The notes beneath the pieces are model-generated. The model was not told where the DNA came from and made no database searches. It saw only the letters and a list, made by a program, of their open reading frames with translations. Position numbers and translations under genes: made by a program. A DNA stretch of 63,473 bases, filler included, from Hyphochytrium catenoides (lineage: Eukaryota > Protista > Hyphochytriomycota): assembly GCA_900088475.1 (NCBI GenBank). It is 9 parts of 9 records of this genome, joined end to end, with 100 filler letters (N's around TTAATTAATTAA, not from the genome) between each part and the next. Parts side by side here need not be neighbours in the genome. Positions count along the whole stretch, not along the records: positions 34,193 to 39,980 come from FLMG01003718.1; 8 more parts are not named here. One strand, written 5' to 3'. Below, piece by piece: positions 1-63,473 of the stretch (the first letter of the stretch is position 1; each line of letters begins with the position of its first letter).

Positions 1-286
1 GTTTCAAACGCTCGTCCACTGGACCCCCTGTGTTCCCCCTTATCCGACGACCAAGATTTGGATCTCAGCAGTGAGGACCTCTCTATCAGGACCTTGGCCC
101 AAAGCAATGATTTATTGAGGATGCTGGTCCAGTTATCCAGACTGAGAAGTGCAAGGCTTCAGAAGAGGAAATATTGGAGCTCCTCAAAGCTCTGTCTGGA
201 GCTCTGTCCAGACCTCTGTCAAGAGCTGCACTTCCGGCTGTCGGGGGCTCCTCCTGAGCTCAGAGCGGCCGCCGCGACCATGATGA

Positions 287-410
287 CATCTGCGGACAGT
301 AAACATACAGAGCGGGCCATCTGCGGATGGTAAACATACAGAGTGGACCATCTGCGGATGGTAAACATACAGAGCGGGCCATCTGCGGATGGTAAACATA
401 CATAGCGGGC
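287..410. repeat. 31-bp minisatellite, 4 copies (CATCTGCGGATGGTAAACATACAGAGCGGGC)
   Basis: Four head-to-tail copies start at 287, 318, 349 and 380, with 0-2 mismatches each and no spacers. Confidence 0.95.
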
Positions 411-1353
411 CGGCGAGGCTGCCAGAGGTCGAGCTGAGAAGATAGAGAGGGATCCAAAGAGTTTGAAGAAAGAGGCAGAGCGGGGGCTAGTAGGAAGAAG
501 GATCCAAAGAGTTTGAAGAAAGAGGCAGCAGAAGGAGGAGGAGGATGGTGAAGGAAGTATCCTAGAAGAAGAAGCAAAGGCAGTTTTGAAGGACAAGAAG
601 TAAATGGAAGAGACTGAGTCGGGCCAATGGCCATCCTTATAGAACTACTGTTGCCAAATGCGGAGCCCCTGAAAGGAGAGAAAGGAAGAAGAAGAAGGAA
701 TTTACCAATGACTTCAAGGCTGCATGCACCCACCCAGGTCAAGTATGAGTCTCCTGGCTGAGCCGTCCGTAGAGCGGAGAGGATGCTGAAGGTGAGGATC
801 CTTGGGAGCTCATAGATAGACCAGATGCCTTGATCAGTAGCTCCTTTATCTCCCTTACGAACCAAGTGACGGACCTATGCATAACATGCTGCTATCAAGA
901 TTGCATGGCATAGGGTGCCCAGGTTAGTGAATGAAGTATCATCAGGAAAAGCTTAAGTCTGATAGCGAACATGAGTGGCGGATGTACGTGCAAAAAGGCA
1001 TAGATATGCGGAGAAAGAGGAAAAGGCGCGTGTCTCCATGCTCAAGCTTCCTCAGGTGGAGAAAACCAAATAAACGCCAAAGAAATTTCTCGGTCAAAGA
1101 GTAGTAATGAGTTCTCGATAAGTGCCAGCATCGTCCAGCTCAGCTTTGACTTCTTCGATATCATTTAATAAAAATATTAGATACCACGTTTTGTTAGAAA
1201 GGGCAAGAGAAGAAGTGATAACGATTCTCTCGAAGAGGCAGCAAGAAGGAAGAAAGAGCACATGGTGGACAAGAGAAGGGGATTGGGAAGGAGAGAAAGA
1301 GAGAGAGTACTCTGTCTAATGTACGGGCCAGAACTGTCCTTTCCTTCTATCTA

Positions 1354-2493
1354 CTATGCCCAATAGCCGATGATAGCCATACATAGAGCTCCGAGGAAGA
1401 TGCACGCCAGACTGCAAGCCTGGACCATCGTTGACATCTTCGCAAACTCGTCGCTGGCTGTAAACTGGAAGGTAAGGAGCTCAATCAAGCCTGAATAAGT
1501 CAATACGCCGCCTGCAATGGCATCAAGAATGCCTTTTACCCATAAATAACCAGCAGAGGTCTCAGAGAAGTTGTTCGACACGCCGATACCAATGACCGTG
1601 CCAAGAGGAGTGGAGAGAGCGAATCCCAGAATCATCAGGTAGGTCACATGCGTAGCGTTGTCCTTGAATGACCTCACGGCTGTTGTGCCAAGAGCAATGC
1701 CCTCAAAGAACTGATGAAAGGCCAGGGCAGTGAAGAGACTGCTGAACTGCGTGCCTGAGGTTACGCCCAGGGCGACACCGATGATAACACTGTGGCAGTA
1801 GACACCAATCTCAAAGATCGTAGCAGTGACTTTCAAACGAAGGCGGCTCTTAGCAGAAGAACCGCCCACCAACTGGTGATGGCTGTGTCTTAGGCTGGGC
1901 TCCACACTTTTCCTGCCAAAGTCCGTATCCTTGATTACGGAATAGTCGCCCTCAACCACGTGCAAGCTGTTGGAGACGGTAACGCCGTCTCCAAGATTGG
2001 CGGCATCAGCCATGGGCGAGAGAGACAGGGGTGTGGAGTCTCCGTCTGACTCCAACTTGCAGATAATATTGACAAGGCAAAATTCCAGCAGCTGCTGCAG
2101 GAGGATAGTGGCAACGACAATCGCCATAGCTAGCGGATAATCAAGGCCAAGGCAGGGGTGCTCAAGGGCTTCCATTGCAGGGAGGATCATATGGATGAAA
2201 GCCGTCGCTATGACAACGCCGGTTCCAAAGCCAAAAAGACCGGTCATCACACCTTCAGAGAGGAATCTATACGATCGTTCAGCGAGGACTGGCATCATGG
2301 CACCCAAAAGAGAAAGGATGAAGATGATCACCACTGCGACCCAGTGGACACCTACGTCGTAGTCGTCTGGCCGACCTTGCGCCTGGCCGCAGAGGTCCGC
2401 GCCTCCTGCTGCCAGCTCGGCCGTGGCCTCATGGTCCTGTTCACCACCCAGCTGTCGTAGGTAATGCAGGCTTGCTTGCGTCACTGATGTCAT
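1354..2493 (-). CDS. ZIP-family (ZRT/IRT-like) zinc/iron transporter, intronless
   Basis: ORF has multiple hydrophobic helices, FIHMIL, a His-rich loop (HSHH), and the TM4/TM5 signatures FEIGVYCHSVIIG and FHQFFEGIALG. The C-terminus is IIGYWA. The first ATG is at 2493; the track start at 2511 is TTG. Confidence 0.93.
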   Translation of the reverse strand: MTSVTQASLHYLRQLGGEQDHEATAELAAGGADLCGQAQGRPDDYDVGVHWVAVVIIFILSLLGAMMPVLAERSYRFLSEGVMTGLFGFGTGVVIATAFIHMILPAMEALEHPCLGLDYPLAMAIVVATILLQQLLEFCLVNIICKLESDGDSTPLSLSPMADAANLGDGVTVSNSLHVVEGDYSVIKDTDFGRKSVEPSLRHSHHQLVGGSSAKSRLRLKVTATIFEIGVYCHSVIIGVALGVTSGTQFSSLFTALAFHQFFEGIALGTTAVRSFKDNATHVTYLMILGFALSTPLGTVIGIGVSNNFSETSAGYLWVKGILDAIAGGVLTYSGLIELLTFQFTASDEFAKMSTMVQACSLACIFLGALCMAIIGYWA

Positions 2494-3389
2494 TCTTGCT
2501 CTGCCTTGCAATCTCCTCTACCAGTTGCCGCTTCCTGGTGCGCGTGGGTCCTTCTGCTTATCGCCAGGGGAGAGAAAAGATAAGTGAAAGCGTTCGACGC
2601 TCGCATCAAAGTAGCAGTTCTCTCTCTTCTTGCCACGACTTCGCCTCACCTTGCCATCAACTAGTCGAATAAGAAGAGAAGCAGGATGGGGTCGTAGACC
2701 CACTCCACTATTCCTCTTCCGTTCCCTTCCTCGTTGCTTTGTTTGGCTCTTCCTGGTCTGCCTGGTGGGATGTCCAATCAGAACTGTCCGCAAGACTGAA
2801 CGCGCTTCAGCACTGGCTCGAATCCTGATCTCTCTCGCTGTGTCTTTCTAACTACTCTACTCACTTGGCTTCTGATCTTGAGGTTAGTAGAGGAGACAAG
2901 AGATAGCGAGAAGAGAAGAAGCCAACCGTCTAAGACAGGAGTATAACGATCGTACTGCCCCTTTCCCATTTCCTCAAGGATGAAGGATGCTGCTAGATCT
3001 TCTTCTTATGCCTGTTGATGAAAGGCCACACACCAAAGTAGACCCAGTTCCAAGAAGGAGAATGATGTTGCTTGACAAGCCCGGTAGGGCTGCGGTCCAT
3101 CATCAGAGCTTCATGCTTCAGGCATTCCCCTTCAGAGCCTAAAAAATCCTCCTAGAGCGTAGAACTAGTTGTTCACTCCGTTCAAATCCAGGGCCGCACA
3201 GGTCGAGTTACCGTGGGGAAGAAACGAGGATCTCATCTCTTCTATCCATGCTCACCCTCTTCGGCTAATGTCTGGGTCTCTCTTGTTTGTCAGACAAGGG
3301 TAAAAATGGGGATCCTCAAACGTGTCTCCTATCACTTCTCCACCTCAGACAGTCAACCCCGAGCCACTCCTGGTGACCCATAAGGATCA

Positions 3390-4006
3390 TGAGATGACAG
3401 ATAGTTCTACCATCGCTTCACGATTGCTTCACTCTCTCCCTTTTAGCAAGCCTCTCTCTTCTACTTCTACCTCTTCCCATCAAGAGATAGAAGTATAGAT
3501 AGTATTTCAATCCCTCTGTCTCTCTCGTCTTAAGTGCGTTGATACTCACTCTTACTCAGTAGTACTAGTCTATCTCTGTTCACCATTGATATATTTGAAC
3601 GGAGAGTAGAAGCTTTTGCCTGAGGGTGCGGTCAATCTACGGTCCTTCCCCTGCCATCGCTCTGTTCCTCTGCTTTGTTTCCTGCCGGACCCTAGATCCA
3701 TCCTCTTTGGTATAGGGTTCTTCACGCTGCAGTAGTAAGACGTTGATGAGAGGGGAAGTCAGGGTAGTGCCCTCATCACCAGAACGATAGAACCCATGAC
3801 AAGAGACGTGGAGGCAGTGGTCGGAGGAAGGAAACTGGGAGAGCCCTAGAACAGAAGGGATGACGAGAGAATAAGAGACAGAGCAACAATAATAGTGCAA
3901 GGAAGAGAGACAGATGGTGAGAGAGGAAGAGACGAGAGAGGTATAACTAATGGGCGGTGAGAGAGAGGAGACCCAAGACCGAAGAGTGGTGACAATGTCC
4001 ATCACA
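3390..4006. mobile_element. possible solo LTR
   Basis: Begins TGAGATGACA and ends TGTCCATCACA (imperfect inverted TG...CA termini). Contains a TATA-like TATATTTGAAC near 3590. No target-site duplication seen. Confidence 0.25.
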
Positions 4007-4029
4007 CTGACACCACCTCCTACCCCCGC

Positions 4030-4650
4030 TCCAAATGAAGTGGTTCTACCTTCTCCTTTTTGCCTCCTCCCGCTACCGTTTTACCCTTATGATCAGAGGT
4101 AGTAAGGGCTTAAGAATTCTACTGGCACGTGATGATGAGGAGGACCGCCACCCACCGCCGCTAGATGCTCACCGCCGTAGAAGTAGCTCTAAGCTCTAAG
4201 TCATAACTCCTGCAGGTTGCCCCTGCTCGTCGTCAACCTTCTGCGGACTTATGACGGTTGTCATCCTGGCGACTAAGGAAGGAGGACCTCGCGTTGTTGT
4301 TATTTACTCCGTGGGTTATGTTAGTGCTGTCGGTGCTGTTGGTGCTTGTGCCAAGTGATACTCTCCTTCCACACATAGATCTAAGAAAGAGGGGATAAGA
4401 AAGCGGGATGCTCTTGGAACAGGGAACAGCAACATAAAAGTGGTCGTTCTACCGGTACTAAGTATCAACGGTGGAGCCGTAGCCGTAGTGTGCTTGGTCG
4501 GTCTTCTAAACGAAGTATATAACCTCATAAACGACAGCGCGAGTTGACGCGAACGCCCGTCGTTCCGTCCACGTAGAGCCAGACTAAGAGCAAACGATTC
4601 ACCGCCCAACCCTTTGGCGGAGACAAGAAGGGAAGACCAGGAAGCGCTAC
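4030..4650 (-). pseudogene. decayed coding relic of unknown family
   Basis: One minus frame reads protein-like (VYEVIYFV*KTDQAHYGYGSTVDT*YR*NDHFYVAVPCSKSIPLSYPLF) but is broken mostly by TAG stops. Confidence 0.3.
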
Positions 4651-7029
4651 TGACGCATTATTGGGTTATTGTCACGCTTATTGCCATCCTAGAAAGGACC
4701 TGGATAGGACCACTGCCCGCGGGGTGTCATTGCATAATAGCATCATGGAAAGCTATCTATCTATCATTGACGGCGGTGAGAAAGGCAATGTGGTCGCCCG
4801 CTCCTTGAAAGGAATGGGTACAAGGAGCTAATTAAGAGGTGCAGCAGATGGTGGAGGGTAGAGTGGCGTTATTATAAGATCAAAGACACTGGGAAAGGGC
4901 AGAAATTAGATAGTTCTACATGCAGCAGACGACAGACAAACGAGAGAAGAGAGAGAAGACGGAGACTCTCTCTGGAGAGAGGAAAAAACTGATGACCGAC
5001 AATTCTCTGAAAGAGGGCAAAGGTGTCATCCACCTACTTCAAGGAGCAGACATCGAAAGACAGACGAGGAGAAACGAAGAGGGAAGAAGGAAGGACATCA
5101 AATAGAAGCACGACCTTCTTTAGAGATGGAAGAGGAGCAAGGAAGAGAGAGAGCGAAACCACCTAGGAGGCACACTCTCTTATCGTTCATCAGATGAGCT
5201 TATTTTAATATATAACTTGAAGAAAATCACGGTGCTTGATTGATGCGCATGATGAGAAAGGAGGGCCGAGCATTGAAGATCATTTCATCTGCAAGCCAGA
5301 CTGCTGATAAGAGACCTCCCTCATCATCAGGCAACATGAAGACGGCGAAGGAACTCAAGTTAGACCGACGGTACTTCCTCAGTATGACCACATCATCGCT
5401 CAAAGCAGGAAACAACAGTCTCCGCACCTTGAAGTACCTTTAGAGCCGCTGCCTGCAGAGCCACGGCGACACCAGCAGAAGACATATTATACACCGAAGA
5501 CAGGGAAACGAGTGGAGAGAAAAGATGATGATTATTCGTAGTACAGTGAGAAGAGGAAAAAAAGAAGAGGCAGCAAAAGGCAACAGAACAATTATCCACC
5601 AGAGTAAGGCAACCAGACTTCTTCTCTCGTCTCCAACTCTATCAACGCGAAGAAAGGTATTATTCTTCTCACTAGCACTTGTAGATGCAGCAGTTCAGTC
5701 ACAAAGCAGCAGCAGTAGTTCACCATCATGGTCCAGGCTTAAAGTTATAACTAGAACCACGCCGCCGGCACGAGGAAGCGACAAAACAACAAAAATGCTA
5801 ATAGTTCAAGTAAAGCCTAGTTCTATACGTTGATGATGAGGATGATGGAGGGATGAGAGCACTGGCGACCGATGGAGAAGACCAACCAGAGCAATAAAAG
5901 AGATTCACAGCTGCTGCTTCTTTATTATCATTTGCTGCAGGTGACGGGCAATAGTAGTACCACTACTACGAAGACGTACTAACCAAATAAAGATGATTCC
6001 TGTTGGCTCCTCGCTGTGACTGCTTGCTGCTAACAAGAAAGGATGACGACGAAGGGAAAAAAAGAGATAGAGTTGTTGAGCTGCTTCAAAGTATTGACTC
6101 TTGTACACTATCCTCTTTGTACTATTCACACAGCCACCAACGGACAGCAAGCAAGATGATGATGACGCCTGATCGAGCAACAACGAAGAAAGAAAGAAGA
6201 AGGAAGATAGTAGAGACTGTCAACCGATGAAGGAGAGAGGATTGACTGACCACCAAGAGGATAAGCAAAGCGGCGTCCACCCGCTTCGTTTCTACTATGG
6301 AATCTCTAACAAAAAAAATTGCTTCTTCCTTCTTCTTCTATCATCATCATCATTTCTTCTCTTTTGCCTCCTCTGGATCCTGTTCCGAGGGTAGGTGTGG
6401 AATGGTCTACCCGAGCCTTGGAAACCCGAGTTCATGTTGACTTGGAGAAGGCTTTCAAGTCTCCAGTTTTCCTTGTATAGAGGCCCCAAGCAGCCAAAAG
6501 TCCCGAGTAGTTTTACTCGGGTCACCGTCAAGGGCAGAAGTCCTCCTGGATATTGGACACTTTGGTTGAATGTTACGCTATTATCGGTACTCCGAGAAAA
6601 ACTTGCTGCATACGCTCGCATTAGATTCGGCAAATCGATTTTTGGAGCAATGACATCTCTTGACACACGTTTGAAAAGTGGGCTATAATAAACCCATAGG
6701 CTTTAGTCTATGCGAAAGGATTGCCACCGCCTAAAGCTATGTCATACAGCGTCCATGAGGAAAGGGCTGGATGTGGCGTTTTAATATGTTACCTTTCATG
6801 CCATAATCTTGAGGCCACACCTCAGACCATCCGTCCGCGTCTTTCTGAAGTTCAAATCTTTCTGCAGATGCATTGCAATCTATGGAGATCTGTGGCTGAT
6901 AGAGATCGCTGGCAACAACCTTTGGTCTCCCGGGTCTTCTGCTTCCTCCTTAACACCTCCTCGGCCCTCCTAGACACCCGCCGTTTCGCTAATCTATATT
7001 CCCGTTCTACCTCTTGTCTACCTCTCAAC

Positions 7030-9443
<2,414 letters not shown>

Positions 9444-9853
9444 ATGCGTGCTTCAGCAAATAACCTAGTAATAATAAAGGGCTAAAAGTAAAACGTAGTG
9501 CCTGTAAGAGGCAGAGTCTGTTGGCCACCTGGCTGCCTCTGGCGACTTTTTGCTCTCCACTTCTCTCTTTCAGTCTCTTTCTTCTCTCACGTTTGCTCCT
9601 GCAATCGATGACGATGCTTTACGGCAGCGAAGGTACTAGGAAACCTGATACGCCTTGCTTTTAGCTTGCCTGAAGACGCGTCATCTGTTCAGCGATCTCC
9701 TCTCACGCTTACATTTATTAGAAGGCGCTTGACTTATGGCGACACGTTTGCATTCTCGCCTTTCACCCCAGCTCCATGCTGGCGGAACGGCAGAGCGAAA
9801 GAGAGACCAGAAAAGAAGAGAGAGCAAGAGAGAGAGAGATTTAATTGATAGAG

Positions 9854-10451
9854 CTAGAGCTTTTGGTTATCGCTGAAGTGGAGGCGAATCTTTGTTGAGT
9901 AGCCCGTCACCACTTCTTTCACGAAGTTAATGTCCTCATCCAGCTGAGGTATGTCCTGCAAGTAAAGGGAGAAAGGAAACAATCAGTACCGTTTAAACGG
10001 GAGAGAAGACGGAGCAATTTGTAGATAGTGAGAACCATGTGGGAAGGAGCGAGAGAGAGACAAAGAGAGAAATTGTGGAGAGCGGAGAGCAAAAGAGGAG
10101 CGCAAGAATAGAGGGAGAAGAGGAGAAAGAAAAATAGCCGAAGAAGGTTCATAAGGAGCATGGCATCAGGAGACAGAGGAGCCAGTGAGGCGTCACCACC
10201 TCCAGCTGCTTATTGAGCTCCTTCATGAGTTCATCGAGAGATACAACGGAATGTACAATCCGCTGGATTAGAGCCTACAGGGGACGCGAATATTGTTCAA
10301 AAGGGGGAAGATAAAGATTGAGAACATGTGATGAGAAAGGAAGGGAACTGACTAAAGGGAGGCAATATGTGTGAGAGAGAGAGAGAGAGACATACACACA
10401 GAGAGAGAGNNNNNNNNNNNNNNNNNNNNNNNNNNNNNNNNNNNNNNNNNN

Positions 10452-10527
<76 letters not shown>

Positions 10528-11161
10528 CAAAGAAAGAGAGAGAGACACAAACAGAGAGGATGGGCCTGGTGTCACCTGTTGCTGAGTTTCGTGAGGATCT
10601 GCAGGACCAACAGCGAGCACAGTTTAAGAGGCGGGCCGTGGGAGAAAGAGGCAATTGAGGAGTTCATGGGCAGAGCAAAGCGGGAGGAAGAGAGAAATTC
10701 AGCAGACAAGGGATGGAAATAAGAGTTTGCGCAACAAAAGGGCTAGTAAGGGGAGGATGAAAAGAGGGACGCGAGAGTAAACGGAAGAGCTGTGCGTGAG
10801 AGAGAGACACACACACAGAAAGAGAAAGAGAGAGAGAGATAGCCGACAGAGAAAGAGAATCAATGGAGAAAGAGAACCGAGCGGGCCGAGGATAGAAAAA
10901 AAGAAAGGACTGGGGAGAGAAAAAGTAGAGATAATAGCGAGCGAGAGAGAAAGACAGCTAAAGAAAGGTTGACCTGGGAGAAGGAGGGCGAAAAGAACGT
11001 GTGCCGCGGGTACAGAGTTAGAGATGATATGAAAGGTTTCTAGAGTGAGAGAGAGAGACGAGAGAAGCAATGAGTAAAAGCGAGGAGTTTGAAAGAGCAG
11101 CAAGGAACGATAGCTCTAGAGCGAGGGGAGTAGGAACTAAGAAATACATCTTACTCTTCAT
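9854..11161 (-). CDS. DAD4: DASH/Dam1 kinetochore complex subunit Dad4-like, 4 coding exons (11155-11161, 10576-10598, 10200-10274, 9854-9955), 68 aa
   Basis: Spliced product is MKNPHETQQQALIQRIVHSVVSLDELMKELNKQLEDIPQLDEDINFVKEVVTGYSTKIRLHFSDNQKL*. All junctions are GT-AG and phase-consistent. The NPHE..Q..LI.RI...V..L.E....LN..L pattern and length match Dad4 as I recall it. No database search was run. Confidence 0.75.
10452..10514. repeat. (GATA)n microsatellite in Dad4-like intron 2
   Basis: Directly visible tetranucleotide run next to an N gap. Confidence 0.9.
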
Positions 11162-11865
11162 CTCGTCCTGTCGTGTCTCTCTCCCTCTTTCCGTCCGCCA
11201 GCTGTCTCTGTCTCCAGGGATGAGATGACGACAAAGAGACAAAACGATCAGCCAAACTGGCGAGATGAAGTGAGTCCGCAGCGCAGATGAGCAGGCGAGA
11301 GAGGAGAGAGAAGAGAGAACAAAAGCAGAGAGAATGAGAGAGAAAGAGAGAAGAAGCGAGAAAGACACAAAAAGAGAGAAAGAGAGAAGACACGTCTTCG
11401 GCCATGCTGCGAGGTGGAGCCTCTACCTTGGGATCAGCAGCAGCAACGACTTCAGATGCAGATTAATTTCTCTCCTTCTGCATCAGCAGATGATCAGTCA
11501 CTGATGTGTCTCTGTCTTCGTCCCAATCTTCGCGGTCCAAATCTCTACTGCGGCCTCCTAGGAAGTTTGAGAGAGGAGAGAGAGAGAGAAGAAAGAGAGA
11601 ATATTTATCCATTGACACTGTGTGGAACTTTGAAAGGCCAGATAAAGCGGGAAAATAGAAGAGAGAGAAAAAGAGAGAGAAGAAAACAGAGAAGAAGAGA
11701 GAGACCAAGAGGCACATTTTGAGAGTTAGAGTGAGAGTGAAAGAGCGAGAGCGAGCGAGAGAGGAGAGAGACAGAGACAGACAGAGAGAGACAGAGAGAG
11801 AGACAGACAGCCAGACAGAGAAGTGTAAAGAGAGAAAGAGAAGGGGAGAGAGAGAGAAAGAGAGG

Positions 11866-11900
<35 letters not shown>

Positions 11901-12077
11901 GGGGAGAGAGAGAGAGAGAAAAAGAGAGACATACAGAAAGAGACACACAGAGAAAGAGAGAGAACGAGGACAGAAGAGAGAGAGAAAGAGAGAAATTTGG
12001 TTGTACGTTGTAGTGGTGTGGGAGAACAGACAGAGAAACAGAAGCGACACAACACACAAGAGAAAAAGGGAAGGAAA

Positions 12078-12300
12078 CACCCGAGTCTGACCTTACAAGT
12101 ATACAACCCGACTAACAACCCGAGTCACATATATATAACTCAATAGGACAATGGGGGTCATAGGTCCATTTTGCTCTCGGGTCAGAGCTCGGGACTACCC
12201 GCCCGTTACTGTACTTGTACTTGTACTTGCCTTGTGGTAAAAAGGATACTTGTGCTGTGATCCAGTACTTGATACTTGACCAGTGGCAGTAACGCAGTAA
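12078..12300. mobile_element. possible DNA-transposon relic (hAT-like subterminal motifs)
   Basis: Clustered ACCCGA/TCGGG and TACTTG motifs, plus an 8-bp inverted pair CGTTACTG...CAGTAACG. No TSD identified. Confidence 0.2.
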
Positions 12301-12625
12301 CCCTATCTCTTGGCCACCGCTTGGGGATTGCCTGTTTGCCTGCCTGTTCATCAGGTAAAAGATGTGGATAAACCGCGCGGCCCGACCACCTCGCCGCGTC
12401 AAGCAGGCGATTGCCCCCGGTGGCCGCTCCATCGGTGGGGTCATTCTCCCGCTCAGTCCTGGATCTCTGCCGTTAAAGCGCAACAGCTCGTGAGAAGGGT
12501 CAACAACCGGGGGGCTCGGCCTGCTATCGGAGCTCTGATGTGAGAGCAAAAAGAGCACGCGACTCATGAGCCTGCATTTTTGACGATTGCTGCTACTTCC
12601 GCCAGTCAGCGTGGGCACGACTGTT

Positions 12626-13624
12626 ATGGCCTCTTTTAAGTCGCGCGACGCCCTTTTTAGAACCCGCGCGAGCGTGCCAGGGGTCTTGCAAAGACTAGGA
12701 GCGGTGTCTGTCCTCTTACTGGTATTTGGGACCATTATAATTTGCGCCCTCCTCCTTCAGCGTCCTTGTGGTGCTCGGTCTTGGGCAAGTCCTGAAGAAG
12801 AGAAGACACTCTGGGTTAAGACTCAAGCCCCGCAGGTTCGACGGCCTGACGTGTTAGTTATTGGCTCATTCTTCTCAGCCAAGAATGATCCCCAGCGAGG
12901 GAGAAGCTTCAAAAACTGTCAGGACTATCTCAGGCCCTGGTACGACTCTATCCATGCACACGGAATGCAAGGAGTGTTGCTTCACGATGGTTTGTCCGAG
13001 TCCTTCATGAATAATCTGACTACCGAGTCCTTTAAATTTGTCTGGGTAAACACTTCGAGCATGCACCAAGCGCTCTGGCCTGCAGAGTGGAGAATGTTTG
13101 CGCTCTATGACTATCTACGCGGAAGGCCGGAGCTTGACTACATTATCGCGACAGACGTGTCTGATGTCAGCTTCAATGCCCATGTTGGAGACTTCATGAT
13201 GAAGTTTCCACAAGCAAATCTCTTCCTTGCGTCTGAAGGTCGTCCCGACATGGGATGGATGAGTGGAACCTGGCATAGATGCTTTCAAGAGACATATCCA
13301 CCTGTACAGCAAAAGGTTTACGCGGCAGGACTGTTTGGCGGCAAGAGGGATGCCTTGGTGACACATCTCTATGTCGTGAAGAGCTTATTGCTAAAGCTCG
13401 CGGAAAGTAACCCCGGTGCGGCTGGTGTCTGTGACATGATCGCCCATAACAAGGCCATCTATGACTTTTGGAAGATGGACCAGAAGGGCGAGAAGTACAT
13501 ATGGGAGGACGGCCAGCCACTATACAATAAGATCAAGACGGAGAAGGGAGAGCCAGGCGAGGAGGATGATATATTAAAAACCTATTACGTCGTCCATAGG
13601 CATCGACACATCAACTGCACCTGA
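12626..13624 (+). CDS. type II membrane glycosyltransferase-like protein (GT-A-like, DxD), intronless
   Basis: N-terminal TM (AVSVLLLVFGTIIICALLL) followed by a lumenal domain with VLLHDGLS, YLRGRPELDYIIATDVSDVSF and YAAGLFGG. First ATG at 12626. Confidence 0.7.
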   Translation: MASFKSRDALFRTRASVPGVLQRLGAVSVLLLVFGTIIICALLLQRPCGARSWASPEEEKTLWVKTQAPQVRRPDVLVIGSFFSAKNDPQRGRSFKNCQDYLRPWYDSIHAHGMQGVLLHDGLSESFMNNLTTESFKFVWVNTSSMHQALWPAEWRMFALYDYLRGRPELDYIIATDVSDVSFNAHVGDFMMKFPQANLFLASEGRPDMGWMSGTWHRCFQETYPPVQQKVYAAGLFGGKRDALVTHLYVVKSLLLKLAESNPGAAGVCDMIAHNKAIYDFWKMDQKGEKYIWEDGQPLYNKIKTEKGEPGEEDDILKTYYVVHRHRHINCT

Positions 13625-15017
13625 ACGGTTGGCGTCCAGCCGAGCCAACTCTGTCCTCATGTTGTGCTTTACTCTATCCTTCGGCCACCAAGCTCCTTAG
13701 ATGTGCCAAACTAGTGAGATCTATATTATATTGTTCGCTCCCTATCAGACCTGTACTATCGTTGATCTCTCCTGACTTTGAAAAAGTAATATACCTAGAT
13801 GTAACAGTTCTCAAGATACAGCGCTCTGCTAGAGCATCGGTGTTTCACAGCACGCCATGACTTTTAGCTTGAGGCAGCATGCTGGGTGACAGGCAAGATG
13901 CTTCTCTGGGGTCATTGATGGCCGTACTGTCTCTAAGTTAGAGACCCACAGTTGAAAGATGGCGAGTGCGGTGATGTACACCCAAATTTTGTGGTAGCAC
14001 ATCCCGGTAAAGAAGACTTCCTTCTCCCTTGCAATACACATGCCGGATGAGTGATGTGTGGCAGCAGATAGAGCTGATCTTCTACCAAAGCAGACAGTAT
14101 TGACTGTGTCTATCAGTGTCGCTTTCTGAACTGAACTTCAGCCTCAGCATCATCATCACGGTTGCTTTGAAGAAGATCAGCTTTTATCGCAGACAGTAAT
14201 CGGAGTGCACTTTAAGGCTACATACTTTTCTACCACAGGCCCTTCGATTGCACTTCTGGCCAGACATCACGAAGATGCTTGCGAACCAATGCGGCGACCC
14301 CGCTGCGGGCATACTGGCTGCCCAGAAAGACTTTATCACGAAGGTCAAGACCACGGCCTGGCAGCTAACTTATGTGGATCCTGCCAGTACTAACATCTCT
14401 TTCTGCCATTAGACGCCGGGGGGAAAATGATTAAGAAGCAGCAAAAGATAGTGGCTCTTTCTTCAAGATCGCCTCGTTCTGTCGTATATATCCTGAAGGG
14501 AGAGACCTTGTTTGCTTGAGGATAAGGACTATGCCTGAGTGCAGTATGACTGGCAAGAGGAGAGAGCTGAGCTCGCGATGGTAACGAGATATTTTCATTA
14601 GTGGACAGCGACATATTAGCTTTTGTCCTCTTGTAGAGGGAAGCTGAGGCAGAAGAGAAAGACATCTTCCTCTTGCACTTTTGAGTGTCTTCCCAGCGAC
14701 CACTGAAGAGCCGAGAGATTGAGAGACACGGTGGGAAAATGTTACCGCAGGAATGGGCGATGAGACGAAGAGCATCAGGAAGAGAAGTTGTTGAAAGTAA
14801 TCAGTGATGAGCCCTGCTGAGTCTCTGCTCTCTGCTCTACTTCGACAGTGGGAGATCCTCCAAAGTAGTTCAAGAAGAGTGTTGCTGCACACCGGGAACC
14901 ACCGCAGAGATTCCAGTGCGGCAGTGCATGCGAGGACAGAGAGAGAGGAGACAGAATGAGCAAGAGAGAAAAAGTAGCGGGGCTTGAAAGGAGAGAAAGA
15001 GAGAGAAAAGAGAGAGA

Positions 15018-15117
15018 NNNNNNNNNNNNNNNNNNNNNNNNNNNNNNNNNNNNNNNNNNNNTTAATTAATTAANNNNNNNNNNNNNNNNNNNNNNNNNNN
15101 NNNNNNNNNNNNNNNNN
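15018..15117. other. assembly spacer N44-TTAATTAATTAA-N44
   Basis: Stops in all six frames. Identical 12-mer cores at 15062, 17262, 20237, 23185, 34137, 40025, 50948 and 57096. Confidence 0.97.
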
Positions 15118-16659
15118 CTGGTGGAGATACTCTTAGGTAAAACCCTGGCTAAGTGACGGCCTTGATTAATTACCGGTTTCTGGATGGGATGCTCCTGAAC
15201 TAGCGGTGTGTTTGTCTGGGTATGCTAGTTCACAATACTAGAACTACTCTTTGTTAATGTTAAGCCTGTGAAGTTGCCTTCAACCGCTTCAGCTAACGTC
15301 CCCCCCTTCCCCAAAGTACCTACCCTCCTCTTGCTGCTAATAAAGGACTTATAGAACTACCCTGCTTTTTCTGTTCGCTGCCTTCTAGTAGAGATTGGCC
15401 AGAAAAAGAGAGGCAACTGAACAGGAACTACGACGCCACCGCGGTAAATACAAGGCGGAGAGGAGGCCCTTTCCGTAAAGAGAGCGACAGCATCCACGCA
15501 AATGGACTGTTGTCCATCATCTCCCGCCACAAGAAGGCAACAGGCGCACAATGAGTTCCATGCTAACCGGGAACTGCATCATGCTTCTTGCTAAGTGGTA
15601 TTGAGGGCTCTTGACCAGCTGAAGAAGATAGTGACGTGCTAAACTTTCTCATTCCCAAGACAAACAGAGGGGATCCTGCAGTACCAATGCCGATATCCCT
15701 TTATATTAAGACGATAAGCCCTTGCCAGTCCAGCTCAGACTCAAGAAACACCTGCGCGAAGAGCAAGAGACTGAAGGCAAGGTTCCAATGCGCAGGCAGA
15801 CAAATCAGAAGTATCAAAGGGGAACACTAATGAGGACATCCCTCATAATCCTTGAAGTCATGAGAAAGGGCTACTACTATACTACCACGATATCCAACGT
15901 TACGTGAACTCACTTAACCGCACAACACAGAAACAGCAATTCTCAATTCCGCCATGGCATCGCTGCTGAACATTTTGCTTGGTGCTTATTTTCTCTATAG
16001 CTTGTCCTTGATCTCTGCAGCGTGGGTTTTCATTTTACACTTGTCTTCCTGCCGCTCGGGAGTAAGGCAATGGTCGCTAGGTTGCGAAGATTGAGTTCTC
16101 GACAGCACAAGAACAAGACGGACAGCAGGCAACGAACGACTACTGTCAGGGTTGTGACGAATAACCTGACCATCGTCTCACCCACCCTGCCGTGGCTGAC
16201 CAGCTGCTGCTAGGCCTGTTTTGATGACGAATCACCTTCCGATTAGGTAATGGCCGATTAGGTAATGGCCAGCGTCGTCAACGGCAAGAGAAACGATGAA
16301 GGCTCTATTTGGCTCTTACTGGCTACTAAAGTATGGGGGCTAGCTAGCCACCGTCAAAAACATCAAGACCACCTGAAGGATGGGAATGGGGATCTGCTCT
16401 TCATGGTTTCGCGGAGAGTGTATGAGAATGATGGCGAGCGTCTTCCCAGCGTTGCGCACAGCTTTATTGCGGCAATCAATCATATCCTACTCTTAAGTAG
16501 AAGGAGATGTTTTAGCAACCTAGATATGTCACAGTCAACCAAAAAGTCTTGGTTACAGCTAATAAGGTAAAGCCAGGACTTGAGAAGAAGAGAGAGACGA
16601 CGGAACAAGAAGAAGATGAGAGAGGCGAAAGAGGAGAACGAAGCAATAAAACGGGAAAG

Positions 16660-16710
16660 GAGAAGAAGAGTGCAGCCGTCATCGGCGGCGGGCTCATAGG
16701 CTTAGAGGTT
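16660..16710 (+). pseudogene. isolated Rossmann-motif fragment of a flavoprotein disulfide reductase/NirB-like family
   Basis: Reads KSAAVIGGGLIGLE followed by a GT donor-like GTTAGT. No continuing exons recognised. Confidence 0.3.
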
Positions 16711-17581
16711 AGTACTCGTAGTAGAAGCAGCAAGAAAAGCAGCCAATGGACTTGGGCCTGGATACGATGATATGGGTAAAGGTCGATGGCTTATGTCCCA
16801 GCAGCAGGTCTGGACGAGGAAGACCTACGGTATTATGCTCACAATGGCACGCAGGGACAGCGCCAGCAGCAATCAGACAACAGAAAGGATCAGGTCTTCT
16901 CTATATCAAAAAGCTTTGCTCGGCCATCGCAGCGCCAATGCTTGGCTTCTGTGTTTCTGCATTGCAGGATTTGCGAATATGTATGACACAAGTTGGTCCA
17001 GGTAGTCTGGCCCAGTGGCTGCTACAGGAAAAGAGGGACAGCTTCCGATCATGCCTTCCAACCATCACAAAGATTATAACTCGCTTCCAATCAACATCAC
17101 CTCTTCGATAATACCGCATCACCTGTGGCGCGAAAGTATACAACTATTTGGGACATGTTAACCGCTTTATGGAGTACTCATCTACCTTCTTTTTTCCAGT
17201 GGCGGCCTCTCTCCGCTNNNNNNNNNNNNNNNNNNNNNNNNNNNNNNNNNNNNNNNNNNNNTTAATTAATTAANNNNNNNNNNNNNNNNNNNNNNNNNNN
17301 NNNNNNNNNNNNNNNNNAACACCCAAATTCCTCAATTGTGAAAAGTTTGACCTGTCATGAATTCCCTCTACTGACGCTGTGTGGCCAAAAGCCTCTCACA
17401 TAAATATTCAAATGATAAGAGGCTGGCCTATGAGACAAAATTATGCTAGAATCCTTTGCTCAAACTTGAGTTTTCCCGTGAAGGGCTTCTTTTCGTTCGT
17501 CCTTTACTACTTTTCCGTTTCCTCTCAAAAAGAAAGTCCCCGGTTCTGGGTTTTCCTCAGCTATTATTATTGTTCGTTCTA

Positions 17582-17805
17582 GAAACGGCCCGTCCATGAG
17601 TGGATCACGTCATCACTTCCTGCCATGAATGGATCACAAAGCTAATTTTCCCAGACTTAACAATAATCCCGTGGCACCGTTTGAAAGCGCACAGTTAGGG
17701 CTTCAATATGGCGTTTAGAACCCTAAATATTTCCTACAAGTAATTGTTGAGAAGTTATGGGAAGTTCCGTAGCGATCTAAGGCCTTACTCGTGGACGGGC
17801 CCTTC
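17582..17805. mobile_element. MITE-like element with ~20-bp TIRs, flanked by TA
   Basis: Left end TA|GAAACGGCCCGTCCATGAGT; right end ACTCGTGGACGGGCCCTTC|TA. Non-coding interior. Confidence 0.6.
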
Positions 17806-19781
17806 TATCTTCTATTTATATCGTCTATGGCAGTGAAAATTCCTACTTTCTTTCTCCGCGCTCATAATGGTAACGGCTCCTGGTCGATGTGATTACTTGT
17901 TTCTCTATTATTATTTGGGGGAGTGCCATTTGTAGCAGTAGTTATCTGCTTTATTACTGACTCTAGAAGGGAAAAGTATAGAAACTGAAAACAGTAACAC
18001 TGTAGAACTACTGTACGAGGAGGAGATCGAAGGAAAGACTGACAAGAATCATCAGCAAGCCAGAGCGATACAGGCAAGTAATAAAATGGCTTTGGACAAG
18101 ATAATACATAAAAACGATGCACGTCCCACTAGAAGAACTGCGGTAAGAATGAGAAGGTACAGCATGTCGTATAGTCCAATACGAGGTAGGAAGAAAGACT
18201 CATGACAGCAGACTACAGTACGAGTAGTAGCAAGGAAGAAAGAAGAGTAACAGAGAGATATTTATCACGCTCCCATCGCGCCACTTAGGGTTGAGCGCTG
18301 GACGGCGGACTTCTTGTCCCTGACCATCAGGGAGCAGCGATAGAAGAAGAGGAAATCAAAGAACCTTGTTCGTCCTCACAACTGCGAAGAAAGAGAGACG
18401 ATTGTCATCCAGCGGTGAGGAAAAAGAAACAGAATATAGTTCTAGACCCGCCCAAGACACTTGTTGTCTGATGGATGGTCGACCACCGGTGGAAGAGCCA
18501 CTAATAATAATACTACTAACACTATCTAGTTCCACGGCTACATTGTTGACGATCAACCTGGTTTGGCTGCTCAATTTCTCTTACATTAGCAGCAACCCCC
18601 GCCCACCACCCTCACACCAGAGCGAGGACTGACTCGCTATTATGAAAAGGGAGCTAATCAGACTGACGGGCCCATGGTACAGTACGACGCAAGCAACAAC
18701 GAAGAACGGTAGACGCCTGTGACGCTTCCGACTCTCCACCAACGACAGCCATCATCTACTAGTCCAACATCATCCGACGGATAGACCCGCTAAGCAACCT
18801 TATATTATTGTTAAGCTCCCTAATATATATTACTTATAAAACTTATTATGCCAGTACTGCTTGTTGCCTTTGACCCTTGCTGCATCACTGACCGGCTTTG
18901 ACCCTTGCGCCACTGATCCGTTGCAACTAACTCTTCAAATAAACTCTCCTATGCATCGGTCCGCAATGGTTACGTTGGCTTTTTGACTGAGGTAGAATAA
19001 TAGCTTTGCGCTTCTCCGCTGCTACCTGTCCAGGTTGTAGGGTAGGCGAAGAGTTTGTTCCTCTTGTCTGGGAATTGTTTCGGTAGCTTGGATTTGGTGG
19101 ATCGTCTGGCCGAAGTTTGGGAGGAAGTGATGAACCTTCTTCCCTGTGATGCCTCTCCAGAAAGAGGCGGCAGCGGCCTGTCTGCTGGTGCGGCGGCAAT
19201 ATCGAATAATATTAGTAGTGAACTGTCAGGTCTCTTTAGCCATCTACGATCAGATTTGGGCAAGAGATTTTGGAAGGGATCATCCCTTCAGAGTATAATC
19301 TTGCCACTTCTTCTTGTTGTTGACGAAGCTTGACTGATGAGGGCGTTGGGACGACGATGAATCTCTCTCTGTCTCTCCTTTTTCTTTTCTCCTCTTGCTA
19401 ACTTTTCCTTCCTTCCTTTCTTTCTTCTCGTTCTTCTCCTTTCCTTAGCAAGAACTATTAATGATGATCCTCAGCCTTCTTCTCCTTCTTCTTCTCTCCT
19501 TAATATTCTTCCTCTTCTTTCATGGAAGGGACTGTCATCATCACACTAAGAGCAGAACGAAATTGAAAGGTTGCTCAGGAGCCTTCGTCTTCCGTTCTCG
19601 CATACACAGCTGAGACTAACGCCATTTCCCTGGCTGCTTAGCCCTCCTACAACTGGGAAGAGAGGAGCAAAGAGAGAGAGACAGAGAGAGAGAAAGAGAT
19701 AAGACCAAAGAGCGAACGCAGGCCTCTAACGTACAAAAGGAGGCCGCAGAAAGAGAGAAGCGAGTGCCTTTAAGAACGAAG

Positions 19782-20008
19782 ATGCAAAGCTCCTGGCTAC
19801 GACTTCTGCTGGCTGGAATTGCGGCGCACGCTGCTCTCCTGCAGTGTGTCAGCAGATGGGAGTGCCTCCATCATCGGTGGGCAGGAAGCGCCTCCTTTCC
19901 ATTTCTCAGATTAATGGCTGGGAATGCTCCATCCGCGCCTTCTGAATGGCTCTCCCCCTTTCTGTGGAGCGGTCTATATTGGAACGAACTTGGTCCTCAC
20001 CACTGCAC
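19782..20008 (+). pseudogene. trypsin-like (S1) serine protease, disrupted first exon
   Basis: Signal-peptide-like MQSSWLRLLLAGIAA, then a frameshift to SADGSAS-IIGGQEAPPFHFSD*W...FCGAVYIGTNLVLTTA(H), ending at a GTAAG donor (20009). In-frame TAA at 19912. Confidence 0.75.
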
Positions 20009-20292
20009 GTAAGCTCTCTCTCTCTCTCTGTGTGTATCTCTCTCTCTTTTTTCCCCTGCTGTGTGAATCGTATTGCCCTCCGTCTCTAGTTCCGCTTCCT
20101 CTCCTTCCGCTATCCATCCCTCACACAAAGCCTCCACAGCTTCCGTCCATTTCTTCTGTTCTTGTTGGGTTTTCTTTTCTCTCTCTCTCTCTNNNNNNNN
20201 NNNNNNNNNNNNNNNNNNNNNNNNNNNNNNNNNNNNTTAATTAATTAANNNNNNNNNNNNNNNNNNNNNNNNNNNNNNNNNNNNNNNNNNNN

Positions 20293-23140
20293 TGCTGAGC
20301 TTTTTCTTCTCTTCGCCCAAGTTAGCCCAGCAAAGGGACAACAAAAAGAAGAGAAGGAGATGCAAAGACAAGACTTGTGTTCTGCACAAATTCTCTTAAA
20401 GGAGTATGCTGATGTCTTGAGAGATCTTCCTGACAGACTACCTCCCAAGCGTAAAGTGGAGCATCCTATCGATACCATCGCAGGAGCTAAGGAGCCTCAT
20501 CGAGCGCCTTATAGGATGTCTCAGGCTGAGCTGGACGAGCTCAAGCGGCAACTAGAAGAGCTATTACGCAAAGGATGGATTAGTCCAAGTGTCAGTCCTT
20601 ACGGTGCTCCTTGTTTATTTGTTAAGAAGAAAGACGGTTCTTTACGGCTGTGTGTGGACTATCGAGCGCTGAACGAGATCACGGTAAAGGATCGCTTCCC
20701 TCTTCCTCGTGTTGATGATTTATTGGACCGCCTGATAGGAGCCAAGGTTTTCTCTCACATTGACCTGAAGAAAGGTTATCATCAGTTCAGAGTACGAGAG
20801 AAAGATCGCTTTAAAACAGCTTTTGTTACCCGGTACGGTCAATTTGAATGGAATGTACTACCGTTTGGATTGTGCAACGCACCAGCAACATTCTCTCGTG
20901 GTATGCATGAGGTCTTCAGAGATCTACTTGACTCATGCGTGGTCATCTTTTTGGATGATATTCTGGTCTACTCTAAGACAGAAGAGGAGCATGAGCAGCA
21001 TCTACGACTGGTGTTAGAGAAACTTAGGCAGCATCAGCTGTATGCCAATCCAGAAAAGAGCAAATTTTTCCGCTCTGAGGTAGTATTTCTAGGGCACAAG
21101 ATATCAGGAGAAGGCATTCAAGTGGACGAGAGTAAGACTAAAGCAATACAAGACTGGCCCATACCTCAGACAGTTACGGCAGTCAAAGCCTTCTTGGGAC
21201 TTGCTTCTTACTATCGGAAGTTTGTGAGAAACTTCTCACACATTGCCGCACCACTTACGAATCTCACTAGTGTGAAAAAGAGATTCCAGTGGACTCCTGA
21301 GGTAGAGGCGGCTTTCCGCCGGCTCAAGGAAGCCCTGCAGCAGCCTCCCATTCTCCAACTCCCGGACCCCAATAGGCCTTTCTATCTCATGACAGACGCT
21401 TCGGAGTTTGCCATTGGAGCTGTACTCTTACAGGATCAAGGGCAGGGAATGAGGCCTTGTGCCTATCTATCAAGAAAGTTGCAGAATGCGGAGAAGAATT
21501 ATGCAGCTTATGAGCGTGAGTGTCTGGCGATTATTCATGCTCTGAAGTCATGGTCAATTTACCTGGAGGGCCAACACTTCACTATCCTGACGGACCACAG
21601 CTCATTGCAATACCTGAGGTCGCAGCAACGATTGTCAAAGAGACAAGCACGCTGGGTGGAGATATTGCAGGAGCATGACTACGAGATCCGACACATCAAA
21701 GGAGTCAACAATATCATAGCAGATGCTTTATCTCGGCGACCGGACCACCAAGATCTGTCCAGTCTCAACATCTCTACTCTTACGGTTGATGCAGAAACAC
21801 GGAAAAGGATAGTGGAAGGCTACGGCGAGGACACCTACTTTGGTGAGGTAATTGCAGCGCTAAAGGAGAGGACAGGACAACACCGGCTGCAGCGCTTTGC
21901 TCTCCAAGACCAGCTATTGTACTTTGTTGAGGATCCTGATCACCCAAGATTGTGCATACCGAGGGTTGATGATCTCAGAGCGAAGTTGCTTCATGATCAT
22001 CACGATGCCCCAACGGCAGGTCATCCTGGGCGAGATCGGACCTATTCTCTACTCTGTCGAAGCTATTTCTGGCCTAGAATGGCGAAGGATGTGGAAAGAT
22101 ATGTGAGGAGCTGCATCACTTGCCAACAAAGCAAGGCTAGGAACAGTAAAGTGGCAGGACTTTTGCACCCTTTACCAGTGCCCAAGACCCGATGGAGCTC
22201 GATTACAATGGACTTTGTCTTCGATCTTCCACCGTCTCCTGAAGGCTCTGACGGTATTTGGGTTATCCTCGATAGCTTGAGTAAGCAAGGGCACTTTGTG
22301 CCTGTTCGCAAAACGGATGGAGGAGAGGACATTGCTAAGGCTTACATGAAAAACATCTTTCCTCTACACGGCTTACCAGAAACTATCATCTCGGACAGGG
22401 ATCCCAGGTTCATCGGCGACTTCTGGCAACAGCTACAGAAGGCTTGTGGAACCAGAGTGAAGCTCTCGACAGCTTATCACCCTCAGACTGATGGGCAAAG
22501 CGAGAGAGCTATCAGAACGCTGATGGACACCCTTAGATGCTTCGCGACCTACGACCAATCGAAATGGGAGGCAGCTTTACCACTGGTGGAGTTTGCCTAC
22601 AACAGCGCGAAGCATTCAGCCACGGGATTCAGTCCTTTTTATCTCACTTACGGGTATGAGCCACGAGGAGTGGAGTGGCATCATACAAAAGACCAACTGA
22701 CGGAGGTGACCGACCATGCAGTACGACGGTTTGTGGAGCACTTACAAACGGTCACTCTTCAAGCTAGAGAGCGGATACTGGAGACCCAGGAGAGACATGA
22801 ACGCTACGCTAACCAACGCCGTCGCATCGAAGTTTTCCAACCTGACGACTTGGTATGGCTATCTACAGAGCACATCAGAGATGATCTTAATCGTCTGCGG
22901 CCTAGGAGGAAGCTCATACCTAAATGGATTGGTCCCTACCTTATCGCAGAGACTCTTCCTCATGATGTGTATCGTCTACGATTGCCAAAGACGCTCTCCA
23001 AAGTGCATCCTGTTTTCCACGTGTCCCAGTTAAAGCGGTATCACTCGGGACAGCGCTTTGATCAGGAAGAAGAGCCAGACAATGATGCGGACCACAGCGG
23101 GGATAGACCTTTTGTGGACCCTGACACAGGAGAGTTGGTA
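20293..23140 (+). mobile_element. pol: Ty3/gypsy LTR retrotransposon pol (RT-RNaseH-integrase), truncated at both contig ends
   Basis: RT motifs LRLCVDYRALN, FPLPRVDDL, LPFGLCNAPATF and FLDDIL; RNase H TDAS and IADALSR; integrase HDAPTAGHPG..CITC, ITMDF, SDRD, HPQTDGQSER, WIGPY and HPVFHVS. RT-RH-INT order, no internal stops. Confidence 0.97.
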
Positions 23141-23534
23141 NNNNNNNNNNNNNNNNNNNNNNNNNNNNNNNNNNNNNNNNNNNNTTAATTAATTAANNNN
23201 NNNNNNNNNNNNNNNNNNNNNNNNNNNNNNNNNNNNNNNNTCTCTCTCTCTCTCTCTGTTTCACTCTCCTCTCTCTCGTTTCTCTGTTCCTCTGTCTCTT
23301 GTCCTCTCTGACAGGTCTTTGAGGGTCCTTGTATTCGCTAATCTGTGTGGCATTACTTTACGCTTGCATCTGCATCTCTCTCTCTCTCTCTCGGCGTGTG
23401 CCTCTCTCTCCATCTTGTCTCTATTCTCTCTTTTTCTGTCCATACTCTTGCCCGTTCTCTTTCAGACTTTATCAGCCTTTCTTGGTTGGTTGCTCTGAAG
23501 CTCTTTTAACATTCTCTCTTTCTCTCTCCGTTAG

Positions 23535-24130
23535 ATCTACGGACCGAGGAGCAGATTTCCTCTCAGCTCAACCTGATCGATCTCGCTGGGTAGGGACACT
23601 AAAGTCTCTTCTCTCTCTCTCTCTCTTTCTCCCCTTCTCTTTGTCTATCTCGCTCTCTCCCCTCGCCACCTCTCTTCTTCTCTCCTGATATTTCTTTCTC
23701 TTCCCCTCTCTTCTTTGCGTCTCTCTGTCTCTCTCTGTCTCTTTTCTCTCCCTTCTCCTTCTCTTCTCTTCCTCTGTCTCTTATTTTCTGTCTTTATCTT
23801 TGAAAGGTATCTCTTCTCTCTCCCTCTGTCTCTCTCTATTTCTCATTTATCTCTCTCTCTCTCTCTCTCTTTCTCCTTGCCCGCTTCCACCCGGCACTCG
23901 CTAGCTTCTTGTCCCTTTTGTGTGAATGACTTACAATCCTTACTTTTCTCTCAGGTCGGAGAGACTGAAGAAGAGCGAGTCAGAGGGCGATAGACTGAAA
24001 GAGGCGCTCTTCATCAACACGAGCTTAAGCGCTCTAGGCAAGGTACAGAGGGAGAAAGAACAAGCTCTGGGGGAGGGACGGATGGGGAGAGAGAGAGAGA
24101 GAGAGTAGAGAGAGAAACAATGAAAGAAAA

Positions 24131-24166
<36 letters not shown>

Positions 24167-24336
24167 GTTTCCGACAGCAATGAACATGCTTCGCCTCGGC
24201 TCTGTATAGCTTTTAGACCTCCACCTTGAATTGTGCTTCCCTCTCTATGCCACACTCTCTCTTCTCTTTCGCTCTCCTCAACGCTTCTCTCTCCCTTCTC
24301 TCTCTCTCTCTCTTTATTTCTCTCTCTCTCTTGCTT

Positions 24337-24369
<33 letters not shown>

Positions 24370-24915
24370 AAATTCTCCTGCGCAGGTGGTCATGGCGCTT
24401 GATCCGTCAAATCCCAATGCTTATGTTCCTTATAGAGACTCCAAGCTCACAAGATTATTGCAGAATAGCTTAGGTCTGTGAGCTCTCCTCTCCTCTCCTC
24501 TCGGGATCCACTCCGTGTCTCTCTCTCTCTCTTTCCTCTTCCCTGCTTCTCGGTCTCTCCCTTTTTCTTTTTATCTGCGGCTGAATATTCCTCTCTTTCT
24601 CTATCCTCAATTTCAACAAACTCTCCCTCTTCTGGCGTGGAGTCCGGGATTTCCATCCCCTGAAGGAGCAATACTGTCTTGTAGATTCTTTCTTTCTGCT
24701 CTCTTTCTCTCACTCTCATTCTCTCTCTCTCTCCTCTCTCTCTCTTTCTCCTCTCTCCTCTCTCCTCTCTCTATTTATCTATCTATCTATCTATCTCTTC
24801 GTCCTCAGCAGCTTCTAGCGTTGGAAACTATGGTCTCTTTTCTCTACTCATCCCCACTCATTTTGCTGGTATTCTCCTGCCCTCACATCCCCCTCTCTCT
24901 CTCTCTTTCTTTCTT

Positions 24916-24968
<53 letters not shown>

Positions 24969-25978
24969 TCCTCTTCCTCTCCTCTTCTCTCCTCTTCTCT
25001 CTCCGTGCGACTTCTCTGTCTACTATCCCCGGATGCGCAGGTGGTAACTCCTTCACGACGCTGTTGGCCACTGTGCTGCCAATGTCTGAGCATTATGAAG
25101 AGTGCCTTGGGACCCTGCAGTTCGCCAATAGATGCAGAAAAGTTATGAACCAGGTGAAGAGGATACTGAATCAACAATGTCTCTGACTCTCTCTCTGTCC
25201 CTGTGTCTCTCTCTCTCTCTCCCTCTCTCTGTCTCTCTCTCTCTCTCTCTCCGTTCTTTCTCTTTTGGTGTAATCATTTTCTCTCTTGATCTCTCTCTTC
25301 TTGTCTTTCTACTTCCTCTTTCTTCGAAACTCTACTTCTTTCTGTCTCTTTCCAGAGTCTCTCTCTTTTTCTTTCATCCTCCCCTCTCTTTCCTCCCATT
25401 TGACTATTTGGGCTCGTATTTATCTCTCACTCTCGCTCACAAGCGGTTACTAGTCCGCTTCTTATGGGGCTTCTCTCTTTCTCTCTCTCTCGTTCTCTTT
25501 CTCTCTCTCTCATCCTCTTTCTCTCACTCTTTCTCTCTCATCCTCTCTCTCACTCTTCATTCCCTCTCTCTCATTCTCTCTCTCTCTTTCGTCGTGCGGG
25601 TGTCTCTCCCGGTTGCAGCCTCGTGTAAACTATCTTGCCAGCTCTGGTGACGAGAAGGAGAAGAGACTGAGAGCGCTCCATGAAGAAAATTTGCAGCTTC
25701 GGAAGCAGATCCATGGTAAAGGCTCTTTCTCTTGGCCATTTTCCTTGGCATTAAAGCTTTATCCCCCTCAGAATCTCTCTCTCATTCTCTTTTTTTCTCT
25801 CTCTCTTGTCTCTTCTTCTACGCTTATTCCTTGGTGTTTCTCAAATCTCTATCTCCCCTTGATTCCTTTTCTGTCCTTGTTCTTCTCTGTCTCTCTTCCT
25901 CTCCATTCATCTCTGTCTGTTTATCTGTTGCATTCTCTGTTTCTCTCTTCCTTCTGTCAGACCACTCTCGCTTTCTCT

Positions 25979-26020
<42 letters not shown>

Positions 26021-27653
26021 TCTCTNNNNNNNNNNNNNNNNNNNNNNNNNNNNNNNNNNNNNNNNNNNNNNNNNNNNNNNNNNNNNNNNNNNNNNNNNNN
26101 NNNNNNNNNNNNCCCCGCCCCCCTCTCTCTCTCTCTCTCTCTCTCTTGTGCAGTGTCTCTCTCTCTCTGTCTCTCTTTCTCCGTCTCTCTCTTCCCCCCT
26201 TTCTCTCTCCCTTTCCTCCCTCCGTTCCTCTCCTATGTCTCTATGTGTGTAAGGAATATGCCTTTCTTTGCGATTTTCCCATTCCTCTCCCTCTCTCTTT
26301 CCTTCTTTTCTCTTTCTCTCTTTCTGGTCTAATTACTAAAGCTTTTATCGGGGATCTTTCCCTATCTTTCCCTTCCAGGACGGTCGTACCGTCGCTGCCG
26401 AGGCAGGAGCGCTAGCAGAAGAGAGAGAGGATTGCACAGATCTCTCTCTCTCAGCTTCCACTCTTTCCCTAAGTGGATCTCCGGCAGCGGCTCTGCGAAG
26501 ACAACAAGGCAAGAGCACTCTAGACATACAGAGAGAGAGAGAGAGAGACAGCCAGACAGAGAGAGACCGTGACAGGGAGAAATCACCAGAAAGAGAGATA
26601 AGTGGAGAAGAGAGAGAGAGTATTGAGTATGAGATAGGACGCCATAGGGAAGCAAGAGCAAAACAAAAAGAGATAAAGAGACTCGTGGAGAAAGAAAGAG
26701 AACGGGTCATAGTCTTTTGAACATCGTGGCCTTTGAGCCTCACATTTTGATATCTACCTCTCTCTTTCTCTCTCTCTCTCTCNNNNNNNNNNNNNNNNNN
26801 NNNNNNNNNNNNNNNNNNNNNNNNNNNNNNNNNNNNNNNNNNNNNNNNNNNNNNNNNNNNNNNNNNNTCACTCGGCAGAGGGAAGAGAACAAGGCACTGC
26901 AGGTCTGTGTAGGAGTTAAAAGGGAGAAAGAAAGAGAGAAAGAAAAATGGCGAGCGAGAATAGCCATGAAGAAGAAGATACGAAGATTGGAGTTTGAGAG
27001 AGACGACTCTTTCTCCGTTTCTCTCTTTCTCTTGTGGGCTCTGTGGTCTCTCTCCTGCCCTTCCGCCCAAGAAATGCGTAACTAAAATCTCTCTCTTTCT
27101 CTCTTTCGCTTCTTCTCAATGCTTTCTCTCCCCTGGCAAGGCAAACATGAAAAAGCAGGCTGACAGGTATCAGGCACTGCTGTCAGAAGACAGAGTGACC
27201 ATCAACGAGCTAAAATCTAAACTAGCGGAAAAAGAGAACGAGTTAGATGTGAGATCGTCTCTCTCTTTGTCTCGTTTTGTCTCTCTCGCTTTCTCTTTCT
27301 CTCTCTCCCTCTTCTCTCTCTCTCTCTCTCCTCCCTGGACGTCACTCGTACTCTCTTCCGGCTATTCACTCTCTCCTGCCACGTTTCTCCCTTATCCTTT
27401 TCTTCTCTCTTCACTCTCTTTCTCTCGTTCTTTCGTTGGTTTCTCTCTCTGGCCATCTGTTTCTGTCACTGTCTCTGTCTCTTTGTGTTCTCTCTCTCTC
27501 TCCCTCTCTCTTTTCTGCCAGCTCTGCTACGTCCACAAGAGACTTTCCCTTCATTGCAGCGTCTGCTTGTTGAACAATCTTCATCTTTCATTAGATCTGA
27601 TTCCTCTATCTTTCTTTTTCTTTGCATTCTTTTCCCATTGAATTGATGATATT

Positions 27654-27709
<56 letters not shown>

Positions 27710-28004
27710 CCTGGACGTCACTCGTACTCTCTTCCGGCTATACACTCTCTCCTACCACGTTTCTCCCTTATCCCTTTCTTCTCTCTTCACTCTCTTTCTC
27801 TCCTTCTTTCGTTGGTTTTTCTCTCTGGCCATCTGTTTCTTTCACTGTCTCTGCCTCTTTGTGTTCTCTCTCTCTCCCTCTCTCTTTTCTGCCAGCTCTG
27901 CTACGTCCACAAGAGACTTTCCCTTCATTGCAGCGTCTGTTGTTTTGAACAATCCTCAACTTTCATTATCTCTGATTCCTCTATTGCTTCTCTCTCTCTC
28001 TCCC

Positions 28005-28055
<51 letters not shown>

Positions 28056-29622
28056 ATCGCTCTTCGCAGCGGCTGGTAGAAGGTCGAGATGGTGCGCTGC
28101 GCTCTGAGCTGCAGCTGATCTTAGAAAACAATCAGCGAATTATGGAAGAGAGAGAGGAACATCTCCGAAAGACCTCCTCTTCCAGTCTCTCCAGCTCGTA
28201 CCAGGTAAGGAAAGAGAAATTCCTCTCTCTCTCATATCGAACAGGCTGCCTTCTTCCTTTCCCTGTTACCATTGATTAGTCTTTGTCTCCGGTCTCGTTC
28301 TCTCTCGTGTCTCTCTTTTTATCTCCCTCGCTCGAGTCTTTTGTCCTTCAAGTCACTATTCTTCTTTGGCTTCTCCACCAGGGGAACCCTCTCTTCTCTG
28401 TTGTTCATTTTCTCGCTTACTCTCCTTCGCCCCCCTCTCTTTTCTCTCCGCTCTGCCCCCTGCCTTCTCTCTCTCCCTCTCTCTGTCTCTTTCTCAATCT
28501 CTGTCTCTCTCTCGCTCTTACATTTCTTTCAACCTTTTTCTGTCTCTCCTGGTGGCCTCTCCTTTTCAGTCCAGTCGGCTTGAGATAGAACAGAGGATAC
28601 GGAGCGAGGTGCGACCTCTTTCTCTCTCTTGTCGATCAGTTTCTTCCCTCTCTATCGCCAAACCTCTTTCCTCAAGCTTTTCTTTCTGTCTCTCTCTCTC
28701 TCTCTCGTATTTGTTCTCTTCGTCTCGTCCTCTCTTCCTCTCTCTCTCTGTCTCTCTCTTTCTGTTTCTCTTTCTGTCTCTCTCTCTCTGTCTCTCTCTC
28801 TGTCTCTCTCTATCACAATCTCTCTCCCCTCCGCCCTCTCTCTCTCTCTCTGTGTGCTCTCTCTCTCTGTCTCCCTCTCTTTGTCTCTGTCTCTCTCTCT
28901 CTCTCTCTGTGCTCTCTCTGTCACTCTCTGTCTCTGTCTCTCTCTCGCTGTGCTCTCTCTCTCTGTGTAAAACATCTCTTGACTCTGTCTCGCATCAGCT
29001 TGAGAAACAGTTCCGTCAGAGCTCCGAGGCGCTGAACAAAGCGAAGGACATTGAGATAGAGAACATCAAGCAGCAGGTACACAAATCCAGTGCCACACCA
29101 ACTCGAAGAGAGAACACAAAACGGGAGAGAAGGGACTGAAAGAGAGAGCGAGAGAGACAGCGAGAGAGAGAGAGAGAGACGGAGAAAGAGAAGGAGAAAG
29201 AGGTGAGAGCGTGAAAAAGGGAGAGAGAAATAAAAGAGAGAGAGAGAGAGAAAAAAAGAGTGAGTAACAGCGAGCGAGAGAAAGAAAGGAAGAGAAAGAA
29301 AGGGAGAGAGAGAGAGAAGGAGAGAGAGAAAGAGCGAGAGAGTGAGAAAGGGAGAGAGAAAGTAGAGAGAGAGAGAAAAAGAATGAGAAACAGCGAGCGA
29401 CAGAAAGAAAAGGAGAGAAAAAAAGGTGGGGAGAGAGAAAGAGTGAGAGAGAGAAAGAGAGAGAGAGAACGATAGATTCATAAGCGGAGGGCAGTAAGAA
29501 TGATGGAGCTGTCTTCAGCAGGAGACCTACTTAGAGACATATTGAGCTGCCTGTAGTCAGGGTCTCCCATTCTCTTACATCTCTCTTTCTTTGATCCCTT
29601 CAATATGCTCCATCTCTACCCC

Positions 29623-29664
<42 letters not shown>

Positions 29665-31550
29665 TAGTATGAGTACTGGCTGGAGAAGAAGAATAACGAA
29701 GTGCATAAGTTTGTCTCGGATTTCAACAGCTATCAGAAGGAAAAGAGAACGCAGATAGACGTACGCGCCTTCATCCTCTCTTTTCCTTTCTTCTCTCTCT
29801 CTCTCTCTCCTCTTCTCTCTCTCTCTCCTCTTCTCTCTTTCTCTCTCTCACATCACATACACAAAGATACTCACACACACTCTCTCTCTTGGTCTCTCTC
29901 TCTCTCTTCTTTATGACGCCGTCGATCTCTCTCACTTCACGGTCTCCCTTGATTCTCTTTTGTTTACACAGCATCTTAACACGGAGCTGCTCGATGTCTT
30001 TCGCGCTTACAAGGAAGCGAAGGAGACAGTGGCTGCTCTTGACGGGTAACATACCCTGCTCTAGCTTTCTATTCTCCTCTCTCTCTCTCTCTCNNNNNNN
30101 NNNNNNNNNNNNNNNNNNNNNNNNNNNNNNNNNNNNNNNNNNNNCTCTCTCTCTCTCTCTCTCTCTCTCCCCATCTCTCTTTCTCTGTCCATCTCTCTCT
30201 CTCTTCTTTCCGGGGCACTATTGCTGCTTAGAAAACAAACACTGTGGACAAACCTAACAGGATATGCTTCTCACTCTCTCTTCTCTTTCCTACTTTCTTT
30301 CTCGTTTCCTGTTTACCCTTTCCCTCTGCCTCTCTCCAACCCTCTCACACTCTTTCTGTGCATCTCTCTCTCTCTCTCTCTTCTCTTCTCTCTCACTTTA
30401 CAGCCATCATCCAGGAGCTTCTCGGGATATCTTCTTGGAAGCGGGACACTGCTTCTCTTTCCTTCGAAGTCTCCTGCAGAAAGAGCAGAAGCAGCACAAG
30501 GAAGAACGTCCAAGCGGGCAAAAGAAAGAGAAAGAGTCCGCCAAGCCTTTTCTCTCTTCTTCTTCTCCTAAGCAAGCGCGAGAAAGAGACGTCAATCTCT
30601 CTCTCTCCTCTCCTTCCACTTCAGTCTCTTCTGCTACTAGACAACGCCCCAAGACAGCAGGAGCGGGTAGGGCCGTGAAGCCTCTGCGTAAAGTTGGAGA
30701 AGGAGAGAGAGAGAAAGGGAACAATCTGGTGGAAGAGACAATGAAGGTAAGCATCCATCCCTATGTCCGTGGCGTAGCGCGAGTGCTCCTCCTGATACTC
30801 TCTCTCTCTCTGTTTCTCTCTTCTCTTCTTTCGCCCTCTTCCTTTCCCCCTCTTTTCTTCTTTCATGTCCCCCGCTTCTCTTTCTTTCCCATCTCTTCCT
30901 CTCCCATCTCTTCCATCTCTCCACCCCTTCTCTCTCTCTCTCTCTCTCTCTCTGTCCCTGTCTCTGTCTCTCTCTCTGTCCCTGTCTCTGTCTCTCTCTG
31001 TCTCTGTCTCTTGTGTCTCTCCTCTACGGAGTCTTAAGCCTTTCGCCTCCCTGCTGGCAGGGAAGTCATTCTCTCTTTCACTCCACCTTCTCTCTCGCGT
31101 TCCTCTGCTTTAATCCTGCTTTCTCTCCTCTTTCATCTGCTCGGTTCTTTTCCTTTCTCACTATCTCATCCCTTCTCCTCTCTCTCGCTCTTCCCGATGT
31201 CCTCTCTCTGGGCTCTCTCTCTCTCTTTTTCTCTCTGCTTTCCCTGTTTCTCTTATGCTTCTGCTCACCTCCATTTCTCTCCAGCCGCGCCTCCCCCATG
31301 TCCAGGTCCCAGCCCCTCCTGAAGAACTGAGAGAAGCAGTTTTGAGTTCTCTCTCTTCTCCCTCTCCCTCCTCCTCTCTTGACGGTATGACCAGCCAGAG
31401 CTCTCTTCTCCCTCTTCCCTCTTATTAGGTTTCTTCCATCTCTTTCTCTCCTTCTCTGGAAAAAGAGAAAGCGGCATTAATTCTTGTTTCTCCTCACTGC
31501 GTGCGCGCGCGCTCCCTTCTTTCTTTCTTTCTCTCTCTTTCTCTCTCTCT

Positions 31551-31583
<33 letters not shown>

Positions 31584-32274
31584 NNNNNNNNNNNNNNNNN
31601 NNNNNNNNNNNNNNNNNNNNNNNNNNNNNNNNTCTCTCTCTCTCCCCCCTCTCAATCTCTCTCTCTCTCTCTGTCTCCCTTTGTCTTACCCTCTCTCTAT
31701 CTGCCTGTTCCTGGTGTGCTTTTTCTTTTTCTCTCTCTCTCTCTCTCTCCCTATTATTTCCTGTGTCACCTTCTCCTGTCTCGCTTTGCTTGTTATCTCT
31801 CTTCCACTTCAGTAACGAAGGCCCGAGAGTACATTCTCTGGCTCGAGGCCGAGCGGACAAAGCTTCACAGCCAGTTCTCAGAGGAGGTTCGTGCCATTCC
31901 TTTTTCTCTTTTTCTCTCTTTCTCTCTTTCTCTCTCTCCTTTCCTCTCCCTTTCTTCATGCCCCTCTTTCTATCTCTCTCCGAATCTCTCTCTCAAGATC
32001 TCGGGGGTCCCCCTCTCTCTCTCTTTCCGTTTCCGTCCTTCCTCTCTTGCCCTTTCTTCTTACTTTTTCCAGCCACTCTGTCCGCTTCTCTCCTCTCTTT
32101 CCTTCCAACCCATCTGTTGTCTTCCTTTGCTCGGTCTGAAGTATTCCCTCCTGATTTATCTCTCCGTGTTGCTCTTTCTCTGTCCCAATATTCGTTTCTC
32201 TTTCTTCTCCCTTTCTTCATCTCTTTCTTATTTCCTCCTCTCTCTCTCTCTTTCTCTCTCTCTCTGTCTCTCTG

Positions 32275-32335
<61 letters not shown>

Positions 32336-32561
32336 TTTCGGTCCGCCCGGCGGTCTCTCTCCTTTCCCGCGCTCTCTCTCTTCACTGCCAATATTTTGGG
32401 CCTTTAGCAAGAAAAGTTGAAGCAGATGCGGATCGCTAACAAAGCTCAAAGTAGACAACTTGAGAGGTAAGCCGGAGATACAAAGAGAGACAGAGAAGGA
32501 AAGAGAGATACAAGAAAAGGAGAGCGAGGGCAGAGAGAGGAAGAGACACAGACAGAGAGAG

Positions 32562-32600
<39 letters not shown>

Positions 32601-32965
32601 GAGAGAGAGAGAGAGAGAGAAAGAGGAAACGGAAAGTACTCATATCTTGAGCGGATACAGTCTCTTGGTCCCGCCTCTGTTCTTCTGATTGTGTCCTTCT
32701 ATCACCCTGTCTCCCTCCCTCTGCAGTCTTTCTCTTCCCTTTTCTCGTCCCTCTATAGCTCTTTCTCCACCTATTCTTCTTAATTGTCCTCACTGACTGG
32801 TCTCTCTCTTCCCCTCTCTCTCTCTTTCTTCTCTCACTCTCCTTTCTTTCTTTTCTCTCTTTGTGTCCTGCACCACTCTTGGTCTCTTCCTCAACCGCTT
32901 CGTATTATCTGTCCAGACTGCAGAGACAGCTGAGCCGACCCGCGTCAGAACCAGAAAGTAGCTAA
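23535..32965 (+). CDS. kinesin with N-terminal motor (5' end missing) and long coiled-coil tail, about 18 exons
   Basis: Exons 23535-23589 (LNLIDLAG), 23955-24042 (SER...INTSLSALGK), 24386-24473 (VPYRDSKLTRLLQNSL) and 25041-25153 (GGNSFT...ECLGTLQFANRC). Coiled-coil exons follow (e.g. 27141-27248, 28070-28204, 28999-29076, 29668-29760, 30404-30746) to a TAA ending at 32965. An exon may be hidden in the N gap at ~26.0-26.1 kb. Confidence 0.88.
27331..27954. repeat. ~250-bp near-identical direct duplication inside a kinesin intron
   Basis: CTCCCTGGACGTCACTCGTAC...TGAACAATC occurs at ~27331-27579 and ~27707-27954. Confidence 0.9.
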
Positions 32966-33718
32966 GACGGAAAGAAAGAAACAAAGAGAAAGAGAGAGAA
33001 GGGGAGAACGAGAGAGAGAGAGAGAGAGGCGAGAGAGAGAGAGAAAAAGATGCGAACGCAGCTTGAGTATAATCTTAGTTGTGTTATGGAGCTTCCCTCT
33101 CTGAAGTCTATGTCTCGCTTTCTCTCTCTGGTACTCTGCCTTTGTCTCCTCTATCCTCGTCCTCTTTCGCAAGAGGAAGCAAGAACAGCTGAGGAGAGAG
33201 AGAGAGAGGGGAAGGAGAGAGAGCCGTGGTATGGCAGCAAAAAGATCTGAGAGAGAGAGGGCTAAATCGGCGAGGAGCTGATTTATAGGAGGAGATTCGT
33301 TTATTTACATCGAACCTCCCGTGGCTTCATTGCCACGGTCGTCCGTTCGAAGGAGAGAGAGAGAGAGAGAAAGAGGTTTAAAAGAAGGGGGCAATAGAGG
33401 CTAATGCCATAACTTAGGTTGCGATAGTCACGATGTGAGGAGAAACAGAAAAGAGAGAGAGCAAGAGAGAGAGAAAAAGAGAGAGAGAACGTGAGAGAGG
33501 AGTCCTCCCATAAACTGGGAAGAAAGAGAGAGAGATCGTAGAGATTGTTTACACCTCCCCAGTCAGAAACACGAGGAGCTGTCAATCAAATCTATATATA
33601 TAAAGAGGTGGGAACAGAAAGAGCGCAAACGAAGGAGAGAGGGAGAGAGAGGCATGCGAAGCTTTTCTGTCTCTCTCTGGGTTTTAACGTCAAGTGGAGC
33701 AGGGGGAGAGGGTGGCAC

Positions 33719-33936
33719 TCAGTAGTCATCTTGCACTGTCAACGCCTTCAACTTGTCAATAAATTGAGCGCGCTTCGAGCCAAGAATCTGAGCCAACACC
33801 TGAAGAGAATGAAACGAGAGAAGTGAGAGGGAGAGAGAGAGATTAGGATACAACCTCAGCCAATACCAGCAAGGAGCAGTTAAACACCAAGAGGTATACA
33901 GCACCAACGAGAGAGACATAGAGCCAGAGAGAGAGC
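33719..33936 (-). CDS. 3' end (last two exons, 33855-33936 and 33719-33799) of an unidentified membrane-protein gene
   Basis: A 55-nt GT-AG intron joins LSLWLYVSLVGAVYLLVFNCSLLVLAE to VLAQILGSKRAQFIDKLKALTVQDDY*. The upstream part is lost at the contig end. Confidence 0.55.
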
Positions 33937-34024
33937 CTAGGAGAGAAGGTGTATGGCCAAAATGGCCACAACGAGGACAGAGAAAAGTGAAAAAGATGAC
34001 ATGGCAAAAGACAGATAGAGAGAA

Positions 34025-34067
<43 letters not shown>

Positions 34068-34812
34068 GAGGTAGACCGTGAGGAAGAGAGAANNNNNNNN
34101 NNNNNNNNNNNNNNNNNNNNNNNNNNNNNNNNNNNNTTAATTAATTAANNNNNNNNNNNNNNNNNNNNNNNNNNNNNNNNNNNNNNNNNNNNTACATAGT
34201 TCTAGGTGCCAAAATGTTTTTTACTGGAACACCTTGCTCCTCCGCGCTCTGCCTGCCGCTGGCCTGACTGTTATAGTGTATAAGTACAAGTAGCAGCTTT
34301 GACCTGTAGAAAGGGAGGACGGAGGAAGGCGTTATTACCGGAATAACGTATGCTAATCTACCTCGTATTTTGGATACTGAGCTATTTTATGCTGGTTAAG
34401 GGTCAGGATGGACTTCAGAACCGCCAGAAGCCGCCGCACAGACTCCACAGCAGACAGGACAGGATCTGCTCTGCGGCTTGTGTCCTTGTGTCAACTCTGC
34501 TCTCCAGGCAATCCGCAGCAGGGACAGATGATGACTGAGAGCCGTCCATCAGAGCAAGCTCCTCTAGTTCTATCTATGTCCTCTTCGTCGTGTTAGCCAG
34601 CAGGGGCTAAGCTTCTTTCTCAAGTAGTGATGAGTAGACGAAGCACTAGTCCTCCTCTGCTGTCAAGCCCGCCGCCTTTCATGCTACTTCGTCAGCACTT
34701 GCCTCTATGGCTTTCTGAAGAGAGACATAGTTGATGAAGGAGGAGTGACCTCTTTGTAACCCATCAAGATCTTCAGGAGGAGTGCCAAAGAGTGACCCTC
34801 CTCAGATTCACA

Positions 34813-36792
34813 ATGGCCAGGGTCAGTGTGAATGCACGCCTTAGTGTGATGGCTGGATGTCAAGCGTACTACTACGGGGGTTGGACTAAGGCGAGCAGTA
34901 GTAGGTTGACATCACAAGCTTTCAGGAGGTCCCTCACCATCAGAGCGTCCAATGAGCTCATGAGCTCCTTGGCGTGTAGCTCTATCAGAAGGCGAGACAG
35001 AGGCCAAGGGCTGAGCCCATCGAGAGGTTACCACCAGCGCAGAGTCACCTCGAAGTCTCTTCTTAGTAGAGAGAAAGCAGGCGCCAATCCTTCTGCTTCT
35101 CTTCTGCAGCGTACAGGGAATAAGTCGGCTGCTGATGGGAGTCAGTTACGTTCGGTCGTGGCCCTTACTCAATTGATTGCTAAGTATGGCGCTAGGGGGA
35201 ACCTTCGGGCCCTTGAGGACGTGCTGTACAAGCGCATGCCGAAGTCTGGCGTGAAGCCCAATGCGATCACCTGCTCTGAGGTGCTGAAGGCGTATATCAA
35301 GGCTGGACAGCTCCAAAAGGCAGAGTTGTTTCTGCGCGAGAGCATGCCATCGCTAGGAGTGAAGCCAGCTGTTATTCACTTCACTCTGCTCCTAGGAGGC
35401 TATGGTTCTACGGGTAACTGGCAGGCAATGGAGGAGATCCTGTACAAGCGCGTGCCTGAGGCTGGCGTGAAGCCCAATGCGATCACTTGCTCTGAGGTTC
35501 TGAAGGCGTACATCAAGACTGGACAGGTCAAAAAGGCAGAGATGTTTGTGCGTGAGGGCATGCCATCGCTAGGACTGAAGCCAATTGGTATTCACTTCAC
35601 TCTGCTCCTGGGAGGCTCTGGATCTATGGGTAACTTGCAGACAATGGAGGAGATTTTGTACCATCGCATGCCTGAGGCTGGCGTCAAGCCTGATGAGATA
35701 ACCTGCTCTGAGGTTCTGAAGGCTTACATCAAGGCAGGACAGCTCAAAAAGGCAGATATGTTTCTGCGTGAGGGCATGCCGTCGCTCGGAATGAAGCCAA
35801 CTGCTATTCACTTCAATCTGCTCCTGGGAGGCTATGGGTCTATGGCTCAGTTGCAGACAATGGGTGAGATCCTGTACAAGCGTATGCCTGAGGCTGGCGT
35901 GAAGCCTGATGAGGTCAGCTGCGCTGAGGTACTGAAGGCGTACATCAAGGCTGGAGAGTTAGACAAGGCAGAGATCTTTCTGCGTGGGGGCATACAGTCC
36001 ATAGGATTGAAGCCAACTGATATTCACTTCAACCTGCTCCTGGGAGGCTATGGGTCTATGGGTCAGTTTCAGACGGCGGAGGAGCTCCTGTACAAGCGTA
36101 TGCCTGAGGCTGGCGTGAAGCCTGATGAGATCACTTGCGCTGAGGTGCTGAAGGCGTACATCAAGGCTGGTGAGCTGGAAAAGGCACAAATGTTTTTGCG
36201 TGAGAGCATACAGTCGCTAGGAGTGAAGCCAACTGACATTCACTTTACTCTGCTCCTGGGAGGCTATGGATCTATTGGTAACTGGCAGGCAATGGAGGAG
36301 ATTTTATTCGGGCGCATGCCTGAGGCTGGCGTGAAGCCTGATGAGATCACCTGCACTGAGGTGCTGAAGGCGTACATCAAGGCAGGAGAGCTGGAAAAGG
36401 CATCAACGTTTCTGCGTTGGGGCATACCATCGATAGGTGTTAAGCGAACTGTTAACCAGTTCAACCTGCTCCTGGAAGGCTATGGATCTATGGGTGACTT
36501 GCAGGCAGCGGAGGAGATTCTGTACAAGGCCATGCCTGAGGCTAGCTTGAAGCCCAATGAGATCAGCTGCGCTGAGGTTCTGAAGGCGTACATCAAGGCT
36601 GGAGAGCTGGAAAAGGCATCAACGTTTCTGCTTGAGGGCATATCGTCGCTAGGAGTGAAGCCAACTGATATTCACTTCAACCTGCTTCTGGAAGGCTATG
36701 GGTCTATGGCTCAGTTGCAGGCAGTGGAGGAGATCCTGTGCAAGCGCATATCTGAGGCTGGTCTGAAGGATTCACCTGCGCTGGGATTTTGA
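34813..36792 (+). CDS. PPR protein with alternating 36-aa motifs and an organelle-targeting-like N-terminus; last motifs frameshifted
   Basis: Arg/Ser-rich, acid-poor N-terminus. Helical repeats xITCSEVLKAYIKAG...GVKPx alternate with xIHF[TN]LLLGGYGSMG...AGVKP[DN]. Repeat homology continues out of frame to a TAA ending at 36923. Confidence 0.88.
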   Translation: MARVSVNARLSVMAGCQAYYYGGWTKASSSRLTSQAFRRSLTIRASNELMSSLACSSIRRRDRGQGLSPSRGYHQRRVTSKSLLSREKAGANPSASLLQRTGNKSAADGSQLRSVVALTQLIAKYGARGNLRALEDVLYKRMPKSGVKPNAITCSEVLKAYIKAGQLQKAELFLRESMPSLGVKPAVIHFTLLLGGYGSTGNWQAMEEILYKRVPEAGVKPNAITCSEVLKAYIKTGQVKKAEMFVREGMPSLGLKPIGIHFTLLLGGSGSMGNLQTMEEILYHRMPEAGVKPDEITCSEVLKAYIKAGQLKKADMFLREGMPSLGMKPTAIHFNLLLGGYGSMAQLQTMGEILYKRMPEAGVKPDEVSCAEVLKAYIKAGELDKAEIFLRGGIQSIGLKPTDIHFNLLLGGYGSMGQFQTAEELLYKRMPEAGVKPDEITCAEVLKAYIKAGELEKAQMFLRESIQSLGVKPTDIHFTLLLGGYGSIGNWQAMEEILFGRMPEAGVKPDEITCTEVLKAYIKAGELEKASTFLRWGIPSIGVKRTVNQFNLLLEGYGSMGDLQAAEEILYKAMPEASLKPNEISCAEVLKAYIKAGELEKASTFLLEGISSLGVKPTDIHFNLLLEGYGSMAQLQAVEEILCKRISEAGLKDSPALGF

Positions 36793-36890
36793 AGGCGTAC
36801 ATCAGAGCTGGAGAGCTCCAGAAGGCAAAGGTACTTCTGCGTGAAGAGATACCGTCACTAAGAGTGAATCTGGACGGTGATCGCTATCGG
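35155..36890 (+). repeat. 216-bp coding tandem repeat, about 8 units
   Basis: For example GCTGGCGTGAAGCCCAAT at 35461 and GCTGGCGTCAAGCCTGAT at 35677 give a period of 216. High nucleotide identity is visible between units. Confidence 0.95.
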
Positions 36891-39681
36891 ATGCTCATAA
36901 ATAGCTATCGCTCTTGCAAGTAATGCCGCTTCACTTTGTCGATGGCGCTATATCCCCTGACAGCTGTGCTGGCTCGTGCACTTGGATGAGGATGTCAGGT
37001 GGTTGCAGATCTCTGGCAGTAACGATAGGCGCAGGAGCTTGATGAGTAGCTGTGTATATAGTTTCATATAGCTCTCCGTGTCTTCGATATTTAAGGCAGG
37101 TAAGCACCTCCTTTCTCTGATAGTTGTGGATCGAAGGACAGCTCGCATGTGGGAACATTTGTCACGCCTTAATGTACACTTGTTCAAATGCAAGAGCGGA
37201 TATCCCTTCACAACGTTCATTAGAGCTTGAGACGGAAAGTCTCTTAAAAAAACATCTGGAGATGAAGACTCTCTTACTTCCATGCAGCGCAGTTGACTTT
37301 GCTTGCTCTGTTTCTATAGGGGTTTGGCCACCCCTGAGAGGTGAACGTAGTGGACTGGTGATGAGGAATGCTAGGGCCGCATCACCCTAAGCAGAAAGTT
37401 CGATAAGCTTTTAGCGTACTCAGCCAGTGAACAGAGGAACCAACTAGGCCGAGGAGTATGGCCCTAGGAGGTGGTACAGTCTTTCTTTGAGGGGCGACAC
37501 CGTCTTAAGAGGGTATGGTTTGAGCTTTGCAACAGAGGCTGTTTCATCTCGCCAAGCGTACAGAATGGCCTCTCTCGAGACCCTTCTATAACTATGGCGG
37601 TGACCTAAGGAGGTCGAGGCTTCGTAGTCTTCTACCAAGACGAGCTTGTCACCATCTCGCCTCCCTTACAAGCCGGATGATGGAGAGAACTAGGGACACA
37701 ATTTGGTGCTAGAGTGGTGAAGGGGATAATTTTATAAGGGAAACAAACTTAAAAGCCCAGTGGGACACCACCAGACGGATGTGGAGAGCCAGGAGCAAAT
37801 AAAGGTCTGCCCTGTGCGCCCGTTCACTTACTACTAGGACCAGCAGAAAGAGCGGGGAGAAACCTCGCGCCTTAACTTCAGAGGAAGAAGGCACCCCGGA
37901 GGTTATTAAGCCGTCTGCCTGCGACTAGTAAGAGCAGTGAGCACCCGTCCTTCTTATATAGTTATACTTAGTCTCGATGGTACTGTCCTCTGATCGGCGA
38001 GCTCATTTGTCGGTCTTTATGGCCACCACCACCTTAAGGCTAACCTCTGAAAGGAAGAGGAACGTGTGGTCATTAAGGTGCAGGAAGAGTGGGCTGGAAC
38101 TTGATAGTAGATTAGCATAGGCACGAACTCATTTGTCCTTAGAAGGGGCCTCTGTATGTACGTCCTAGTAGGAGGAACTAATGATGCTAACATTGGCTAA
38201 CAGGAAGCTCCGACTCTGGACTACCTTCAAGCTGCAACAACGTAAGGCGCTACTGGCGGAAGAAAGGCATCGCTTCTACAACGTAAGACGTTTCGAGACC
38301 AAGAAGAATTAGGAGGGTAGAGGTACGTTATTTATAGGATCATAGAGAGCTTTACTGGCGGCAATAGGGCTGACCTCACACATTCTCACATCCGTTCGGT
38401 CGCCTCCGCTTTTGTCGCCTTGGCAACCATCTGGAGGAGCGGCAAACAAAAAGAAAGGAAGGTGCGCAGTTGAGCTGACCGAGAAAGTGCTGCATAATAA
38501 TCAACGGCCCGCCCGCCCACTCAGGCGCTGGTGTTGGACCTAGTAAGATATAGGTAGCTAGCTGGCTCAGTGTTCAGCTCGTAGACAGTAGTGTCGCTAC
38601 TACGTAGGCGGGCGAAGGAGGATGGATAAAGCTTGTCGTTCAGCTCTTCATTAGCTTCTATGTTTGTGTAGAAGAGGGCTACCCACCTCCAGCCTGAACC
38701 AGCCAGGCGATGAAGTGAGCTCCCAGGCCAGTCATACTGTCAACAAGCGTTATCCTTGTGAGCCCCGCCAGCCCCAGGCTTATATCTCCTCGACGTTGCC
38801 ACGATGATATCCGGTCGAGGCCGAAGAAGTACATTGTTGTCCTCTTTCCGAACACAATCCAGTCACTGTAAGGACGAAAGCTGCCAGTTGGTAGTTCCTG
38901 ATAGCGGCTCTGTCTGCTTCTTGCTCTAAGGTCTCTCCTTCTGCAGAAGCTGTCATATTATTGAGGAATCGATCGTCGTCTGATGAACAGAAGTTGACCG
39001 ACAATCAACAGTTGTGTCCTCTGTGTGATATTGAGAAGAGGCCCTGCCATCACTCTATGCGCCCTAAGTAGTGGACTGAGCAAGGAAGGAGTGCTGCTGT
39101 CATTCAACTTCGACATGCAATGGGCTCGTGTGACAAGGTGTCCCTATGACCAAGCCTAGGACGCTGCAGAAGTACTAGAAGTTACGGCTGACGTTCGGAC
39201 GCTGTACTGAGGTTTCTCTCGCACTGTCTCTGCACTAGACCGTGCTGGTCTTCCGCGTTGTTAGGCTTTGCAGATGGAGGTTCTGATGGCGCTCTGAACT
39301 TCTTCGCTGGACAAGGACCGAGGATCCTGAAAGCTTTTCTTCCTTCGGTGTCTCTTCGTCTTTCTTCTCTTGTAAAGGGTATAGGAAGTAGTTCAGTAGT
39401 GACAGCGAGTAAGTTAGCGACTTTAGTCGTTTAGCTAGTTAGCTCTTCTAGAAGAATCATTAGACAGGAGCTTGATGCGCACTGGGTCAGTTAGGGTTAA
39501 GGGTTAGGGTGAGCACTACTCTCCTACGCAGAGCACAAGTCCAACACTACTACCTCTCAACGAGCACTCAGCTAAATATATAAGCAATACCTCCTACTAC
39601 TACTCCGGCAGCGAGAGAGAGAAAAAGAGAGAGAGAGAGAGAGAGANNNNNNNNNNNNNNNNNNNNNNNNNNNNNNNNNNN

Positions 39682-39713
<32 letters not shown>

Positions 39714-39760
39714 AGGGAAGCCTAGAAACGTACGAAATAGATGGGGGAGAACCGTTTTAC

Positions 39761-39946
39761 CTGTACCTTGCCATGAAGCCGTTACTGGCTATTGACGTCG
39801 ATACCGATTCCTGATGAGATTCTTGACATAAGGAATAGGTGACCCCTCAATCATCCGTTACATTTCTCTTCCTCTCGCTCCTTCTGCACTCAACGGAGAC
39901 TCGGGGAGAAGGTTTATCTTTATGTTGGGCAGGCAATGAAGGAAGG
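39761..39946 (-). pseudogene. exon-like relic with two in-frame stops
   Basis: AG/GT-bounded segment between microsatellite tracts: FLHCLPNIKINLLPESPLSAEGARGREM*RMIEGSPIPYVKNLIRNRYRRQ*PVTASWQG. Confidence 0.4.
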
Positions 39947-42070
39947 CTATGAAGAGTGATAAGAGAGGAGAGAGAGAGAGNNNNNNNNNNNNNNNNNNNN
40001 NNNNNNNNNNNNNNNNNNNNNNNNTTAATTAATTAANNNNNNNNNNNNNNNNNNNNNNNNNNNNNNNNNNNNNNNNNNNNCTCTCTCTCTCTCTCACACA
40101 CACACCTTCTTCCTCCTTCTCACTCTCTCTGTCTCTCTCTCTCTCACACACACTTTGTCTCTCTCCTGCCATCCCATCCCTTCCACTCTTCGCTACCCCT
40201 TAACCTCTACGCCTATCTCACCCACGCGGTTGACTCGCGCTGGTGAGACACAAACCTCGGGAGCGGATAATCTACTCGCCCACCAGAGTAGAACTACTGA
40301 TGTGCCAGAAGAAGCGAGTGCTATGCGAGAGAGGAGCCAAGGTGTCTCCCCCTTTGGTCAATGGGAGGAGGATCTTCCTGTGATGATGTGTGTGCCACAT
40401 CTCCCCACAGGCGCCGGGTAGCGTTGAAGATCCTCTCTTCCTATAGTCGACAGCACCCAAAAGCCCTCCCTTTCCTCTCTCTTGCGTTTGTCTCTCGCTT
40501 GCTCACTCTCTCACACTCTTTCGTACTCTCTGTCTCTCATACACTCTTTCTCTCTCTCTTCCTCACTCACTCACTCTCTCTCTCTCTCTCTCTCTCACAC
40601 ACTCGGTCCTTTAGCTTCGCTGTACAGGTACAAATGCTACTTTACAAGTCCGTAAATAGGTTAATTTGAAGACCTTAGTTCTAGATTTTAACATAGTGCG
40701 TTAACTGCTCACCTGATAAAATAAAAAGCGCTAAAAGCGGAGTTCGTGGTGTACTGTTTTAAGTGGTGGAACTAGTGCGTGCCTTGCGAGAGAGAGAGGC
40801 GCTCACCTTGGACTCTCTCTCTCTCTCTCTCTCTCACTCTCTCTCTCTCTCTCTCTCTCCTTCTGACTACCCGTCATTTTCTCACCATCACTGTCTCACT
40901 CTCTGTCTCCCTCTCGCCTCTCCTCTATGTCGCCTCTCCTCTATGTGTCCTTCTCCGGTCTGTCTCTCTCTCCTCTTTGTATCTCTCGTCTGTTTTTATT
41001 CATAGTCTTCCCACTGTTCTTATGACACGTTCCCCGTGTTCTCTTTCTACCTGAAGGAGCCTATTTCTCTTATAGAAATAGCTCGAGTTCGTCCTGCGTG
41101 TCTAAAGCGAGAGAAAGAGAAAGAGACAGAGAGAGAAAGAGACAGAGACAGAGAAAGAGACAGAGCCTGTAGGGGGTGCCGTAAGGAAAGAACGACAAAG
41201 AATAAGAGAGAAACAGGAGAAAAAGAGAGAGACAGACAGAGAAGAAGAAAAGAGAGAGAGTGGGAGAGATTGAAGTGAACTAATAGTTGTAAGGGTGGCC
41301 TCCTGATTCCCGGCCTACGAGAGGAGAATCATCTCTTTCCTCTTTTTTCCCTCTCTCTCTCTGTGTCTCTGTCTCTCTCTCGCTTTCCTCTGCTCTCTCT
41401 CTCCTCCAGACTTCCTCTCTCTTCTTATGGCTGCCTCTCCCACGAGACAGGCAAACCGATAGGGCAGGAGAGAGATGGAACGGAGCAATTTTGACGTCAT
41501 GGGACGATATTATGGCCAACACGCCATGGGGACAAAGAGAGCGCTGAATAAAGGAAGGCAGAAAAGGAAGAAGAGGCGTAGCCTGAGACTAAGACCTGCT
41601 TCTGTGTGTATAAGAGAGAGANNNNNNNNNNNNNNNNNNNNNNNNNNNNNNGAGAGAGAGAGAGAGAGAAAGAGAGAGGCGCGCGATGGGTTTCTAGGTA
41701 AAAAGCCCATTTGGTGTTTCCTGGAGGATAAGGGATAAGGGTAGATCCTCCTCTTTATTAAGTCGCTCGCTTCCCTGTCAACTCTCTGTCTCACACTCAC
41801 GCTGCTCGCCCCCCAATGCATTCACTGACTGGGATCTTTCACGATTGCTCTCTCTCTCTCTCTCGACATAAAATAGGATTATCAGGTGTCTAATCTCTAA
41901 ATTGTCTCTCCTTGTCCCTCTGTGCCTTCATCGCTGTCTCTCTCTTTCTTCTTTCTTGTCTCTCTTTCTCTCTCTCTCGCTCACGCACATTAGGGTTCTC
42001 TATGGCTCCTCTCTCTCTCTCTCTCTCTGGCTCTCTCTCTCTCTCTCTCTCTCTCTCTGGCTCTGGCTCT

Positions 42071-42116
<46 letters not shown>

Positions 42117-42295
42117 GTGTGTGTGTTGGCCTCTCCTTCTCCCTCTGCTCCTGAACTTGTCGTACAAGTACTGGAAGGAAGACTAAACGGGAGACGGCAA
42201 AGACAGGGGAATCCGCCAGTTCCCGTCATTTTCTTTACCATGAGAGGTGATGCTGGCAGATTTCCTTTCTCTCTCGCTCTCTCTCTCTCTCTCAC

Positions 42296-42339
<44 letters not shown>

Positions 42340-42608
42340 CTCTTCGGTCTCTTGCTTCTCTGCTCCCTCTCAGGGTCCGAAAAGTTAAACGCGCAAGATA
42401 TACCGCTTCAGCAGCAAGAGGAGAGACAGAGCCCAGGCAACAGAAAAAGAACTAAGGCTTCAATCATGAGAGAAAGAGAGAGAGAGAGAGAGAGAGACTT
42501 TATTTGCGCATCTCCGTTCTCTAGTTTCTGGAGCGGAAAGGCAAGGGTTCTTTTGGGTCGTTCTGCTCTTCTGCTGTATGAAGAGGTTCTTCCCGTGGAC
42601 CGAGAAAC

Positions 42609-42645
<37 letters not shown>

Positions 42646-44679
42646 AAGTAGAGACAGATACTAGAGATGGACGAGTTGACAGGCACAGGTACAGCTTAGT
42701 AGTGGGACAGAGAAAGAAAAACAAAGAGAAGGAAGAAAAAGATATAGAACTATTTGCGACGAGAGGGAACGCGTAAGCTTGATATCGTTTGAGACATGAG
42801 AGAGAAAGAGAGAGAGCAGAAAGCATAAAGAACAAGGTGGAAGAGAAAGAGGGTTGTGGAAAGGAAAAGAGGTGGTTCTTCAGGTATGAATGACCGAGAA
42901 CAGCAGCTTCTCCTTGGCACGGCGCGCTCTTCTCTCCTTCATCTTCTCTCCTCATCTGCGTCTCTCTTCCTTGGCTTCGGGGTAGATAGAGGAAAGGAAG
43001 GTTCGTGCAAAGGGAGTAGCTCGAACTAATACTCTAAGGTTGGGGACCGAGGATTGAGAAAAGGCAGAAAGAGTGAAAGAAAGAGAGAGAGCCAGAGTAA
43101 GAGAGAAAGGCGAGAGAGGGAGAGAGAGAGAGAGAGAGAGACAGAGACAGAGAGAGAGAGAAAGAAAGAGAAAGAGCCCACGTGTGAGAAAAGGGAGAGA
43201 AGAGAGCTCGATAGACATGGAAAAGAGAGGGAAACCAGGAAACAATTGATGATTGGAGCCCAACCCCATTGTTCACCTCCTTCTCCTTCCCTGCCTGCAG
43301 TTGGAAGACAGAGGAGAAGAGAGAGAGAAACGGCGAAGAAGGAGACAGACAATCAAATTGTCCAACCGTGGATTTGAGACCGAAGAGAGAGAGGGAGAGA
43401 GATAAAGAGAGAGAGGTATGTCTCCCTTTTTGGACGTATGAGGGCGCCTAACGAGAGACAGTTCTATCCCTCGCCCATGTCATGGTCGTCGGTCTCAATC
43501 TTCCTTCAAGTCATAATCCCAAAGGCTGGTCGCTAACCCCTGATGAGCCTTGATTCTTCTGTCGCTCTCTGTGTGTTTGTCTCTCTCTCTCTCCCTTCTT
43601 TTCTGGGTCTCTCTCCCCTTGGATGTCTTTGCTCTTCTCGCGGCCACCTCGCCTTCATCTGTCTGGCATCTCTCTTTCTCCCTCCTTCTTACGATACAGA
43701 TCCTCCTGCAACACGTCCTTTTGCTTTCCTTCTCTTTGTCTCGCTGTCCTGGCTCCTCCATCATCCATCCATTCCGTCTCCTTTGCATGTTGCGCTGTTT
43801 CTTCTCCTGTTGCTGCTTATCAATTGACGCGAGAAGAGAGCCATCTGATGACCATGGCGAGTCTCTTCTGCACTGTTTTGATAGGACTCATGCCCTTCAT
43901 GCAGCAGCAATGATGTTGGACTCGCAGAGCCGCTCGTGTGCTTTGTCTCTCTCTCCGTCTCCCTCTCTCTCTCCCTCTTATTAAAATCCTACACTTTCTG
44001 TACCCTTTCCCTGTTGCTGCCTGCTCTTGGGCGATTTGGAGCCAATCATCTGCGGCTGGGTAGAGAAGGGGAGAGAAGAGACGTGCAGTAGCCGAGGTAC
44101 ACGAGGTACTGAGCGTAGAGTTCAAGGGGAGAGAGAGAGAGTGAGAGAGAGAGAGAGAGAGAGAGAAGTGTGTGACAGAGAAGGAGAAAACGAGGACCAA
44201 GAAGAGTGACTGGAGTAGAGAGTCTCCGGCATTATCTATCCGATGGGACATTCAGGCCCGCGGCTTCGTAAGGGACGAAGTAAGTGGTGAGAACTTGTTA
44301 TGGGAAAGAAAGGAGACAGGAGGAGAGGGATCCACCGCGAGAGAAGAGGGAGAAAAAGACAGAGAAAGAGAGAGAGAGTCTGATCAGACAGGAAGACGGA
44401 AGATTGACAGATTTTTCTCACCCTGAGAAGCTCCTCGTACTCTTCTCGCTTCTGTTGACTGCCGTGCCCAGACTTCTTATGGCGAGAAGAGTCAATAATG
44501 AAGTTTGTTGGCAGGAAGGTGTGGTTCCTCTCTGTCTCGCACCAGTTCCTAGTCAAGTTGTCTGTGATTCGAAAAACAAGGGAGGAAGAGAGAGAGACAA
44601 AGAGAGACAGAGAAGAAGAAGACGGCAGCGGAGAGAGGTTGACGGTTGGACGTGGATGATGCAGCCAGAGAGAGAGAGA

Positions 44680-44711
<32 letters not shown>

Positions 44712-45650
44712 TCAGGTAAAATAGGGGACCAAAGAACAAAATGATAGACTCCAGAGAGACTCTAAGCATGACTAATGGATGTGAAAGCTCGACACTCTCT
44801 CCTTTTTCAAAGTTTCCGATGTTATCTGGCATTGCTCTCTCTCTCTCTCCCTCCCTCTCTCCTCTTTCTCGTCCGTTCTTCAAATGCAAATGAGAAGAGT
44901 AGTACGTTTAGTTCCCTTCCGCCATCCTGCTCGTCTCTCCTAGCTCCTCATCCCCCGACATCATAACAATTCTAATTCTTCTTCTCGCTCCTCCTCTCTC
45001 TCTTCTACATCTTCAAATATTTTATGGTCCTTACACATATGTTACGGAGAAGCAGAGAGAGAAAGTGAAAGAGAGAGGGTAGAGCAGAAGGGAGCGCAAG
45101 GAGGGCGAGAGGGAGAGAGAGAGTGCGGGTGAGAAAAGACAGCGAGAGAAATCTCACTGAATATGCTAACTCCTTTTTCTCTCTCTACATGTTCTCATAG
45201 AAGTCTCCATGATGCCAGGAAGAGGAAAGAGAGGAAATTTGAAGACTCTTGAATCTTACTATCTCTCCACTATTCTCTTTGCTTCCTGTCTCCCCCACCA
45301 AGTGTGTCTCTCTCTGTCTCTTCCCTCTTTCTCTCTCTATATATCTCTACAGGTAAATCTCCCGCCCTATTGCTGAGCGCGCATTGAGCAAGGGATAGGA
45401 GGAGGAACACAGAGCAACAACGTGACAGACTTGAGCAGAGTGTGCCAATAAAAATAAATAGAGAGAAGATATATTTCCACCCTACGATCGTCGCCAGATC
45501 TCTGTTTCTTCTCGTCTCAGGGCTGACTGGTCTCAGGAAAGAGAAGACAACTCTCAACGCGAAGAAGCTTTCTACTGTCCTTCTCGTCCTTGCTTCTCAC
45601 ATCTTCGCTCCCTCTCTTTCTCATGAAGGAGTTTCCTTTCTCTCCTACAC

Positions 45651-47636
45651 TCAGATAGGGAAGAGTCGCTTCCGCTGCTCTTGCAGCCACTGCTGCAGCT
45701 TCTGACCTCCTTCTCCTTTCTCCAAGCTCTTCCAGGAAGAGATTTCGGCCTCAAAGCTTCCTTGGAGCTCTGTAGTTGAGAGAGAAACGATACGACGACC
45801 CTCTTGTCTCTCTCTTCCTCTCTCCTTATCCCCAGGGTCACCTCTCAGGGCACTGAGATGGTCGCCATACATGGCAACCGAAGCGTCCTTCCTCAGCAGC
45901 TGATTGAGAGTCAGGAGCTCCTCCAGCAGCTGACAGGTTGTAGAAGGTCAGGCAGGGAGAGAGAAAGAGTTAGAGGTGTTACAGCATAAAGAAGTGGGGC
46001 AGAGAGAGATTTGAGGAGATGAGAAAAAAAGAGAGAGACAGAAAAAGAGAGAGAGAGAAAGAAAGAGAACAGAGGCAGAGCGGGAAAGGAAGAAAAAGAA
46101 AGAGAGGGCGGGAGAGAACAAAAGTCAATAGAGCAAAACGAGAGAAAGAAAGGCCACCGCAACCAAACGGAGTGAGAGAGTGACGTTTGAGGTAAGTGAA
46201 ATTGCGTGGGAAGAGGGGTTTCTGGCTACGAACCTGCTCTTTGTCCTGTTGCCGCTGTTGCCCTTGACCCACGGTAGCTTCCCTCCGCAGAAAGAGGTTG
46301 AAGGCGTGATGGCAGAGATCCTCAGCAAAGATCAAGCAGGAGAGTGACGCCAGCTTGTCAGCGGTCCGCAGCCAGGTTTGAGGATCTATGGGGGTAAAGA
46401 GAAGCGCGACATTAAGGGAAGGAGAGACGAGGGACACACAGAAAGAAAGAGGGGAGAGAGAGAGAGAGAAAGAGAGAGAGAGCGACGAGCAGCGATAATG
46501 TGAATTTAAACAATGATCAATCCGCAGTTCTCTCTCCGTGTCTCCAATAGTTTCTCTAAAGCAGATAACTGCTTGGGTCATGGCCATCTATTTTTTGACT
46601 TCTCTTGCTCTCTCTTGCTCTCAATTTTTGTACCTCTCTTGTTCCGCCGGAATTTCTCTCTCTCATTTCTCTCTTTCTCTCCTCTCTATTTCCATTTCCT
46701 CTCTCTCTTCTCTCTCTCTTTGCCTTGTGTCTCCACTACCTTTTTTCGGTGTCACTCTCTCTCTCTCTCCGTCTCTTTGACCATGGTACTAACCATTGAT
46801 CCATTCCTCATAGATAACGGACGAGCCATTAAAGGTGATGCGCCTGTAAGCTTGCATATACACTTCTTGAACCTTTATCTCTGTCCCTGTCTCTTCTCTC
46901 ATTTCTCGCTCTCTGTCTTCCTCGCCAAGGCGCTGAAGAGAGAGACTCAAGACTCTTCCCAGCAAGAGCTCAAGGTCATGCCTGGCAAGAGGCGCGGGAG
47001 GTATATCTAGTGTCTCTTCGAGAGAGAGACGGGCTGAGAAGTTAGTATAAACCGACGCCAAGGTTGGAAGGAGATGAGAGCAAAAAGACGAAGCTTAGCA
47101 TTCCTCATTGATGTCTCTGCAGGATGCCTCTCTTCACGGTCTTGTTTCTCTTCTTCCAGGTCCCACTTAACAGCTAACTCTTCTCCCCAGTTCACTTAAC
47201 AGCTAACTCTATCTCCTGTCTGTGCTACTTCTGAAGCCATTGTTCACGAGAGCCATGTTTCCGTTCATTCTCCCTTCCTCTCATCTCTCCTCTCTCTCTT
47301 TCTCACTTTCTCTCTCTTTTGTGCCTCGTCCTCTCTCTCTTCTGTCTCTCTCCTCATTACATTACCCTCCGTCTCTCTTCCCCGTCACTCTCTTTTCTGT
47401 TCATCTTCTCTATGTCCTCTGTCTTCTCACTCTCTCTTACTCTTTCTCTCTCTTTCGCTCTGTCAGTATCCCTGCCACATATTCCTTCTGTCCCTTGATA
47501 CCTTTATCACTATCTCCGAGTTGAAAGTGACATTCCGCTATCTTCAGATGAAGCTCATGTACGCGAGGGAAGCGGGTCGCTCCTCTGAGCAGAACATTGC
47601 TATAGGGGTCCAACGCCTCAGAGGGCCGACCTAGAC

Positions 47637-47668
<32 letters not shown>

Positions 47669-48588
47669 GCTCTTGTCAGAGATGACCAAGTTAGAGAGAT
47701 GAACGGTAGAAGAAGAGGAAGGCGATCCCTCAGTCTCGACGCGGAACAGCAGGAGCAAATAAAAGAAAAAGATGAGGGAAGAAGGAAATATGGCAGAGCT
47801 AGAGAGAGAGAGAAAAAGAGAACTAGAGAGAGAGAGAGAGAGATCAAGTGGTTCTTACCCATGATCCGGAGGACATCTCCCAACTCCGCCCTAATGACCA
47901 TGTTCTCTTCTCCATCCTTCTTCCTCTCGAGACTCTCAGAGTAGAATCTATGGCTGGACTGCAGATGAAAAGGATCTGCACAAGAGAGAAAGAGAAGAGA
48001 ATGGCTTCTCCCGAGCGCCAACAAATATTCTCCAGAAGGCTGGAAGCCTATCGAGGTGAAAGGTGAGCGTGGAGTGGCGACTATTTTCATGGCCTTTCCC
48101 TGTGTCTCCCTCCATCTCTCTCCCTTACTCTCTCCCTTAATCTCTCTCTCTCTTTCTTTCTCTTCCCTCTTCCTGGGTGTGATGTGTCCCCACCACCTAC
48201 CGACATCTAAGGCGTACTGCATAAGAAGAGCAGAGGGCCTGATGCAGTGACGAGAGAGAAGAACTCTCCCCAGCTCTGAGGCGGCCAAACAATCTCTCTG
48301 ATCTTTCTTCAAACGCTCCTCTAGCAAGTGCCATTGAGATAAGAGAGAGAGAGAAGAGGATGGGTCTACGCTCGAAGAGGTTGGAGAGAGAGAACCGCCT
48401 GCAGCTCTATAGAGAGAAGAGAGGATATGCCTTGTGACCTCGGAGAGAGAAGTGCCGTCTTTGGCAGAGCAGGAGAAGTGAGCGATGTTACGACGACGCG
48501 ACCAATCCTCCACTTTGGACCTTAGGATTTGCTCCCATCCTACGCCTAAAGAGACAGGAATTGGACGCAGTGGAGGCAAAGAAGGAAC

Positions 48589-48644
<56 letters not shown>

Positions 48645-49382
48645 CAGAAGAAGAAGAGAGAGACTTAATCAGTCCAACGATGTGTGTGTGCCAAGAAGTA
48701 AGAAGTGGAGAAAGATAGGGAAAAACAGCTGTGAAGAAGTTCAATAACATCGAGACTGGCAAGGTCTCGATGCTGAAAAAAGCAACCTTGCAAGTCTCTC
48801 TCTATCTCTCTCTCTCTCCCTCTCCGTCTCTCCTACTCTCTTTTTCTCATTCTCTCACGCACCTATCCCGTTTTTTGCCAGCAGGTCCACTTTGTTGCCT
48901 ACGATGATTATTGGGAGAGAGAGAGGTGTCGAGCTATCTGCGGGAGGAAAGAGAGAGAGAAGAAGCTCATAGGCAGCTACCATCGAGTCCCAGGACGAGA
49001 GGTCGTCTATCCCATAGATAAGTAGGGCAAGATGAGCTCCTTGCAGGTAGGAAGAGAGAATCTCAGGACTGAGCTTGGACCGAAAAGGAATGTCCCAGAT
49101 CTTCTCATTGAAGAGGAAGACAGACCGAGACAGAAGGGGGAGAGACAGAGAAAGAAAGAGAAGAGTGGCAGAAAGGGAGAGAGCTATCGTCAGGAGTGAA
49201 ACAAGAGAGAGAGAGCAGTGATGGGTGCACAGAGCGAACTATAGTCTAACCTCTAAAGCAGTCGGAGGGAAGTGGCCCACTTGCAGGCACTTTAGAGCCA
49301 CCTGGGCCGTAGCTCCACGTGCTAAAATGAAGCAGGTGCAGAGGGTGATTAAACGTAAGAGAGAGAGAGAGAGAGACGCCAA

Positions 49383-49413
<31 letters not shown>

Positions 49414-49999
49414 AGAAAAGAAGAGAGAGAACGGGAGAGAGAAGAGAGAAAGGAGAGAGAAGGGGAGGGAGAAGAGAGAGAGAGAGATAAAATCCAGAGA
49501 GGGAAAGCTTGTGAGCGGGAATGAGAGAGAGACATAGGTGACTCAAGGAGGGCACTTGGCAAAGTTTCTGGGAGAGGATGCGTGCAGTGCAGGCGAAGGA
49601 GACAGAGAAGCGTGCGAGAGAAACAGGGAGAGAGAGAGAGGAGAGAGAACCTCCATTGTCTCCTGGTCTTTTCTCTTCCGGAAAGAATGTGTTCTTCGTC
49701 ATGCGCTGGATGAGGGCCGACTTGCCCACTCTGTCCCCTCCCAGAAGCACCACCTTGAACTTCTTCATCTCTACCTGGCGGGACAGGAGAGTACGTGCCA
49801 CTTCCACCTCTTCTTTGGCCTCAGGTCCTTCATCTGAGACTTCTGTGTGTGTGTGTGCGAGACAGAGAGAGAGAGAGAGAGAAAGACAAAGGGAGAGAGA
49901 GAGAGTGTAGAGTTAATCGGCTAGAAAATGTCTGATGCCTCTGCTTCTGTCAAGAAAAATATTGGATGACCTGATGAGAAGAGAAAGTCGAGGTGCCTT

Positions 50000-50037
<38 letters not shown>

Positions 50038-50220
50038 NNNNNNNNNNNNNNNNNNNNNNNNNNNNNNNNNNNNNNNNNNNNAGAGAGAGAGAGAGAGAGA
50101 GAGTCACAGAGACCACGATTAGATAACGGAGAATAGTGCAGAAGCGATGATCAAGCGTTTGGCATCGACCACAGAGAGCGACCAACCTCTTGACTTAGCT
50201 CTTGACTTGCTGGCTCCCAT
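45651..50220 (-). CDS. N-myristoylated atypical Ras-superfamily GTPase domain fused to a long C-terminal region with TPR-like segments, multi-exon
   Basis: Exon 50187-50220 MGASKSRAKSR; 49651-49842 KVVLLGGDRVGKS (G1); 48863-49100 IWDIP...IIIVGNKVD (G3/G4); 47859-48545 FSCSAK (G5) onward; 47502-47630 ELHLKIAECHFQLG; last exon ends RLFPI* at 45651. The 3' exon joins are less certain. Confidence 0.75.
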
Positions 50221-50600
50221 CCTTCCGCCGTCAGGCTCCAGAGTGTTAACAAGGCCTTTAGGGTCCTAGAAGCCCAAGTGAAAGAGCTGCGGCGGGTCAT
50301 GCCCTCGCCTCCATCTCTCTGTGCTTTCCCAGCCGCTTCTAAGGACTGGGCCTGGCACTCGACGGCCACCCCGACCTTTCTTGCCTCTGATTAGGTTTCT
50401 CTCTCTTCTCTCGCGGTCTGTCTTGGTGCTTGCACTCTCATCCTCTTTGCTTCTCTTGGGCTTGCTATTCTCTGGTCATGCCCTCCATTGCTCTCTCCCC
50501 TTCTCCTCTCTCTCTTTTTCCCTCTTTTCTCTCTGTTCTCTCTGTCTCTCTGTCTCTGTCTCTCTGTCTCTCTGTCTCTCTCTGTCTCTCTGTCTCTCTG

Positions 50601-50631
<31 letters not shown>

Positions 50632-51576
50632 TTCGTCTTCAAGCCATCATCAAACAGCTCAACGTACGCAACGGCTACTTCTGTAACGCCACTATTGGAC
50701 GGAAGAGCCAGAGTCTCTGCAGGTTGTTGGAGCAAAAAGATCGCGCCATCGACAAAAACCTTTGACCGATAACTAGAAGCGCTGTTGGCCGAGAAGTTTT
50801 TTACTGTACAATGGCTGGGAAGAGACAGACAAGAGGAGCGCTGGGGCGGTTGTTCAGTTTAACACCCAATCTCTGTAACAACCTATATATTATTGTATGG
50901 CGTNNNNNNNNNNNNNNNNNNNNNNNNNNNNNNNNNNNNNNNNNNNNTTAATTAATTAANNNNNNNNNNNNNNNNNNNNNNNNNNNNNNNNNNNNNNNNN
51001 NNNCATGTGTTTCTTTGGTCCGGCGCTCATTATGTCTCTCTCTCTTTTTCTCGTCTCTCTCTCTCTGTTTCTCTTGTCTCCGATGCCAAGATAAATAAAA
51101 TCTGTTACATTCAATGGACACATGTGTTTCCTTGGCCCGGCGCTCACGATGTCTCTCTCTCTGTCTTCTCTCGTCAGAGCCACGCTGCTCTGTCTTCTCT
51201 CTCTTCTACTACAGCTTCCAGGCTATTTCTCGGTTGCTTTTCCGTCTCTCTACGTGCACTTGTCTTTTCCCACTGAACAGTAAGAGAAGAGAGGCTCGAG
51301 CTAGACTGCCTCTCTCTCTCTTCTTCTCTTTCTTCCTCTCTCTCTCTCTCTCTCCAATATCGCGGCCAAAGTATTGTACCTTCTCCTATTAAAAACACCG
51401 CGCCTCACCTGTAGAGAGAAGAGGAGTTCTCCTCTTGTATGGAGAGTGAGAGAGAGAGAGAAAGAATGGCGGGGAGAGAGGGACAAAAAGAGAGAGAGAG
51501 AGAGAGAAAGAGACAGTGAGAGAGAAACGAGTAGCGTTATCATTGTGTTCTATAATTTTCTCCCGTCTAATGTTAT

Positions 51577-51720
51577 CTATGGCTTCACTTGGTCCAGGGC
51601 TTGCCTCAAGTCTGCGATGATGTCCTGCGCGCTCTCCAGCCCCACAGAGAGACGGAGGAGGTCCCACGGAGTCGTTGTCCCCTCACTTTCAGCAGAGGCG
51701 CGGTGCTCAATGAGCGTCTC

Positions 51721-51763
<43 letters not shown>

Positions 51764-52207
51764 TAAAGAGAGAGAGAAAGAGGATAACAGGAACAAGGTA
51801 AGCAGAAATCGATAGGGAAAGCGCGAAAAGAGAGACACGGACACGGACAAAATCACGCAGACAGACGAGAGAGAGGTCGGGAGAGAGAGAGAGAGATGTG
51901 TGTGTGTGAGAGAGAGAGAGAGAGGGAAAGAGAGAGAGAGGGAAAGNNNNNNNNNNNNNNNNNNNNNNNNNNNNNNNNNNAGAGAGAGAGAGAGAGAACG
52001 AGAAAAAGAGAAGGACAGAGAGAGGGAGAGACGACGAAGGGAGTGAGAGAAAGAGAGGCTAAGCAATAGGCGAGGAGGTGAGGCCCCAGAAGAAAGATAG
52101 GGAGAAACGGTTAGGTAAGAGCAACCAAGAGTGTGACGGTGAGAACGGAAAAATATGGGAAACAGACCGTAGATATGGAGACAAAAAGGGAGAGAGAGAG
52201 AGAGAGC

Positions 52208-52245
<38 letters not shown>

Positions 52246-53282
52246 GAAAGGGAGAGACAGGACAGGAAGAGAGAAGGACCTGTGCCGCCCAAGCTGGTGG
52301 CTCGCTTTATGAGCTTCAAACTCTCATGAACGCGAAGCGCTGCTTCCTTCCCGCCACGGACACGGAAGGAAAGCATTCCTCCAAACCTAGGGATGAGAAA
52401 GAGAGAAAGAGAGAGAGAAAGAGGCTAAGAAACGAAGCGAATCTCGTCGAGAAACCCAACGGCAAGCGGCAAAGAATAACAAAAGAAGAGAGAGAAAGAG
52501 AGAGAGAGAGAGAGACAAAGAGAGAGAACAAGAGAAAGAGAGAGAGAGAACAAGAGAAAGANNNNNNNNNNNNNNNNNNNNNNNNNNNNNNNNNNNNNNN
52601 NNNNNNNNNNNNNNNNNNNNNNNNNNNNNNNNNNNNNNNNNNNNNNNNNNNNNNNNNNNNNNNNNNNNNNNNNNNNNNNNNNNNNNNNNNNNNNNNNNNN
52701 NNNNNNNNNNNNNNNNNNNNNNNNNNNNNNNNNNNNNNNNNNNNNNNNNNNNNNNNNNNNNNNNNNNNNNNNNNNNNNNNNNNNNNNNNNNNNNNNNNNN
52801 NNNNNNNNNNNNNNNNNNNNNNNNNNNNNNNNNNNNNNNNNNNNNNNNNNNNNNNNNNNNNNNNNNNNNNNNNNNNNNAAACGGCAATAATGAATAACAA
52901 AACAAGTTAAAGAGAGGGAGAGAGAGAGAGAAGGGAGAGAGAGAGAGAGAAGGGAGAGAGGGAGAGAGAGAGAACAAGAGAAAGAGAGAGGGAGAAAGGC
53001 GGTTGGAGGTGGAAGACAGAGGGGGAGAGAGAGAGAGGGAGAGGGGAAGAATTATCGCTCACTTCTTATTCATCTGTCTGGCTGCTATCTCATGCCCTGC
53101 GTGAGAAGGGAGACCAGGGTAAAATGTATGGGAGACAGAAGGATAGCGAGAGAGAAACTCCGCCACTTCCTGCGCATTCTCACAATGGACTCTGTGGACA
53201 GAAGAGGAGAGAGGGGCTGTGCATGAGAGAGAGAGAGAATAAGAGAGAGAGTGGGAAAGAGAGAGAGGGAAAGAGAGAGAGA

Positions 53283-53348
<66 letters not shown>

Positions 53349-53888
53349 AGAGACAAGCACCAGAGACTAACAAGCACCAGCTAACGATCAAAAGGCAAGG
53401 CAAATCTTAGCAAGAAAGAGTAAGGAACGATGAAAAAAAATCCATAGAAAGGGGAAAGAGGAAGCGAGAGAGAAAGAGACAGGGAAGAAGAAAGAGAGGA
53501 GCAATGAGCGAAAGAGAGCAATGGATGAAGAGAGAAAGAGCCGACCGAACCCAAAAGAGACAAAGCAAGGGCCAGAGTGGATAATGAAAACNNNNNNNNN
53601 NNNNNNNNNNNNNNNNNNNNNNNNNNNGCCAGCAGTCGAAGGGAGACATCACCGCCCCGCAGTACACCTGGAGAGAGCAGGAGAGACACGGAGAGAGATT
53701 GAGAGATAGTCAGAAGAAAGACTGTATAACATCAATAGTGAGGCTGCCAACAAAGAATTTGAACAGGAGCGGCAGATAGAATAAGAGACTGAAGAAGATG
53801 TAAGGGACGGAACAATGAGAAAGGGAGAGAGAAAAGAGAAAGCGGGAGAGGAGCGAAAAGAAAGAAATCCGGTGAGAGAACAGCAAAT

Positions 53889-53921
<33 letters not shown>

Positions 53922-55839
53922 GGAGAGAGAGAGAGAGANNNNNNNNNNNNNNTCCTCCCACCAAGTCAGAGTGGCCGCCAAAGTACTTGGTGCAGCTGTG
54001 CATCTGAACGCGAGAAGAGAGAGGGAGAGAGTGAAGAGAGAGAGGCATAAGACGTGGAAGAGAAGAAGGAAGAGCAAGAACGGGAGGGAGAGAGAGAGAA
54101 AGGAACAGGCCAGACAGGAACCATGAGGCAATGTGAAGACGAGCAGCAGGCCAAAGAGACCAACAGAAGAGAGAGATGAAATCACCGAGAGAAATAACAA
54201 AGAGTAAATGACGAAAGACAAAGCAAAGAGACAAACGCCATTGAAAGAGGCCATCTAAGAGTTCAAAGCGGTAGAAAGCAGGCACAGAAGAGGAAACAGC
54301 CTACGACAGAACAACTACAAAGAGGAAAGAGAAGAGAGAGAGAAGGTAAGAGAGAACAGAGATACGAGAGAAAGAGAGAAGAGGCAAGAGAGAGAGGGAG
54401 AGGGAGAGGAAGCGGCAAGGAGAGAGACACTGTCTTACCACAAGGTCTGCGCCGACTGTGAAGGGCTGGTAGATAAAAGGCGTGCAGAAGGTGGCGTCGA
54501 CCACTGTCACCGCATTGTTAGCCTTCGCTATAGCGCTGCCCAGAGACAGAAACAGAGAAATGACAAAAGAGAAAGGTCAGCCTCAAAGAATATATATATA
54601 TAATAGAGAGAGAGAGAGAGAGAGACCAACTCTCTTGGCTATGATATGCAGGTCTCCTGTCAACTTGTGAAGCTTCAGTCCTGTTCTGCCTATATTTTTA
54701 CAGTCCCTTTACTTCTCTCCCTGTCTGAGACCTATCTTCTTAAATACTCTCTCTCCGCCTTAATACTCTCTCTCTCTCTTCTTTCTCTTCCTCTTTCTCT
54801 CTCTCTCTTGCCTAAAGTCTTACCTAACTGCCTGCACATCTGCGACTTTGAGCATCGGATTCGAGGGAGACTCCAACCAGACCAACACCGGGCCACTGAA
54901 GTCTAAGAGATTAGAAAGCCAGATTATGTGAGAGAACCAAAGTGAAGAGCACCCCAAAGAGAGAGAGAGCGCAGGGAAGAGAATGACCGAGAGACAGCAA
55001 ATTGGAGAAAGAAAGCCAGAAGATAACCGGCAAAAAGACGGAGAGGACGCTCTCTCCGAGCAGGAGAGACTGCCGCAAAGGTACATCAGCAAAAGCAAAG
55101 AGACCTCACATGCGTGAAACAACCGCGTAACCAGTGAGAAACTATCTTTGGCTTGCTCTCTTTGCTCAATATACTCTGTCTCTCTCTCTTTGTCTTCTCT
55201 CTCTTTTCCTTTCTCTCTCTCTTTCCTTTCTCTCTCTCTTTCCTCTCTCTCTCTCTGGTGCTCTTACCCTTCCTGGCCGCTTCAACCTTCCTCTGGACCT
55301 GGTCTAGGTCTCCCATGTGGACTCTCTCCATCTGCAGTCCCCAAGCCTTGAACGTGGTTCCCATGATCAGGTGCACGGCGTGATAGCAGTCATCAGACAG
55401 AATCACGCGCCCGCCAGGACAAGCTTGAAGGATGGCCGTCGCGGCTGCCATGCCTGACCTGCAGGAGAGAAAGAGAGAGAGAGAGAGAAGAGCAAAAGAG
55501 AGAGAGAAAGAGAGAAAGAAGAGAGAAAGAGAGAGAGAGAGAGAAAAGGAGTGATTCAGAAAATGAATAGAGAGAGGTGAAAGGGGAAGAAACAAACTTG
55601 GGAGAGAGAGAGAGAAGGAGGTATTGAAGGATGATTTGGACGGATCAGAGAGAGAGAGAGTGGAGGGAGACTGACTGCGAGAGAGGGGAGAGAGAGTATA
55701 CTAGAAGAGAGAAACGAAAGAAAAAAGTGGAAGGTGGACGGCTTAAGGAGTGGACAAAAAGAACTAAAGAAAGAGACGGAAGGAAAGAGAAGAATGAGAT
55801 AAGGAAAGGGAACGGGAGTGAGGACATTGGGAAAGTAAC

Positions 55840-55872
<33 letters not shown>

Positions 55873-56097
55873 ACTGAGAAGGAGAGAAAATGCTAACCCA
55901 AAAGCTGCCGCTCCCTTCCCTCCCTCCAGAGCGGCGACGGTCTGCTCGAGCAAGTCTCTGGTGGGATTGTTGATCCGGCCATAGATGTAGCCGCGACGGT
56001 ACTCCAGATCCACGTCCCGCTCGTAGGTGGAGGCCAGGGTGATGGACGGGGTTAGGGCGCCTAATGTATGGAGGAGAAGAGAGAGAGAGAGATAGGG

Positions 56098-56157
<60 letters not shown>

Positions 56158-56961
56158 AGAGAGAGTAGAAGTAGGTAGAAGAAACGAGTAAGCATGAGGA
56201 TTTGAGATAATAGAGGAAAAGACGAAAGACAGCAGGAGGGCACTCAACAAGGGACGGAAAGGCCAAGAGGAAGGCAACCCAAAAAAGAGAGGGAGAGAGA
56301 GAGAGACAAGGACGGAGAGAGACAGAGAGAGAAGAAGGGGGGAGGAGGGAGAGGGACACAGAGAGAAAGGGGAGAGAGACACAGAGAGAGAGAGACAGAG
56401 AGAGAGAAAGAGAGAGAGAGAGACGGTAACAAGACAAGAGAACAGGGAGAAAGAGAGACACCTGTATCTTTCTCGACCTCGCAACCTGCCTGCGCTAGCT
56501 TTGTTTGAATGTCATACTTGCTCTTGTCGCCGATCGTAACGATGGAGCGACCCAGGGACCTCAGAGAGACAGAGCTCCCAGCTGCTTGCCGACGGAGAAA
56601 GAGAGAGGGCTAAGCACTTTGTAACCGCGGGGAGAGAAACAATTTGAAGAGAGAAAAGAGAAACAGGGGCCAAGAGAGAGAAATAAGGCGAAAGAAAGAG
56701 GGAGACATACAGACCCAGGGTGAGGGAAAAAGAGAGAAATGAGGCGAGAGAAAGAGGGGGAGACAGAAAAGAGGGAGACACAAAGGCCCACGGAGCGGGC
56801 AAAAGAGAGAAATAGGGCGAGAGAAAGAGACAGGGAAGAGGGAAGACACATAGATACGCGCAAGGTGCATGCGAAAGAGGGAACTACGGACCTCTTGGAA
56901 GTCGTGGGAGAACTGACTCGGCAGCCAAAGTCACCAGTGGAGTCACTCGTCGGACTGACAT
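51577..56961 (-). CDS. PLP-dependent transsulfuration enzyme (cystathionine gamma-synthase/lyase family), at least 11 exons, partly in N gaps
   Basis: Spliced motifs TKLAQAG..DTGALTPSITLASTY, YIYGRINNPT, FGSGMAA, WLESPSNP, VVDATF, MHSCTKYFGGHSD (PLP Lys), SPFDCW, FYPGLPSH, FGGMLSF, ATSLGGTETLIEH and LLRLSVGLE. ATG at 56961, TAG at 51577. Confidence 0.93.
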
Positions 56962-57151
56962 GGTGATATTCTTGTTAAAGGGAGAGAGTGAGAGAGAGAC
57001 AGAAAGAAAGAGAGAGAGACAGAGAGTCACCAGCAGCGGCCGTGAGGACTGNNNNNNNNNNNNNNNNNNNNNNNNNNNNNNNNNNNNNNNNNNNNTTAAT
57101 TAATTAANNNNNNNNNNNNNNNNNNNNNNNNNNNNNNNNNNNNNNNNNNNN

Positions 57152-57312
57152 TCCGGGGGTACGATTTACTACCTGTGAACAGACAGACAGACAGACAGAC
57201 AGCAAGAAAGACAGACAGACAGACGCGGACGAACAAATCGGAAAAAAATTCTGCACCGCCTGACGCAAAAACCTAAACGAAAAAGCTTCGCCCTTCGGGC
57301 TCGCCAATAAAG
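57152..57312 (+). mobile_element. possible 3' end of a non-autonomous Helentron/Helitron-like element
   Basis: (GACA)n tract followed by a GCCC-TTC-GGGC hairpin and an A-rich end, at a contig start. Confidence 0.3.
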
Positions 57313-60144
57313 AAGTTACGATTAGAAGGACAAGAAGAAGAACATGGAGAAGACAAAGGGGAAGAAGTCAGGAAGCAGAAGAGGAAGATGGAAAAGAGGG
57401 GGGAAGGTAGCTGCAGAGAAACAAGAAGAAGAGAGCAGCGCAGGTTGATGTCTGTGATGGTTGATGGGTCATGACCGTCATGAGGAAAAAGAAGCACCAC
57501 AAGTTAAGGACAGCATTCAAAATTCTGAGTAGGTAGTTCTACAGGCAATATTCGTGGTGAGAGGATGAAAGGAGAGTTATAATAGCACGATTGCTCCATA
57601 TTCCCATTGATTGTTGGTTGGCGGTAGTAGGTGCTCGCTGTAGGAACTAGCTAGTAGTAGGTAGGGAGGTAGACAGTAAGGTGGCCTCTCGTTTCTGTGC
57701 AGTGTGAAAAGACCAAACACCAGACCTATAGTGGAGTATGATGAATGAAACGCTACTGTATGGTTTTCTTAGCGTCTGCTGGCACCAAAAAAGAAGGGAG
57801 GAACTAGCCACTTCACTCGCTGCTGGGCCTTCTTTATTATCACGGCCTTGAGGGAGGAGGAGCTGACAGCCCTGAGACACCACGACGCAGAAAAGGAAAC
57901 AAGAAAGGGAGAAGAATGGAGGAGACATGGAAGAAAAACAAGATGGTGGAGAGGGGCTCTTCCTGAAGAAGCAAACGAGGTAGCTATAGCAGAAGAAAGA
58001 AGCAGTAGTAGGCACTGCAACAACAGGGCAGGCTCAAAAATGGTAGAAGCAACCTGAACACCACCACCATCACCAAAGAATGAGGACTAAAAAGGAATAA
58101 AGGCGCCAAAGTAACTTACTGTTACGTTCGATAGACCTTGGAAAATGGGGCTGAGCTTCCTATCTAGCAAGATAGTTCGTCACGCGGCAAGCAAAACCCA
58201 AGTACTCATAATAGCGGATTGTAGAAGCAGCAATCGGTTTATTTAGAAAAGTATGCTTTGAACAACAACGCAACAAGAGATAGACAAACCCATCTCATAC
58301 GAAAGAGAGCAGACAAAGAATTCACCAAATTGGCGGCAGCAGCGGCGCCTTCTGTCGTCCAGGAACTGCTGTTTGTGAGAAGACGTCGTCCATATATCTA
58401 CCATTAATAAAGTTCTACAGGCGTTCAGCAGGAGGCAAACCACGCAACAAGGGATCGTCTTCTTTTCTTCTTCTTGTCACTTTTCTCCTTCATCACTATT
58501 TTTTTTCTGGGTCGTCCTCCTCCTCTTCATACCACACCCAACATCAAGAGACACTGCTCATCTTTCACACTATAAAGGCAGTGCCTGGCCCACCGACCTT
58601 TATCAAAATATCGAGAATAATAAGCGGACTAATGATAACGTGGAGAGAGCAACATAGATCCTCCGTCCGTGGTACGCGATACCGCTGTACAAGTTGTCGC
58701 CTTTCCTGGTAACTAACCCTGTACCAACCAATATTTGACCCCAGCTACTATCGTTCCTGTCATTATTAGCGGCAGGACCCCGTAGCAGGCCTTATTACTC
58801 GCCACCAGTGGTGAAGAAGAAGAAGAGCATCAGCCACAAAAAAAGGAAGAAGAAAGGAGGAGCATCAGCATCGGACCTGTCTGTTTGAGTTACGGACCCT
58901 ACTAGTAGCTTTTATCATCGCCACATAATAATAAGGGAAGGGCCTTCATTTCAAGATTTCTTCTTCTCCTCTGGGGCAGCAGGTCGGTGGTACAGCAGGT
59001 GCTCTGTCAAGCAGCCTTGCTTATCTATCATGGACAATCTAAGAAGCTGATTACTCTTATAAACTTCCGGGTGTTAGAAAGCACTATAACTACGCTGATC
59101 AGCGGTGTTTCGTCTGTAAGAAAGAGAATCTTCTTGATGATGATTTTTGGAGAAAGTCTGTCTCCTTGTTTTCGACATCGTAGAGTTTGACATGCACAAT
59201 GATGACGACAAATTCTCTCACAAAGGACGTGACAAAGGGACAAGAAGAAGAGTGGTAACGGAAACATCAGTGACTCGCAAGCGAGTAATGAGAGTCACTC
59301 TAATGCGATGTTATAGCTAGGGATAGAATGAGTAAGTGAACACACGAGATACAAAGCTAGCGAGACAGAGTGCAAACGAAAGAGCTAGGAATGTGGCCGA
59401 TCATCATAGAACAACTAGAACCAGTGGAGGGCCACAACATAGAGGCTACCCCAAGAGCCAGTAGACTTAAAGACAGAATCGGTCGAGGTACGAAAGTCTC
59501 TAATACCAGTAGGGTTAGTGCCAAGAAAGAGTCCACGTTAGATAGGGTCACCTCCATATAAACCGATAAATGAAGACAATCATTCCTATGAGCTCACCCT
59601 ACTATCTTGCCAGGAGAGGGGGATTAAGGATTGTTGGTCGGTAGTCAGGATATTACTATGTCTGAGTCTAAAGCTGTCGGTTTCCCTTCAGGTCGTCATT
59701 CTCTCTATAGAGTATCGCAGACTGACCTGACCCATCACTAGAACTTCTTAATAACCTGTCCTGCACACTCACTCGGTCATTCAGCTACGCTCATCAACAA
59801 ACATCATCTTCTTGCTTCTTCTGAAGGTCTTCTCCACTCATACCTCGAGACCACTCCTGCTGGGATCATCTCATAGCTTTGATTGTGAGGGAGGTTGTCT
59901 CTCGAGTTCCGGGCTCAGCTTCTTCCATCAACCGTCTTCTTCTATGACGATCCACCGCTGCTTTCATTCAGTAATCAAGTTTCTTTGACTGGCGAGCGGG
60001 ATCATTCATTAGTCAACTTTCCTTGACTTGCGAGCAGGATATTGAGACGGCTCTTTCCCCCTTGGTGTCCTACAATCAAGCATACACAGAGTGATTTTTA
60101 TAGAATCTCCACCACGTGTCTACATCAAACACTCGCAGCAAGCC

Positions 60145-61184
60145 ATGGTCTTAGGTCCGAGAGAACGCAAGGGCTTTAGCCTAGAGGGAGAGGAAGACAC
60201 TGATGGTAAGTAAGCGACCTCTCAATAAATAACTGAGCTCTAAATGATCAAGACTTATGTCTGGACAAATCTATTCTTACCTCACACGTTCCACTCACTT
60301 CTTTAGGCAACCTTAGTGCAGTGGCTGAAGTGCCCCTGATTGTGAAGGAAGAAGAAGCTAAGGTCAGCACTTTAAAACCCTCAGCCATTCTCCTAGGCCA
60401 GGAGACAGAGACAAACGGAGATGGTGAAGATGGAGACCAACGGATGTGGACTTTCTCCTTTGGCTCCAACATGCTTAGCGATGTCTTAGAAAAAAGGCGC
60501 GGATTAAGGCCGAGAAAGACGGTAGTTGGAAGAGTTCGGGGTTATGAGTTCTCGTTGAACTATCCTGGAATGGCCTTTCTGGAACCAGCTTTCGCTACTA
60601 TAGTCAAGGCTCCTTCGTCTGACATTTGCGTGTGGGGCACTGCCTATGAGATTTCGAAAAAAGAGATGCAAATGATCATTCGGACAGAAGGCCCAGAGTA
60701 CCACGTCATAGAAGTGGAGGTGGAAGTGGTGGATGCTAATGGCGAGATTACGCAAAGACTGAAGGCAAGCTCTCTCTCCTCTCCAAAGGAAACGCTGAGC
60801 AGATTTCCTCTCCTATGGTCGGGCAGGTATAGGGATCTGGTTCTTCGCGGAGCTAAAGAGAAACAACTTCCACCTCATTACATTGCTTATCTGGAATCCT
60901 TCCCGGCTTATCAACGCTCTAAAGTTGAAACAGCCGTGCTTGCGGGCCTGGTGGTGGTACTCTTCCCGTTTCTGCTCCCCCTTCTTTTCTTAAGGGTATG
61001 GATTCAGCATCTTCCTCACGCCGTCACACGTGGCCTTATGCGCATCGTCTCTCTTCTCAAGCCAATCCTGTGGGCTGCGGAGAGTGCCATACCGGGTCGA
61101 TGGAGAGGGTATCCCCCGCATGAGGAAGAGACGAAACGACGAGCAGGGAGACCGGGGGAGTGGTTTTCATCATTCTATCGGTAG
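60145..61184 (+). CDS. gamma-glutamylcyclotransferase (GGCT/GliK-like) with C-terminal hydrophobic segment, 2 exons (60145-60205, 60307-61184)
   Basis: WTFSFGSNM, GMAFLEPAFATI, VWGTAYEI...IRTEG..Y and YRDLVLRGAKE..LP..YI.YL motifs. A phase-1 GTAAG...TTTAG intron supplies a real ATG. Confidence 0.85.
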
Positions 61185-62338
61185 AAAAAGTGGCTGCGTT
61201 GGATGGCGATGGCATGGTCCTTGGGCTCATCATCATTTATTATTCTCATGGGCAACTCTCGCCTTCCGTCTCTTTTAGCTGGGCAGGGTTGAATCCCCGC
61301 GCGCATTATTATCTGGTCGACCTCTTACCATTAACGGAGGCACTACCATCAACGGATGCACTTGTGTCTAGTAGTATTAGTGTTGACTCCTTCGAAATCT
61401 TTGTGCCGCAGCGTACTCACTTTCTCCTCATTCACTGCTCCTACGAACCATCTTTGTGGATGGCTCAAAGAAGCATTACTGACTATTATTATCATCACCT
61501 TCATTAGGCATCATATATCTTCAGCATGCGTCAGGTTTCTACCCAGCAGATCACTGCCTTATGCTTTCACTAACGCTGCTCCCAATGAACTATCAAAGAT
61601 ACATCATGATGATCAGTGCATCCTCTTGCTATAACTACTCCTCCTCCTCGTATCATTGCCCGATGCTTTCATTAAGACTGCCTGCTGTCAACGAAGTAAC
61701 CACAGAGGCATAGTGATCCCTTGCCCTGGTGGTAGTAGGGCACCAAGCACGACACCATCATCATTATCTTACTGCTGGACAATGTTGAAGAGGATCTCCT
61801 TCTTGTTCAACATCTGCATCCTCCGTTCTTCTTTCCTTCTTCTGCACTCACCTGCCGTTTGGGTTCTGGCAACTGAATCCAGAATAAGCTCCAATATTAC
61901 CACAAATGCCATAAGCTCTGCCTAATAGTGATAGCTATATTCAGAATCCCACGTTGATGAAGTGGACTGATTGGGTGGGAGTCCTTTCAACTCTTTTGTT
62001 CATAATAGTCCTCCTGGTTATTAGTTCTATGACCTTGATGGCGAGGCCTACATTAGTAGAACCTTCTTGCCATGGATGAGGCAGAAGCAGAACCTGCGGC
62101 CAACAAGCTGCTATTCTCCAGCGTGACACAAGGCGGACAGCTGAACGATGGAGTGAGCCGAGCACCACCACTTGCCAAGCAATACTTGCTCTTGTCTTCA
62201 AGCTGCTGCAGGGATGATCCCTGTTGGCTGAGGTCTTCGTCCTTCCCGTCGTTAGCTATCGCCTGGGAGGGTATCAGGATCGAGGGTACGTTTCCACGCT
62301 TCATCTCTCACTAGAGTTGCACCCACGTAGTAAAGAGA

Positions 62339-62890
62339 ATGCCCCCATCGCACACGAGTATGAAGGTCGACGCAACAGATCCCGGTTACTACGTTGAGAA
62401 AGCCAACCCAGAGGAGGCTGACATACTCTTTGAGGTGGTAAACCAAGCTTACGATGTCGAGCTTCAGGAAGAGGGAGGAGCTTTCAAAAAGGAACGACGA
62501 TTCAAGAAGAAGGGCGACTACTTTTACGATTGCTTGGCTAAGCTTTGGGTACTAAAACGAGAAGAAGACGGTCAAATTCTTGGATGTGTGGGAATCACTA
62601 AAGATGAAGGGTCAGGGGCCATAGAAGTAGGGCCTTTGGCCGTCGCCCAAGGCCATCAGCGGCAAGGTCATGGAGACAGGCTGATGGGATGGGCGGAGCG
62701 CATGGCGGAGGAAGGAGCCCTTGTGCATCTGCAAGTTGTCTCTTGCCGTTTGGATGTAATTCGTTTTTATCAGAGGCGCGGGTATAGGATTGTGAAGACT
62801 GTGCCCGTCGTCGACGTAATCCCTCCTGCGCATCTCACTAGGACTGATCTGCAGATGCATCAAATGACCAAGCAGAAAAGCTCCAGTTGA
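62339..62890 (+). CDS. GNAT-family N-acetyltransferase, intronless
   Basis: VVNQAY, ILGCVGI, acetyl-CoA motif A GPLAVAQGHQRQGHG, and FYQRRGY. Confidence 0.88.
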   Translation: MPPSHTSMKVDATDPGYYVEKANPEEADILFEVVNQAYDVELQEEGGAFKKERRFKKKGDYFYDCLAKLWVLKREEDGQILGCVGITKDEGSGAIEVGPLAVAQGHQRQGHGDRLMGWAERMAEEGALVHLQVVSCRLDVIRFYQRRGYRIVKTVPVVDVIPPAHLTRTDLQMHQMTKQKSSS

Positions 62891-63473
62891 TAAATGAAGC
62901 TGGGAGGAATGGGCTTGCAACTGGAGAGATAAGCGTCATTTCCTTTCGTCCCAACTCCCAAGTAGACAGCCCAAGCATTCGGGTTAGAAGGCTGGGATAG
63001 TTACCGAGAGTGCTGACCGTGCAGAACATGAAAAAAGTGATATTATGTTCACTTTGTGAGAGAAAGCTAGGAATACTTTTCCCCACTTGCTGGCTGGCGC
63101 CTGGGTGCAGTCCATTAGGACTGTGCTCCGCACTCACCCTCTGGCAGTATATTTAGGGATTAGTGAGCCTACCAATGCCAGAGGCGTACAACGGGCACGA
63201 GAGTAGCTGCATCAGAATATCTACAACGATGCCAATGTAATAAAATGTTAGGGGTAAAGATCCAACTCTATCCTGTAAAAAGCCATAGATATTTGATGCA
63301 ACCCTAACCTGTTTTCAATCCAACTTCAGCAGGGGTAGAAGAACTCTTGACTCCTGTGTCCCCTCTCTGCGCTACAGTGCGCAGACTCCCTTACGATCAG
63401 CCCAAGTGAGAAAGATTCCTTCGCCCTGCTTGGCATATCTAGCACTTGCTATGGTTGTCCCAAAGAGCCAAAA

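Follow-up and report, generated by a model that had tools for sequence, protein, structure and literature searches.

A P-class PPR gene with alternating 36-residue motifs in the hyphochytrid Hyphochytrium catenoides

The window analyzed here is a stretch of 63,473 nucleotides, filler included, from the Hyphochytrium catenoides assembly GCA_900088475.1, in which a 5.8-kb piece from record FLMG01003718.1 (positions 34,193 to 39,980) carries an array of PPR motifs. The motifs are of two types, A and B, which alternate along the protein, and the residue pairs of the classical PPR base code occur in only one of them. The locus thus raises the question whether every second motif is a spacer in a fast-evolving, reprogrammable RNA binder, as an original prediction proposed, or whether the whole array belongs to a PPR protein of a familiar kind. 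With a probability of about 0.7, it is a nuclear P-class PPR gene with a presequence-like N-terminus and 15 contiguous 36-residue motifs (originally 16-17), which grew by duplication of a di-motif and whose product binds RNA. All coordinates refer to the window and, unless stated otherwise, to the plus strand.

Reading frame and repeat anatomy

The coding sequence of the PPR protein, recognized by its Pfam matches, extends from the first ATG at 34813 to the TGA at 36790-36792 (34813..36792) and encodes 659 aa; the open reading frame (ORF) as listed has 666 codons (34792-36792) and begins with an in-frame GTG at 34792. Because the remaining ORFs of the 5.8-kb piece are all ≤111 aa in the ORF listing, the likelihood of a 2-kb ORF arising there by chance is negligible. 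The piece yielded no Rfam matches, and its eight other ORFs of ≥60 aa yielded no Pfam matches. Three minus-strand ORFs inside the array (35569-35811, 35959-36189 and 36264-36464) are taken as by-products of the repeat.

The first 114 aa (34813..35154) form a non-repeat region whose composition is basic, hydroxylated and poor in acidic residues (20 Arg+Lys, 4 Asp+Glu, 27 Ser+Thr, 13 Ala). This composition suggests an organellar presequence and is the basis on which targeting is predicted.

The repeats begin with motif 0 (35155..35262), a diverged B-type motif of 36 residues with the pair TN, which shares 53-67% DNA identity with the other B motifs and falls mostly outside the homogeneous array. 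It is followed by seven complete units of 216 bp (72 aa), each composed of an A motif and a B motif and delimited by alignment of the units (35263..36774). Tandem Repeats Finder (TRF) reported the 216-bp unit in 7.6 copies at 35224-36868, with 83% matches and 0% indels, which bears out the prediction that the two-motif unit is still similar at the DNA level. Pairwise identity between units is 78-87% in DNA and 58-81% in protein; 29 of the 72 columns of the unit alignment, corresponding to structural positions, are invariant and 43 are variable. Slicing the protein in steps of 36 residues from nucleotide 35155 gave 15 motifs in frame, with the B and A types alternating without exception. The autocorrelation of the protein peaks at a lag of 72 (0.59; 0.23 at a lag of 36), and the mutual identity of A and B motifs is only about 27%.

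The pairs formed by the fifth and last residues are TN, TN, TD, ND, ND, TD, NN and N-S in the B motifs and SA, SI, ST, AT, AT, TT and AT in the in-frame A motifs. Position 5 of the B motifs is T or N in all eight cases and the last position N or D in seven of eight; the in-frame A motifs end in Thr, Ala or Ile and in no case in Asn or Asp. The seven classical code pairs are confined to the B motifs, just as had been predicted.

The 3' end of the array differs from the original prediction, which placed it at 36923. A net deletion of 7 nt relative to the other units (36767..36770; gap at columns 102-108 of the unit alignment) has cost the final B motif the codons of its last loop residues and changed the reading frame, so that the ORF stops at the TGA mentioned above, at 36792. 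Downstream lies an out-of-frame remnant (36771..36923) with a 16th, A-type motif (pair AD) and the first helix of a 17th motif, which probably represents the 3' end that the gene once had. Since the shifted frame stays open for 50 codons, up to the TAA at 36921-36923, the deletion either occurred very recently or is a mistake made in assembling the repeat. An intron was ruled out as the cause of the frame change, the alignment being colinear apart from a clean 7-nt gap. The predicted count of about 16 alternating motifs thus holds as to strict alternation and for 15 motifs in frame, the 16th having been read across the deletion. Likewise, the predicted table of fifth and last residues agrees with the in-frame motifs, but its AD and its bracketed final D were read in the other frame, the last B pair being N-S.

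Family membership, predicted fold and relatives

The protein was compared with the Pfam PPR models (clan TPR; PF01535, PF13041, PF13812) under their curated cut-offs, all of which were exceeded: PPR_3 matched at 1.3e-48 (163 bits, cut-off 25), PPR_2 at 1.2e-43 (147 bits, cut-off 30) and PPR at 3.2e-23 (81 bits, cut-off 25), with 74 bits for PPR_1. A Pfam search of the protein detected no DYW, E, SMR or other accessory domain. The phmmer search against the PDB returned dPPR-U10 (2e-66) and PPR10 (3e-52); each 36-residue motif can be aligned with the 35-residue designer motif by opening one gap of a single residue. The additional residue lies in helix b, after the conserved Ala20 and ahead of the Met before the loop. 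The AlphaFold (AF2) model (pLDDT 84) contains 15 hairpins (30 helices), in which segments of 13-14, 2-3, 14 and 6 residues recur regularly and total 36 for both motif types; its A and B hairpins have the same geometry. The top Foldseek matches were pTAC2/PAP2 and the RNA-bound forms of dPPR-U10 and PPR10, all with a probability of 1.00; mitoribosomal rPPR proteins were also among the matches. Against motif HMMs for P1, L1 and S1, built in this analysis from 50 PLS triplets, the B motifs scored 8-22 bits with P1, and the A motifs were ambiguous. Pfam, PDB matches, AlphaFold and Foldseek thus agree with the prediction of a PPR array of 36-residue motifs, and sequence and model comparisons together identify a P-class PPR solenoid, though with a motif length of 36 and not the canonical 35.

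An exhaustive HMMER search yielded 13,202 matches, of which the best showed 30-37% identity; no relative above 37% identity was found among about 15 billion proteins. The best match in a word-index protein search had 27% identity, and an exact look-up of the protein in the collection did not find it. Scanning the JGI metagenome and GTDB genome contigs with patterns derived from the unit gave matches, none of which was confirmed by tblastn. The best named matches were mixed (Selaginella, Marchantia, Diphasiastrum, angiosperms and one bacterium). The nearest clusters in the ESM Atlas lean to Chlorophyta and Haptophyta, which is a lead only.

One distant protein with a 36/36 period was found, P0170 from an environmental eukaryote (689 aa; ENA/JGI metagenomes, loci L001-L003). 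It shares with the H. catenoides protein the 36/72-residue periodicity, the loop signature hLxxxMPxxGhxP and an xAY-type helix in every second motif; about 340 residues align with few gaps, and 65 residues are ungapped and in phase with the unit HMM. However, the identity is 24%, the units of P0170 are dissimilar among themselves (self-identity 0.12-0.13), and its motifs are not all of 36 residues. No close relatives of P0170 were found. Other di-motif PPR proteins are P0113 (72-aa period) and P0132 from the diatom Grammatophora (74-aa period). Two-motif periodic PPR arrays therefore exist elsewhere, and amplified multi-motif units are known.

Evolution of the array and reading of RNA

The array would have grown through intragenic tandem duplication of the two-motif 216-bp unit, to which unequal crossing-over or gene conversion probably contributed to some extent. 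The A motif at 36127 most resembles the one at 36559 (0.89), and its partner, the B motif at 36235, most resembles the one at 35587 (0.88). Such different nearest neighbors for the two halves of one unit suggest mosaicism, on the strength of a few nucleotides per 108-nt motif. That a two-motif unit has multiplied within the gene thus agrees with the predicted recent amplification, but its recency is relative, the inter-unit dS being about 0.31.

The inter-unit dN/dS is 0.56; its being below 1 favors a functional gene, as does the intact 2-kb ORF. On the other side, this value is fairly relaxed and the deletion truncates the array, so that decay is possible. The gene might belong to a lineage-specific PPR family as a copy that is decaying or was disabled recently (a pseudogene), with an array diverging near-neutrally. 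The frameshift, which removes the last 1.5 motifs, would fit such decay, as would a dN/dS that is high for a constrained protein, the position of the most diverged units, which are the last two, and the failure to find conserved orthologs among the proteins searched. We nevertheless consider a pseudogene unlikely, because the 666-codon ORF upstream of the deletion is intact where no other ORF of the piece exceeds 111 aa, the 29 invariant unit columns are structural positions, the truncated protein retains 15 motifs, and the still open shifted frame makes the deletion very recent or an assembly error.

Regarding the function of an intact gene, we infer that the solenoid would bind single-stranded organellar RNA, each motif reading one nucleotide through its residues 5 and 36, and that both motif types would take part under the classical code together with an extended one. 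In electrophoretic mobility shift assays (EMSA) of designer PPRs, TT specified A (sharp band), ST specified A (smeared band) and AD specified G (strong) (Yan 2019, PMC6468296), and Ala at position 5 acted as a purine determinant (PMC6468296). Four of the eight A pairs (ST, TT, AD and, by analogy, AT) would therefore read as purines; SA and SI are the only A pairs without a description, and the specificity of AT is assigned by analogy alone. Under the combined code the target would read approximately A-?-A-?-G-A-U-(A)-U-(A)-G-A-Y-(A)-Y, in which the alternate positions would be purine- or A-rich and probably of low specificity. The protein might act as a site-specific stabilizer, processing barrier or translation activator, like PPR10-type proteins, and if expressed it is predicted to add to the organellar PPR factors that bind RNA. 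The code was calibrated with land-plant P motifs of 35 residues and may not transfer to motifs of 36 residues; a natural array made up wholly of the latter could test this transfer.

The original prediction, in contrast, had the B motifs alone read bases on a gapped target (A-n-A-n-G-n-U-n-U-n-G-n-Y-n-U), with the A motifs as spacers or carriers of an undescribed code, in a fast-evolving binder reprogrammed by recombination in an Rf-like or TALE-like manner. The restriction of the classical pairs to the B motifs and the A-motif last residues other than Asn or Asp are in its favor, as are the pairs SA, SI and AT, which have no measured specificity. A precedent is given by the L motifs of PLS proteins, which are poor followers of the PPR code. 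The A motifs fail as L motifs, however (L1 HMM 0.9-5.0 bits, no better than P1 or S1, all ≤6 bits), and this identity was ruled out for them. Moreover, a gapped target or new code is unnecessary because the purine preferences of ST, TT, AD and Ala5 are already described, and the A and B hairpins are alike in the AF2 model, which therefore gives no structural sign of skipped nucleotides.

The predicted fast change at code positions was borne out in part: it is enriched about 2-fold against all sites (p=0.016 by entropy, p=0.04 by parsimony steps) but unexceptional against variable sites only (p=0.12 and p=0.25, respectively). The pN/pS ratio is 1.2 at the four code codons versus 0.57 elsewhere, a sample of four codons being too small to carry weight. 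Of 79 parsimony steps, 70 (89%) fall off the code positions and 9 at code sites; the code states of the B motifs track the relatedness of the units, so that few events are needed. Spacer motifs in a reprogrammed binder thus appear improbable. A related proposal, that the 36+36 di-motif is a distinct lineage-specific PPR scaffold of a non-land-plant eukaryote, would treat the Thr-last A motifs as a low-specificity or A-preferring 'register' and derive new specificities from duplication and shuffling of units together with single-nucleotide switches in B codons (ACT/AAT, AAT/GAT). We regard it as quite improbable; if true, the scaffold would be a natural case of modular reprogramming of a PPR protein. 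What the locus does offer is a di-motif amplification unit whose copies already differ at code positions by single-nucleotide steps.

A structural or adaptor subunit of an organellar ribosome or polymerase complex, binding protein or structured RNA without a linear code, is very improbable: the best Foldseek match, pTAC2/PAP2, belongs to the plastid RNA polymerase and is thus associated with a polymerase and not a simple RNA clamp, mitoribosomal rPPR proteins also match and half of the motifs carry non-classical pairs, but the B pairs are classical base-specifying ones, the sequence is closest to consensus designer PPRs that bind single-stranded RNA, recent unit amplification is unlikely where a fixed complex must be fitted, and SMR or other accessory domains are missing from the Pfam results.

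Comparison with known systems

The P-class proteins PPR10 (4m59) and dPPR-U10 (5i9f) share with the H. catenoides protein the helix-hairpin solenoid, the Pfam PPR matches and the classical pairs, which in the latter are those of the B motifs; a presequence-like N-terminus and the lack of a catalytic domain are common to it and P-class PPRs such as PPR10. It differs from PPR10 and the designer proteins in that its motifs are all of 36 and not 35 residues, alternate between two types and form units that are 78-87% identical in DNA.

PLS editing factors (P1-L1-S1) likewise have a multi-motif unit with one poor code-follower (L), and the B-to-A junction resembles their P1-to-L1 junction (GVKPD/N followed by xITxxxVLKA). 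Freshly amplified 101-aa triplets occur in the PLS proteins P0002, P0004, P0005 and P0096 (self-identity 0.53-0.59 at a lag of 101). However, the H. catenoides protein lacks an S motif of 31-32 residues as well as E and DYW domains, and its period is 72 (36+36) and not 101-102; this period and the L1 scores of the A motifs rule out the PLS class.

Restorer-of-fertility-like (RFL) PPRs of flowering plants are P-class proteins that evolve by duplication and recombination with some excess change at code positions (see also PMC2848758, PMC7380019). Their diversity lies among clustered paralogous genes with 35-residue motifs, whereas here the similarity is among units inside one gene, and code positions show no significant excess of change relative to the other variable sites.

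TALE arrays resemble the locus as tandem repeats with a residue pair per base and units recognizable in DNA. They differ in fold and nucleic-acid target, and TALE repeats are near-identical except for the RVD; with units only 58-81% identical in protein, 43 of 72 sites variable and 89% of the changes off the specificity residues, the predicted TALE-like character did not hold. The OPR and HPR families, with periods of 38 and 37 residues, respectively, were ruled out by a period of exactly 36/72 and by best profiles that are PPR. The locus is thus a fairly ordinary eukaryotic PPR gene, and current understanding stands: motifs of varying length, units of several motifs and amplification within the gene also occur in other PPR proteins retrieved here.

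Repeat organization and reading frame

The PPR open reading frame (ORF) lies on the plus strand at positions 34792-36792 and comprises 666 codons, with the first ATG at 34813; all other ORFs in the part of the window that carries it (34193-39980) encode 111 aa or fewer. At 35224-36868, Tandem Repeats Finder located 7.6 copies of a 216-bp unit (83% matches, no indels). When the protein was divided into blocks of 36 residues starting at residue 122 (nucleotide 35155), 15 in-frame motifs emerged in strict alternation of two types, A and B. B-type motifs have the helix 1 sequence xIHF(T/N)LLLGGYGS and end in MPEAGVKP(D/N), and A-type motifs have xITC(S/A/T)EVLKAYIKAG and end in SLGVKPT. The code pairs (residue 5 and last residue of each motif) are, in order, TN, TN, TD, ND, ND, TD and NN in the B motifs and SA, SI, ST, AT, AT, TT and AT in the A motifs. 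The alternating A/B array of the original prediction was thus recovered, and its table of code pairs was matched exactly for the in-frame motifs. Autocorrelation of the protein is maximal at lag 72 (0.59 vs. 0.23 at lag 36) and identity between A and B motifs is only about 27%; the duplicated element is therefore the A/B motif pair (the unit), not the single motif.

The array had also been thought to include a 16th motif (code pair AD), to have a D closing the last B pair, and to end at 36923. These parts lie in another frame, whereas the 15 motifs stand. Alignment of the last units revealed, in comparison with the remaining units, a clean 7-nt gap at approximately 36767-36770, by which the final B motif loses its last loop codons and the frame shifts, so that the ORF as given stops at 36792. 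Starting at 36771, the shifted frame runs without a stop as far as the TAA at 36921-36923 and encodes an A-type motif and helix 1 of a further motif; that it is still open points to either a deletion of very recent date or a misassembly inside the repeat.

The approximately 3 kb downstream (36924-39980) contain no ORF longer than 111 aa, no Pfam-recognisable ORF and no Rfam match, and are apparently intergenic or intron-rich, with a GC content of about 50%. Nothing human-, virus- or toxin-like was seen at 34193-39980. (GA)n microsatellites were observed at 39613-39709 and 39962-39980 (the end of this part), the first flanking a 34-N assembly gap at 39648-39681. Gap and microsatellites suggest a eukaryotic scaffold built from short reads, in which repeats, including the PPR array, may be wrongly assembled; together with the lack of downstream Pfam and Rfam matches, they fit a eukaryotic nuclear scaffold. 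A short interstitial TTAGGG-like run at 39482-39512 (GTTAGG, 3.3 copies with one extra base) may be a clue to the kind of telomere repeat that the source organism has.

Predicted fold and RNA code

Four lines of evidence (Pfam, PDB sequences, AlphaFold2 and Foldseek) concur in identifying the protein as a P-class PPR solenoid. The Pfam matches (PPR_3, 1.3e-48; PPR_2, 1.2e-43; PPR, 3.2e-23) are all well over the cut-offs, and Pfam found no E, DYW, SMR or any other domain in the protein. The best PDB sequence matches were the designer protein dPPR-U10 (2e-66) and maize PPR10 (3e-52). Every motif here has 36 residues and theirs have 35; in the alignments the extra residue appears as one single-residue gap per motif, in helix b. 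The uniformly 36-residue motifs of two types are an unusual layout for a P-class PPR protein. The AlphaFold2 single-sequence model of residues 115-666 (mean pLDDT 84) contains 30 helices in a regular pattern, with helix a, turn, helix b and loop measuring 13/3/14/6 residues in A and 14/2/14/6 in B, a total of 36 in each. Foldseek matched this model with a probability of 1.00 to pTAC2/PAP2, dPPR-RNA complexes and PPR10-RNA. The 114 residues preceding the array (20 Arg+Lys, 4 Asp+Glu, 27 Ser+Thr) have the composition that would be expected of an organellar presequence.

Helix 1 of the A motifs (xITxxEVLKA) resembles the L1 signature, just as the junction from B to A resembles the P1-to-L1 junction of PLS proteins. 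Identity of A with the L motif was nevertheless ruled out using P1, L1 and S1 HMMs built from 50 PLS triplets of the retrieved proteins: B motifs, the truncated last one excepted, scored 8-22 bits against P1 vs. at most 6.9 bits for A motifs against all three, which argues for A being a divergent P-type motif.

The seven classical code pairs occur on B motifs only, and by this standard the A motifs are indeed code-less. The proposal that they are spacers or use an undescribed code fared less well, as most A pairs have published purine preferences. Among 62 code pairs examined in designer PPRs by Yan et al. 2019 (PMC6468296), TT gave sharp bands with A, ST was linked to A by smeared bands, and AD was a strong binder of G; in the same study, position 5 acted as a purine determinant when occupied by Ala, Cys or Gly. 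This extended code already describes the A-motif pairs ST, TT and AD, and by analogy AT would plausibly read A weakly, leaving SA and SI as the sole A pairs outside it. The shared predicted geometry of A and B hairpins gives no structural grounds for expecting the RNA to skip alternate motifs. The simplest model would be binding at one motif per nucleotide, with purine- or A-preferring alternate positions of low specificity and the predicted target A-?-A-?-G-A-U-(A)-U-(A)-G-A-Y-(A)-Y.

Divergence among the units

The seven full units show 78-87% DNA identity and 58-81% protein identity, with variation at 43 of the 72 positions of the unit. Mean values between units (Nei-Gojobori) are 0.17 for dN and 0.31 for dS (ratio 0.56), which argues that amplification was not very recent and that the units are under moderate constraint. 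The four code positions of the unit have a mean entropy of 1.24 bits vs. 0.60 bits for all sites (permutation p=0.016; p=0.12 against the 43 variable sites alone). Fitch parsimony on a neighbour-joining tree of the units required 79 amino-acid steps, nine of them at the code sites (p=0.04 vs. all sites, p=0.25 vs. variable sites). In helix b and the turn, several positions of the unit (18, 21, 22 and 37) exceed every code position in variability. Differences at code positions all involve a single nucleotide (TCT/GCT/ACT, GCT/ATT/ACT, ACT/AAT/AAC, AAT/GAT), and the B code states largely track unit relatedness, as in the two ND motifs, sister copies with 91% DNA identity. Change at the code positions is thus about two-fold enriched, without the concentration at specificity residues that characterizes TAL effectors; by protein identity, variable sites and code-site steps, the array is not TALE-like as originally described. 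The A motif at 36127 is nearest to that at 36559, and its partner B motif at 36235 to that at 35587, a weak hint, resting on few nucleotides, of array mosaicism compatible with unequal crossing-over or gene conversion.

Relatives and precedents

The exact protein is absent from a collection of 15 billion sequences, a word-index search found no relative above 27% identity, and patterns derived from the unit found none in JGI metagenome contigs or GTDB genomes. An exhaustive HMMER search returned 13,202 PPR matches, the best of them 30-37% identical. These searches suggest that the 72-aa unit family is unsampled elsewhere. The named best matches are mixed (lycophytes, a liverwort, angiosperms and one gammaproteobacterium); at such identity, PPR similarity measures how near a protein is to the motif consensus rather than its ancestry. 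In the ESM Atlas, the neighbours tend towards Chlorophyta and Haptophyta, which is a lead only. Among the best HMMER matches is a protein of about 1300 aa from Parashewanella curva (Gammaproteobacteria; P0080/P0250; 7.5e-60, 32% identity), with an 85-residue internal period (self-identity 0.48), i.e., a bacterial PPR-like array of amplified units. Another PPR match, P0148 (3173 aa), has a 93-residue period with a self-identity of 0.72.

The architecture is less singular than the sequence. Periods of 31, 32, 34, 35, 36, 70-74, 85, 93 and 101-102 residues occur among the retrieved proteins, and P0113 (72 residues) and P0132 from the diatom Grammatophora (74 residues) are two-motif periodic arrays. 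P0170, an environmental eukaryote protein found on five metagenome contigs, shares with the query the 36/72 periodicity, an MP-containing loop signature and an xAY helix in alternate motifs. It aligns over about 340 residues with few gaps (24% identity), and with the unit HMM over 65 residues, ungapped and in phase, and the 36+36 A/B layout may thus predate the amplification in the gene studied here. No close relatives of P0170 were found; its loci on ENA metagenome contigs (L001-L003) have a compact eukaryotic neighbourhood of Yippee, protein kinase, proteasome subunit, WD40 protein and TRAM/LAG1 genes. Very recent intragenic amplification of multi-motif PPR units is clearer in four DYW-type proteins (P0002, P0004 and P0005 from ENA assemblies, and P0096) than in the gene from H. 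catenoides: their freshly amplified 101-residue P-L-S triplets (self-identity 0.53-0.59 at lag 101) are nearly identical copies, more homogeneous than the units described here.
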